64,000 bases of DNA from Calcarisporiella thermophila CBS 279.70 (lineage: Eukaryota > Fungi > Calcarisporiellomycota): assembly GCF_041956535.1 (NCBI RefSeq), contig NW_027192191.1:1003443-1067442 (forward strand), given 5' to 3'. The position numbers and the translations under genes were made by a program. Positions 1-64,000 of the stretch are shown in pieces; position 1 is the first letter of the stretch, and the number at the start of each line of letters is the position of its first letter. Under the pieces are notes generated by a model. That model was not told the origin of the DNA, made no database searches, and saw nothing but the letters and a program-made list of their open reading frames with translations.

Positions 1-2
1 AG

Positions 3-170
3 CAACAGCAGCAACAGAAACAGCCGCCGCAAATGGAAGTTCGCGGAGTGATCGATAAAGATCGTTCTCCACATCCTGTACATATGTCAAAGCCCAGTGG
101 AAATGTAATGGAATGGGTGGAAGGTGATGCTGCCACGCAAACTGAGGGAGCCTTCTGGCGTGTGGGATGA
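3..170 (+). CDS. 3' end of a gene entering from the left (…QQQQKQPPQMEVRG…DAATQTEGAFWRVG*), product unknown
   Basis: Frame 3 is open from the window edge to TGA at 168-170 and is followed by AT-rich 3'UTR-like sequence. It has a poly-Q stretch and a TQT motif. Confidence 0.5.
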   Translation, partial: QQQQQKQPPQMEVRGVIDKDRSPHPVHMSKPSGNVMEWVEGDAATQTEGAFWRVG

Positions 171-816
171 AATGAGTATAAGCTCACTTTATGGATTAGC
201 TCTACTTCATTTCATTTTACTCGGGTGTAACGATTTAATTGGAATTCAATATTTCTGACAATAAAAGGTGCTTCCATCTTTTCCTCATTCAATTTTACTT
301 TTAAATTATGATTATGACCAACTTATTAACAGCTCAGAAGAAAAAAAACGAGCGCTCGCTAAAGGTGGTTGAAGTGGTTGAGCGCACTTCTTCAAAGCCC
401 TACTATGTTTCCTCCAGAGGAGATAAACTGCAGCAGAGCATTTTCTAGAAGATCCCTTCCATCAGCGCTGTGTAAGTTGGATAAGGAATTTTCGTTCAGT
501 GCCCGCTTTGGCCTGTTCTGTTAGTGGGCTGGATGTGAAATTATGGTATTGAAATCACAAAATTATTAAATACACCTCATATTATATTTGGCAGGGAGGG
601 TGAATGACTGCTAAGGGCTGAACACAGGGAGGATTGTGGGGGTTGATTGAGCTGGCAGGTAGTGAGAAACGATTAAATTTTCTATAATATGAGCCAGCAG
701 GAATATATCAATTGTTTTCATATCGGCTTTAATGTTTAATTGTGACTACACAATAAACAATATTTGATTTTCCCCTTTTATAGTTTGCCAGCGCTCTTGC
801 ATTGAATTAAGAAAAC

Positions 817-2282
817 ATGATCAATATCCCTTTTTTCACAGCCAAAGAGGCTGATCCACTGCAATCGAGTTTACCAAGGATTTCCTCATCTCATCTAAAA
901 CCCTCTCCCACAACAGATACATATGCCCCTCAAATCGAAAATTCTGATGCGACAGTCAGCTCTCAAGAGGGGCATTCGACTAAAGACAAAGAGACTATAG
1001 ACACAACTTCAGAGAAGATCTGTCACATGTGTCGATTGCAGCCTCCAAAATACAAATGCCCCGGTTGTTTGATACGCACATGCTCGCTATCATGTTCAAA
1101 GCGACATAAAGAGGTTATTGGATGCAATGGTCAGAGAGATAAGACACACTTTGTGAGCATGAATGATTACAATTATTCTCATATGATGAACGGTAAGCAT
1201 TGTCAATTTTGAAGAGTTGACTTGGAAGACTGGAACCTTAAGTGAGACTTAATTCAACTTAATGCTATTGTCCCTATTTTTATAGATTATGTTTTTCTTG
1301 AGGATGTTTCTCGGACAGTAGACACTGCAACCCGTGATAATCTTCAAAACTCTCGTGCACCAAGACGTGGCCGCCAAACTCCGAAATATAATGCTAAAAC
1401 TCAACAGCTTCTGCGTGAGGCACGAAAACGAGGTGTAAAGTTGACATTAGTGGCTCCCGGAATGAAGCGCCGAACAGTAAATTGCACAGGGTACAGTCAA
1501 AAGTGAGTATATATTTTATTGGGCGAGGTTAGTTTTAGTTTGGTGATTGGATGTGCTAATTGTTGATATTTCGGTTTTAGGCAGAAGAAGATATTTTGGA
1601 CTGTGGAGTGGGTGTTTCCAGAATGCAACAATGCGTCTGTTGTTGATACAGGGTAATTTATTTTTATTCACCAGTGTTGACAGCATTATATTTAACCTAT
1701 GGCTATAATAGAATACCCGACTCTTACACCATTCTTCCTAGTCTGACCCGCCTCTTTAATCAAGATCGCCCTGAGATATCCAACCTTAAGCAACAATTTG
1801 ATCATTTCTCCCATAATCAAGAATTTGTATTATTACTCAAAAAACCTTTCACTCCGGTAAGAGCCCCACAATCTTAATGTTTGCTTTGCGCTTACCTATT
1901 TTGATCATTATAGGCTAATAAACCAGCATATTACTCCCTATCCGATCCTCGCAATACAACTTGGGCAAGGTGGTTACGAGGAAAACAGGTGCTTGAATTC
2001 CCAACGGTGTTAGTATATACAAAAACACCCAGTGATCTGGAGATTATCAATGAGCCTGAAGAGAAATCAGTGCGTGAAGGCGAAACAGAGAGAGAGCAAT
2101 ATGGAGCAGAAGAACCAAAGGAAACGGGTAATGAAGAAGGGGAAATGGTGAACAGAGATAATGTTATGGAAGAAGTTGAGTTGGAGATGAAAGCAGGTGA
2201 CGATAAAGAGCAAGATGCGGTGATAGTTGATTTGGATAAAGTTTTAGCTGCATTAAATAATGATATTGGGTCTGCAATTTAG
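817..2282 (+). CDS. BCD1: Box C/D snoRNP assembly factor Bcd1/ZNHIT6 (zf-HIT). Exons ~817-1192, 1286-1502, 1581-1652, 1712-1856, 1914-2282
   Basis: zf-HIT CHMC…KYKCPGC…TCSLSCSKRHK…CNGQRDKT, then DYVFLED, IFWTVEWVF and LEFPTV motifs. GT-AG introns keep the frame. Confidence 0.9.
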
Positions 2283-2528
2283 ACTTTTGTATATAAATAT
2301 CACTCGATTGAATAGAAACAAGCTCTCTTTTTGTTCGAAAATAAAACAGAATTCCAATAAAAGAAAATAGAAATAATAGATGGAAGAAAAAAATATTAAA
2401 AAAAAAGAAAAACAAATTCCACACCAGCCGGCACCTCGAAATATAAAACTATCCAAAAAAAAATTTACATTCATTTTATTTGTAAGCTCGCTTAATCCTC
2501 ATCACTTGTTATTTCTCATCTGAATCCT

Positions 2529-4428
2529 TTATTCATCGTCCTGCGCTTTCTTCGCAGCACGCTTCTGAACTCCACTAGACTCGGATTTTTCCTTTTTCTC
2601 TTTAACGGTCTCCTCCTTATCGGCATCCTTGTCATCAGGAGTGGGTTCGTCTGTCTTCTTGTGAGGTGCAGCAGGCTTAGATTTCGGAGCAACTAAGCCA
2701 ACGATCGAAGCCAATACACCAAGGAAGATGGCGGCAAATAATCCAACAACTCCGGCAACGACAGGCATGTCCTGCACTGCCTTAGTGGGGTCACGTCGAG
2801 CCGCTTCTACAAATCGCGTTACGTGGTGGCGGGCAAATCCAATTGGATCCTGTTTATAATCAGGAGCCTCTTGATCCTCAGCGGATTTCACGCCGAACTC
2901 CTTGTCTTCTGCCTCTTTTTCGATGGCATGTTTCGGTTTCCAGACTTCCTCAGCAAGACGCTTCGCATCCTCAACGGAGTGGCCAAGGTAGATGTTATCG
3001 AACAAAATTTGGTTCTGCATGGTCCACAGCTCGAATCCTACGGCGGCGATACGTTCGAAGTTTGCAGGGTGTTTATCCTCAAAGTAGTCAGGATTCGAAA
3101 TCTTGCGTGGCTTCCATTCGCCCTTGTAAGCGGGATTGTCAATCATGGGAGGGGTCCATTTCGGCTTGTAATCGGGGTTGGCTTTCATTGGTCTCTTCCA
3201 TGGGCCACAGCCAGCTGCCTCCTGGCACTTGGGATTTGGAATCTCGGGCGCAATAAAATCACCATCTTCTTCATCATCCCAATCGTCAGGCTTCTTTGCA
3301 TCTGGGTCAGGGATCATCTCTGGCTCATCTTCAAGCCAGTCGTCAGGCTTGGTTGCGTCTTCATCTGGTATTTGCATAGGCAAATCTTCAATCCAATCAT
3401 CAGGCTTCTTAGCATCTGGGTCAGGAATGCGGGCTTCGTCAACCCAGTCTGCAGGCTTTTTATCCTCTGGATCGTCAATCTCTTTCGGGGGATTAACAGG
3501 TGGATTGAAGTCCTCAAGTAAACTGCCCTTTTTGACCGACTCGTTATCGATCAAAATCTCAAAGGTGTTATCAGGGCTTGATAAAAAAAAGGCATTAAAG
3601 CAATTTGAATAAACACGAATATTAAAAAAAAATTTTTACCGAACAATAAGCGTGTATAGAGTGCTAAGCTTTGAGATGCGGGCAGAGGGGGCTCCTGTCA
3701 AGTGCTTCTCCTCGTACTTTCCATCAGGCTTCTTATGACGGAAAATGAAGTGGACTTTATCGGTTGCACCGCACTTGTCTGGACCGAACATAATTGTGTA
3801 CGGAGTTTTATCGTTGAACTCTTTGAAGTGGATTCCTTCTGGAGATTCAGTAAGCAGCTTGATGTAGGCACCCCCACAATTGAGACCATTCTGGAATTTT
3901 GCTTCATATCTGGAGAAATTTTAAGCAAACTTATTTGTAAATAAAATAATGTAAAATTATACTTACTGAAGCACGAGAGTCTTTCCGTTGTTATCCAACG
4001 GAACTTCTAGAGGAGCTGAGATGGCGTGATGGGCGGCGGCACTCTTTACAACGAGACCAAGATCGTTTTTCAGGCCAGGGAAGACGGATGGTTCCTCAAC
4101 CTTCCATTCTCCAACATATTGCCACGTTTCACCTCCTTCTTTTGTCACCTTGGTTGCTTCACTTGCATGCCACCGATCAGACAGAGAATTGGCGGAAAAT
4201 TGTTCAAAGAAAGGGGCCTTGATAGAGATAGGCTAAATGGAAAGTAGGGTAGAGAAAATAGAATAGGATGTTTTTTTATTGTCATAATTGAGAAAACTGA
4301 CGCGTCGTATAATATTTAATTACCTTGAACTCCGGCCTTTCTTCTTTGGTGGTGTTGGATTCTTCAGCAGCGACAGCAGTGGCAAGAAGAAGTAGAAGAG
4401 CAATACGGATAGAGCTTACCCGTGCCAT
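2529..4428 (-). CDS. CNE1: Calnexin (ER lectin chaperone), multi-exon
   Basis: Signal peptide [40 protein letters not shown]-domain repeats [12 protein letters not shown], a C-terminal TM helix and a charged tail. Confidence 0.95.
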
Positions 4429-5992
4429 TATCGTCGTATTTGTTATTGAAGTGGAGGTAAGTAGGTAAAAAAAGAAAAGTATTCGAACACTTAGGAATAA
4501 AATATCCTATGTCTCCCAATGATCTATCGCCAGCAAAGTAAATTAATATCAGAATTAGTTTCAGATCTACATGTGTCACAATTCTGTGTATACTTTTATC
4601 CATATATGCTATTTTTGTCTTTATGTAAAATTATCCTCCATTATGTTATACTTGTTTCCAATAGTATCACATAATATTAAAGTTGTTTAACGTGTTATAA
4701 AGGGATGGGCACAGATTTTTCCTAACGTGCTCTCTCTCAAAAGTCATCATCATAATACAACTTCGATACAACTAACAAAATTTGCAGAATAAATTATGTC
4801 CTCGTACTTCGCTCTATAATCAGTTCAAAATTCCCCGACCCTCTTAAGAACCTGTGGAATAATTTTGTCTTGCTTAGACTATTGCGAGGATGTACACGAA
4901 AAGAGGAATCAAACTCAACTAAATCATTTTTTGTGGAGAGTACAAAAAGAATATTAAAAATAAAAGAAATAGGTAGAAGAGGAAATGATAAGGTAATTAA
5001 GAAATTGTGGTGGATGGTCAAGATAGTGATATTATTTCACGAATAAAAGGATCTAAATTCACGGTTTATAAGCCAACCGTGCTCACCACACTCTAGATAT
5101 TAACTAATCGCGATATTATTTCGTGATATAGCATTTCGCTTGAGTCAGCTAATACTGAACTTCATCATAGACTCCCACTTAAGTATCATGCTGCAATTAC
5201 AGTGTTCTAATGAAGTTAATGCATTTATTTTCTAAGTTAAAACGCCAAACTAAAAAAAGTGTATTGATGCTCTCTTATGAGAATGGCTGCAATAGTTACG
5301 AAGGAATCTAAATAAAATTTTAGAGCGCAGGATTCCCGTGAATAATTTTTCAAACTTACAAGAGGATAGAATAGGTTCCAGATGAATCAAACTTAAAAAA
5401 ACTTTTCGGACTCAAGAGAGTTAGACAATACATACATTGGATATCTGTACCTAAAATATTGTTAGAATAACCTGACAAAGATGAAAAAGTTAGTGGATAG
5501 ATAGTGTTCTATCACTAAATCTTCATTTACTTTTGCATTAAAAATTTGGATATTTTTGTCCATAAGAAACATGGGAGAATTCAATGGGAATTCATAGTGG
5601 GTGCTTAAAATAATATATATCTGAAAGTTTTCGGAAGCTGTGATATGAGTAGAAAAATCAAACACGCGTGTATAAATTTACAAAAAGAATTTACATGGAT
5701 TTCAGATAGCCGATATTAGAACAGGGGGTTAAGAAAGGAATGCAATATTAACATGTGTCGAAAGAAAACACTTGTTGATTCAATTAGAGTGCTTAACTAT
5801 TTTCACTGGAACTGTGAAATAGTAGACACTAATGCCGGTCAATTTCCCGACCGTCCAAGACGCCCCAAACATTATGTCAGAGGTTCAATTTTTTCAAATA
5901 ATATTCTGTCTGTTATGCAAACTGTGTACACTATTGTGGGGAAATATATTATGGTAGGTGATAGCGAAGCAGCAGTAAGCATTTCTCGTACC

Positions 5993-8900
5993 TTACAAAT
6001 TCCAAATTCTGAAAGCTGATCTAAATTCAGGAGGCTCATTTTCACCACGCCAAATAACAGTAGTATTAGGCCGGAAAGGGCGTCTTCCAAGCACGCCCAC
6101 CATATCGGCATACGGAGTACAAACCCCTATTGCACGCGAGATTATGTCCTGACTTGCTGATCTACCGACCCAGACAAATAGTTCAAAATAGGTATCAAGC
6201 AGAAACACATTGGTTTGATCTAGATCGCTTTGTGTATAGGGTGTGATTTCTTCGATCTATTAAGAAAAATTTGACAATGAGATCAAGACAGGGAAACACA
6301 AGACAAAAAGATTACATTACCGCATCTTGTTTGGGATCACTCTGCCTTACGAATTGGTATAAACGCGTACGATAGCATTCCCCAAGTCCCGCCTTGTGCG
6401 TCCAATAGCTTTTGCAAGCGTACGATCGAGTAAGGATTTGAGGCCAAAACCCTAGAGGTTCTTTACCTTCTGCAACTTCAAGAATTTGACCTCCGTGCTG
6501 TCAAATAAATACATGTCTAGCAGGAAAAAATGTAGCGCTAGTTTTTTCTGTTGCTTACCCAATTGGTCAAAGAAATCCCGTCCTGAGACAGGCATGCAAC
6601 CATGCTGAGTCGTTTAGCAACTCGAACAGCAACTCGCTTTTCGGATGAGCTGCTTCCGACCCCATGCCATACATATAATTTTCCTCCCCGGCTGATAACG
6701 TAACTAAATCCTGAGCAGAGGTAGTTTACGTTCTAATATTCCCCACCAAAAAAAAATAATGCGTTAGAATTAAACGATTTGAGGAGAGCGGAAGGCATAG
6801 TTACAGTAGGTATTTGGTCTACAAATATTCCATTTCCAATATATCTTCGAACCGAGTAAAGACAATCGGCCAGCGGATCGAATTGACTTCTCAATCCCTG
6901 TGAATTTCATTCAGACGTTGATATTTCATATTAGAGAATCTCAAATTTCGGACGGGTACGAAAATAGTTACCTTGCGAGTCACGATTACCCCACCAAATA
7001 TCTTCAAGAAAAATATGTCTTCCTTTCCCTGCCGTACAACAATTTTCTTCGTTTGGCCCATTTCGTAGGTAAGCAAAGACGCAATATCGCGTTTGCTTTG
7101 ATGCTACAACATAGCAATAGGGACGTTGACGATGCAATATTCTCTGAGATAATCATAGTAATATCTTACATCATTACAATCTAGTCCTATCCAGTTTATA
7201 ACAAGATTATGAGCACTTCGAGTAGTGCGATAGCTACATCGAATTATGTACATCTCTCCTGAATATAGGACCTGATATGCGCTTTGGTGGTTTCCTGCCT
7301 GTGAAACTGGTACCAAATTGCCATCCCCGTCAATAGACCACATCTTCATGAAAACTTTAAATTAAATTTGTAAAAAATAAGCAAATCCAATACTTATAGT
7401 ACCTGAAAGCCGAGTATCTCAAGCTTCGAAACCTCGTTTGGAGGATTTCCATCTTTTTCTTCGTTTATCTTATTTGCCCCCAGATCCAATTTGACTGATT
7501 TACTTTTCTCTTCAGGCAACGTGCGTTCATAAGGGGTGGCATGATCCCTGCTTTCTCCCTTTTTTGACTCTGCTTGATTAGGCTCAGGCCAACATGTATA
7601 ATTACCGGGAATTAAATCAGCGGAAGGTTGATTCTGCTCTGATTTACTGATGCTTTGGCGTCCGGAACGGCGAACATGGTTCATTCGACGGGGTACATGG
7701 GGTCTTTCTATTGGTGGCTAGGAAGCAGTAAAAAAAAATGTCAATGTTAGTTACAATTACTTTTAAAATCATAAGCATACATGAATAGGAGCATTTGGAA
7801 AAATTCCTTGGGATGTTTCCACTTCTAGAGTTGAATTCTCACACGCTCCTCTCTCTAGTTTGTAGTTGTTACCCACGCTAAAATCGCCATTCCCATTGCC
7901 ATTAACTAAAGGAGATTGCTGGGTGATATCTGAAATCCATCTGGTGCGAGCAGGACTCATTTGAGATATTGCATGCTGCTGTTTTTGGGTGGTAGGATAG
8001 CTTTGGAGGGACCTTCTATTTTGACTCGGGCTGCAACATGCTCCTGCTTGCTGAACAGCACTCGACTCGATCGAAAAACACAGGCTGCTGCTTCGAGGGC
8101 TAATAAATGGCGGCGTATTTGATGCTTGACTCGCAGCAATATTTTCAGCTGGATTCGTTGAAGAATGGGGTAAAAGTGGCATCGAGTTGGTTGCTTTTGA
8201 CTTGAGTTCGCTGTTTGGTGACAGGCCAGTAATATTTTGATTAGGAGTCGGAGGTAGTGGCCTAATCTTGAAATCTTCAGAACCATAATTTGAGCTTGGA
8301 GTGGAAGGGTGAGAGTGTCGTGTTAATCTGGCTGCAGCTCTAGGAATTGGTGCAGAGGACCGTGTAACTAATGGACTTCCTGCATCGCGAGGTTTGGCGT
8401 CCGTGAGTGCAGATACAGGATTTGCATTGACCAAAGAAGCATGATCAATACCTTCGGCTGAGGTTGGTACAGCTGCTTCGCGGAAACGATTAAGCAATAC
8501 ACCGCGATTTTCCAAGACAAGGGTCCGCTCTGGAGGAATCGATACGTCCTCTGTACTCGAAGCTGATTCTTTCTTTATGGTTTGCTCGGCTATATAGGAG
8601 TCGAAGGACAGTGCTTTTGGCGTGGGTTGATTTGAAGTAAATGGAATTGTTTGGGAGCCATTGAAAGAAGCAGGAGAGTTGCTCGCTGAATTGGTTGAGG
8701 TTGAGGTATCAGGGGCTACGAGTGATTGTTCAGAGAGCACGGAGTGAACTTCATCTACATTTGATTTAGTAGACCCTGCCAAAATTTCCGTAGGCAATGA
8801 GGGGGAGCATATTTTTCCATCCAAAGATGCACATTTTCCTTGCTCTCTGGTTGTCCGCTGAATCTCGAAGTTTCTTAGGCTCTCCTTTGTTAATCTACCC

Positions 8901-9775
8901 TTATTATCACCGGCCAAGATGGCTAGGTCTGTTTCGGTGGCGAATCTTCGTAATCTCGCTGTTCGAAAAATCCTTCTTTGTGCAATTCGTTTCACTATCA
9001 TCTCGTCATCTGAGGTTGCCGATTCGCTCTCAGTACAGTTTTTACTCGAGTTATTCGTCCGTGATTCTTTATAATTGCGACTGTCGAAGGGCAACGTACT
9101 ATGTTCTAAGAAGCTTTCATTTTGTTGCATTGACTTTGATAGAGTCTGATTCAATGGTTCTTCGGTTGGTAGCTGTTTCAAGGGCATCCGTGGTGTTTCC
9201 TCTGGTGCTTCTGGCGATATTCTCTTTACTTCTATACTCTCATCTGAGACCCTGCTAACAGTGCTCTCAGTAATATCAGAGCTTGTGCTCTCGTCTCCGC
9301 TATCTTGGTTTGTGGAGTCCGTTTCACTCAGTGACGCAGGGTGACATTCTTCTTCTGACATTATTGAAGTCGCTGTCATGTAACTACTTGCACTTGCTGG
9401 ACTATGTGGGACTTCAAATGGCAAAAAATTAATTTTTCGCTCTAAGTTTGGGCTCTGTTGGGGAGATGATCTCATTTTTGCCTCTAGTCGCTCAAGCCTT
9501 CGTTTCTCCGCCGCCTCCTCCATAGCTGCGATAGCCTCTTTCAGGCCCTTTGCACGTTCTTCGCGGCGACGCTGTCGATTGAGCCTCATATGTATTGTGC
9601 AATAAGAGGGTTTACACGGCGGAGAGCCTGCTTGGGCAGATTGTAGGAAAGGGTCGGATAAGTCAGCGCACTGGACTCCTTTCTCCCTGGTTGCTCCGGA
9701 ATTATTCGAAGCAGTTATATTGTTATCTTGAGTTGGAGATGCAGCCTCTGGACTAACTGAGCGTTCCGATACCAT
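5993..9775 (-). CDS. Gelsolin/villin-repeat actin-binding protein with a long (~750 aa) Ser/Pro-rich disordered N-terminus. The 3' end is uncertain
   Basis: Spliced C-terminal exons give gelsolin motifs (LYSGEMYII…WIG, VVRQGKE, LCSGFSYVI…YVWHGVGS, QSDLDQTNVFLLDTYFELFVWVG…EPPEFRSAF). They join the 7769-9775 and 7394-7684 low-complexity ORFs. Confidence 0.75.
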
Positions 9776-10217
9776 ATAGTGTTACAATGGCAAAAAAAAC
9801 ATTATAAAGATGAATGTTGTACTGATGAGTCGGAAACAATCTTCCAGACAATGGTTGAAATGAAGAGAATGGAGGTGAAAACCTGACTATACTACTTCAC
9901 AAAAATTGATAAAAAGTAATACAAAGGGAAAGTACTGGAAAAAAAAAAAAGAAAAGAAACCTTTTTTTCGGATGTTTCGTTTGTTTCAAATAGTCCAGTC
10001 CCTTTTTTTGCTGCAACTAATTTAAAAAATGACATAGCTGTCATTTTGGTATCGTGTTTTTATTTCCTTTTTTCTTTATGCGCTAGTAGGGCTCGGAGAG
10101 TTGCATTCTTAGTCTTCATTGAAATCTCCGCGGACGAAAATTTAAAAATAAAATATATAAAAGGTGGCAAAGCAGTCACATATACCGATTTGGTATATTC
10201 TATAACATTTTCTTTTA

Positions 10218-11585
10218 TTAAAAGCTTTCAGTGGGAGAGAGGATTTTTTTTTGTCTCTACTTTCTCCTAGTAAGGTAACGGGTCCACCAGTCTTCGAATT
10301 TCATATGCGACGTGCTGATGCCCAACTCCTTTAGTTTCCGGGTTGAAAGATGAGCATCATGAGGGCGAGAGACAACTATAATAGCGAGAATTAATGAGAA
10401 ATTACATTGAAGGAAATTTCAAATGAAATACAGACCTGAAGGATTATTCAGGTCGGGAATAGACGGACGAAGGTTCGCAGAAATGCCCAGGATTTTAGCA
10501 AAAATTTCTGTATATGGTTGCGTTATATGAGTCGGTTACATTGATGCCAGCATTCAAATGCGTCAAATTACTTACGACACATTTCAAATTTTGTGAACTT
10601 CTCCTCTGCGGTGAAATGTAGAATACCCTGGATCGATTTACCCTCCTCAATAGACTTAGTTGCAATATCTTTGATAACTCGTGCGATATCCTCAACTATG
10701 ACAAAACACAAATAAAATTACTGAGAAGTTTGGTCTCAAATGTACTTGTTCAAAATACCGTGGGTAGGATAGCGGACTGCATAGTTGTCCATTTCAATAG
10801 GAGAAGAAGGAGTCGATTGCTGTATCAATAGTCTGGTTAACTGACATCATCCTCGATGTATGTTTTCATTGAGAGGGAAATACCTTGACAACTTCTACTA
10901 GGGTGTTCACCGCAGATTCATCAGGATATTCCGCATTTCCATATAAAATTGGGACTCTGAGAATGACCGCCGTGGGCAAATTCTGTTGAACAGAGAGCTC
11001 TCCAGCGCGCTTTGTTTGTCCTATCCCAAGAAAACGTAGTTATTATTGGAAATGTACTCGTTGAATAATATTGACTAGTACCATAGTAGTTTAGAGGATT
11101 GGGGACATCATCAACATCATACGGAGGATTCTTTCCATCAAATACATAATCGGTAGAAATGTAGATGAGCATAGCATTGTATTTGATGCAAAGATTAGCA
11201 ATACGCCCGGGGACTTGCACGTTAAGCTAAAATTATTTGTCAGTTCAAAGTTGATTTGGAAGCGGAAGAAATTTCGGACTCTACCTCTTCTGTTCGCTCA
11301 CGGTTTTTCTCGGCAATATCTGGGCGTCGCTCCGCCGCACAGTGCACGATCACGTGAGGTTTTACTTCTTCGAACAACGATTCAAGGGCACTGTTGTCCA
11401 AGAGGTTAACCTAAGGAGAGGGTGAATCAAATGACGTGTTGAAACGCATATAATTGTCGGTAACATACCTTACGTAGACCATCGGTAGCGCGTGAGTTAG
11501 CACAGCCGATTACTTCATGACCATAAAATGCCTTGTACACGGCTCGTCCCAAAAGACCCGAGGCTCCAGTGATAATAACACGCAT
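10218..11585 (-). CDS. RmlD-like NAD(P)-binding reductase / methionine adenosyltransferase II beta-subunit homolog, multi-exon
   Basis: [15 protein letters not shown] Rossmann motif, [28 protein letters not shown] (YxxxK), [25 protein letters not shown]. Confidence 0.9.
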
Positions 11586-12912
11586 GTTGTGAACCAAGGA
11601 AATGTATATAATTGATAATATTAACCCAATCTTATAAGCAGATTAGGTTAGGTTTTCAATGATAGCGGAGAAAATTTGACCCGCATAACTAATTTTTGGG
11701 GGGAGAAATTATAGTGTACAAGAGATAACAGGGTACGGTACATGTTGTATGCAACTACATTTGGCCCTAGATAGCTCCATCGATTCATAATTACTCGAAA
11801 AGAACCCTGGCTCCACTCTATTTTGCAAGGTTACATAGAATTCCAAAAAAGTTTAGAGTGGAAATGTTCGAAAATTATTGAGGCCCTCTAGAACTATTCC
11901 TTAACCCGAGCAAATATCTTATAAGTTAGAGTAAAACCCATTAAGAATAAGGCCATCTAACTAAAACTTTCCTTATAGTCCCAAATGTATTACATTTGCA
12001 TGCACACAACCTCGGTGATGTGCTGTATGCGAAAGTTTGTTTAACCAGGATCTTCATATGCTTCATAAAAAGCCCCTTCATTTGGGCTTCGCCCAATTTA
12101 CGCCCTGTCTACACGTCATTTATGGTACAGCTCACATTAATCTTACAAGAACATCTGCGATGGTGCCCAATGGCTACATATTGTCATTCTCACTTTCATC
12201 CCTATATCTTAGGCAATGCTGCCAACGATATCCGATTATTGTCGTTGCAAAATTAAAAATTGACAAAGGTATATAAGGCATAATTTTCTTGCGCCGTGTT
12301 GGGAGCTTGAAATAGGTGCCTTTGGATAGGTGCCCATAAATTACTCCTGAATTCCAGACCTGAAGAGACATTGGATTTTTTTATTTAAATTGCTTGAGTA
12401 TTTAGCTTTTCAAAATTTAGTATTCTCTATGCTGCATAAAGAAATGCCCCGCTCATCTGATTAAGGGTTTTCCCAGTTGTTGGGTTTGCACCAGGGAAGG
12501 AGTTTACGTTACGCCCATTTAATAAAGATTGTTTTTTTTTTCGCACGGCTGAGCCCCACGAGTTCAGTAAACCTGAATAGTATACCAAAAATTATGCTTA
12601 TCCCATTCATAAGTGTTTTATAGTCGAGATACCACGTTAAAAGTGCTGTACTTGACAAGGCTGCTCCTGTTCATCCGTATTCGAAGACAAGAGGACATTG
12701 TTAATATCAAGGTTTCCTTTTTAAGTTGGATGTGCTAGTCTTAAATTTTACCCCATTCAAATGGGCGTTTGTGAAATTATTCTTTACATAGTAACTAATT
12801 TTATTACGCTCGCGTGTCCTATTTAGCCCACGCCCAAATGTGTTATTTATGATAAAAGAGATAGAAGTGCACACGCACAAACATTATTTAACCGTGCCTT
12901 CGTCTGAAACTG

Positions 12913-14374
12913 ATGGTGAATGAAAATTCTTTGGAATCGAAATTGCACTATATGCGAAATTGTCAAAAGCAAGAAAGCACAATTCACCATGAAGAAGGGG
13001 TGAGTAGCACATTACGATTTGTATAATCTCTCAGTTTGCATGAGCATGAGATTGCAAGTACCCATATATTAGTGGGAGGGGGGTTAAACTTGGTTTTTAG
13101 TGAGAATAAGTCTTGAGAGAAGGAGGTGAATTTTAGTATTCTAATCCAGTATATCTAAACTTTTTTTCGGCCTCTGAATATTAGAAACTGTTTATCGGGG
13201 GTTTGGACTGGAGCTCCACAGATGGTATTAGCGAAAAAGCAAATATTTATATCAGTTGAACAGATAATAAGATTTCGTCTGGTTAATAGAGTCGCTGAGG
13301 AACTACTTTTCAAAGTTTGGAGAGGTAAAAGAAGCACGCGTAATGAAGTGGTCGACAGGAGTATCGCGTGGGTTCGGGTTCGTAGTATTTACGGACCCGT
13401 CCTCGGTTGATGAGGTACTGAAACACGGGCACAATCACATATTGGATGGGAAAGCGGTGAGGACTTTTCTTCAAGTTCCCTCTAGTCTGGCTAATGAATA
13501 ATAACTTTGCATCTTTGGGGGGGGGGGGGGGCAGATTGATCCAAAAAGAGCCATCCCTCGCGAGGAACAAGATAAAATAGAGAAAGTATTTATTGGCGGA
13601 ATTCCCCCCGAGATAACTGATGAGCTCTTTCGCAAATATTTCGCGCGATTTGGAAAAGTACACGACGCAACACTTATGCTGGATCGTGATGGGAAACCGC
13701 GTGGGTTTGGGTTTGTTACCTTTGAAGCGGATGATGGTCCAGAGAGGCTCCTACATAGAAAGGACTTGACAATAAAGGGGAAGCCGGTATGTAGGAAACC
13801 CACCTCACCGCTTCTTTTTCCTGATCCCGGGGCAACTATTAAATAATGTGAAATATTCATTCATCCGGCCTTTTAATTCGGTTAGATTGAGATCAAGAGG
13901 GCCTTTCCTAAGCCGCGCCAGCAGCAGCACCCCCATGTTACAAGCACCCTCAGTCCTTCCTCGGCCACTGCCTGCCCTAATCCTCCGACTAAAGCCCAAG
14001 AGATGAAATTCACCTCCTCCTCTTATCCTCCCGCAATACTGCCACTTCATACGCATCCATATCCGCCCTATCCTTCCGGGACTAACAATTACTCTCTGCA
14101 GCAACAGCAATTGCCGCACCAATCTCCACCCATGATACAGCCAGTGCCCTCGGTACAGCAGCAAAATCCATGGCCCTTGGTCGCCCCTCTACCCGGATTC
14201 TGTGCACCTATTGCATTGCCAGTTGATTGTTCGCAATTCTACGGATTGGGCTATGTAGCTGGTTTTGGAGCTCAAACAGGTAGCAGAGAACAACATGTGC
14301 AGCATGTTAGCACAGCACCAGCCGGCTTCGGGATATTGAACCCAGTTCCAAACTATAATCAGTATGTTGAATAG
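12913..14374 (+). CDS. Tandem-RRM RNA-binding protein, Hrp1/Musashi family, with a Pro/Gln-rich C-terminus
   Basis: EEG|KLFIGGLDW (RNP2), SRGFGFVVF (RNP1), linker IDPKRAIPREEQDK, KVFIGGI, KPRGFGFVTF, IEIKRA. Four GT-AG introns. Confidence 0.88.
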
Positions 14375-14642
14375 GTGAAAAAGAGCAAATATCTGGAGTG
14401 AATTGCTTTTTTCATGCTATTTCATGTATAATTTTGTATATTCAATTCACTATCTTATTTTATATTTCTTGTTGTTCCTTTTTTTATATATAGGAGCGCA
14501 TAAGAAATTGAATATTCCCTTCAGCTACCATTTTTTGCTAAATACAGTCCATTGTAAAATTATAAAGAAATTTACAAACCCAGGAGGATAATGGATGTCT
14601 ACTACTGTACAAGAAGATATCAAACTCCGCATCCCTAAAATA

Positions 14643-16324
14643 TTACTGGACCGGTACTCTTCGATACCAAAAGTGCTGTTTGATTTCCCATACCTGACCG
14701 ACCAAGCATCAAGAGACGTGTTTTAATATCACACCAGTGTAATTTGAAAATGTGAAATGGTTTTACCGTGAATCTATCCAAAGGGTCTGCCCTTAGCATC
14801 CCATACCGAATGAGATCAATTGCTTGAATCGAGGCCTGGGGATTGCAAAATTGTATATGATTTACCTATACCAGAATGCGGGTTAGAAGCCTTGAAAGAC
14901 GAGTGAAAATGCAAATCCACTTGCTTGCGCTAATCGGTTGAGATAGCTGACTAAATTTGGGTAAAATGGATATCGTCCTTGAAGCATAGTGTAAAGACAT
15001 ACACCTAGAGACCAAACGTCGGCCGCGTAGCCATCGTATTCCCGAAACTATTAAAAAGAAAAAAAAAAGAGTGAAAGGATGGGTAAGCACAAGTCTAAAT
15101 CATCGGGAAAATTCTATTGTACCAGTAAAATTTCTGGTGCAACATATTCAGGGGATCTAGAAATAAAATAAATATTTTAAATTGACTCGCAACACTTTGT
15201 GGAAAACAATGAAGCCAGTTACCCGCAGACACCATTGCACAACTCGTCATCGAGTTGATACGTAGCAAAGCCAAAATCTCCCAACTTAACGTTGAAATCC
15301 TTGTCCACTAAAACGTTTTCTAGTTTGATATCTCTATGACTTTTTAGGAAAGAATCGCCTCTTAGTTAAGCTTGGCTTCCGTTGTAGCTGATGTATATTA
15401 AAGTCACCATATATTGTGCATATGAATGTACTCGACTGCTGACAGCAGCTGGCGAAATATCCTCTATACGAGATTCTCTCCCATTTGACCCATCTGGGCA
15501 AGCATCTTGAATATTTCGCCACCCTCATAGTAGTCCATCACAATATTCCTAGAGTTGGAACATTAGCTTGATACAAGAATGATAGCTAAAGCTCTGGTGA
15601 ATGTATTTACGTGCTGAATAGCATTCTATGAACGGCCACCACTTTTACAATATTATCATGTTGCTGCAGAGTACGCACCATCGCCACTTGTCGTTCGAGG
15701 TCGTTGCGTTTTGCCGCAGTGAGGGTGAAAATCGATTTTATTGCGAACACTCTCCCAGCAGTGGCGGGATGAGTGGAGAGATATACAGTACCTAGAACAC
15801 AAGATATTTATAGAAAGTAAGGATTTTTTTTCTCTTCGCATGCATAATGCTAGTGATTGAAGTTATTGTAGCTCACCCTCACTCCCTTTCCCAACTTGGC
15901 GTACCACCGAAAAGTTTGCTACTTTTCCTCTCCAAGTAAACAGAAAGGTTCTCAAAATTTTGCGGATGAATCGCTTTCCACGCAGCAGTGAACGCGCAAC
16001 TTGATAGGCAAATGTCCATGGAGGAGATCTATTTCCCATTTGTGGGGGAGAGGAGTAAGGACGCATGAAAGGAGATTTTGCATTTGCGGACACACTGCAA
16101 TAGGGGCTTGATGTCACCAAGTTGAAATGGCTATTTCTTGAGAGAACACCTGTCCTGTTTTGTTCTATTAGAAGAGTCACTGTTATGAATGTGAAGTTGG
16201 GTGGGGGAAGGGGAATGGTGAGAGGAGTTCGAGATTTTGCAGGTGGCCAAAGTAAAGTATATTAACAGTCAGCTCTTTTTGAAATTGGGGAGTGACTGCC
16301 AGATATAGGTTTCAATTGTTCCAT
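14643..16324 (-). CDS. CAMKL (SNF1/MARK-related) Ser/Thr kinase interrupted by one in-frame TAG at 15464-15466. The start is either 16324 (via an intron) or 16066
   Basis: Spliced translation: [99 protein letters not shown]…EIKQHFW. All introns are GT-AG. Confidence 0.85.
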
Positions 16325-16656
16325 ATATTGGAAAAAGGAAAGGAGCAGCAATAGGAGTAAAGTACGAGATAATGAACAAGATAAAAAAAAAGGAGAAAAT
16401 GTGCTCAAACATATGAAGGAGAATGAGCTCAATTAATGAAAATAGCAATAGTTATAGTTATAGCAATAAAGATTTTGAGCTGAATGTAGTAGACAAAGCC
16501 TGGAGAAATAAAGAGAAAAATGTACAGTAGGCCACGATCAAGTTTCCCATAAATATAGAAATAAAATAATAAATATGTATATAAAGAGGGGGATAATAAT
16601 CAAAAGGTGATCAAGTCCAGGTTTTCATGGGTAAAAAACCAAAAAAAAAAACCAAT

Positions 16657-18848
16657 TTACTGAGAGTTTGCTTCCAAAAATAAGTCTTTCGGGTCAACGG
16701 TTATTTCTTCAGTGAAGTGGACCCCATCCATGATCGAAGCGCCCAACAGCGACTCCGCCGATTTCTGTGCCAAAAATTCCTCCACTTTTTGTTGTAAGCT
16801 GATGACTTGTTGGAGTCCTGTGCACAAACATATGCGAAGAATGTCTAGCGTTTTGTTAAGGTATATGAATGTCCTCTGAAGCTCGTCGGCGTCGGTTGTG
16901 ATCATGAGAACATTGGAGTGTACATAAAAGGAGAGCTGGAGAGCATCAAAAAATCCCATCAATCTTTCAAAAGTGTAGACCCGCGTTAACTAATGAACAT
17001 AAAAAAAGGGAGGGTTATATAAACGAGAAGCCTACCGGCAAAAGTCATGGGCCTCGGTCATTCGAGCAATCAGATCCACGATCATGTTTGCCGAATCGAT
17101 GCACACGTCATATGCGTGCCGCTCGAAATCGGACCACTGCGTGTTCAAAGACAACTTGCTGAAAATCGTTTTATACACCTGTATCAAAAACATATGGGCA
17201 CTCGACTGGGACTCGACAATATACCCTAGATAAGGACTCGGCACATTCTGCTGCAAAACATTGATACGGATACGAGCGGGCAACATGGATGTAATCACGT
17301 CGCGAATGATAGCCTCCATCTGTAGTATCGATTCCTCCACGTTTACAGGGCTCTTGCGGACCTGCTTGAAATCGTAGAGCTTCTTAATCACTCGCGCTGC
17401 GACGGTGATGAAATCAATTACAAAATTGTCGAGTTCACTTTGCCCCGGGCGTTTCTTCGGTTCACTATGGGAGTCGAGTGGGTCGAGATAAGAAACCAAA
17501 CCGGTACTCATGACGGCCTTGCAATATTCCAAGTAAGAGACACCCCATCTTAGGCGGTTGAATCGCTCGGCCACCAAAGGATCGCGGAGCATTTCAGCAT
17601 GGTGCATAGGAATAATATTGACCATTTGGCGCGCGAGTTCCAAGTAAAATGGATCCTCCTTATCGAACAGACGAAAGAGATAAAGATTAACCAAACCATG
17701 AAGAGTGTCAAGCGAAGGGTCATCGAAGCGATCTTCCTGTAAATGCCGCAGATTTAGTCAGAGACAAAGAGCTTCCAACAGGAATAGCGCAGGATATTAA
17801 AAAGACGTCATGTATACCAGTAGTTCCCTGGCTCTGTTGAAGGCAGCCTCCGCCACCAAGGGTAAAAGGTCGTGGTTGAGAAGTTTGGGATGATGGTGGT
17901 GGAAGTAGGCGTGTTGTGCCGCGTACGCTAGAACTGAATATTGGACGAGAGGATCAAGTTTGTTTCTGACAAATTTCTTGTAGAAGTGGAGAGGATCTGG
18001 ATCGCGATAAAGCATGCAGCATCGTAAGTATATGCGCACTAGGTCGTTCAAGATGGCCGGTGAAAAAAGGGAATCGATCTCTCTGTGCAATGTCTGCGGT
18101 CGGTAGGGTTGCATAGAGCTATTAGCCACGGTTGCAATCGACATCATACCAAACTGCTTCACAAACGCCACCGGCAATTCTGTGGAATTTTCCTCGCCTC
18201 CACACCACGGACGACAGCGTAAAGGTCCCATGTCACGCGGAACGTGGCGCCGGCCGAGATTGCGTTGTACTAGTGAATAAAGATCGGTTAGGTTGAGGAT
18301 GTTTGTCTGGATTCGTATACCCTCTGGCCGTTGTATTAGCTGCCAATTTGGAGGCAAAGCAAGCCGTAGCTTCTCTCCCATGATCTCTTGTTCAATCTCC
18401 TGAGAATCGATCGGAATGGATTCCCCATTTGTGAGCTGAAGCTGTAAGAGTTTTGGCCGCACGCGTTCCCACCGTTCCTCCATACCCCGAACCCGAGTCC
18501 CAACCTGTCCCAGCCGCTGCGAGAAGCTGTTTATAAATGCCGTCATATCCTCAGCTTCCTCCTCTTGCACATAGACACACTGAGCCTTTGCTTTTTTGCA
18601 GCGAACACAGACAGGGCGGCCCATTTCGCATCGTACCTTATTGTTAGTAGCAAAGGTATAAGTTTCTCCTGCTAGTGGATGGGCCAAATAATTTATAGAA
18701 GAGAAACCTTTTTCTCTCGGCATCTTAGACACGATTTTGTGGAAAAAGTGCGATGGGGAGCAGGCAGGTCTCCAGCAGCGTGCCGGGATGATTCTGCAGT
18801 GGATGGTGTTGATGAATTCTCGTCAATGTTCTCCTGATGTGTCTGCAT
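16657..18848 (-). CDS. Zn(II)2Cys6 fungal transcription factor with a fungal-specific middle homology region
   Basis: Spliced CLRCREKK|VRCEMGRPVCVRCKKAKAQCVY binuclear cluster, followed by a coiled coil and helical MHR exons (17797-18732, 17032-17694, 16657-16962). Confidence 0.88.
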
Positions 18849-20609
18849 TTTTGCATTTCAGCATGACTAGCGTGTAAGAGAGCAAGTTTATCGGGCGGTA
18901 AAAATTTTATTACTTTTTTTAAAGACCCCGTAGCGGGGAACACAGGGAAAAAAAGGAAGTGGGATTACTAACCTACAAGCGCGAAATCCTAAAACCCTGC
19001 TCGATGCGTTGTATCGATTACGGATGATATTGCCTGTTTGTTTTTTGTTTTTCTTATTGCCCTCGATTTCAATGTTGCGTGTTAACTGATAGCCATCCCA
19101 GGATTCTAAATCGGCGAGCTAATAACCCTCCGGCCCATTTATGTTCCGTGTAAAGCGCTTGGACCAATATCACACAAACCGAGAATGCACTCCTACCGCA
19201 TCGACCGACAGAAACTCTCCACAGCAACGGGCTAAGCCACCCCTCTGGCATTTTTACATATGATTCCATGAGAATTTCGTAAGGTTCATTGGAGGTCTTT
19301 CATTGACGATTTTTCCGCTTTCCGTGGGATCAAGTTCTCTAAATCAGAATTAATCCTGTGTGCTTGTTAACTACTTAGCCCGCCTGGCTGGGTAAGCTTA
19401 ATAGGCGATCCAGCTTGGAGCGCTTCAGCCATAACATTGTTTAATTAATTGGATGAAAACTATACGGCGGATAGTGTTGAGTGTGGCTTTGGTAGAACGA
19501 ACTAAGAATCTTAGTCCGAGATGCTTTCCCCCCCAAGTGTTCAAATAAGCCGCTTGAAACCACCTAATTTTCAAGACGGAATGCCCAGCCATCGCCTACT
19601 TATTGCGGATTAGATATTAAAGCATATTGGGCCATATTCAGTGCTTCATCAAGTGGAGTTGTCCTTCTTATCTTATTAAGATTACCAAAGCATGAGTGAT
19701 CAGAATCTACTCTACTCATCCCTTTATTACCAGTCCAAAAAAAAAAATTAGCCTCTGGAATATAGGGAGCTATACTGATTACTTGATCACGGACATTGGG
19801 TATATTGTAGCATCCTAGCACCATAAGCACAGGTTGAACACACTGCTCGACAAGGAGGACAAGAGTATGAGAGCACACGGCGACAGATCACCTGAATCAT
19901 TGTAATAACAGGCGGAGGCAATAGTGCCGCCCATGCTTTAAATGTGCAAAGTCGTACTCGGCAAAAGATTTGCTATGCTAATGAGGATGTGAATAAAAAT
20001 AAAATGATCTATTTTCGGCCGCACCGCTTCATTTGATTACGTTAAAAGATGATAAAATAATTCAAAACTTTAGTGGGAAAAAAAAAATAAGATCATTATA
20101 GCTCTTGGTAATCAATTATTGAGCTGGATCATCCCTCTTGGACACTATTGCCTGGAGATTAGCAGTAGAAATCAAACAAGGGCAGGGAGGCTCTGCGTGT
20201 CTATATCTTTTAAAATGGTGCCTTTGATAGCCTAGCCCTCTTTATCATCTACAGCAGCGTGCGTGGGAAGGCAATGATCATCGCTTTGTGAACCATAGTG
20301 ACAGAGAAAAAGTGGGTGAACCTTATCTCCTCAAAGTTTATTGTTCTTATGAAATTGCCTGTCGTTGACATCCTATGGCATCTTATACCTTCTAATTTAA
20401 AATCCCCCTTATATAAGAGCCTGCGAACTTGCTCTCCTCTCTCTCTACGTTTATTTTTGGACTTTGGCCCTACCTTATTATTATCGATACATTTATTTAC
20501 GAGTATTTAATTGGGAACTCGTTGGTAAACGAGAGATTTTTTTATCACCTTCAACCGACTCTATATTATCCTTTCATTATTTTATTTGTATATTCAAAGA
20601 GAAAAAACC

Positions 20610-21392
20610 ATGAGGCTCATATACGCTATTATACTCTTTGCCATTAGCGCAATGGCCCAAGACAACGGGCAGCCGGCTGCGAAAGAGGACGCGGCAGTAG
20701 TGACCGTGACCAGGACGATTACCGAGTTTACTACGCTTATGGAAACCCCCCCCGCCACCACAGACATAAACACCACCCCCGACACTAATGAGGGAGACGA
20801 CACCAACAATACCGACCCGGAAACTACCCCCACCACGACTACTGAGATACTCGACACCCCCACTACGACGGAAACCACGTCGGAAACCACATCGGACACC
20901 ACCCCCACCCCTACGCCTGGCGCGGACATCGATAAACTGTTTGACGAGCAGATAGAACAAGTACATAAGCTCGCCACCGGCAGCGACGCCCAGACGCTGA
21001 TCGACAAGATCGAGGAAGCTCGTGGGTTGGTGCGCAAAAGGCTATCACAGCGATGCAAAAAGCTCAAGTGTAAGTTACATTGCAAGAGCAGGCACAAGAA
21101 GAAACAAAAGCACGGCAAGCAGCACTCTAAACGAACGCACAAAGGGAAGGATTGCAAACACCATAAGAAAGATAGAAAGGAGCAATGCAAATGCCAATGT
21201 CAATGCTTGGACGATGAGGACGCTTTTACTACCCAAGCGACGGACTCGACTACAACTGTTGAACCTACTCCCACCCCCACCGATGACACCGGGGAGGTTG
21301 GGGTTGACCAGGTAAATACTACATCCACCTCCTCCACCACCACCACCACTACGAGTACCAAATCGCATGGAATACCAAAGACAGACTCATAA
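20610..21392 (+). CDS. Secreted, intronless protein: signal peptide, acidic Thr-rich region, helical segment, cationic Cys/His/Lys domain and Thr-rich tail
   Basis: MRLIYAIILFAISAMA signal peptide and a 260-codon ORF with strong compositional modules. Confidence 0.8.
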   Translation: MRLIYAIILFAISAMAQDNGQPAAKEDAAVVTVTRTITEFTTLMETPPATTDINTTPDTNEGDDTNNTDPETTPTTTTEILDTPTTTETTSETTSDTTPTPTPGADIDKLFDEQIEQVHKLATGSDAQTLIDKIEEARGLVRKRLSQRCKKLKCKLHCKSRHKKKQKHGKQHSKRTHKGKDCKHHKKDRKEQCKCQCQCLDDEDAFTTQATDSTTTVEPTPTPTDDTGEVGVDQVNTTSTSSTTTTTTSTKSHGIPKTDS

Positions 21393-21917
21393 ACCAACAA
21401 GTGATACATGCCCGCTCCTCTGGACTCAACCCACTCCCACTCTAACTCTTCCCCAGCAGGGCCTATTTTATCCAAACTCTGTGGCTACTTCAACCTTTGT
21501 TTTGTTTTCTTAAGAACGTTTTCCTTCCTCTCTTCTTTATATCAACCCTCCTAGATATTCTTCACTAGCTGTCTTTTTTTTGCCTCTTGTTTTTTTTTTG
21601 TTGCGCTTTCACTTTATCCATAGCCTTAAGTTATTGTCTTATAAATAAAGTCTATTGAGAAGCCTTTATTAACGCTCTGTTCCAGTAAAGAACTGGGAAG
21701 TAAGGAGCGAGGGTGGGTCATGTAGGATATCGCTATTCCGTGGGCTCATGGGGGTGGAATAGAATGGAAATACACGTAATGCGTGACGGCCAGCTGATGC
21801 GTCATCAGTGGCAAGAAATTTGGGTCGCGTATTTTGATATAGCTCGTTGTTATTGCTGTTTAGCTTGGTATTGTTTTTTTCTGTGAGAACGAGACTGTAC
21901 TTGGGAGATCGATCGTC

Positions 21918-24226
21918 ATGCCGCCTATTCGAGTGCACGTTAAATGGAGTGGTAGAAAGTTTGAGGACATTGAGCTGAGTATGTATTTTTCTCTCCTTTT
22001 CGCGGAAACGATCGCAATTCAGAGAACCCCGAAAGAATATGCATTAATTTTTTTTGGTTCGAGTCACCGTGAATTAATTCTCATCCTCTGCTGGATAATA
22101 GATACCGACGAACCCGCATCGCTGTTCAAGATGCAGCTCTTCTCTCTCACGGGGGTTGCGCCAGAACGGCAGAAGATTATGATCAAGGGAGGCATGCTCA
22201 AGGTAATGACACTTTTAATTAATCGGTTGAGGAGGCGGAATGTTAAATTGAATACATCGCCATCTTCAACAGGATGATACTGACATGTCGAAGTTGAATG
22301 TGAAAGACGTACGTAGTTCTCGACTTATTTTTTTAATCGGAATGACTTGATTGACCTATTTCCATTTTTATATCCTTAGGGCCATACGTTTATGGTGAGT
22401 GGAATTCTTTGCGAGCGTAGGTTAAGTGGAATGAGATATATTTTACGCATCTTTCCCGTAGATGATGGGAACTGCAGGGGAGCTTTTAAAGGAGCCTGTA
22501 GACAAGCCCGTTTTCATGGAAGACATGTCGGAATCACAGGTGAACCAAGCGGTAAGGAGTTTTTCGTCAGTCCTCATCCATTGTTCGCCCGCCATTAACC
22601 GTGCTATTTTCTCACAGCTCAATATTCCGGTTGGCTTACAAAATCTTGGAAATACATGTTATATGGTGAGTGGATAGAATTATTTGATGATCAATGGTGA
22701 ACACAACTCAGATACGCACTCGATAGAATGCGACGCTACAATGCCTGCGTGCCATGCCTGAGCTACAGGCCAACCTTAAAGAGTAAATAGCTTACACTCC
22801 GGCTTTGTCTTTGACACCCATTAAATCTCACTTTTTGCATGGCACCATGAAAGATACCAAGGGGCGATCTCTGGCATGGATCATCGCGGTGCCCTTACAG
22901 CCTCACTGCGTGATTTATTTAATCAGATGGGCGAGTACGGAGAAGGCTTTCCGCCTCTAGTTTTCCTTCAAATGCTTCGCCAGGCATTTCCGCAGTTCGC
23001 CCAAATGGGTCAAGGGGGTGTGCCGATGCAGCAGGATGCGGAGGAATGCTGGTCTCAGATCGTGTCCATTCTGAAGGCGAAGCTTCCCGCCCACGATGAG
23101 AAAAATTTCATTGAGAGGTATATGACGGGACAGCTTGTGTCAGCGTGAGTGCATAGAGAAGATGGATTCCCTCACTATGTGAACTTATCAAGCTTGTGTT
23201 CGTTTGGCCGAATAGATTAAAATGTGACGAGGCCCCGGACGAGGAGCCTGTTGTAAATACCGAGGATTTCCTTAAACTCAATTGCCACATTTCGATAAGT
23301 AGGTTTTGTTGCTCTGAAGATGTTCCCCGGTAGATGTTCTGAAGCCCCTTGTGCTTGTTTATTTAGATACGAACATGATGCAGCAAGGAATCATGGAGAG
23401 CTTAGACGAGAAAATTGAAAAAAACTCACCCTCCCTCAATCGCCAGGCCGTGTACACCAAATCCTCCCGTGTCAGTCGGCTCCCCAAGTACCTCACTGTA
23501 CAGTTTATGCGCTTCTTTTGGAAGCCCGAGCAGAGGGTCAAGGCCAAGATTCTGAGAAAGGTGAAGTTCCCCCATGAGCTCGATGCGACGGAGTTTTGCA
23601 CAGAGGAGTTGAAAAAGAAGCTAGTCCCTGTTCGGGATCGGCTACGTGAAGTAGAGAATGAGCGGCTTGCTGCAGAGGTTGCCTAAATTGCGAGTTGACG
23701 GGATAAGCTTCAGTTAATCCAAATACCTTTTTGTTCTTAGCGTGCTAAATCCAAGGCTAAACGGGACCAAGAGGTGCAAGGTCAGTCCGGCGGCGATAGC
23801 ATGGCCATTGATTCGGCAGGCGAAAAGAAAGAGGCGAGCGGCGAGCAAGCGGGCGAAACCTCGGCCAGCACCGACTGGTCTACCGTGGTTGATCCGGAGC
23901 TGGCCGCCGACGCCGGCTGTAATGTGAGCGGACAGTATGAACTCTCCGCGGTGTTGACCCATGTGGGTCGCTCGGCGGACTCAGGCCACTATATTGGATG
24001 GGTACGCAAGGAGGGCACGAGTAAGTATTCATTTGCCTGTTGGGCCCCTTTCACTCCATGTCCGACTCGCTCACCCCACTGTCTCCTCTCTTTTCCAGAA
24101 GAATGGTGGAAATTCGATGACGACAAAGTCAGTCAGGTCAAGCCGGAGGACATCCTTAAACTCGAAGGTGGCGGCGACTGGCACACCGCCTACATTCTCC
24201 TGTACTCCGAAAAGAAGCTGGAGTGA
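21918..24226 (+). CDS. UBP6: Proteasome-associated deubiquitinase Ubp6/USP14, multi-exon
   Basis: N-terminal UBL (VHVKWSG…LFSLTGVAPERQKIMIKGG), Cys box GLQNLGNTCYM, QQDAEECW, His box THVGRSADSGHY, LEGGGDWHTAY. Confidence 0.95.
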
Positions 24227-25373
24227 CCATGAACCCTCGCGTTTCCCTTCCAACACCGCCCCATTATTATTATTATTCAACCCTAAAGTGGTCTTAAATC
24301 ATCTTCTTTTCCTCTTGCCCCCCTCCCCCCCCTTCCCCTCACCCCCTTCTGCTGTTTACTTTGCATTCAATAAAAGTAAATCCACCAACCTACAGCCAGA
24401 CGCATCCATCCAGGGGATGCCTGAGTAGGCTAATTCTGTCTTCGGACACTTTTTGCCGATTTTGCTAAATTGCATGCTGCTGCGCGTGCCGTGAAAAAAC
24501 GAAGAAAAAAAATTCCGAAGAATTGCAAAACACACTAACCGTTTGTTTTCTCGCTTGTACCCCCGACGATCCCCGCATCGTATGCGCTCCAGCTATGCCG
24601 ATCCTTCCCCCACTTGCAGGGAAAATGGAAGCGCACATAGCCCACGCCTGCCTAACCATTGGAGCCGACACGGGCGGCGGCGAATCCCATACCTTGTGCG
24701 CTGGACGAAGGATTTCACCAGCAGCGATTTGCCCAATGCCGTCCCCCCATGCCCATGCTATATCTGGACCGGCGCCACGGCTGGTTAAGTATCCGCCTGT
24801 ATCGGAATTAAAGGGAATCTGCATCGAACAACCGTCGTGCTATTATCAATAGCATTACGAAATTAGGAGGGAGGAGGAAATTCTTCGCATTTTTCCCCCT
24901 CCCTTTCTTTTTCGGGCAGTGAGGGATGCTCCGGATTTGAGATCCTCTCCTCAAAGCTCCCCTCCCCTCTACTCTTGGACCTCTTTCCACCTTAGCTTCT
25001 CCCCTCTCTTCTCGAGGTCTTCCTTCTCCACTTCCATTCCGTTCTTTCTCTACTTTGTTTCCAGAGCGCCATTCTTGGTTTCTTAATAGTTGGGTGAATA
25101 TTGATTTCTTCCCTCCTTTTCTCCCGCTCTCCCTCCGGGTAGGTGCTTCTCTCCCCCCTCTCTCCCCCCCTTCTGTCTGTCTTTCTTTCTTTCTTTCTTT
25201 CGAGTGAAGCACCCCTCCATCCAACTCAACCTAACCTTGGCCCCACCCCTCTCTTTTTATTTTTGAAGAGGATCAATATATGGTTTATTGTCCACCACCG
25301 TTGCCGCGTAATCCTATCTCTGCATCCCCCTCTTGCCGCTTATTGACGACCCCTCAACCTTTTCAATTTGGAT

Positions 25374-28300
25374 ATGCTTGCAGCCCCAGCTGCAGTCGTA
25401 AAGGATCGGTTATCGTCCGTGACCTCCCTCGCCGACAGGATGAGTAAAGTGGGGAAGCGAAAGTCTAGCCATGACTTGTGCACGAGCTCGAGCGGCTTCG
25501 ACAGGATAGACAAGCCGGAGAAACCTGGTGAGCTCCTCTTCCCCCTTCACATTATCACATTCCATTTCCTCGTTCCCTCTGTTGGACACTTTTGCTTACG
25601 TTATTCACATCAGCACTATTGGAAAATTGAGCTCATCCTCTTTTTTTTTTTTTTTTATTCTGCTATCCTCTGCTTTGCTGGTTGAGTTCAGCCACGTTGA
25701 GAAAGAAGGCCTCCCTACGTGACCTAGGACAGACCTTAGTACGACCCTTTGTCAGAGAGAGGCCGAAATGCCCTGAAGAGAGGGAGCAATTGGTGCTCGA
25801 GAAAAACCCCGATGTGTTCCTTAAGCCGGTCGCCCCTCCGGAGAAACATCCTCAGAGATCAGCGGCCAAAGGTAGAGTACCACCCAACCTTATTTGTAAA
25901 GCCAAATCCCAATGCCTCGTCTGACAAGCACAAAAATTAGCCCCAAAACGCTTATCCTCGCTTCGCGATTTGCGTGATCTTGTGATGCGCCCAATTAAGG
26001 ATCCAGACCACGGATCCCGATCTGAATCGAGTGTCATGCCTTTTCCCGCCTATCCTCCGCTGAAGACGACGGGGCGACCCGCGGAGACCGAGCGTCCCCC
26101 TGACGTGCCGGCGATGCCCCCGGCCCCCACCAAGGTCCCAGGTAGATAGAGCTCTCTTTGCTGCCCTGACTCTCCTCCCGAAGAGAAAGGCCCAGGTCAC
26201 TAAGCTCTCTTTTGTTGGCCAATAGCCGCCCCCAAGGCGAGAACTTCCATCCGCGACCTACGGGAGCGATTCAAGAGGGCAAGGAAGGTGTATAAATCGG
26301 AGAAAGAGAAGGCGAAAGCGGCCAAGCCAGCCAAGAGTAAATGCGCTGCTGCCCTATAGATCCCATTTATCGTGTCTCCTAATCCTCTGGTTTTGCCTTA
26401 GCTCTACCCAAGAGGAGCTCGTTTCGCTCTCTACAAGATCTCTTTGGAAAAACACGGAACGACCCGCAGGCAGGCCGCGACGGCCCCCTCACCACGGACA
26501 CCCCTCCTGCCCCGCAAGAGCCGACCAAAAACCCGTCTCCTAGGAAGTCGGACGGGAGCCCCCTGAAAGACAAGCAGGTCGAGCGGTCCACTACGGCAAG
26601 CTCAACCACCCATTCGGAGGCTGGTTCGATCGAAGCGGATCAAGGCGGCCCTCGGGTCTCTGCGCTGAAGAAAAAGAAGTCGTTTCAACTTAGTGTGGTG
26701 CCTCTGGAGGACCACGTGCCGAGCTTGCCTCCGCCGCTGCCCGAGAACAAAGCCGCCAAGCTGGAGTCCTTTCCTGCTCTGCCGTGCCCCACGGTAGCAC
26801 GGTGTGATTCGGCGGTGGATGTGGAGGATTTGGAACCGAAATGCTTGAAGTCTACCGTGCCCCCCTCCCTGCCACGCACAACGTCCTTTGAATTCGGCCT
26901 AGATCAAAGGATGCTGTCTCCTACTTCGGCGGAAGGGAAGGAGAGGGAAGAGATTGAAAAGGAATGGCGGGCCTTGGAGGCCGCATCAGAGTCCCTCACC
27001 TCGCTAAGAGGTCCCAGGGAGTGCGCGGGGCTGGTGACAGCCGGCCTCACCTGGGAAGCTGGCCTCACCGACAGGAAACAGGCGGACAAGCTTGGCCAAA
27101 ACAAGTCCATCCCCCTCGATGCTGTCGCGGCCCCCAACCAGCCAGCCCCTCCGGATACCGCGATTGGAGTCTCCGAAGCGTCCCCTTCGCTTGTGCCCTT
27201 GATGGCCATTGCACGGCAGCTTTCCTCCTCTATCGAGTTTGTCAGCGACAACAAACGTGACACCCTGGACCATCTCCTGGATAGCATGCTGAATGTGCAT
27301 CTGAGTCAACCGAATCAGCCCCATGTGGCCCATCCTTTTCCCTCCAAGGCGTCACCAGCTCCCCTAAGCGACGGTCTGCCACGCGATGAGATGAGGTCTC
27401 TCTCCCCCTCCACCTCCAGCACCCTTAGCTCGGCCTCGTTCCTCAGTGAGCCCGGGACCCTGTCTATGGTAAGGCAAGAGCCCAGTGTTCACCGATCCCT
27501 GCACCCAAGCCCCATTCTAAGTGCGGACACCGTGAAGCGAGCTACGATGGAGGAGGCCCTAGGGAAAGAGGATGTTCAAGCCATCCTGGACTGGTAAATC
27601 TAGCGCTTTTGCTTCTGGTTCTTCTCTCTGGCGATCCAACGTTGATGTTTTGATAGTGTTTCCGACCGGATCTTTGAGTCCATCTGCCACAATCACCGTA
27701 CTAAGCGCTTTAAAACCGAGCCGATTCTTAATAACAATGACACCGCTACGGTAACTTGGCCATCTACTGCCCCATTTCTTGCGACCCCCCTCCTCTTTAA
27801 CCTTGAAGGCTTCTAGGTGTTGCAGCTGCCCTATGTCAGTACCTCCAAAGAGGATATCTCGGAGATGCTCCGTGTCGTTTTCGAGTGTGGAGAGCTGGGT
27901 CCGGAGTGTGCTATCATCACCCTTGTAGGTGGCCGTGTCTTGCAGGGTAGATGCTTGTTGGCTTAAACTTTTTTTCCCTTTCTGTGGGCTATTTTCATTA
28001 GGTCTACATCGATCGCATGTGCAAGAACACGGGGGTCACGTTGCATGACGTGAACTGGATCCGAATTCTGCTTGGAGGGCTTGTGCTGGCGGTCAAGGTC
28101 TGGGATGACCATGCGGTCTATAACTGTGATTTTTGCGTCGTATTCCCGGATTTTGACGTAAAAAAAATGTAACTGGATTGGTTGGATATGTCGATGACAG
28201 TGGATTCATGTGTTGTCTTTTGTTTTTGTGGCGGGACATAGCAATGAGCTTGAACGGTGGTATATTGAAGCTCTGCAATATGACGTTGGCATCCATGTTA

Positions 28301-28498
28301 GCCTCTACACGGAGTATCGACGATGCCTTCAAGCTAGGATGGCTCAGACCGGAAGCAAATCCGTCAACTCTATGGTAAATAGGCTCGCATGCTTTGTTAT
28401 GGAATGAAGCCGCACTCACTCCGCTCCCCTCTTCTCTCTCCTCTCCCACGTAGCTCCATAACCAAGAGAAATCGTGGCCGAAGCCCGTGTTGGTTTAG
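25374..28498 (+). CDS. Cyclin Y-like cyclin with a long disordered N-terminal region, multi-exon
   Basis: C-terminal cyclin box ECAIITL|VYIDRM…NWIRILLGGLVLAVKVWDDHAVYNCDFC…NELERWYIEALQYDV matches the CCNY consensus. Upstream exons splice in frame into ORF 26695-27597. Confidence 0.8.
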
Positions 28499-31400
28499 CT
28501 TGCTCTTGCACCCATATTCTCCTATTCCCCTTGGATGCTCGTTTCATCTAGGCTCTCTTTTGCATTCTCCTCTCCATTCAATTTAATTTTCACTCTGGTT
28601 CATAAGGGATTGGAATTCTCTTCCCGCTTTCTCCCCCTCCCCTCATCCCACATCGACTTTCACTTTGCTTTTATTTTTTCTTTTCTTCATATGCGCTTCT
28701 CATTTCTTATTTGTCTTTTCCATTTTCTTTTTTTTTTTTACCAAGTCGTGCGAGTGTATTTTTTTTTCTACTATTCTAGAGTTATAATGGCCAATGGTGC
28801 ACTATTTGGATGTTTTCTACTCTGTGCCTCCTCGCTTTTTTTTTTCCTCCTTCTCCTACACTCTCTCATCCTGTTTTCTCTTTCTAATGCCTCGTTTCTA
28901 TCGATGCTGTAATGATATGACTTTATTTTCTCATTTTGAATTGAGCTTAACGACAAAAGTATAAGTCGTGGTGCTTAAGTATTCAAACTTCGGCCTCGTT
29001 TCCCAGCTCTAAGCTGATTCCAAGCCCTACTCCCCGCCTTTCTTTTTATGTCCAAGTGAAGCCACTCTGACACGTATTGTTCCCCCCTCCCTCCCCCCAA
29101 TGAAGGGATGGGGCCTAATGAAAGCCCGAATTCGTGCGAGCAGAAGGGCTCGTCCGATTTAGGGAACTCGATACGCACCTCTGTCAAAGTCACGGCACCG
29201 TTGGGTGCTTGCGACGTCAGCATCCGATGGATCCTAACCGCCACTTTCTCTATATTTGAGAGAGGAGAGCGATAGCCAAATTTTGATAACGTGAGAATGG
29301 ACACAAAAAATTAAATGAAAGGGGCGGATTTTGAATAGGAGCAGCAACAAGCAAATGAGCCACACCCCCCTTCCCTCTTCCCCCCCCTCCCAGGGGGAAC
29401 AGACGTGGGGCACACAACGATGGAAATAGGAAAGAGATGGGCATGCGACCTCTAGGATGGGTTGTGAGGATAGACAATCTCCAACCGACTATTATGTTTG
29501 AGGGTGAAACAGCCAATTTCCGGATTATGGAAGCATCCGGTATTAAGACTTAATAGAAGCAATTTATTTGTGATGAATGAGGGGAGGGGGGGGGGGGAGG
29601 GAAGAAATTGGGCTAGACGGAGCTGGATTCTGGGGGCGCACAAGGAAATCTAAGCTTAAATGAGTAGAGAACATTTCCAAGAGAAGGTCACTTCTTCTTT
29701 AATAGAACATTATGCATCTAATAATAACTCTGTAGGCCCAACGGGACGCGTGAATGAACCATCTCCCGGCATATTGGAGGGGTGGGGGGGGGGGGCAGCG
29801 CCTTCGACAAAGCAATGTGACGGTGGTTTCAAGGGTTGAGCCCCCTCGGCCCAACTGTCTCACGTTCCAGGGTGGGAGGCGCGTTGTGCATTTTATGTTC
29901 TCCAGCATTGCTTAAAGAGACTCGCTTGGGCCTATTAGCATTATGCTATCAGATAGGCCTGTAGCCTCTGGAGGATGGCCACATGATGTGCAGTACGCTC
30001 GGGTTCCGTTCATGATATAATGTACACCCCATTGTGACAGCTACCAAAGTTAAAAAAGTTTAAAAAAATTAAAAAAACCGTTGTGCTGGGAACAAACACA
30101 GCGGCTATGCTCTGTGTTTGTTTCCAAGAGCCCTCCGAGATCCTCCCCTCCCCCCATGCCTTCCGCTATCATGTCATCGATCTCTTTGATAAAGCCGGTA
30201 AATTATTTGAATTCAAATACAGCCCTCACAGGCAGACACTGACGCAATCCTCGGGATCATGTACGCTTGTGCAACGAGGGATTAAAAAAGGGGGGGGAAA
30301 GACGGATTAGATGGATAAGATGGGGCCGGGAATGAACACAGATCAGTCCACGGGGGGGAGGGTGCCGAGGGGCCTGCGAGACCAGGAGTGGCCGTCCGCA
30401 GGGCGGTGCAGCAGGGAGGATGAAACCTGACAGGATCCGGCTGAATTAAGGAGGAAGAGGTGGGGTGGGTGAGGCGAGGGTGAACCCGAATTGTTTGTAG
30501 CTGCTTTCGGCACAGCGAGCGCAATTTGCCGAGATCAATATGACCCCACAAGGCCGGCGCTCCCACCCAGCGTCCCAAAGAGCCGCCTGCCGATTCGGAC
30601 AACCCGAACAAAAAGGAAAATGCTTATGAGGACTAGGGGCGAGGGGAAGCAGCGGCGAATCACCTCATTTTGGTCATTCAGAGCTTAACTCTCACAGGCC
30701 CAAGGGTCATTGGTGCGGGTGTTGGGCCTACTAAATTTCTAAACTTCTTTACATCGCCGGCCGGGATTTCGCCCTGACAAATCGCCTGGACGATGTCATG
30801 GCTGCGGATAGGGGGATGGAAACTTTTAGCCATGCAACCCTATACCGCTGCGTCTATGCGGGGGGGGGGGTTGGCCCCCATGACGCTGCGGCTGCCAAAC
30901 ACAGAAGCCGCGTTGCATGTGGGGCAGGGGAAAGACTAACTGCAACTAGCTTTGCATTGGGGCCACGGGCTCAATGGTCAGAGGGGGCCGGCCGGCATCC
31001 AGGGCGCGGGTGAGGGGGGGCGGCGGCCGCCACTGGGGCCAGGAATAAGACTCGGCCGGGTTTGTTTGTTAAGCACAGAGGACATCGGCGGGAAAATCAG
31101 CCACTAAACTATTCTGAGTAGAGCAGCGGGTGAGGAGTTTGTTTACACAACAAGCAAAAAAAAATTTTCGGTAACGCGAGGTGTGTTTCCAAAATTTTAA
31201 GAGCACGATAATAAAACGGAAGTTGAAATCCGCATAATGTGTGTCCGTCCAAAAGGAAAAAAGGCTTTCCACTATCCTATTTGCAATTGGGGTTGGATCA
31301 GGCCTAGGGCGATTGAGCCAATTTCACCCTTGCGAAATTAATTTCCCCCGTCTCTATACAGAAAACGGATGGGAGATGGGGGAGGGGGAGGCCTGGGCAA

Positions 31401-31819
31401 GAAAGGAAAAAGCAGCAGGACGGGGGGGGGGGGGCGAGGCCGCGAGGACGGGCCAAGAGGGGGCCGTGGGACTGCGCGCGCCCCCCGTTTGATCCGGAAA
31501 GCAAAGCCGGCACCACCAGTCAGGCAGCAAGGCCCGGAAGAACGAGCAGGGGGCCGCGCAGCTAATGAGGAGAGCCTGGCCATGAATAATGTTGCTCGGG
31601 TCGGATTGGGGGGATTTTCGTGAGTTTTGAGAAAAGTTAAAGAGATTTGCTAAAAAACTCATTAGCGTTTCACTGCCACATGGCCAGTAGCGAAGGTTTA
31701 ACCGAAACAATCTAAATATTGGGTAGGAGTCAGCATTGCGCCAACGCGATTGGTGACTTGGATTTAGGTCGGACACACGGTCCTTTGTTCTTCCTCTCCG
31801 TGCCACCCAAGCTTCGCGC

Positions 31820-31828
31820 GATATAAAG
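31820..31828 (+). promoter_or_regulatory. TATA box of PMA1 followed by a pyrimidine-rich initiation region
   Basis: GATATAAAG about 450 bp upstream of the ATG, followed by CT-rich sequence, a uORF and a leader intron. Confidence 0.5.
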
Positions 31829-31936
31829 GCCGCCCAACCTCCACCCCCTCTCCCCCCCTTCCCCTCCCCAACTTCTTTTTCCTCCCTTCGCTCCCTTTGT
31901 TTATACTCCCCCCCCCTTCTACTCTCGTCTAGTCTA

Positions 31937-31954
31937 ATGAGCGATAGCCTCTAA
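31937..31954 (+). other. Upstream ORF (MSDSL*) in the probable PMA1 5' leader
   Basis: ATG AGC GAT AGC CTC TAA lies between the TATA box and the leader intron. Confidence 0.45.
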
Positions 31955-31993
31955 CGGCAGCTCAACAGCGGTGTTTTTCTCTCTATAAACTTG

Positions 31994-32111
31994 GTAGGTT
32001 TCTCGCAAAACCGGAATGGCGTCCTCCCCCCCGCCCTCTGGCTTTGTTTGTTTACATTCCGCAATTGGCGACCCGGCGCTAACCTCCTTGTTTACGCTTT
32101 GCCTCCATTAG
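31994..32111 (+). other. Probable 5'UTR intron of PMA1
   Basis: GTAGGT donor, CGCTAAC branch site (~32077) and CATTAG acceptor. Confidence 0.6.
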
Positions 32112-32273
32112 CAAATAATTCCCCCCCTTTGTAGAGGGAAGCTTGTGAATACTCTTCTAAGAAGGAGCCTCTATTTCCTCTCTTCTTTCCCCCCACTCCT
32201 ACTATATTTGCTGTATATACTCATTTTCCGTGAATAGTCTTTTTTATCTGTGGTTATATTGGACGAAAAAGGA

Positions 32274-35018
32274 ATGTCGGAAGACAAAAAGATAGAAGAA
32301 CAACCGCACCAGACTAGCGAGGCCATCGAGGCTCAGGCCGCCGATAAGAAGGTCGGCAACGTCGAGTTCGAGGAGGTCGAGCACATCGAGCACGAGGACG
32401 ATATCCCGCCCGAGCTCGAGGAGCTGCTCCACACTGACCCCAGCAAGGGTCTGACCTCCGAGGAGGCCGCCGAGCGTCTCGCCACCTTCGGCCGCAACGA
32501 GCTTGTGGAGAAGAAGACCAATCCCATCATTAAGTTCCTCCGCTTCTTCACTGGCGCCATTGCCTACCTGATTGAAATCGCCTGTATTCTTGCCGCCGTG
32601 ACCCAGGACTGGCCCGACTTCGGTATCATCCTCGGTCTTCTCTTCGTCAATGCTCTGATCGGTTTCATTGAGGAGTCCAAGGCCGAGAGCGCCCTCGACG
32701 CCCTCAAGCAGAACCTTGCCCTCAAGTCCAAGGTGTGGCGTGATGGTAACTTGGTCGAACTCGAGTCCACCCTCCTCGTGCCCGGTGATGTGATCGTGCT
32801 CCGTCTCGGTGACATTATCCCTGCCGATGCTCGTCTCCTTGGTATTGGTGTCAACGGTGAGGCCACCGAGGGTGACCTCCACATCGACCAGTCCGCTCTC
32901 ACCGGTGAATCGCTCCCCGTCCAGAAGAACAAGGGTAGCACCGTGTACTCCTCGTCCGTCGTCAAGCAGGGTCAGCAGATGGCCGTCGTCACCAAGACCG
33001 GCAGCCGCACCTTCATCGGTCGTGCCGCTAACCTTATCTCCATCACCACCGAGGAGGGCCATTTCCAGAAGATCATCAACCGCATCGGTAACGTTCTCAT
33101 CATCATCACCGTCGTCATGGTCTTGATTCTGCTTGGCTACCTCCTTGGTATCTCGCATGCTGAGAAGCCACTCGAGTCGCTCTCCAAGATTCTCGTGCTC
33201 ACCATTGCTGCCATCCCCGTCGGTCTCCCCACTGTCATGTCCGTGACCATGGCCTTCGGTGCCAAGCAACTTGCTGCCAAGCAGGTCATTGTCAAGCGTC
33301 TTACTGCCGTTGAGGAGATGGCCTCTGTTTCCGTCCTCTGCTCCGACAAGACCGGTACCCTCACCCTCAATGAGTTGACCTTCGACGAGCCCTACCTCTG
33401 CTCCGGCTTCACCTCTGATGACATTCTCCTCTACTCTTATCTCGCCGCCGAGCCTGGAGCAAACGACCCGATCGAGTCTGCCGTCCGCCGTGCCGCTGAA
33501 GACCAGCTCGAGATCCTGAAGAACCGCCCCAGCAAGCACGAGGTTCCTGGCTACAAGGTCACCTCCTTCTTGCCCTTCAACCCCGTTACCAAGATGACCC
33601 AGGCCACCGTGGCCAACACCGCCCAGAATGAGGTCTTCAAGGTCGCCAAGGGTGCTCCTCAAGTGATCATCAAGTTGGTGGGTGGTAATGACGATGCTGT
33701 TCGCGCCGTGAACGCTCTTGCCCGCCGTGGTCTCCGTGCCCTCGGTGTTGCCCGCACTATCCCTGGTGATATTGAGAAGTACGAGCTTGTTGGTATGATT
33801 TCCCTCCTCGATCCCCCGCGTCCCGACTCTGCCCAAACCATCGCCGAGTGCGAGGCCATGGGTGTCAACGTCAAGATGATTACTGGTGATCAGCTCATCA
33901 TTGCCAAGGAAGTTGCCCAGCGTCTCGGTATGCAACGTGTCATCCTCGATGCCAACCACCTTGTGGACCCCAACAAGTCCGAGCACGAGGTAACTGAGCA
34001 CTGCCAGCGCGCCGACGGTTTCGCCCAGGTAATTCCCGAACACAAGTACCGTGTGGTCGAGCTCCTCCAGAAGAAGGGTCTCCTTGTTGGTATGACTGGT
34101 GATGGTGTGAACGATGCCCCCGCTCTCAAGAAGGCCAACGTCGGTATTGCCGTCCATGGCTGCACTGACGCCGCTCGCTCTGCTGCCGATATTGTCCTGC
34201 TTGCCCCTGGTCTTTCCACCATCGTCGACGGTATCAAGTGCTCTCGTGCCATCTTCCAGCGCATGCGTTCCTATGCCCTCTACCGTATCACCTCCACCAT
34301 CCACTTCTTGATCTTCTTCTTCTTGATCACCCTTATTGAACGCTGGGAGATGACTCCTCTGCTCCTCATTCTCATCTGCTTGTTGAACGACGCCGCCACC
34401 ATTGTGATTGCTTGGGACAATGCTCAGATCTCTCAGAAACCCGACAAGTGGCGCATTGGACAGCTCCTCATCATGTCCACCGTGTTGGGTGTGTTGCTTG
34501 CCTGCATGTCCTTTGCTCACTTCTACATTGCCCGCGACGTCTTCCAAGTCAACGGTGGCGAGCTCCAGGGTATCATGTATTTGCACATTTCCTCCTGCCC
34601 TCACTTCGTCATCTTCTCTACTCGTATCCCTGGCTACATCTGGCAGAACATGCCCTCGCTCGTCTTCTCCGTCGTCATTATCGCCACCCAAATCTTTGCC
34701 ATGTTCATGTCCATCTATGGCGCCTTCGGCTCTGGCCAGCATGTTGCGCCTATTGGTTGGGGTTGGGGTGTTGTGGTCATGGTTATCTCGTTTGTGTACA
34801 TGTTTGTCCTCGACTTCGTCAAGGTGCAGATGTTCCGTCACTGGACCTTCGAGCGCACCGTCGCCTTCCTGCCCACCGCTGGTCGCCGTGCCAAGCTCGC
34901 CAAGCGCCAGGAGGAGGCCAGGAACCGCGCCGAGGTCCGTCGCATCCGCGATAAGATCCGCAAAGCTGTGCTTGTCTCAACTGCTATCTCTGCTCTCCAA
35001 GACGCAAAGAAGCACTAA
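32274..35018 (+). CDS. PMA1: Plasma-membrane P3A-type H+-ATPase, intronless CDS with strong codon bias
   Basis: DQSALTGES, CSDKTGTLT, KGAPQ, DPPR, MITGD and GMTGDGVNDAPALKKA motifs with 10 TM segments. Confidence 0.97.
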   Translation: MSEDKKIEEQPHQTSEAIEAQAADKKVGNVEFEEVEHIEHEDDIPPELEELLHTDPSKGLTSEEAAERLATFGRNELVEKKTNPIIKFLRFFTGAIAYLIEIACILAAVTQDWPDFGIILGLLFVNALIGFIEESKAESALDALKQNLALKSKVWRDGNLVELESTLLVPGDVIVLRLGDIIPADARLLGIGVNGEATEGDLHIDQSALTGESLPVQKNKGSTVYSSSVVKQGQQMAVVTKTGSRTFIGRAANLISITTEEGHFQKIINRIGNVLIIITVVMVLILLGYLLGISHAEKPLESLSKILVLTIAAIPVGLPTVMSVTMAFGAKQLAAKQVIVKRLTAVEEMASVSVLCSDKTGTLTLNELTFDEPYLCSGFTSDDILLYSYLAAEPGANDPIESAVRRAAEDQLEILKNRPSKHEVPGYKVTSFLPFNPVTKMTQATVANTAQNEVFKVAKGAPQVIIKLVGGNDDAVRAVNALARRGLRALGVARTIPGDIEKYELVGMISLLDPPRPDSAQTIAECEAMGVNVKMITGDQLIIAKEVAQRLGMQRVILDANHLVDPNKSEHEVTEHCQRADGFAQVIPEHKYRVVELLQKKGLLVGMTGDGVNDAPALKKANVGIAVHGCTDAARSAADIVLLAPGLSTIVDGIKCSRAIFQRMRSYALYRITSTIHFLIFFFLITLIERWEMTPLLLILICLLNDAATIVIAWDNAQISQKPDKWRIGQLLIMSTVLGVLLACMSFAHFYIARDVFQVNGGELQGIMYLHISSCPHFVIFSTRIPGYIWQNMPSLVFSVVIIATQIFAMFMSIYGAFGSGQHVAPIGWGWGVVVMVISFVYMFVLDFVKVQMFRHWTFERTVAFLPTAGRRAKLAKRQEEARNRAEVRRIRDKIRKAVLVSTAISALQDAKKH

Positions 35019-35789
35019 GTTAAAAATTTATAGAGGCTTAAGTGTATTCATCCATTTTTTTCCTTTTTGATTTTATAGATAAAGACCTTGTAATACCTTA
35101 TCTTTTTTTCTTTTTTTTCATTTCGCCGCTTTTGTTCTGAATCGCCTTTCATCCAAAAAAGCGAATTCACGACTCAAAAGTATCTTTTTTTTTTGTATTT
35201 TGTTTTTTTTTTTCTTTGAATACCTCCGATGAATTGAATAAACTCTTGAATAAAAGCTATGAGTTTTTTATGTCATCATAATGGTTACTTAGTGGATTTG
35301 CTACTTTAAAAATCAAAGCAACTTGGTGTCTTTCCCAATCTTCTCAGCTTAAAGCCAATTCATCCTTCAAGATTGCTCTTTAGTTTTTCAAGGATGAGAG
35401 GCATGCAAAGAGTGCTTAGCGTGAATGAGCAGATATACTGGATTTAGAAATTGGAGAATCAGAGTTTCAGAAATATCTGCAACGGTTAATATATCTTTAA
35501 AAATTTGCTAACCAAAGCAATTGTTCTCGAATACTTTTGTTTTGCTTTCTTCAACTTTTCATCCCAAATTTTATACCGAATTTATACCAACTTATAGATC
35601 TACTATGTCTTAATTTTATCTTGATTGTGGCAATTCTTTCGACTTCCGTTCCCCGTTTTATTTCTCAGTTTTGACCTTGTTTCTTGCTAAATGCTACAAT
35701 GGCAAGGTGACTTTAAAAGAGACTTCATCTTCTCTTGCTTACAAAGAGTAATTGGACAGCATTGCTCAATTATTTTTTCATTCTAGAAA

Positions 35790-36720
35790 TGGAATTTTTT
35801 TGTATACTCATTTGCTGGAACACACAGATAATCCTAATCAACATACTAAGTCAACATGCTGTCCTACAGAGAGGTGAAAGTAATAAGTTAAGAAAAAAGC
35901 TGTATTCTGTAGTTTCTGAGAAGTTACCCCGGGAATTTCTAAGGCGGCTGGGTTTTAGGCTTGATAATAACAAATCGCTTACTGCTCGGGTAGTTGATTC
36001 GAAATCTGCATCTTCTACTTCTCAAGTTAGTGTCGAGCTTACAAACCATTATTTAATTTCTACTAATTTGCGATTATCTATTATATACGGACAGTACACG
36101 ACTGAATGAGGGCCAGTCGAATAAACAGAATGCTTCAACTCCCACTCTAGAAACAAAGCGAGTAGCGAAGCGTAAACCAAGTGAATATTACTTCAGAGAA
36201 TCTTATTACTATTTTTGCGTATTCTTAATTATGCCTGATTATTAGTGCCAAAGCTGTCTTGGAATTTCTTATGAAGTCATCTCGGATTGCTACTAATAGA
36301 GTTCTGAAAAGAAAGAGAGGAGATGAGCTAGAGAAAGAGGTTGACGAAGGGTATGTTGGTGAGAGATATATCCAGGTTCGGTATTTGAACGATACAAAGC
36401 TGAACATCTTCAAGAGATTTAAAATTTCTCATCCCGATTTCAAGATCTCTAAGTCAAAATTTATTCTCCAATTCCGAAGAACTTTAAGAAAGCGTGCAAG
36501 TAAACTGTTATGTGCGAGGTGTGCGTCGAAGGCAAGAGGAATCCCGATAATCTGCGCCGTATACAGCGAGAAATTCATAATGGTTGCACCGGAAATTGTT
36601 TCGCAGGAGAGGTAGAACTTTGTGAACGAGTAGCTACCGAAGAGGATAAAGATCGACTCGAGCAATTGAAGGAGAAAGTTGCCATATATTCTTCACGCTA
36701 GCGCTTTGTGGAAGTCGATG
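35790..36720 (+). mobile_element. Degenerate DNA-transposon-like coding remnant with frameshifts and stops
   Basis: AT-rich island with fragmented frames LYSVVSEKLPREFLRRLGFRL…, FKRFKISHPDFKISKSKF/…PKNFKKA…MCEVCVEGK. The pattern resembles eukaryotic transposase N-terminal regions. Family not assigned. Confidence 0.5.
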
Positions 36721-36756
36721 TTTGAGAGAAATTCCACACATTAGGATAAGAGTTAG

Positions 36757-37053
36757 CATTTTATTAAGATAGGTTAGTAAATAAAGAAAAGCCTATTAGA
36801 GGAAGAATAGGTTTGAGGATGATTTTTGGAAAGCAACCACAAGCGATTGTGAATCGATTGCACTAAAAATGAGAGCTCTAGGATGGATATTCGTAGAACT
36901 ATTAGCTCTTGAAGTTTTTGATATAACACTAAAAGAGTTATTTTTAATGCAATCAATCCACAATCGCTTGTAGTTGTTTTCCAAGAAGTATCTTCAAAAC
37001 TATTCTTCCTTTAGCAAGCTTTTCTTTATTTACTGACCTACTCTAATAAAATG
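36757..37053. mobile_element. Foldback/MITE-like element with ~115-bp imperfect terminal inverted repeats
   Basis: The left arm cattttattaagataggttagtaaataaagaaaagc…gattgcactaaaaat is mirrored by the right arm atttttaatgcaatc…gcttttctttatttactgacctactctaataaaatg. Confidence 0.8.
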
Positions 37054-37689
37054 GGAGTTTGATCAGACATGGCGTATTTAGATTTTGGAAAATCAGAACT
37101 CTCTGCATCAGCATTATTATTTCTTTAAAAAAATACATTATCAAGAATATATATACTCGAAATCATTTTTACGCTTCTTTGCTTTACATTTTTGGATTCG
37201 TTACAAATTATTGGTAGATAGGAGGTAAAGAGAGCGTGGGGTCAAAGAAGAAAAAATGGATTCAGGTAATCAAAATTTACACTGGAACCTAAGGGGGATA
37301 TGGTTGAAGCTGGGAATGCCACCCCGCTCCCTTGGAGGTCTCCTTGACTTGCATTTCTTCATACATTTTATGGGAAAAATTCCTGGCCAGGATAAAGGTT
37401 CGGGAAAAACGATTGATTTCCTTAGAGAAGTAAATTTTAATTGCTGGTCAGCCAAAACCTTTCCTCCTTTGAGGTTCTTCTCTACCCTCAAACACTGTTG
37501 CAAACCTCTCTATCCTACTTAACTAAGTACCAGGGAGTTTAAGAGCGGATAAAAATGCCGCTAGCAAAACTGAATAGATTATAGGGATTTAGAGTAGGAC
37601 CTGAAGTAAGCATCATGCTAAGAATTTGGTTATGTATTAAATATAATTAATAAATTAAAGTAAATATGGAGGTAAATATTAAGTATTAG

Positions 37690-37843
37690 TATTTTATTAA
37701 GGTAAGTTAGTAAATAAAGAAAAACCTATAGAGGAAGTGATAAGTTTTGGTGGTGGTTTATGGAAAGCAACTACAAGTGCTTGTGAATCGGTTAAACTAA
37801 AAATGTGAGCTCTAAGATGCCCATCTTAGAGCTCACATTTTTA
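37690..37843. repeat. Second, diverged copy of the foldback left arm ending in a perfect 22-bp hairpin
   Basis: attttattaaggtaagttagtaaataaagaaaaacctatagaggaag… parallels 36758 onward. It ends in taaaaatgtgagctctaagatg-cc-catcttagagctcacattttta (37798-37843). Confidence 0.8.
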
Positions 37844-38221
37844 ATTATTAGTTCTAATTAATAAAGATTCACAGCTAAATGGTCTAACCAATCAAATTTT
37901 AAAATTCTTATTTCTATATCTCTGATTCTGTCTGATTCATTGTGGAAGCTCCCAAATGCTTTCCGAAGTAGCATCTCTTCCCCGCTTCATGCAGTGGACG
38001 CACCCCCACGCGTAAGCCCATTCGTTGAGTTATAGAACATGGGAATATATTTTCACCTCTTGTATCAAATCGGGAGGCCAATCTGGAAAATCATTTTGAA
38101 AGTAATAAGCACAAGCGAACATATTAATTCCAATAAGCAATACAATAAAAGTGTCAATTCAAATAATAAATTCTATACGAGGGGAGAGGGGAATAGGGCG
38201 GCAATGAAGACAATAAACATA

Positions 38222-41200
38222 TCATGACGACTCTGCTTTGCGGCCAATCATATCTAACAACACCTCCATCTCCCCGCTGCGCTCGCACATCGACCGGAAG
38301 ACGCCGCTCTCGTTGTGGATGAGCTCGCGGGGGGACCCCACCTCGACGATGTGGCCATGGTCCATCACAAAGACGCGATCGTAGTCAATGATGGTGCGCA
38401 GCCGATGAGCGATACAGATCAGCGTTGCGGCCGTGAACTCCTCGCGGATGGTGCGCTGGATGCGTGCATCCGTCTCATGGTCCACGGAGGCGGTTGCCTC
38501 GTCGAGGATGATAACGCGATTCTGTCGGAGAAGGGCTCGGGCCAAACCGACCAGCTGCAGGAAGAGAGGAGAGAAAGGTGGATGAGGGGACCCCTAAGCA
38601 ACTCTATTCTCGGGGAGGCTTACCTGGCGCTGACCCTGGGAGAGGTTCACTCCCTGTTCGGAGACCGGGCTCTCCAGGTTGGTGAAGGGATTGATGGCGC
38701 TGTCGTTGTCGGCCGCATCTTCCTCGGAGGTGGCACCGATCAGATGCACACGTCTTAGAGCGGTATAGAGGGCGGCGTCGGTATGCTCGCCAAAAGGATC
38801 CAGGTTGTTTCTCACCGTGCCCATGAAGAGAACAGGGTCCTGGGGAATGATGGTGAGGGAGGAGCGGAGATCGCGCAGGCCTATCTTGGAAATGTCGATC
38901 CCATCGATACAAATGCTGCCCTCGAACTCCATGAAGCGGAAGAAGGCGCTGGCGAGGGTTGACTAGTAGAGTAGGGGGAGAAGGGAAAGGGGTTAGGGAT
39001 CGAGAAAAATACCAAAAATATGAGAGAGAGAGAGAGCACGCGTGTATGCACGCGTGTGAATGAAAGGGAGGGGGTGAGACTTACTTTTCCGGCCCCCGTC
39101 CTTCCCACTACCGCGACCTTTTCCCCGCCTTCGATCCGGAACGTCAGCCCTCGGAGCACGGGGGGGTTCTCGGGCGCATATCGCAGGACAAGATCCTTCA
39201 CCACCACTTCTCCACGGTGGGGCCAATCAGCCGGCGGCCGGTTCCCCTCGACGACGGCCGCAGGCTCCTGCTCAATGCTCAGATACTCCTCCAGCCGCTC
39301 GCACGAGTTCATGTTAATCTCGTTTTGACTGTAGAAGCGCATCAACCACAAGGCGTGGTCGGTGAAGGTGATGGAGTAGGAGAGCGACAGGCCAGCTAGA
39401 CCGGGGTCGAAGCTGTCAAAGCCGAAGAGGATCACGATGGCGGCGATGAAGGCGATGGCAGCGCCAAGGATGTCGGTGCGGATCGAAAGCCAACGATTCG
39501 CCGCCCACAGATAGAAGAAGGGGCGGTTGGTGGCGTCGATGCGGTTCAGGTTCTCCGCACGGAAGCGGTGCTCCATCCCGTAGGCGCGGATGGTGGTGAC
39601 GCCCATGAGAGTCTCGCCAAAATGCGAGAATATGGGGGACCTCGTCACCGACTCGATCCGCTTCAGCTCGCGAGACGTGCGCAAGTAGTACATGCACACC
39701 ATCACATAGCTGAACAGGATTCCGAGGGCGAAAATCAGGAAGCTGGGTGTGATCGTGATGATAACCGCGAGGACGGTGATGCAGGCAGCGATCTCGACCA
39801 GGAAGATGCCGATGCCATTCATGACCTCCTGATCAATCGTCTGCATATCTTTCGAGAAACGATTTACTATGCGGCCAATGGGAGTGGTGTCGAAAAATCG
39901 CAGCGGGGCGTTCATGACACGGACAAGGAGTCGGTGGTGCAGGATGCGTGAGGCGTAGACCGCGCCCCAAGCTAGTAGGATGTAGCGGATGGTATAGAGC
40001 GAGATGGACATCAGGGAGATGCCGACTAAATTTGAAAGAGAAGAAACAGAGAGTGAGCATGATATGAACGATACTCCCAAGGCATCGAAGAGACGGTGTT
40101 ACTCACGATACACTTTGAGATAGTAGTCCACATCCACCTCCTGGTCCGCGATATTGGACACATGCGCATCGGAGGAGCCGTAGTCACCAAGATAGGCCGA
40201 CGCTTTTGCTGTCCAATCGGGCTCTACCCCAAAGTACATGGCGGGCGGAATCACAAAAGCCAGAGTGGACAAGGTGTTGACGAAGGCTTGGCCGACGGGC
40301 GAGTTATAGGCCTGGGCCCACAGTTTCAACCAATAGTCCTGGGCGAAATAGCATACCTGAGTGAAGGCCAGGAGCGAGAGCATAAAGACCCAAAATCCTG
40401 GACCCCCAACGGCTCTAAAGTAGTTGACATAGACCGACCACTTCACCTTCCCTTTGGCCCTCTCCTCCTCTTGAATCAGGCGCCCGTTACCCGTCTTGGT
40501 ATCCACGTTCGTGTTGACCGAGGTGGTGGACGAGGATGCCGTATGGGCAGCTTGCACGTCCTTCCCTTTCATTTGCTGCTTTTCGAGTTGATCCTGCTGA
40601 GCGGCGTCCTTTCCTCCAGCCAAAATTTCTTCCGCGGTGACCTCGTCGGGCGTCGGCACGGAGTCCTCCTCCAAATTCTGCCGTTCCAGGAGAATATCCT
40701 CGCTTAAGACACCGGCATCCAAGAGTTCCTCAGCGGTGCCATTGGCAACGACTCTACCATTATTGACGACGACGATCTTCCTGGCTCCGGGAAGACACAG
40801 CCCGACCGCGTGGGTCACGAGAATGCAGGTGCGTCCTTTCATCAGCTCACCCTGAAGGCAGTTCTCGTAAATCCACTTGGCGGTATGCGCATCCACGGCC
40901 GACAGACAATCGTCCATGAGGACATGACCCGCGCGAGAGTACACGGCGCGAGCGAGAGAAACCCGCTGTTTCTGGCCACCCGAGAGGGTGATGCCCTTCT
41001 CGCCAATCTCAGTTTGATCACCCGCTTCCAGAATTTCGAGATCACGCTTCAAAGCACAAGCCTCGACCACTCGATCATAGCGGTCCTGCTCGAACGGCTG
41101 ACCAAAGAGAATGTTATCCCTACCGTTCCATCGGAGCAGTTGCAATTAGTATTGGCTCGGCTAACCAAGAGAGAGATCATAGATTACCTTATCGTGGAAT

Positions 41201-44137
41201 TCTGAAGCCATGCCGATTGGGCGACGTAGGCGATTCCGCTATGATACCCGGGACTCATCTTGGGATGAGGAGGGGTGCTCTTGTCTGGCAAGAAGGTCTC
41301 CCCCTTGACCACGTTCATTTCTCCCAACAGGGCCATGATCAAGCTCGTTTTTCCTGCACCCGTCGGCCCAATCACAAGCGTTAGCTCTCCAACGGGGAAC
41401 TCGATGTTCAAATCCCGCAGTTCAAACAACCCCTTTGCTCCGCTGGGGCTGGCGGCGATCTCCTTGTCGCCTCCCCATCGGAAAGTTGCATCTCTAAATC
41501 CAATCGCAGGATCTTTAGCCAGATCTAAGGGGCGGCGCAATTGCCGGTATTTCTCGGTCTCCTCCTCTTGTAGAAATCCGTTCACACGATCGAGGGAGAC
41601 CTTTGCGCGAACAATGTCGGCAACAACCGAAGGCAACATATTGAGGGGATCACGAAGCATGTTGAAAAGAGCCAACGCGGTAAAGAGCGTGCTGGCGGTG
41701 AGTTCGTGACCGGCAATCTTCGTGTAACAAAGGAAGGTGGAGAGAGTGACGAAGGCCGGAGTGCCCCAGTAGAGCGCCTCCCAAAATGCGAAGATGCGGA
41801 GGCGGACATACTATTGGGCAAGCAAATCAGAATCCGTTAGAGTTAAGATTCGTATGAAGCCTCTATGGGCGCTGGAGGTCGACTGACCAGCTGGGTGATC
41901 TCGGCTTGACGGGTCGCTTCGACACGCTCCATAAACTGCGACTCCCATGCAAAAAACTTAATGGTACGAATTCCTTGGAGAAGCTCGTTCATCAGGCTAG
42001 AATAAACAAAAAACACCATGAGATAGGGACAACATCGACTTCAAAATGCTCCCGCTCACTTGAGACGTTTATCTGCAGCCTTTAGCAAAGCGTTCTCCAT
42101 GTTCTGATACAGCACCGTCGAGTAGTAATTAATGGGCATGAGCAAAAAGAGGACAAGAACGCCCGCCAGGGCCGACCACCCTAGAAGCTTGTACAGGAAC
42201 ACCACAATGACGACAATGAGGATGGGAATTTCATAGACCGTGTGCCTGAAACAATCATAGAGACATGCCAATGTAAGGACCCTAATACACCACCAAGGCT
42301 ATTCGTTTTTTACTTACAGGTATGAGCAGATTTCGGATATCGAGAAGGAGTCTACAGACATCATGTTCACAATCATCCCATGGGTTGCTTTATCCTCCTC
42401 CTCTTCTTGCGGCCGACCCACGTTCTTTGAGGAGGTGGCTCCTTGACCATCTCCTTGCCGCGATGCAATGGAGGGTGCGGCGCTATTTTGCATGGAACCT
42501 GCCAAATCCCTGCGCCTCAAAGCCTTGTCGTATATCTCGCTAACGATCACGGCCCGCAACCGGATACAAATGCGGCGACCAATGAAGAGGGCTTGGGATT
42601 GGGCCATGGAGCTAAAACACATAGAAGCCAAGAGGCCAACTGCGCACCAGAATGCAAACTCGGGGGTGTTCGATTTACGATTCTCGAGGTAAAACAAGAT
42701 CTGTTTCAAAAAATAGGGCCCCACCGCCTTAACGGTGGAGTTGGTGAACGACCAGAACACTTGGCTTGAAAGCTGCGGCCAGAAGTGGACCAAAATAGTA
42801 GTGGTAAGCGATTTCCTCCTCCTACGTTTTCACGAGAGGGTGAGTGAGCTTATTTAAATAGTCGCTGCTAGGCCACACTTACTTAATGTGCTTGAAGCTC
42901 TTGCTAACTGGTTTGGCCTTGTCGTCGGACCCTGTCAATAAAGAAAAAGGAATCCGTCAATTATCAATTCGAAAGTGGTTTTTAAAGTAATCCATACGCA
43001 AATCCCACACGTCCTTCTCATCGAGAGGTTTTTTCATTCCTAGAGAAAGCATGGGGTTAAGCCAGCTGAAAAGCATTCGAGATGAGATCGAAACAATGGC
43101 TTCTGGGTTAGGAGGGCGGCCCTAGAAGAGAAAGGCATGCAATAGAGATGAGCATTACAAGAACAACCACAGAGAGCTCTGGAAAAAGCCTACCAAAGGA
43201 CTTTTAGGGAGCTGGCGATCCGATTTTTGGGAGGTGAATGCCAGGTAGGCTAGGATGCACGAGAATGCAAAATTAAAGCCAGCCAGGACTAGCTCAGGCT
43301 GAGTGGTTGGGTGATAGGCAAGAGAGCGGAGACGTAGATAGGCAATAGGGAAGTAGAGCAGGAAAAGGCCAGAGAGCGCAGGCGAAAAAGAGATGATCCA
43401 GCGCTGAGAACGGAACATGTGGAATATCGATGCAACGGTTGCAAAAGACTTTGAAGAAAATGGAGGTGTTAATAGAATGATTTGCCATGTTAACAAGAGC
43501 CACGACAGATACCCAAACGATAATCTCGGCTAGCGGACCAATCAATTTGTACTCTTGCTCGTGGGAGGTACTATCCCGACGAGTCAAGAAGAGGGCCAAG
43601 TTAATGGAGAGGACGCCAATAGATAGGAAGAACCTCAAGCTATCCCGGAACAAAGAGTAAGGCTTCGTAGCGGCAAAGCTTAGTCTTCTCGGCGCCTGCT
43701 GCGTGTTAGGCTCCTCTTGCACTTCATTTTCCTCTTCGCCCTCCTCCTCTTCGTCTTCCGCACTGACGATGGTGGAGGTTTGAGAATGGGTCTCATCAGT
43801 AGCAAGTGGCATGTAGCCAGCAGACGCGGGTGTACAGATTCCAAAACAACCACTAATCCATATCCACCGCAGTGTAATTACCAATATAGTTACGGCAATG
43901 TAAACGAGCGGAATTAAGCCTTCGATAATGCTGAAAAAAACAAAAGAATTTAGATTTACATTTGAAAATATCGAGAGCAGCCGATATATTCCAGTTGATA
44001 TGTGTCAATACATAACTATATCAAGGAAAGGCTTAAAAGGTAAAGAAAAAAAAAATAAACTCATCGTACCTCTCACGGAAACATGGGTCCAAATCGTGGT
44101 TACTCCAGAGTGGCTCTCTGGGTTTACACCAGTACAT
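38222..44137 (-). CDS. ABCC/MRP-family ABC transporter (Ycf1/Bpt1/Ybt1-like), multi-exon
   Basis: TMD0 (LDPCF), two TMDs, NBD1 [19 protein letters not shown]2 [25 protein letters not shown]. The junctions checked splice in frame. Confidence 0.93.
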
Positions 44138-44355
44138 TATCAACGAATTAAGAGCGGATTCTAGCGACGGAATGCTCACTGCGATAGTCTGTAGGGAGGG
44201 TGAACGAGATTGTTTACGGGAATTGGCCGAGGAGTTTCTATCTGCAAGGAACAAAGGTTGTCGAGGATTCTTTAAATCACAAATGTTTTGTCTAGTCTCT
44301 ATTTAGCTTTAGGCAAAAAAAAAACCTAAAGCTGAATCGATGTGACGAGCAAGCC

Positions 44356-44450
44356 TGAGTCACTTATATTGACCAGTCTTGGTGGTGGCAAATTCGCCTG
44401 AGAAAAAAAAAGCCATTATTGTCAACAAATGGAGGGTAAAATATGACTAA
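44356..44450. promoter_or_regulatory. Candidate stress-responsive sites upstream of the ABCC gene: TGAGTCA (44356), GGTGGCAAA (44384), TGACTAA (44444)
   Basis: Exact matches to bZIP (Gcn4/Yap) and Rpn4 PACE motifs 220-310 bp upstream of the ATG. Function is inferred from yeast. Confidence 0.35.
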
Positions 44451-44615
44451 ACATGAACAAAGTTAATGAGATATTACCATTCTAGCGGTTTCAAAATGGA
44501 AATATTTTCATTACATTAAGGGGCTGGAAAGATTTGAAATCCAAGCATGCAATGCAAAAGCTGCGTTAATCGGGGATCTTTATTTGTATGGGAAAACTTG
44601 GTTAGAAGTTTTGTA

Positions 44616-45768
44616 TTAGCCGGGCGGAAGCATGGTTGCGTCAATCTCTGCCTCCTCTTCTGTCTCTGCATGATCCTCCTGCGGCTCGTACCGCTCGTGT
44701 ACAGGAGACCGCGGCATGGCCATCACCCCACTTCGTGCGCACTCGATAATTCCAAACGGTCGCAGCAGCTTGATGAACGAATCCACTCGAGAGGATTTGG
44801 CGCACAGCTCGGCGATCAAGCTGTCTGATGATACATCGACAACGCGTCCATCGAAGAGCCTGGTCAGCTCGGTGATGGCGCGCAGGTGTGAGAAAGTCTG
44901 GTGAAGCACCTCGCTTGGAGCCTGCGTCTTCATCTCCTTCTCCCACTCGTGCTGCGACGCCATGTCGGGGTTCTCCTCTTGTGAGGAGGTAGGAAGGTGC
45001 TGGTCACCCATTTGCTCGTGGAGATACTCGGGCCCGAGAATAGATACCTTGATGAGCAGCAGTTCCTAGAGGAGAAAAACACGGCTTAGTCAGAGGCAAA
45101 TCCACGGCCCTGCAGTCCTATTCATGATCCTAACCCTCTCAACAAGTTTAGTGCGGCTGTAGTCCAGAACGGCCCACACGGGGACCAGATCCTCCAGCTG
45201 TCTCCGTGCCTGCTCCACTATCCCGCCCTTTCCGTTCAACACGATCGTCATCCTCGACAGCTGCTTCACCTCGGTGTTTGCAACCACCAAGCTGTCGATA
45301 TTGAAGCCTCTCGCGGCGAGAACCCCCGAAACACGGCTGAGCACGCCTGGTTCGTTCTCCACGAGACAGTTGAGGACATGGCGCGACTCAACTTCGGTTT
45401 GTGTCGGAGTATTGTAGAGGATGTTGTTGACAGCCTCTTCAGCAGAGGGTGTTTTAAGCCAACTATGTAGCGGGAGATGGCGCTTGCGACTTCGCCTAGC
45501 AGGGGTGTCTTGATTAAGGGAACAGGGGGAGATGGAGAATGCCCGGGAGAGGAGGGGAAGAGAAGTATGATGCTTAAGCCATGGCTTTGGGACAACCTGG
45601 TTATAAGAATCAAGAGCTCATGTAAGCTACGAGTGGAATCTTTTCCGAGGCGATTCAGAAGCGGAGAGACCATGCTTGCAGCATGTCCGCCTCGCCTCGG
45701 CATCTGAGAAGCAAAGAGCAGTATATTACCCATTGGCGGGGAATGCGTAGCGCGCTTGAAGTTAGCAT
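44616..45768 (-). CDS. ILV6: Acetolactate synthase regulatory (small) subunit, mitochondrial
   Basis: Presequence MLTSSALRIPRQW|VVPKP…, AVNNILYNTP, HVLNCLVENEPGVLSRVSGVLAARGFNIDSLVV (ACT domain), C-terminal TMLPPG. Confidence 0.95.
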
Positions 45769-46165
45769 GAAAGAGCAGAATGGAATAAGCAGCTGCTTAA
45801 GCTTTTCGACGCTTCTTATCTACCGGCACAGCAAATGCTTGTGTGTGCGGGGTGCGAAATAAAAGCCAACAAAAGAGATACACCATGAGCAACGATGAAA
45901 AACGATGAAATCAAATCCATAAATCGGCCAATCAGGGCGCTTGATCTCGGTTAGTCACGTGTAAACGCTTTCTTATCTGGGGACTGATTCGAATGAAATA
46001 AAAAGAGGGAGAAAGTATGAAAATCGAACAAAAAAAAATCCAAGACGCTTGTTTCTGTACTGTTTACATTCTAGCTTTGCTCTATCCCTACTCATTTCTT
46101 CCTCTCGAAAGACCCTTGTTTTCTACTCTATTATCTCCCACTTTGATTCAAACATCTCTTCCAAA
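45769..46165. promoter_or_regulatory. Bidirectional ILV6/ILV5 promoter (~400 bp) with TTAGTCA overlapping CACGTG, a CCAAT box and two CTTATC (GATA) sites
   Basis: TTAGTCACGTG at 45951-45961, CCAAT at 45928, CTTATC at ~45815 and ~45972. Confidence 0.5.
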
Positions 46166-47585
46166 ATGGCAGCATCTCGCTTTTTCCTTCGAGCTCTCTC
46201 TCGCAATGTCACCCGCCAGCCTTTTATTCGCCCTTCTTTTGCCGCCCTGGCAATGAACACTTCACGCACATATTCGCCTCGCATTATGGTGGGGTTTCCC
46301 TCGTCCCATCGATCCATTTCAGTTCAAGTCCTAATGGTGCTTTTATTTCTCTTTAGGCTGCCCCTATTCAATCTCAGGTTCGAGGCTACCGTACCCTTGA
46401 TTTTGGAGGCGAGAAAGAGACTGTTTACGAGCGGTCCGATGTCCCAAAGGACAAACTCCTAGAGACCTTCAAAAACGACACCTTTGCTGTGCTCGGCTAT
46501 GGTCCGCAGGGTCGAGGACAAAGCTTGAATATGCGTGACAATGGCCTCAATGTTGTTATCGGTCTGCGTCCTGGCCGCAGCTGGGACAAGGCCGTTGAGG
46601 ATGGTTGGACTCCCGGAAAGAACCTCTTCTCTATTGATGAGGCTTGTGCTAAGGGCACCGTGATTATGAACTTGCTCTCCGATGCCTCACAAAAGACGCT
46701 CTGGGGTGATGTGAGCAAACATCTCACCAAGGGCAAAACTCTCTACTTCTCGCACGGATTCTCGGTCATTTATCACAAGGATACCGGCGTTGTGCCACCA
46801 AAGGATATCGACGTGATTCTCGTTGCTCCCAAAGGGTATTGTCACGCCCTCTATTTGTTGGGGCTAACTGGATCCATGGACTGATCGGTTTCTGTTCTTG
46901 ATATATAGATCTGGGCTGACGGTGCGAACCCTCTTCCAGAATGGCCGTGGCATTAACTCGTCCTTTGCCGTGTATCAAGATGCCTCTGGAAAGGCCAAGG
47001 AACGCGCTATTGCCCTTGGCGTCGGAATTGGCTCTGGATACTTGTACGAGACCACATTTGAAAAGGAGGTGTATTCGGACCTGTATGGTGAGCGCGGTGT
47101 GCTCATGGGCGCCATCCAGGGTCTCTTCCTAGCACAATACGAAGTTCTAAGAGAGAATGGTATAGTCCCCCCCCCCCCTGTGATGTACTCCCCTTGGCTG
47201 AACCTGTTGTATAACCTCTGGTATTTGGTTAGGTCACTCTGCTAGCGAGGCTTTCAATGAATGTGTTGAAGAAGCCACCCAGTCCCTCTACCCTCTCATC
47301 GGCGAAAACGGAATGGATTGGATGTACAGCAACTGCTCTACAACAGCCCAGCGTGGTGCTCTTGATTGGTACCCACGCTTCCACAAGGCCAACAAGCCTC
47401 TCTTTAGGGAGCTGTACGAAAAAGTCAAGGACGGCTCGGAAGCCCGTCGCTCGCTCGAGAAGAACTCCACCCCCACTTATCGCGAGGAGCTCGAGGAGGA
47501 GCTGCGCCAGATCCGCGAGTCGGAGATCTGGAGAGCAGGAAAGACGGTGCGCTCTCTCCGTCCGGAGAACCAGCCCATCAACTAA
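46166..47585 (+). CDS. ILV5: Ketol-acid reductoisomerase, mitochondrial
   Basis: Arg/Ser-rich presequence, LGYGPQGRGQSLNMRDNG, LYFSHGFS, VAPKG|SG, SDLYGERGVLMG, GMDWMYSNCSTTAQRGALDW, VRSLRPEN. Confidence 0.96.
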
Positions 47586-47935
47586 GCGTGGGGCGTCTCC
47601 GTGCAAGGGTTCAAAAATTCATTTAAAATGTTGGAAATTTTCATGTCATCCATGCTTGTTTATCATAATAAAGAAAGGTTCGTTACGAAAGTGAGCACGC
47701 CTATATTGCCACATGAATATCCTTGACTGAAAGCAAACGGGTCTTCTTTTATGAAAAGAAAAAAATGGAGAGAAAACAAAAAAAGTCTAGGGGTCGGGAA
47801 TGAGGAGAGGATGGAGGATAAGGGAGTTAACTATTAGCTCTTTCTTTACTAGTAAACCAAAAACAGGAGATAAAATTCTAAACGAGAAATATATGTAATT
47901 TATATATGTATATATATAAGAAGAGGTCACTGGCT

Positions 47936-48048
47936 TCAAATCGACGTTTTGCTGAGGCGTTCAGCGAGGTCATCGAATATCTCCTTGATATCTTCAGGTC
48001 TCTTGCCTTGTTTTGGTAGGGCTCCCTCCTTTTCTTCCTCCTCCTCCT

Positions 48049-48087
<39 letters not shown>

Positions 48088-50210
48088 CTACTACTACTAC
48101 TACTACTACTACTANNNNNNNNNNNNNNNNNNNNNNNNNNNNNNNNNNNNNNNNNNNNNNNNNNNNNNNNNNNNNNNNNNNNNNNNNNNNNNNNNNNNNN
48201 NNNNNNNNNNNNNNNNNNNNNNNNNNNNNNNNNNNNNNNNNNNNNNNNNNNNNNNNNNNNNNNNNNNNNNNNNNNNNNNNNNNNNNNNNNNNNNNNNNNN
48301 NNNNNNNNNNNNNNNNNNNNNNNNNNNNNNNNNNNNNNNNNNNNNNNNNNNNNNNNNNNNNNNNNNNNNNNNNNNNNNNNNNNNNNNNNNNNNNNNNNNN
48401 NNNNNNNNNNNNNNNNNNNNNNNNNNNNNNNNNNNNNNNNNNNNNNNNNNNNNNNNNNNNNNNNNNNNNNNNNNNNNNNNNNNNNNNNNNNNNNNNNNNN
48501 NNNNNNNNNNNNNNNNNNNNNNNNNNNNNNNNNNNNNNNNNNNNNNNNNNNNNNNNNNNNNNNNNNNNNNNNNNNNNNNNNNNNNNNNNNNNNNNNNNNN
48601 NNNNNNNNNNNNNNNNNNNNNNNNNNNNNNNNNNNNNNNNNNNNNNNNNNNNNNNNNNNNNNNNNNNNNNNNNNNNNNNNNNNNNNNNNNNNNNNNNNNN
48701 NNNNNNNNNNNNNNNNNNNNNNNNNNNNNNNNNNNNNNNNNNNNNNNNNNNNNNNNNNNNNNNNNNNNNNNNNNNNNNNNNNNNNNNNNNNNNNNNNNNN
48801 NNNNNNNNNNNNNNNNNNNNNNNNNNNNNNNNNNNNNNNNNNNNNNNNNNNNNNNNNNNNNNNNNNNNNNNNNNNNNNNNNNNNNNNNNNNNNNNCTCCC
48901 TCCTTTTCTTCCTCCTCCTCCTCCTCTTCCTTCTCCTCCTCCTCTTCTTCTTCCTCTTCATCTTCGTCCTAAAGTATAAATAACTCATTAATCACAAGAG
49001 TCAAACGGAAAGCTACGTATCAGACAATAAACAAACCTCTTCTTCCTCAATGTCCATATCATCAAGTTCATCGAGGGCATCGCCATGTCCATGTTTTTCA
49101 AGGGCTTCGATCACGGCAAGGATCGACTTGTGCTCCGGCTCAAAACAGTTCCCGTTCAATTCAAGCGATGTGAGCTCCACCAAATGCAGACGGATAGCCT
49201 CCGCAATGACCGCTACCGCATCAGCCTTGATCTCGTTATAGGAGAGATTCATGTGCGCGAGAGCTGCGTTCCTTCCTTTTGCGAGAGCCTGCGCAATGGC
49301 GAGACCACCGGGGGCAGAGAGTAGACAATCGCCGAGATTCAATTTTCGCAGGCGGGGCCAGCTTGGGAGTGCTTCCGCAATGGCTTGAGAACCGATTTCA
49401 GTGCAAGTATTGTCTTGGAAGTCGAGCACTTCAAGCTCTGTGCACTTGGCAAGTCCACGAGCCAAGTTACTGATACCCTCGGGGCGGATACCATTCTGCG
49501 GCATGACCACCTCAACTAGAGTGCCATGTGCGGCAAAAGCATCGGCCAGGAGCTGGCTTGATCCGTTCTCCAGACGGTTGCGGCCACAAACAATGGTGCG
49601 CAGAGATGACCGCCTTCCCTCAGACGCATTTTTTTCCGCGGCAGCAAGAAGAGCACGAGCAATCATGGTTCCACCGCCAACGCCGAGACCGTTGTTATTC
49701 AGCCGTAGTGTTTGAAGTGAGCGCTGGTTGGTGAGGAAATCGACGAGAGGCTCTGCTCCAGCGGGACCAAAGGCGTTATCGCTCAGATTGAGCTCGACGA
49801 GGTGCTCTTTGTCCACCAGTGCGTCACAGATAGCCTTGAGTGCTGGAGGAATCTCTTCACGGAGACGGCCAGTGAAAACATCAGACAAGTTCACCACCTG
49901 CGTTACTAAGAAGCAGTTAACATTAGCCAGGTTTGGCAGATCATTTAGTCCCGTGTAGAAAATCTAGTCGGGGAACAAAATGCTCTTTATTCCAAATCAT
50001 TATTGAAACGTGGCCCACCTTGATGTGCTTTTTGTGCTTAAGAGCGCCTGCAAGCGCCTCGGCAGCCTCGACTCCAATGGTATTTCCACTCAAGCGGATC
50101 TCCTCCACATCCTGCTGCATCAGCTGTTCAACGAATTCACGCACGTCCTCCGCAGTATTGAGCTTGAGGCCGCGTCCCTCAAGACTGAATACAGTGTCAG
50201 ATGAACCCAT
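47936..50210 (-). CDS. RNA1: Ran GTPase-activating protein (LRR plus acidic tail). The last exon straddles the N-gap
   Basis: FSLEGRGLKLNT, LSGNTIGVEA, SDVFTGRLREEIP, SDNAFGP, CGRNRLENG, PQNGIRPEG, poly-E tail. Confidence 0.93.
48053..48895. other. (CT)n and (CTA)n microsatellite run-out plus a 781-N assembly gap (48115-48895), probably artefactual
   Basis: 48022-48055 is identical to 48896-48929. Confidence 0.8.
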
Positions 50211-51488
50211 GATGTTAAAAAAACTAATAAAGAAAGAGTATTAAAAGAGTAAACACAAAGACACTGGTTATTTTCAGTTTTTAGATTTTTTTTTCCAACG
50301 TAACAGCATTTGATTCAGATCAGTGCTGAGCCACGAGTCAAGTTTCTAAATTGAAATATGAGCTAGGAGAGCATTGGGCTGGTGCTGTTATAACCAAAAC
50401 CATTATGCGAGACTACGAGTACGAGCATGTTGGAATTAATTATGCCCTGATCTTGGAGAAGCACAGGCAGTATGCGACGCTTGCAAACTGCTGAACCAGC
50501 AGATTACTCAATCAATTGCAGGTGGAAAACGAATTGGGAAATATTGTTTATCTGCATTCATGCCGACTCTTTGACAATACACATTCCAGTATCTCGGATC
50601 AAAGTGGTATGCAGCAAGAGCACAACTGCTATTAATGTGGTCGACTCTTCCGAATAAAAAGGAACAGTGTAGAAAGGGAGATCAATATAAGTCATAAGGG
50701 TCTTGACCCTAACTAATCATTGGGAAGGGAGCATCAATACAAGGACAAGCAATCAGTCTTCTCAGTAGCAGGGGAAGAAGTGGTCCGTGGCTCCTCAGCA
50801 CTCTGGATTCAGTAGGCTGAAAATTTGTCAGAGATCGTTTTATTTCGGATAAACGAGTGTTTCAATATGGGGAGACTGAAATACCCTTATGCTTTAAAGG
50901 AGACGAGTGAAAACTTTACCTTGAGGATATAGGAGCTTGTCCACATCAACATATATCTGATGCTTGTCAACATCCCAAATATTACACCCACCCAGCTCTT
51001 GCCGTTCCCTTTTGAAACACCTGGATTAAATTCTGCGACTGTGTTTATCCTGCACACAGTCTTAAAGATGCCAGGCACCAACTCTTCTCGAGGGAAAGGC
51101 AGAGCCTAGCAAGCACCCATGCTATGCAGCGCAAGTCTCCTCCGGCTGTGCGGGCGCTAGCCTATTATCGCTGGCCACATTTGCTGCGGATTGGTCCCAT
51201 AGGAGACGCCCCTGCGGCTGTGATTCCTTCCCGAGAGTAGCCAAATTCCGCTGACATACCAGTTTTAGGTCGGACCTTTTTTTAGCTTGCTACACAGATA
51301 ATTCAAGGGCTCCAAAAGGAATAACCATTAAAATAAAGAGAATAAATACAGCCTCTCATAAGCCAAAAGCATCCAAAGTTCAGTGATCTTTATTTTTATC
51401 TCCTGTTTCTGCTTTGACATCTTATTTATATTTTCCTTAATCTGACATTCCTTATATCCCATTCCCGCTCAAATTCAAAGAACTCAAC

Positions 51489-53410
51489 ATGCCATCTCAA
51501 CGAGATGCTCCTAGGACACGGCGGTCGAATGAATTCGATTCACCCGTAAAGCTGCGCTCTCTGGAAGAACAGCAAACCCACCTCCCTGTCCCGTCACAGC
51601 GCAACACCCTCTTCCGTGGAACTCGCCGTGTATATCTTGGACTTGCTTTCATTGCGATTACCCTCCTCATCCTTTTGAATATCCCTAATCATAAGGGGAT
51701 GATGCGATCCTCCCTTAATGAACAGCAACCTGACAGCAATCTGCAAGATTTTCACAATCATGGAAGCATAGATGAGACGGCCGATCGCGGGCTTTTCGAA
51801 TCAGAGGGCCATCACACCCTCTTCGTCCTCGTTAACAGCACTATGAGTGAAATCTCGCGGCGTATGCTGATTCGAAAGCATCTGTTTGATAACTATGATA
51901 ACCTGGTTCCTTGCCGACGATACAATACCGAGGTACATTACAAGTTTTTGGTAAGAAAGGAGCAGAAAATCACTCCTGAATTGCGTCGTCAATACGTGGC
52001 AGAAAAAATTGAATACGATGATATTGTTGAGCTGCCAGGGAGCCGCCAACAAGACTTCTTAGAATGGGTAATGATCCATCTCTGCGAGATATTTGTCATC
52101 CTATTTAAACATTTTGTTTTTTTTTCCAAGGCTCGTTCGCTGACCACCGAATCCGACAATACATTCAACTTCGATTATCTGCTCATCATGGATGAACACG
52201 CCGTGGTTCGCGTGGACCGTGTCCTAGATGAACTAAAAAAGAAAATCATTGGTGGTGGCAACTTCAAGAGCACATCCATCGATCTGCACAACCCTAAGCT
52301 CCTCGTATGGGGCGGATTTGATAATAAGGGGAATGATGATAAGTTTGTGGTTATGGGTATGGATGCAATTTCCATGCTGCTCGACTCGAAGGACACCATT
52401 GGCAACCAAGGTCCAAATATTATCACATCAGCTTACAACCATTTTGCAGAGAATCCCGACGGATCCCCTTTCCTGTTCGTCGAGGATGACCAGCGTATCA
52501 TACCGTGGACAAATCAGATCGGGGCAGTGCAGGGAGATGAGATTGCGGTTTTCAACGCCTTTATTGATGACGAGTTCCATGCTTTGATGGGCAAAATGAA
52601 CATCCACCCGGTCAACGTATGCAGTCGTGTCCCTGCACAAGACGCCAATTCTCCCAAGAAGCCCAACATTGTTGTGTTGACCTCTTCGTTTGTGTACCCG
52701 GATAATTGCATGCTGACGGCTGCCGACATCGCGGCAGACAATAAGCGCAAATACGCTAAGAAGCATGGCTATGCGTTCGTTGCCCGCTCGAAAGAATTTG
52801 CTGAGCAAATCTTCCTCAAGCGGAAAACGGTATGGGGCAAAGTGGATGCAGTCGAGAAAGTCCTTGTAAATTATGATTGGATGCTGTGGCTAGATATGGA
52901 TGCGGTTATCTTCAACCCTACGGTGACGGTGGAGGGTTTGTTGGAGAAATTCAAGGACATGACCGACAACCTAGACAATAAGCACCTGATTGTGGCCAAA
53001 CCGCGGGGCGATTCCATGATAAACGCCGGGGTCTTCTTGATCCGCAACTCAGAATGGAGTAGGAAGTACTTGCGCGCTGTTCAGGAGCAAACCACCGACT
53101 ATTTCGGCAAATTCTATGAGCAGCATGCCATGTGGGTTGTGATGCAGCAGGATGAGTGGAAAGAAGGGGTACATAGACCACGATTGAATGGTTTGATGAC
53201 GGCATGCTGATGTATCATTTTCTCTTCATTTAGGCGCTCTTACTGGACGGTGACGACCACACCTTCAACACTTTCCCAAACCGCTACAAACCTGGAGACT
53301 TTGTTGTGCACTATGCGCCCGATGCTTGCCCCGCAAAACAGGTCATCGATGGAGTCCAGATGGCGGATAGGCTGGAGGAAGAGGGGGAGTTAGCTAACAG
53401 TACCTCCTAA
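51489..53410 (+). CDS. Type II membrane glycosyltransferase: GT31(galactosyl_T)-like domain fused to a GT34 (Mnn10/Gma12) domain. Introns ~52068-52130 and ~53170-53233
   Basis: N-terminal TM, then LFVLVNS…RRMLIRK…KFLV…EKIEYDDIV…FDYLLIMDEH, then NKRKYAKKHGY…WGKVDAV…YDWMLWLDMDA…INAGVFLIRNSEWS…YEQHA…GDFVVHYA. Confidence 0.82.
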
Positions 53411-53846
53411 AAAATAACAAAGGTTAACCACGGACTCTTTTGCTCTTGATTTTTTTTTCTCTACCCTCCTATATCATTTTCTCATTTGCTCCAGAGCATA
53501 TTCAGATGCATATGCTCGCGAAATTATTATATTCATTATAATCTATTTATCGAACGACTTCCATCTTTTAAAATCTATTATATCTATATACATTTTATTC
53601 CTTTATTTTATGTTTTCCTTTATTGCTTCGGTATAGAATAACAGTTGGGATGATAACAGAGTGAATAGCAGGAGAGGCGATAAATACATATATCTGTTAT
53701 TGCTTTTCCCGTTAAAAAATGACTTACAAAAAAAAAGTTGGCGATAGGTCAACACTCTTGTATCTATCATTAAAGGAGCTATGATAATGTTTCTACGTGA
53801 CTTAACGGATAAATAATATAAGTGCGTTTAATCCCAGCACGAGTCT

Positions 53847-55591
53847 TTAAACCGCAACCCCACGGGCGCAACTGCACTGATTTTGCTTACACTCGCTCTC
53901 ACAGCACTCCGCCAATGCTCGCATCTGTCGCTGCAAGAATTCGACCTCGCTCTTCACGATGAGTGGCACACTGCGACAGCTGCAGTCATCACACCCTGCT
54001 GTGGCCGCGGTCACCGGGGGATCTGGGCTCGCTCCTCCTTCGAGCTCACCCAAGTGCATCACACGGCTAACCTGTCGAAGCAACAAGTCCGGTACGATGC
54101 CAGGGGGCAATAACTTATGCAGAGGAAGGGAGTAGAAGAAGAGGGTCAAGAACGCCAACTTCTCCCGACTCGCTGCGCTCGACTCCTCGGCAGACTTCTT
54201 GAGAAGCTCGAAGAGAGGGGTTCGTTCGGTGGCGCTCAAAAGCGTCTCCAATTTATCGCGGTACTCCATCTCGTCCTTCTGAGCCATTGTCGCATCCAAT
54301 TGAGATTCTGAATCTTTGATGTTGGAGGGATCGGGTATATCAAAGCGGCGTGATTCAACAATAGTCTCGAACTCAGGAGGAAGGAAGGAAACCAACAAGC
54401 GCACGACATCGAGTGCATTGGAAGGCTTGGCTGTGCCAAGCAAAGTCGGAAATGCTTCGAAGAGCTGGCTAGAAAGGCGGTTCCAAGAGTTTTTATTCAG
54501 AGCGAGATGCACCAAACCTTTGTCAGATTGCTGCTTGCATAGGATTGAGAAGCCTCTGCAAAAATGCATCTTTAGCTCGTTAATAATAAATTGAAAAAAG
54601 AGGGCAGCCCAGCTTACCTAGGAAGGCCTGTTTCGGAATCGCAAGGGAATAATGACTCCCAGAGTAAATCAAAATCGACCCAGTAAGAGCCATACTGGAC
54701 AAGAGATTGAGTTAGTATTGTACAATAATTGATTCCATAAAAATGGGGGCATACCTTGAATCTCGCAGTGTCAAGAATTAGCACCATCTTTTCACTCTCG
54801 CAAAACCCGGCAACTGGCTATGAAGATATCCATAAGTTACAGAGAAGTTCAAACACGTAGCTTTTGGAAATATTCTATTACCGAAAAATGGCCATCCCCT
54901 GTCTGACCCAACGTCTTACGACTGTAGGATACGACCATGCACGAATTGGAGCTTCTCATGATCTGCTTGATTTCCGATAAAAACATCTCTTTCGTTCTAA
55001 AAAAAAGGAGGATAAGAAAGAGAGCGCTATAATAACTAATGAGAAGCGACATAATACAGACGTTTGATCTGCACGGTATGTACGTTCTGATAGACCATTA
55101 CAGCGCGCTAAACAGCCGAATTCTGGAAGGGTAACGCCTTTCAGCCGAACATGCTATATGCAACAAAGACGTCAGCATATTTTGAAGCTGAATTAGAAAC
55201 TGTCGAAAAATTCCTATGAACTCACCTCCAAGGGTCTACAACAATCGAGGAGTTCATCATGATACCAACGCCAGACACCTTTCCATTTTGCTTTTGGGTC
55301 GATTTCTAGCGCATTTAGCACCGTAGTAAGCGAAGAGAGAGCACAGAATGCTGGATCGCTCTGGGTGGTATACTGCTGTGCCAGTAAAAAGTAATTCTCC
55401 AAGTAGCCTTCCTGTAGTGCTTTCTTGAAGAGGGATTTGCCTTCTGGCGAGGAAAACGAGACAAGGTGGTCTGGAAGTTGCCGCTTATAAAAGGAGGCGA
55501 GAGGAGGAGTGATCATGTTGGAGGGTATAGGAATGCGAGGACGGGTAGTTGCAAGGAGTATCGGTGAGAATAGACGAGGAAAACGATTCAT
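53847..55591 (-). CDS. PCS1: Phytochelatin synthase (glutathione gamma-glutamylcysteinyltransferase), 6 exons
   Basis: SFYKRQLP, TQSDPAFCAL (catalytic Cys), WKGVWRWY, LDCC, LGQTGDGHFSP (His), LILDTARFKY (Asp), Cys-rich C-terminus. Confidence 0.94.
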
Positions 55592-55889
55592 CAAAAGAAA
55601 AGAAATAAAGAAGGTGGAGATGGAGCACGATCTATCCAGAAAGAGAATACCGTATGATATGATCGAGAGGTGCCGAGAGCTCTAAATAGTCAAAAGTTTG
55701 TTGTTCATATGTAATAATTAACTCTGAGATGTATTTAAAAGCATTCAGAAGGTCTGAAAGAGCAAATCCCACCGAGCCAATGAAGGGCTCCCACACTCAA
55801 AGCTCCTTTTTTCTTGCAAACGCGGAGACCTTGCTAAAGTGTATTGAAGCTTTTCTAATCATTCCCTACTAAAGTCTCAGGAAATAATA

Positions 55890-56623
55890 ATGTCAAGAAT
55901 CAAATCGCCATCAATTCTTGGCTTATTCGCCTTTATGCTCGCGCTGTGCGCATGCGTCTCTGCATACACTATGGTCATCGATCCCAGCAGCACAGAATGC
56001 TTTTACGAGAATTTATCGAAAGATGATCACCTAATGATTACCTTTCAAGTCGGGGAGGGCGGACATTTGGATATAGATTTCTGGGTAGGTTTGGGTTTTC
56101 TTCGCGCCTTGGAAGGATTCTATAGGCCATGTGGATGCTGATGCTGCCTATATTGCTGAAAACAAAAGCTAATCTTCGAATAATATAATTGTCTCCTAAT
56201 TTCCTGTAGATTACGGATCCCTCTGACCGCTTTGTACAACAGCGTGTACGCGAATCTACAGGCACCTACTCTATTATTGCAGAGCGCTCTGGACGGTACA
56301 CTTACTGCTTTAGCAATGACATGTCCACCGTGAGCGAGAAGACTGTGACCTTCTATGTGCATGGTTTTCAGAAGTCAGATGCAGATGCAGAGCACCTCGA
56401 CCCCCTCGATCGCGAAATTCGTGAGCTGCGGGACAGCTTGTCTGCGATTAAGGATGAGCAGGAGTACATGGTTTTGAGAGAGAAGAGACATTACCAGACT
56501 TGCGATTCCACTAATTCTCGTGTGCTATGGTGGAGCATGTTCCAGACTGGAGTGCTCGCCGCAGTCTGCTTCTGGCAGGTGTACTATTTGAAGCGATTCT
56601 TTGAGGTAAAACGCATGGTGTAG
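55890..56623 (+). CDS. EMP24: p24/emp24 family cargo receptor (GOLD domain), one intron ~56085-56209
   Basis: Signal peptide, ECFYE, FQVGEGGHLDIDFW, YCFSN, EQEYMVLRE, STNSRVLWWS, QVYYLKRFFEVKRMV. Confidence 0.93.
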
Positions 56624-56785
56624 GAATATCACTGGGCAAAAATTCATGGCCGCTCTTTGGTTTGGATAATATGGCTAGTTTGGATGAAGATATATTATAT
56701 TTTTATAATGTTGTCACGAAAAACAAAATAAAAAAAAATATCATAAATTAATGCGAGAGTACGTGCAAAAAAAAAACACCAGACA

Positions 56786-59140
56786 TCATTTCCTGTAAAA
56801 TTGTCTCTTGAATCGGAACCACAGTTGCAGAACGCCCCGGTCAAAGCTGGACCGGAATCCCTTCTTGTGAGAATATTCCCATTCGCGCTTGATAATACGG
56901 AACGCCACATCCTCGTAGGGAGGGCCCGCGATGAAACGCAGGATGACGGTCTCATCGCTCGTCGGGTCTTTCTCGATCCGATAGGTCGGCGCTTTGCTTT
57001 TGTCGATGAGATCAGGGTAAAATATATTGAACCTAACGAGCAAAGGGGGTGAATACTCGTAAAGAAATTCCATGATTTCGTCCTATGAGCTTACTTGTAT
57101 CCTTGCACTGTCTTCGGGGGTGGGTTAGATTCGGAATCATAATGGGTCTGGTTGTACTTGTTCCACTCGTATCCGGTATGCACACGGTTGAAATAGCGTG
57201 GTTTGCGCGGTCGATATTTATCCTGCCACATGTAAGTCTGGTTCTGAATGGCTGCCTCGACGTTGAAGAACTCCTCGTCCTCCTCAAAGTCTTGTGCAGC
57301 TTCTCTGGCATACATGATTTGATCATACTAAAATAAAAGAAAAAGTAGAAGTAATAAAAAAAACCAGAAATAGTGAGCTTTGGGGTGTTCTTAATATCTA
57401 TAAGGATAAACCTACGGAGATCTCGGGCTCTTCAGTAGCCCCTTCGGGCTGGTCTAGTTTCTTCTTGATTGCTTTCTGCTTAAGTGCATAATATTGGTTC
57501 TGCAAGATTTCCCGCCGCTTCTCCCTCTGTAGATGGAAAGCGAGGTTAGAAAAGTTCAATTTGTTGATGAGGAATGAATTATATTTACCAATTGTTTCAT
57601 ATCTTCTTCGGGAGTTATTACAGGTAGTTCTCTATCATCCCGAGGCAAGCGCTCCATTGGCTCAGGACTCATTGAACGATCGTATTCTTCAATTTGAATC
57701 TCTTCCAAATTCTGCTTGCTTGACGCATCTTCTTCGGCACCATTATCTGCTTGCGCGTGCTGTGGCTCTTCATCCAAGATGGCCATGGTAAGCTCCTCCT
57801 GAACTTTCAAGGCTTCTTCGCGCTGCCGTGTCCTTAGTTGGTCAAGGCGTTTGGCAAGCAAATCCTCGTGCAACGCCTTTAATTTAGCCTGGACGTAATG
57901 CGCATAGAGTGAATTCATTTGATTATACCAAAAAAAAGTTTTAAGATGAGCTTACCCTTGCTTTCCAAACCGTGAGCGACTTTAGCAAATGCTCCCAAAA
58001 CTCAATGTCGACCGGCTCGTCTCCCATGAGTTTGCGCTGGATCTGGCCTTGCATCACCGTGAGCTCCTCGAATGATTTACCCCGCAGCAACCCCTCAATG
58101 TCTTCGTTTACAGGTTCAGCAATGCCACCCTCGGCAATCCGCCGTGCATCGGCCTTCATTTTTCCAAGTTTGTCGTCTGCCACCACAATTAAAGCACGCC
58201 AGAATTCCAGAGACTCCGGGCTTTTCTCCAGGTCGAGATACATCAGTATATCTTGGTGCAATTCCTCCACCTCCTCTACACTCAAACCGTCAAAAATGGT
58301 GTAAGGCTCCTCCAAATCCACCTCCAAGTCTGGGTCTTCCACAGCATCCGCCTCGTAGGCTAGGCGGATGTTCATCGCGAGAATGTCGATGGGTTTGGCA
58401 CGATTTTCACGAATGCGTATCTCTGCGCGCCTCTTGGCCTGTTCTAGGTGGAAGTCCCCCTCTCGGGCATGCCAGTCACCCATCGACGCTAATTCCGCCT
58501 CCATTTGCTTGCGACGTCTCTCCTCTTCGGCCGCAATGCGCTCTTGTTCTCGCTCAGCACGACGCCTGTTCAATTTGTCCAATTCGGATATTGCCTCCTC
58601 TTTCCGCAGTTTTTCCCGGCGCGCGGCCTCCTCCGGTGTTATCCCCAACTTTGCATCCCGTTGCTTCTTCTTCACCCACACGAATTTTTGGCCCAGATTC
58701 TCGTCATTAAACGGATTGTCTTTGTCAGTATAGCCAAATGCATTACTCAATCGCTGGCGCTCAAGCTCCTCTTCCTCCTCTCGTCGCTCTTTTTCTTTGT
58801 CACGCTCTCGGCGTTCTTTTTTCTTCTTTTTGCTCTTGCGCTTTTTATACTCGTCTTCAGAATCTGATGGTGAGCGCTCTTTGCGGTGATCTCGGTGCTT
58901 TCGTCGACGACGATGCCGATCTTCTTCAGAGGATGGTGTAGGTGATCTAGTTCGTCGTCTAACGTGCCGATCCTCTTGGCGGTGGTGGGAAGAGCCGCTG
59001 CGATTATCCTCGTGGCGGTCGTGACGTTTTGAATTTCTGGAATGGGTAGGAGAGCGGGAGCGAGAACGAGAATGTCGGCGTTTAGATCGACGATCTTCAG
59101 ATCGATACGAAGGCGATCGCGATCTCGAACGATGGGGCAT
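56786..59140 (-). CDS. Cactin (spliceosome-associated protein), multi-exon
   Basis: RS-rich N-terminus, GYTDKDNPFND, FHLEQAKRRAEIRIRENRAKPIDIL, DKYRPRKPRYFNRVHTGYEWNKYNQTHYD, FNIFYPDLIDK, AGPPYEDVAF. Confidence 0.95.
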
Positions 59141-59331
59141 TAGCAGAGAAAGTTTTCTACAATATGAGAATGCTAAGAAAATGCAGCAAATTCAATGTCA
59201 AGTATTTGTGGCTTGAAATTTTCTAGAAGTGAGAGGGGAATTTTTATAGGTCGAGTGTTGACCCCGCCTTCTCTTATTTCTTCGTAGCATTCCTTCTTGT
59301 TGAATAACAGTAAAAAAAAAAGACGCGTCCA

Positions 59332-61421
59332 ATGTCAAACTATACCAAGAGTAATATGTCCCACTCCCTTAGCATACATGAGAGCGTATACCCACTTATC
59401 GGAATGATTTTTCATTATAGAACACCTTTTTGCACCACTTCCCCAAACAACACGAGGTCAATCCGTTCAACTTGGCGGGGATCCCAAAGGAAAACATATT
59501 CTGTACACCAACGGCAAGTCTGTCTATGTTCGTGATATTACAGTAGGTGTCCAGGAAATGCCAGGAAATGTCTCTCCACGATTCATTCTGATACATTACT
59601 GGTTAGAATCCAACTATCGCGACCGAGTATGTGGGGCATACCGCGACAGCCACCGTCGCACGATATAGCCCAAGTGGATACTATATTGCATCTGCAGGTG
59701 ATAATCGGGTATCTCCTTTCTGGCACAGGATACCTCTTATTTCTTATATCGTTGGTAGATGTGAATGGTAATGTCCATGTGTGGGATGCTGTGGGCGAGG
59801 ATCGGGTCCTAAAGTCTCAGTTCCGGGTCCTATCCGGTCGGATTAACGATCTTTCCTGGGATGGAGAGTCGATGCGCATTATTGCAGTGGGTGATGGGCG
59901 AGAGAAATTCGGGCATGCTTTTCAATTCGATTCCGGCTCATCCTCCGGCGAGATTAGTGGCCACAGCAAGGTGGTGAACAGCGTCTCTATGAGAATGGGT
60001 CGGCCGTTTAGAGCCGTAACGGCGTCTGACGACATGACAGTCGTGTTCCATACCGGAGCACCGTACAAGTATGCGCGAACAATCAGGGATCACACGAGGT
60101 TTGTGCAGTGTGTAAGGTTTGCGCCTGACGGGGAGACATTTGTAAGTGCGGGGGCGGATGGAAAGGTAAGTTCCTTCCCCCCTCTGATGGAATGGGGCTT
60201 GGGCCAAGCTGAGTCGTTGTTTGCCGAGGTTAGCTCTTCCTATACGACGGCAAGACGGGGGACAAAATCTCGGAGCTTTCTTCCCCACAAAGCCACACCG
60301 GCGGTATCTTCTCGGTGTCTTGGGCGGCAGACAGCCAACAACTGCTCACCGCGTCTGCAGACATGACGGCCAAGATCTGGGACGTCAAGGCGGGCACCGT
60401 GACGCAAACATTCACCTTCTCCACCAATGCGCAGAATTTCGAAGCTCAGCAGGTTGGCTGCTTGTGGCAGGGAGACCATCTCGTCTCGCTGTCGCTGGGC
60501 GGGCAGCTTAACTACCTGGATCCCCACAGCGGAGGGGTGGTGCGGGTGGTCGATGGACACTCGAAGGCGATAACCGCCCTGTCCTATGCGGAGCATTTCA
60601 AGACGCTGTTCACGGGCAGCTACGATGGCCGGGTGTGCGCGTGGGAGAATGTGGAGGGCAACGCGCGGCCGCTTGAAAATGGGCACACCAACCAAGTCAC
60701 GGCCATGTGCGTGCGGGAGGACGCCGTGCTTACGGTTGGGATGGACGACACCCTGAAGAGGATTCGGGACTTGAAGTTCGAGAACACTGAGATCACGACC
60801 GGATCCGTGCCAAAATCGGTCTCAGCCGCCAAGGACCGTGTGGTGGTTGCATCCACGCTGGGCGTGGGGATCTCCATTGGTGGAAAGCGCACGGCCTTTC
60901 CTCTCGAATTCGCTGCCACCGTGGCGGCGATCTCACCCGATGGCGCGCTGGTGGCCGTGGGCGGCGACGACGCCAAGGTCCGCCTCTACAAGCTGGAAGG
61001 CTCCACGCCGGGTGAGCTGGAGATCACGCTGCTCCATACACTGACCTCCAACCGCGGCAGCGTCTCGGCCCTCGCCTTCACCCCCGATTCACAGGCCCTC
61101 GCCGCGGGTGACTCGCAGGGCAAGATCTACGTGTACTCCGCGTCCAGCGGGGAGCCCCTCATCTCGCACTGGGTGTTCCATACTGCGAGGATCAACGCGA
61201 TTGCATGGAGCGCCGACGGCAAGTGGGCGGTGAGTGGCTCGCTCGACCAACACGTGTACATGTGGAGTCGCGAGAAGCCGATGCGAAAGATCGCGATCAG
61301 AAGCGCGCATGTGGGTGGGGTGACAGGCGTCGCCTTCCTGGAATGTAAAGCCGACCGGGCGGAGATCGTGAGCGCCGGACAGGATGCATGTGTTAAGGTG
61401 TGGGAGGCACAATATCCTTAA
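59332..61421 (+). CDS. AIP1: Actin-interacting protein 1 / WDR1 (double WD40 propeller), multi-exon
   Basis: PQTTRG, GDPKG, SGYYIAS, SGRINDLSWDGESMRIIAVGDGREKFG, DSGSSSGEISGHSK, RPFRAVTASDD, WVFHTARIN. Confidence 0.95.
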
Positions 61422-61913
61422 TACTAAATAGAGTTTTGCCCTGTGCTTTGCTCCCCCCACCGGAGATTTTCGTTAGAGTTTTTTCCGGCGAGAGAGTACT
61501 GAACCTAACATGAATTTTAACCCGTTTGTGTTTTTGAACTATGACTTGTATATTGGCCCAGCGACCGAAAACAACGAAATATATATAGATAAAGGAGAAA
61601 GGGGAAAACAAAGAGAGGGAGAATAAAGAAACTAGAAAATAGAACAGAGAAACGGAGTCATAGAAAGAATAGAGAGAAAGAGTAAGAAAGGCGAAGCATC
61701 TAAAAAATAAATGTAAAGTACAAAATAAAGAATATATTCCCACAGAGTAATAGAGAGAAAGAAGTCAAAGCCGTCCCAAATAATAGAGGAAAAAAAAAAG
61801 ATAACCCAAATCTAAATTCAGAATAAGAAACGCAATCGATTGTAAAAGAGAAGAAGGAGAAAGGAAATCACGGCAGTGCTCTGATGGATCAATGTTCTTG
61901 TCTTTTTTTTAGT

Positions 61914-63987
61914 TCACCAAGGGCGCCTGTGCAAAGGTTCGCTTTTTCCACCGCTCATTGAGGTGGGGTGCACCATAGTGCCTTGGGGAGAGGCAGAGGA
62001 CATGGGACCCGGCCCCCCTCCAATAGGAGGCAGGACACTGGGTAGGGCATTCCCGGACTGATTCCAGCTCCCCAGCGGGGGAAGAACGGGCGCCTGAGTT
62101 TCGCTAGCGCTATGGATCGTGGTTATGGGAGGTACCGAGGAATAGGTGGTGTGCGGGTTCGCGGGGGTGTAGCTCGAATGGGCCTCGTGTGGAGGCCGGC
62201 CGGTGCCATTGGCATTATAGGGGGGGAGAGAAGGGGGAGGGAGCGGGGCGTGATGATGGTGGTGGTGATGGGTGTTCGCGTGATGGTGGTGGTGTTGTGA
62301 AGCTGAAGGGCCGATGTGAGAATGAGGATGAGAATGTGCATGCACATGCGCGGGAGATTGATGATGGTAGTGGTGATGATGCATAGGCGGTTGCTCATAG
62401 CTATCATACGGGCCTCCCCCGGTTGCACCACGCGGATGCCCGCCGCCAATGGGTGCAGGGGCAGGAGAGGAATGCGGGGGCAAATTCTGGCTCCTCTCGG
62501 TGAAGACGGCCGGGGTGCGTGTTGCTAGCGGGGGAGATCTAAAGATCGCGCTGGGGGGTGGGAGGGTTACCGAGCGAGAGGGCGAGCCTGAGGCTGCGTT
62601 GCTCGCGGGCGGATTAGATTGGGCCATTCCCATGCTAGGCGGCGGGGGCGTCTGCTGCTGATACTGGGGCGGGGGGTGTCGTGCGGGGTGGGATGAGTAG
62701 TACTCGCCGGGCGGACGCGAATCCATTGGAGCGGCCGGGGCTACTGAGAGGGGAGCCAGAGGCTTTATCTCGTTAAGCGGCGCGCGATGACGGTCGTCGC
62801 TCGCAGCGTGGGGGGGCGGAGGTAGATTGGACTCCCGTGCTGAGGCTTGAGGGGGTATTCCGTCACGCGTCGCTAGACCTGGCTCGTTTCGATGCACAGG
62901 AGGCTGTTGCGAGGAGAGCGTTAGCAAGTCGGAGACCAGACTTCGATAAAGGGGCAGGGAATAAGTTACCGTGGAGGAATCTTGCATAATTGTGGAGGAT
63001 TGCCTCTTCATCTGGTCCTGGTGGATCAGGTACGAAATATAGGCGTGCGTTGCATTTCTCTTAATCCGTGGATCAAACCGCACATTCTGATATTTGCGCT
63101 GGAACGCGCCCACCTCCTGCCGGCCACCTTTTCCCTCGTCCATAACCGCTCCCCCCACCATCCCTACACCCACGCCTGCCATGCCCCCGTAATAGCCGCT
63201 GTATCCATGCCCATTGGCGTAGCTTTGGGGATGCATGGGAGGCTGCTGTTGCTGCTGCGGATGGGGAGGCGGCTGTGGAGGAGGGATCGAGCTTGGGCCT
63301 AAGCTCGACGGGCGATGACTTGGGGGAGTCCCATGGGGGATATCCGCGGGGCCCTATTGATAAAGCGACGAGTGAGATAGGCTGCGTAGAGAGGGAGAAC
63401 ACAGGAAAAGAGGATAAGTAACCTGCAGGGGCCATCCGCGCTCATTAGCGTGTTGCTCGCCGATACTGAGCCGCTGTACGGCTGCAGCCGAAGAACGCTC
63501 CATCTCAGGGGAGGAGGAGTTGGTCTGGTAGCCATTTTGTACGGGAGGATATCTCGACGCTGCGGAAGAGGGCGGGGGCTGGAGAGGAGGAAGCGAAGGC
63601 CCGCCGATAGGCTTTGCGGCGATATAGTCTGGCGCCGAGTTGGCCTGGAGGTGGGCTGGAGCAGTAGACGGGCCGTGCAGATGATGCCCATGATGGTAAT
63701 GCGGTGATGGGTACTCACCCGGTGTGTACTGCTGGGGATATTCTTGTACATTATTTGCAGAGTAAGAATGTGCGATCTTGGGTTTTGTTGGTTGGTAGGC
63801 TTCAAGCTTGTCAGCCGATTTGCGTTTTGCTGAATTCTGTTTAGAAAAAAAGGTTAAGTTATACTAGATTGTTGAATTGCTAAGCAATAAAGCATTCGGG
63901 CGCTACCGTGATGAAGGAGGGTCGACGCGAGCGCAGATCGTCAGGCGTCTGCTCCCTTGACGACGGGCCGCTTTTTTCTTCGGCCAT
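61914..63987 (-). CDS. Pro/His/Gln-rich, largely disordered protein with one compact motif (RFDPRIKRNATHAYISYLIHQDQ). It may extend 5' beyond the window
   Basis: Three exons (~63907-63987, ~63423-63836, 61914-63354) splice in frame via GT-AG introns. Confidence 0.7.
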
Positions 63988-64000
63988 TAACGACGAGATC

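Follow-up and report, generated by a model that had tools for sequence, protein, structure and literature searches.

A single in-frame TAG interrupts a CAMKL-type kinase gene, VTP21DRAFT_429, on the minus strand of the 64,000-nucleotide stretch of Calcarisporiella thermophila CBS 279.70 DNA analysed here (the window). The gene is otherwise undamaged, and both of its paralogs in the same genome carry TGG at the corresponding codon. The interruption most likely represents an ordinary recent knock-out of one of three sister kinases, and we regard it as probable that VTP21DRAFT_429 is a recently inactivated allele, be it an incipient unitary pseudogene or a strain-private null. We infer that the TAG terminates translation and arose recently. 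An earlier note, made from the letters of the window, had placed the gene in a non-ascomycete, early-diverging fungus, and the source is indeed a member of the phylum Calcarisporiellomycota. What is added here is the TGG ancestry of the stop, to which both same-genome paralogs point.

The kinase gene and its internal stop codon

VTP21DRAFT_429 comprises eight exons at positions 14643-16066 of the window, with the first ATG at 16066, the annotated ATG at 16039 and a terminal TAA at 14645-14643. Exon 1 (15877-16066) encodes a short N-terminus with a family-specific basic motif, W..YQ.AR..LRGKRF, followed by the start of the G-loop (GKGSEG), and is 72% identical to its counterpart in the paralog on contig C13. 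Exon 2 (15611-15791) covers beta2 to beta5, including the VAIK-type Lys (FAIK), and an alphaC helix in which Gln replaces the conserved Glu. The hinge (DYYEGGEIF), alphaD, the TAG and alphaE lie in exon 3 (15408-15548). Exon 4 (15223-15339) carries the catalytic loop and an activation segment that has no T-loop Thr, and exon 5 (15123-15156) encodes SPEYVAPE. Exon 6 (14925-15047 at its longest) encodes DVWSLG and alphaF, exon 7 (14767-14865) alphaG to alphaH with the conserved Arg (DPLDRFT), and exon 8 (14643-14693) an HFWY motif and a C-terminus (...RRVPVQ-stop) like that of the sister gene (...RRKPVQ-stop). In an exon-by-exon Pfam scan, PF00069 was matched on exon 4 (E 1.6e-8) and on exon 6. 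At the DNA level the gene is single-copy in the 28.2-Mb, 116-contig assembly. Single exons or annotated paralog proteins were used as search queries, and codon counts were made exon by exon and then summed.

The positions and phases of the introns are the same as those in both paralogs. This agrees with the intron structure proposed earlier, in which every intron was GT-AG, except that the donor of exon 6 may belong to a GC-AG intron. Two options for this donor were judged against the GYQYLLEN and GYEDLLTN of the paralogs. If exon 6 ends at 14952, the donor is a weak GTCAGC (14951) and nine residues homologous to the start of alphaG in the paralogs are lost. If it ends at 14925, 27 nt further on, the donor is the GC-AG type CAA|GCAAGT (14924) and these nine alphaG-start codons are retained. 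The candidate GC-AG intron region is at 14919-14951 on the minus strand.

The in-frame TAG is at 15464-15466 on the minus strand (C1:1018906-1018908, with the mutated base at C1:1018907). This is codon 143 in the annotated numbering, at the start of helix alphaE, and its minus-strand context is AATCTCGTA-TAG-AGGATATTT. That this is a lone stop in an otherwise complete kinase had been claimed before, and our rebuilt eight-exon gene bears this out with no further stop and no frameshift. The public NCBI annotation of VTP21DRAFT_429 is a 142-aa product ending at the TAG. If the gene is a plain nonsense allele, the consequence is one of annotation, in that VTP21DRAFT_429 would be better described as a disabled paralog than as a 142-aa protein.

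At the column of the stop, the codon is TAG in the window gene and TGG in the paralogs on C13 and C35, whose surrounding residues are ENLV-W-HIFRQL and EPLA-W-VVFHQL. The presence of TGG (Trp) in both paralogs shows that the stop arose as TGG>TAG, with the second base of the codon changed from G to A. We then compared this column with 118 related CAMK/CAMKL kinases. Trp was found in none of the 118; the residues were Ala in 49, Arg in 34, Ser in 17, Lys in 10, Gln in three and Leu in one. In an alignment with BRSK2, the column again falls at the start of helix alphaE and the BRSK2 residue is Arg. Trp at this column is specific to the three-gene family, and the previously drawn comparison with kinases such as NEKs, said to have Trp at this alphaE position, is not borne out.

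Removal of the TAG by splicing was considered and rejected. Every in-frame GT/GC..AG pair that would excise it depends on a poor donor and does so at a cost of 2-37 residues. The pairs of at least 36 nt each cut into the hinge, alphaD or alphaE, and six shorter pairs (6-51 nt) are too short for credible introns. Since the splices that remove the TAG damage the hinge, alphaD or alphaE, a working kinase cannot splice it out, as had been argued from the window alone.

Past the TAG, about 190 codons and five introns are undamaged, although the same would be expected of a gene that is edited or read through. Among the usual signs of a pseudogene, the gene has a disabling lesion and one possibly non-canonical donor. 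TGG>TAG is among the commonest nonsense transitions, and transitions in Trp codons should account for a considerable part of nonsense mutations overall.

A family of three kinases and its history

The genome holds three members of this kinase family. Besides VTP21DRAFT_429 these are VTP21DRAFT_2028 on C13 (P0005, 374 aa, ~75% identity in exon 2) and VTP21DRAFT_7982 on C35 at ~64-65 kb (P0003, 342 aa, ~53% identity). The family resembles the CAMKL kinases. The sister protein P0005 aligns with BRSK2 over the whole kinase domain (E 2.4e-55), and its E-values range from 1e-50 to 1e-55 across BRSK2, MARK (MARK1-4), AMPK alpha and Snf1. Like these kinases and SIK3, the window gene holds the Lys, HRD, Asn and DFG elements. 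It keeps the FAIK Lys, HRDxKxxN, DFG, APE, DxWSxG and the alphaH-alphaI Arg (DPLDR), and all strongly conserved kinase columns past the stop are retained. Unlike the CAMKL kinases, the family has no UBA, KA1 or regulatory tails and has an N-terminal basic motif of its own, and it has Trp at the stop column where its relatives mostly carry Ala, Arg, Ser or Lys.

A further difference from the CAMKL kinases concerns catalysis. All three family members have Gln in place of the alphaC Glu and Gly at the T-loop position, so that none has the T-loop Thr, and the complete CAMKL catalytic set, which includes the alphaC Glu and the activating T-loop Thr, is not found in the family. The Gln and the missing Thr of the window gene had been noted before as a caveat, possibly reflecting relaxed selection. 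Both are present, but because the two intact paralogs share them they are traits of the family rather than signs of decay of the window copy. Judged by its motifs, the whole three-gene family looks catalytically atypical. In P0003, HRDLNLVN replaces HRDxKxxN in addition to the alphaC Glu>Gln change, and VTP21DRAFT_7982 is probably a pseudokinase.

Among the collections searched, the family appears to be confined to the C. thermophila genome. Exon 2 was run with phmmer against 1.84e9 representatives, and the only hits were the C35 paralog, two spurious repeat proteins and the truncated product of the gene itself, a 142-aa protein that matches exons 1-3 exactly as far as the TAG. With P0003 as the query of a word search, no protein but the two paralogs exceeded 40% identity. 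The next best matches, in 5.8e9 and 1.84e9 proteins, were generic CAMK/CAMKL kinases at 37-40% identity. The protein clusters of the three kinases have one member each, and the phylum has one genome on record. Exact look-ups of the kinase sequences gave no match and the protein collections held no transcript-derived protein, while a metagenome scan for the locus with N at the variable base gave no hits.

The gene lies in an old duplication. A convergent RRM gene (~13343 onward, plus strand) sits tail-to-tail with the kinase, and a kinase and RRM pair is also found on C13 (291000-300900; 1776-4905 therein), with the RRM exon 67% identical. As an RRM paralog adjoins the C13 kinase, the pair arose by segmental duplication. 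The duplicated stretch in the window is 13343-16066, and the upstream Zn2Cys6 transcription factor gene is outside it. Between the paralogs, synonymous sites are saturated and pN is ~0.2, indicating long-term purifying selection. This saturation also means that a comparison of dN/dS before and after the stop is uninformative.

Unique residue changes were counted in the window gene and in P0005, with P0003 as the outgroup. The window gene has 24 and P0005 has 10 (binomial p = 0.024). Upstream of the stop the counts are 8 and 3, and downstream 16 and 7, respectively. The codon-position spectra are similar (24/20/45 in the window gene vs 24/12/41 in P0005), and the lineage-specific changes are largely conservative (such as L>V, I>V and F>Y), suggesting that any relaxation was mild. 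On these counts, the acceleration of the window copy appears mild and not limited to the region behind the stop. A mild acceleration together with the lack of a second lesion suggests that the stop is young relative to the history of the gene, or that it is not neutral. The lack of a second lesion together with the retention of all invariant kinase residues likewise argues for a young stop.

The following history would account for these observations. The gene is one of three Calcarisporiella-specific, small, CAMKL-like (BRSK/MARK/AMPK-related) kinases, born with its RRM neighbour in an old segmental duplication and then held under purifying selection through most of its history. Later, a single G>A transition converted the family-conserved TGG at the start of alphaE to TAG. 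Translation would halt after 142 residues, leaving an N-lobe fragment that does not include the catalytic loop. With five introns downstream of the stop, the mRNA would also be a likely target of nonsense-mediated decay. Since the family is lineage-specific and redundant, the loss of one copy is unsurprising. Elsewhere in the genome, an aldo-keto reductase and NRPS modules have comparable lesions. The gene resembles young unitary pseudogenes and nonsense alleles of fungal multigene families in that its single nonsense change is a transition and hits a paralog that is redundant and lineage-specific. It differs from them in the absence of a second lesion, which implies that the change is very recent or not neutral.

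Possible sequencing error or tolerance of the stop

If the TAG were a base-call or assembly error, the genome would really read TGG and the kinase would be ordinary and intact. The absence of any other defect in the gene fits such an error, and there is a single draft assembly. That assembly (JAZGQU000000000) was built from 454 data with SOAPdenovo and has a BUSCO completeness of 97.4% (PMC11393059, Supplementary Data 1), a figure that speaks against an error. In a 454 consensus, TGG could become TAG only if an A were called in excess and the GG under-called at the same time. The errors typical of 454 data are homopolymer-length indels, not G>A substitutions in a non-homopolymer context. The context of the stop is CGTATAGAGG and not a homopolymer, which makes a base-call error unlikely, and we give this explanation very little weight.

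The stop could also be real and tolerated, either because the 142-aa N-lobe fragment is useful, for example in regulating the paralogs, or because some full-length protein is made through an amber suppressor or by readthrough at a low level. Upstream of the stop the family motif is retained and the changes are chiefly conservative, and the family already looks catalytically atypical in its alphaC Gln (3/3 members) and, in VTP21DRAFT_7982, in its HRDLNLVN. However, the acceleration in rate is about equal before and after the stop, unlike the pattern of selection on an N-terminal fragment alone. Readthrough of the TAG is itself unlikely. A purine at +4 favours termination in general, and the codon after the stop begins with A (UAG-A); to our knowledge, UAG-AGG-AUA fits no known readthrough motif. 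A pattern scan for an amber suppressor tRNA (CUA anticodon with a canonical T-loop; limited sensitivity) gave 12 matches with seven distinct sequences. ARAGORN was run on six loci, representing every distinct sequence but one lone locus, and reported tRNA-Arg, tRNA-Val or no tRNA, and no CUA anticodon. The scan thus led only to tRNA-Arg genes, tRNA-Val genes and non-tRNA sites. Overall, a tolerated stop of either kind is highly improbable.

Possible A-to-I editing and other stop codons in the genome

The remaining alternative is that ADAT-type A-to-I editing turns the UAG into UGG (Trp) in some developmental or stress state and that the cell produces the complete kinase in that state alone. 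The proposed parallel is with the premature-stop-correcting genes of the PUK1 type in Fusarium. The kinase shares with these targets an in-frame UAG inside the kinase domain, with the rest of the gene perfectly intact, an origin of the UAG from TGG by G>A, such that the edited UGG would restore the ancestral residue, and membership of a family that looks catalytically atypical. TGG is the main origin of the edited TAGs of Fusarium (PMC10776026). With both paralogs showing TGG to be ancestral, the editing-compatible signature is stronger than the earlier note knew. The differences are that editing of the C. thermophila kinase is only hypothetical, the gene being known from DNA, that the host is one of the Calcarisporiellomycota, far from the Pezizomycotina lineages for which editing is documented, and that C. 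thermophila has no sign of an Ame1 duplication.

The phylogenetic distribution of editing argues against this explanation. A-to-I editing of mRNA is documented only in Sordariomycetes and Pezizomycetes (PMC11087585, PMC11156358), and the claims of editing in basidiomycetes are regarded as artefacts (PMC11156358). It was in Sordariomycetes that Ame1 became able to bind Tad3 and thereby license mRNA editing, an interaction reported as an innovation of that class and linked to duplication of Ame1; editing in Pezizomycetes probably has a separate origin, and Ame1 was duplicated in both lineages (PMC11087585). The genome of C. thermophila was examined for the corresponding genes, as the earlier note had proposed for Tad2, Tad3 and Ame1. 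At least five deaminase-fold (CDA-fold) loci are present, together with one clear DUF726 (Ame1-family) gene at C18:301383-302647. A second DUF726 candidate, on C20, scored 23.1 bits, just over the cut-off, so the search yielded deaminase-fold and Ame1-family genes but no clear second DUF726 copy. Deaminase-fold genes are present in every eukaryote. We know of no description of a sexual stage for C. thermophila.

The sequence around the target A was also considered. The earlier note had set the context beside the known preference for U at -1 and purines at +1 and +3, but the U at -1 and the G at +1 are dictated by the TAG codon itself. The free positions are -2 (A), +2 (A) and +3 (G), of which only the G at +3 agrees with that preference. 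A hairpin with a 4-bp stem and a 5-nt loop, GUAUA, is predicted here, and the target A is the final base of the loop. This local hairpin is not significant (z -1.4), as 19 of 200 shuffled sequences fold as well. A larger structure is formed by a 13-bp inverted repeat that encloses the TAG (15450-15521, minus strand; arms 15509-15521 and 15450-15462), with 12 Watson-Crick pairs and one G-U. Its 72-nt fold has a z of -4.5, and none of 200 shuffles was as good. The arms come from the codons for GGEIF and RIFRQ, and on visual comparison the paralogs lack this complementarity. ADAT-type editing prefers small hairpin loops over long duplexes (PMC11156358).

A search for other lone TAGs at Trp positions had been suggested in the earlier note. 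In the sample of lone stops checked here two were confirmed, so that at least three genes of the genome, including the kinase, have a conserved TGG changed to TAG. The second is in an NRPS condensation domain (C25:374049-374051), where seven of eight paralogs carry Trp and where the HHxxxDG motif is also damaged (HHSVMDRVS). The third is in an aldo-keto reductase (C19:602398-602400), an intronless and otherwise intact gene with all catalytic motifs, in which the TAG is at the conserved Trp of PAQ..LSWGIQRG (PAQVLIS-W-GIQRG) and a paralog on C15 has W at the same column. The existence of these two genes counts in favour of editing. A hairpin common to the three sites was not found, and neither the NRPS nor the aldo-keto reductase site has a local one.

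The stops in other NRPS modules point to ordinary mutation. Modules on C6 have a TGA at an Arg column and a TAA at a Tyr/His column, and a module on C2 has a TGA at a Ser/Thr/Tyr column. The NRPS modules with in-exon stops also have damaged HHxxxDG motifs. The in-exon stops of the condensation-domain paralogs stem from CGA (Arg), TAY (Tyr), TCA (Ser) and TGG (Trp) codons, suggesting an ordinary mutational spectrum, and the in-exon stops checked are of all three kinds. Measured against the expected supply of nonsense changes from Trp codons, three TGG>TAG genes are no excess, and the lone stops show no surplus of TAG. The modules that bear them appear from these features to be ordinary decaying modules, and their mutational origin weighs against editing as the explanation of the stop in the kinase. 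Most of the stops within matches to the NRPS condensation domain were set aside, as they are intron donors (G|GTAAG) and not real lesions. No stops were found in the N-terminal laccase domain (PF07732), and a genome scan with PF00069 for kinase-internal stops was uninformative because in-frame introns were read through.

On this evidence, there is only a slim chance that the kinase UAG is edited to UGG. That C. thermophila restores UAG to UGG in the kinase mRNA, and perhaps in those of the NRPS and the aldo-keto reductase too, in a condition-specific manner seems very doubtful. If it did, this would be stop-correcting editing far outside Ascomycota and would represent an independent origin of ADAT-type mRNA editing. 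The gene has value as a cheap test case for stop-correcting editing outside the filamentous ascomycetes. The three TGG>TAG codons have one further feature in common, noted post hoc and with n = 3, in that each is preceded by A.
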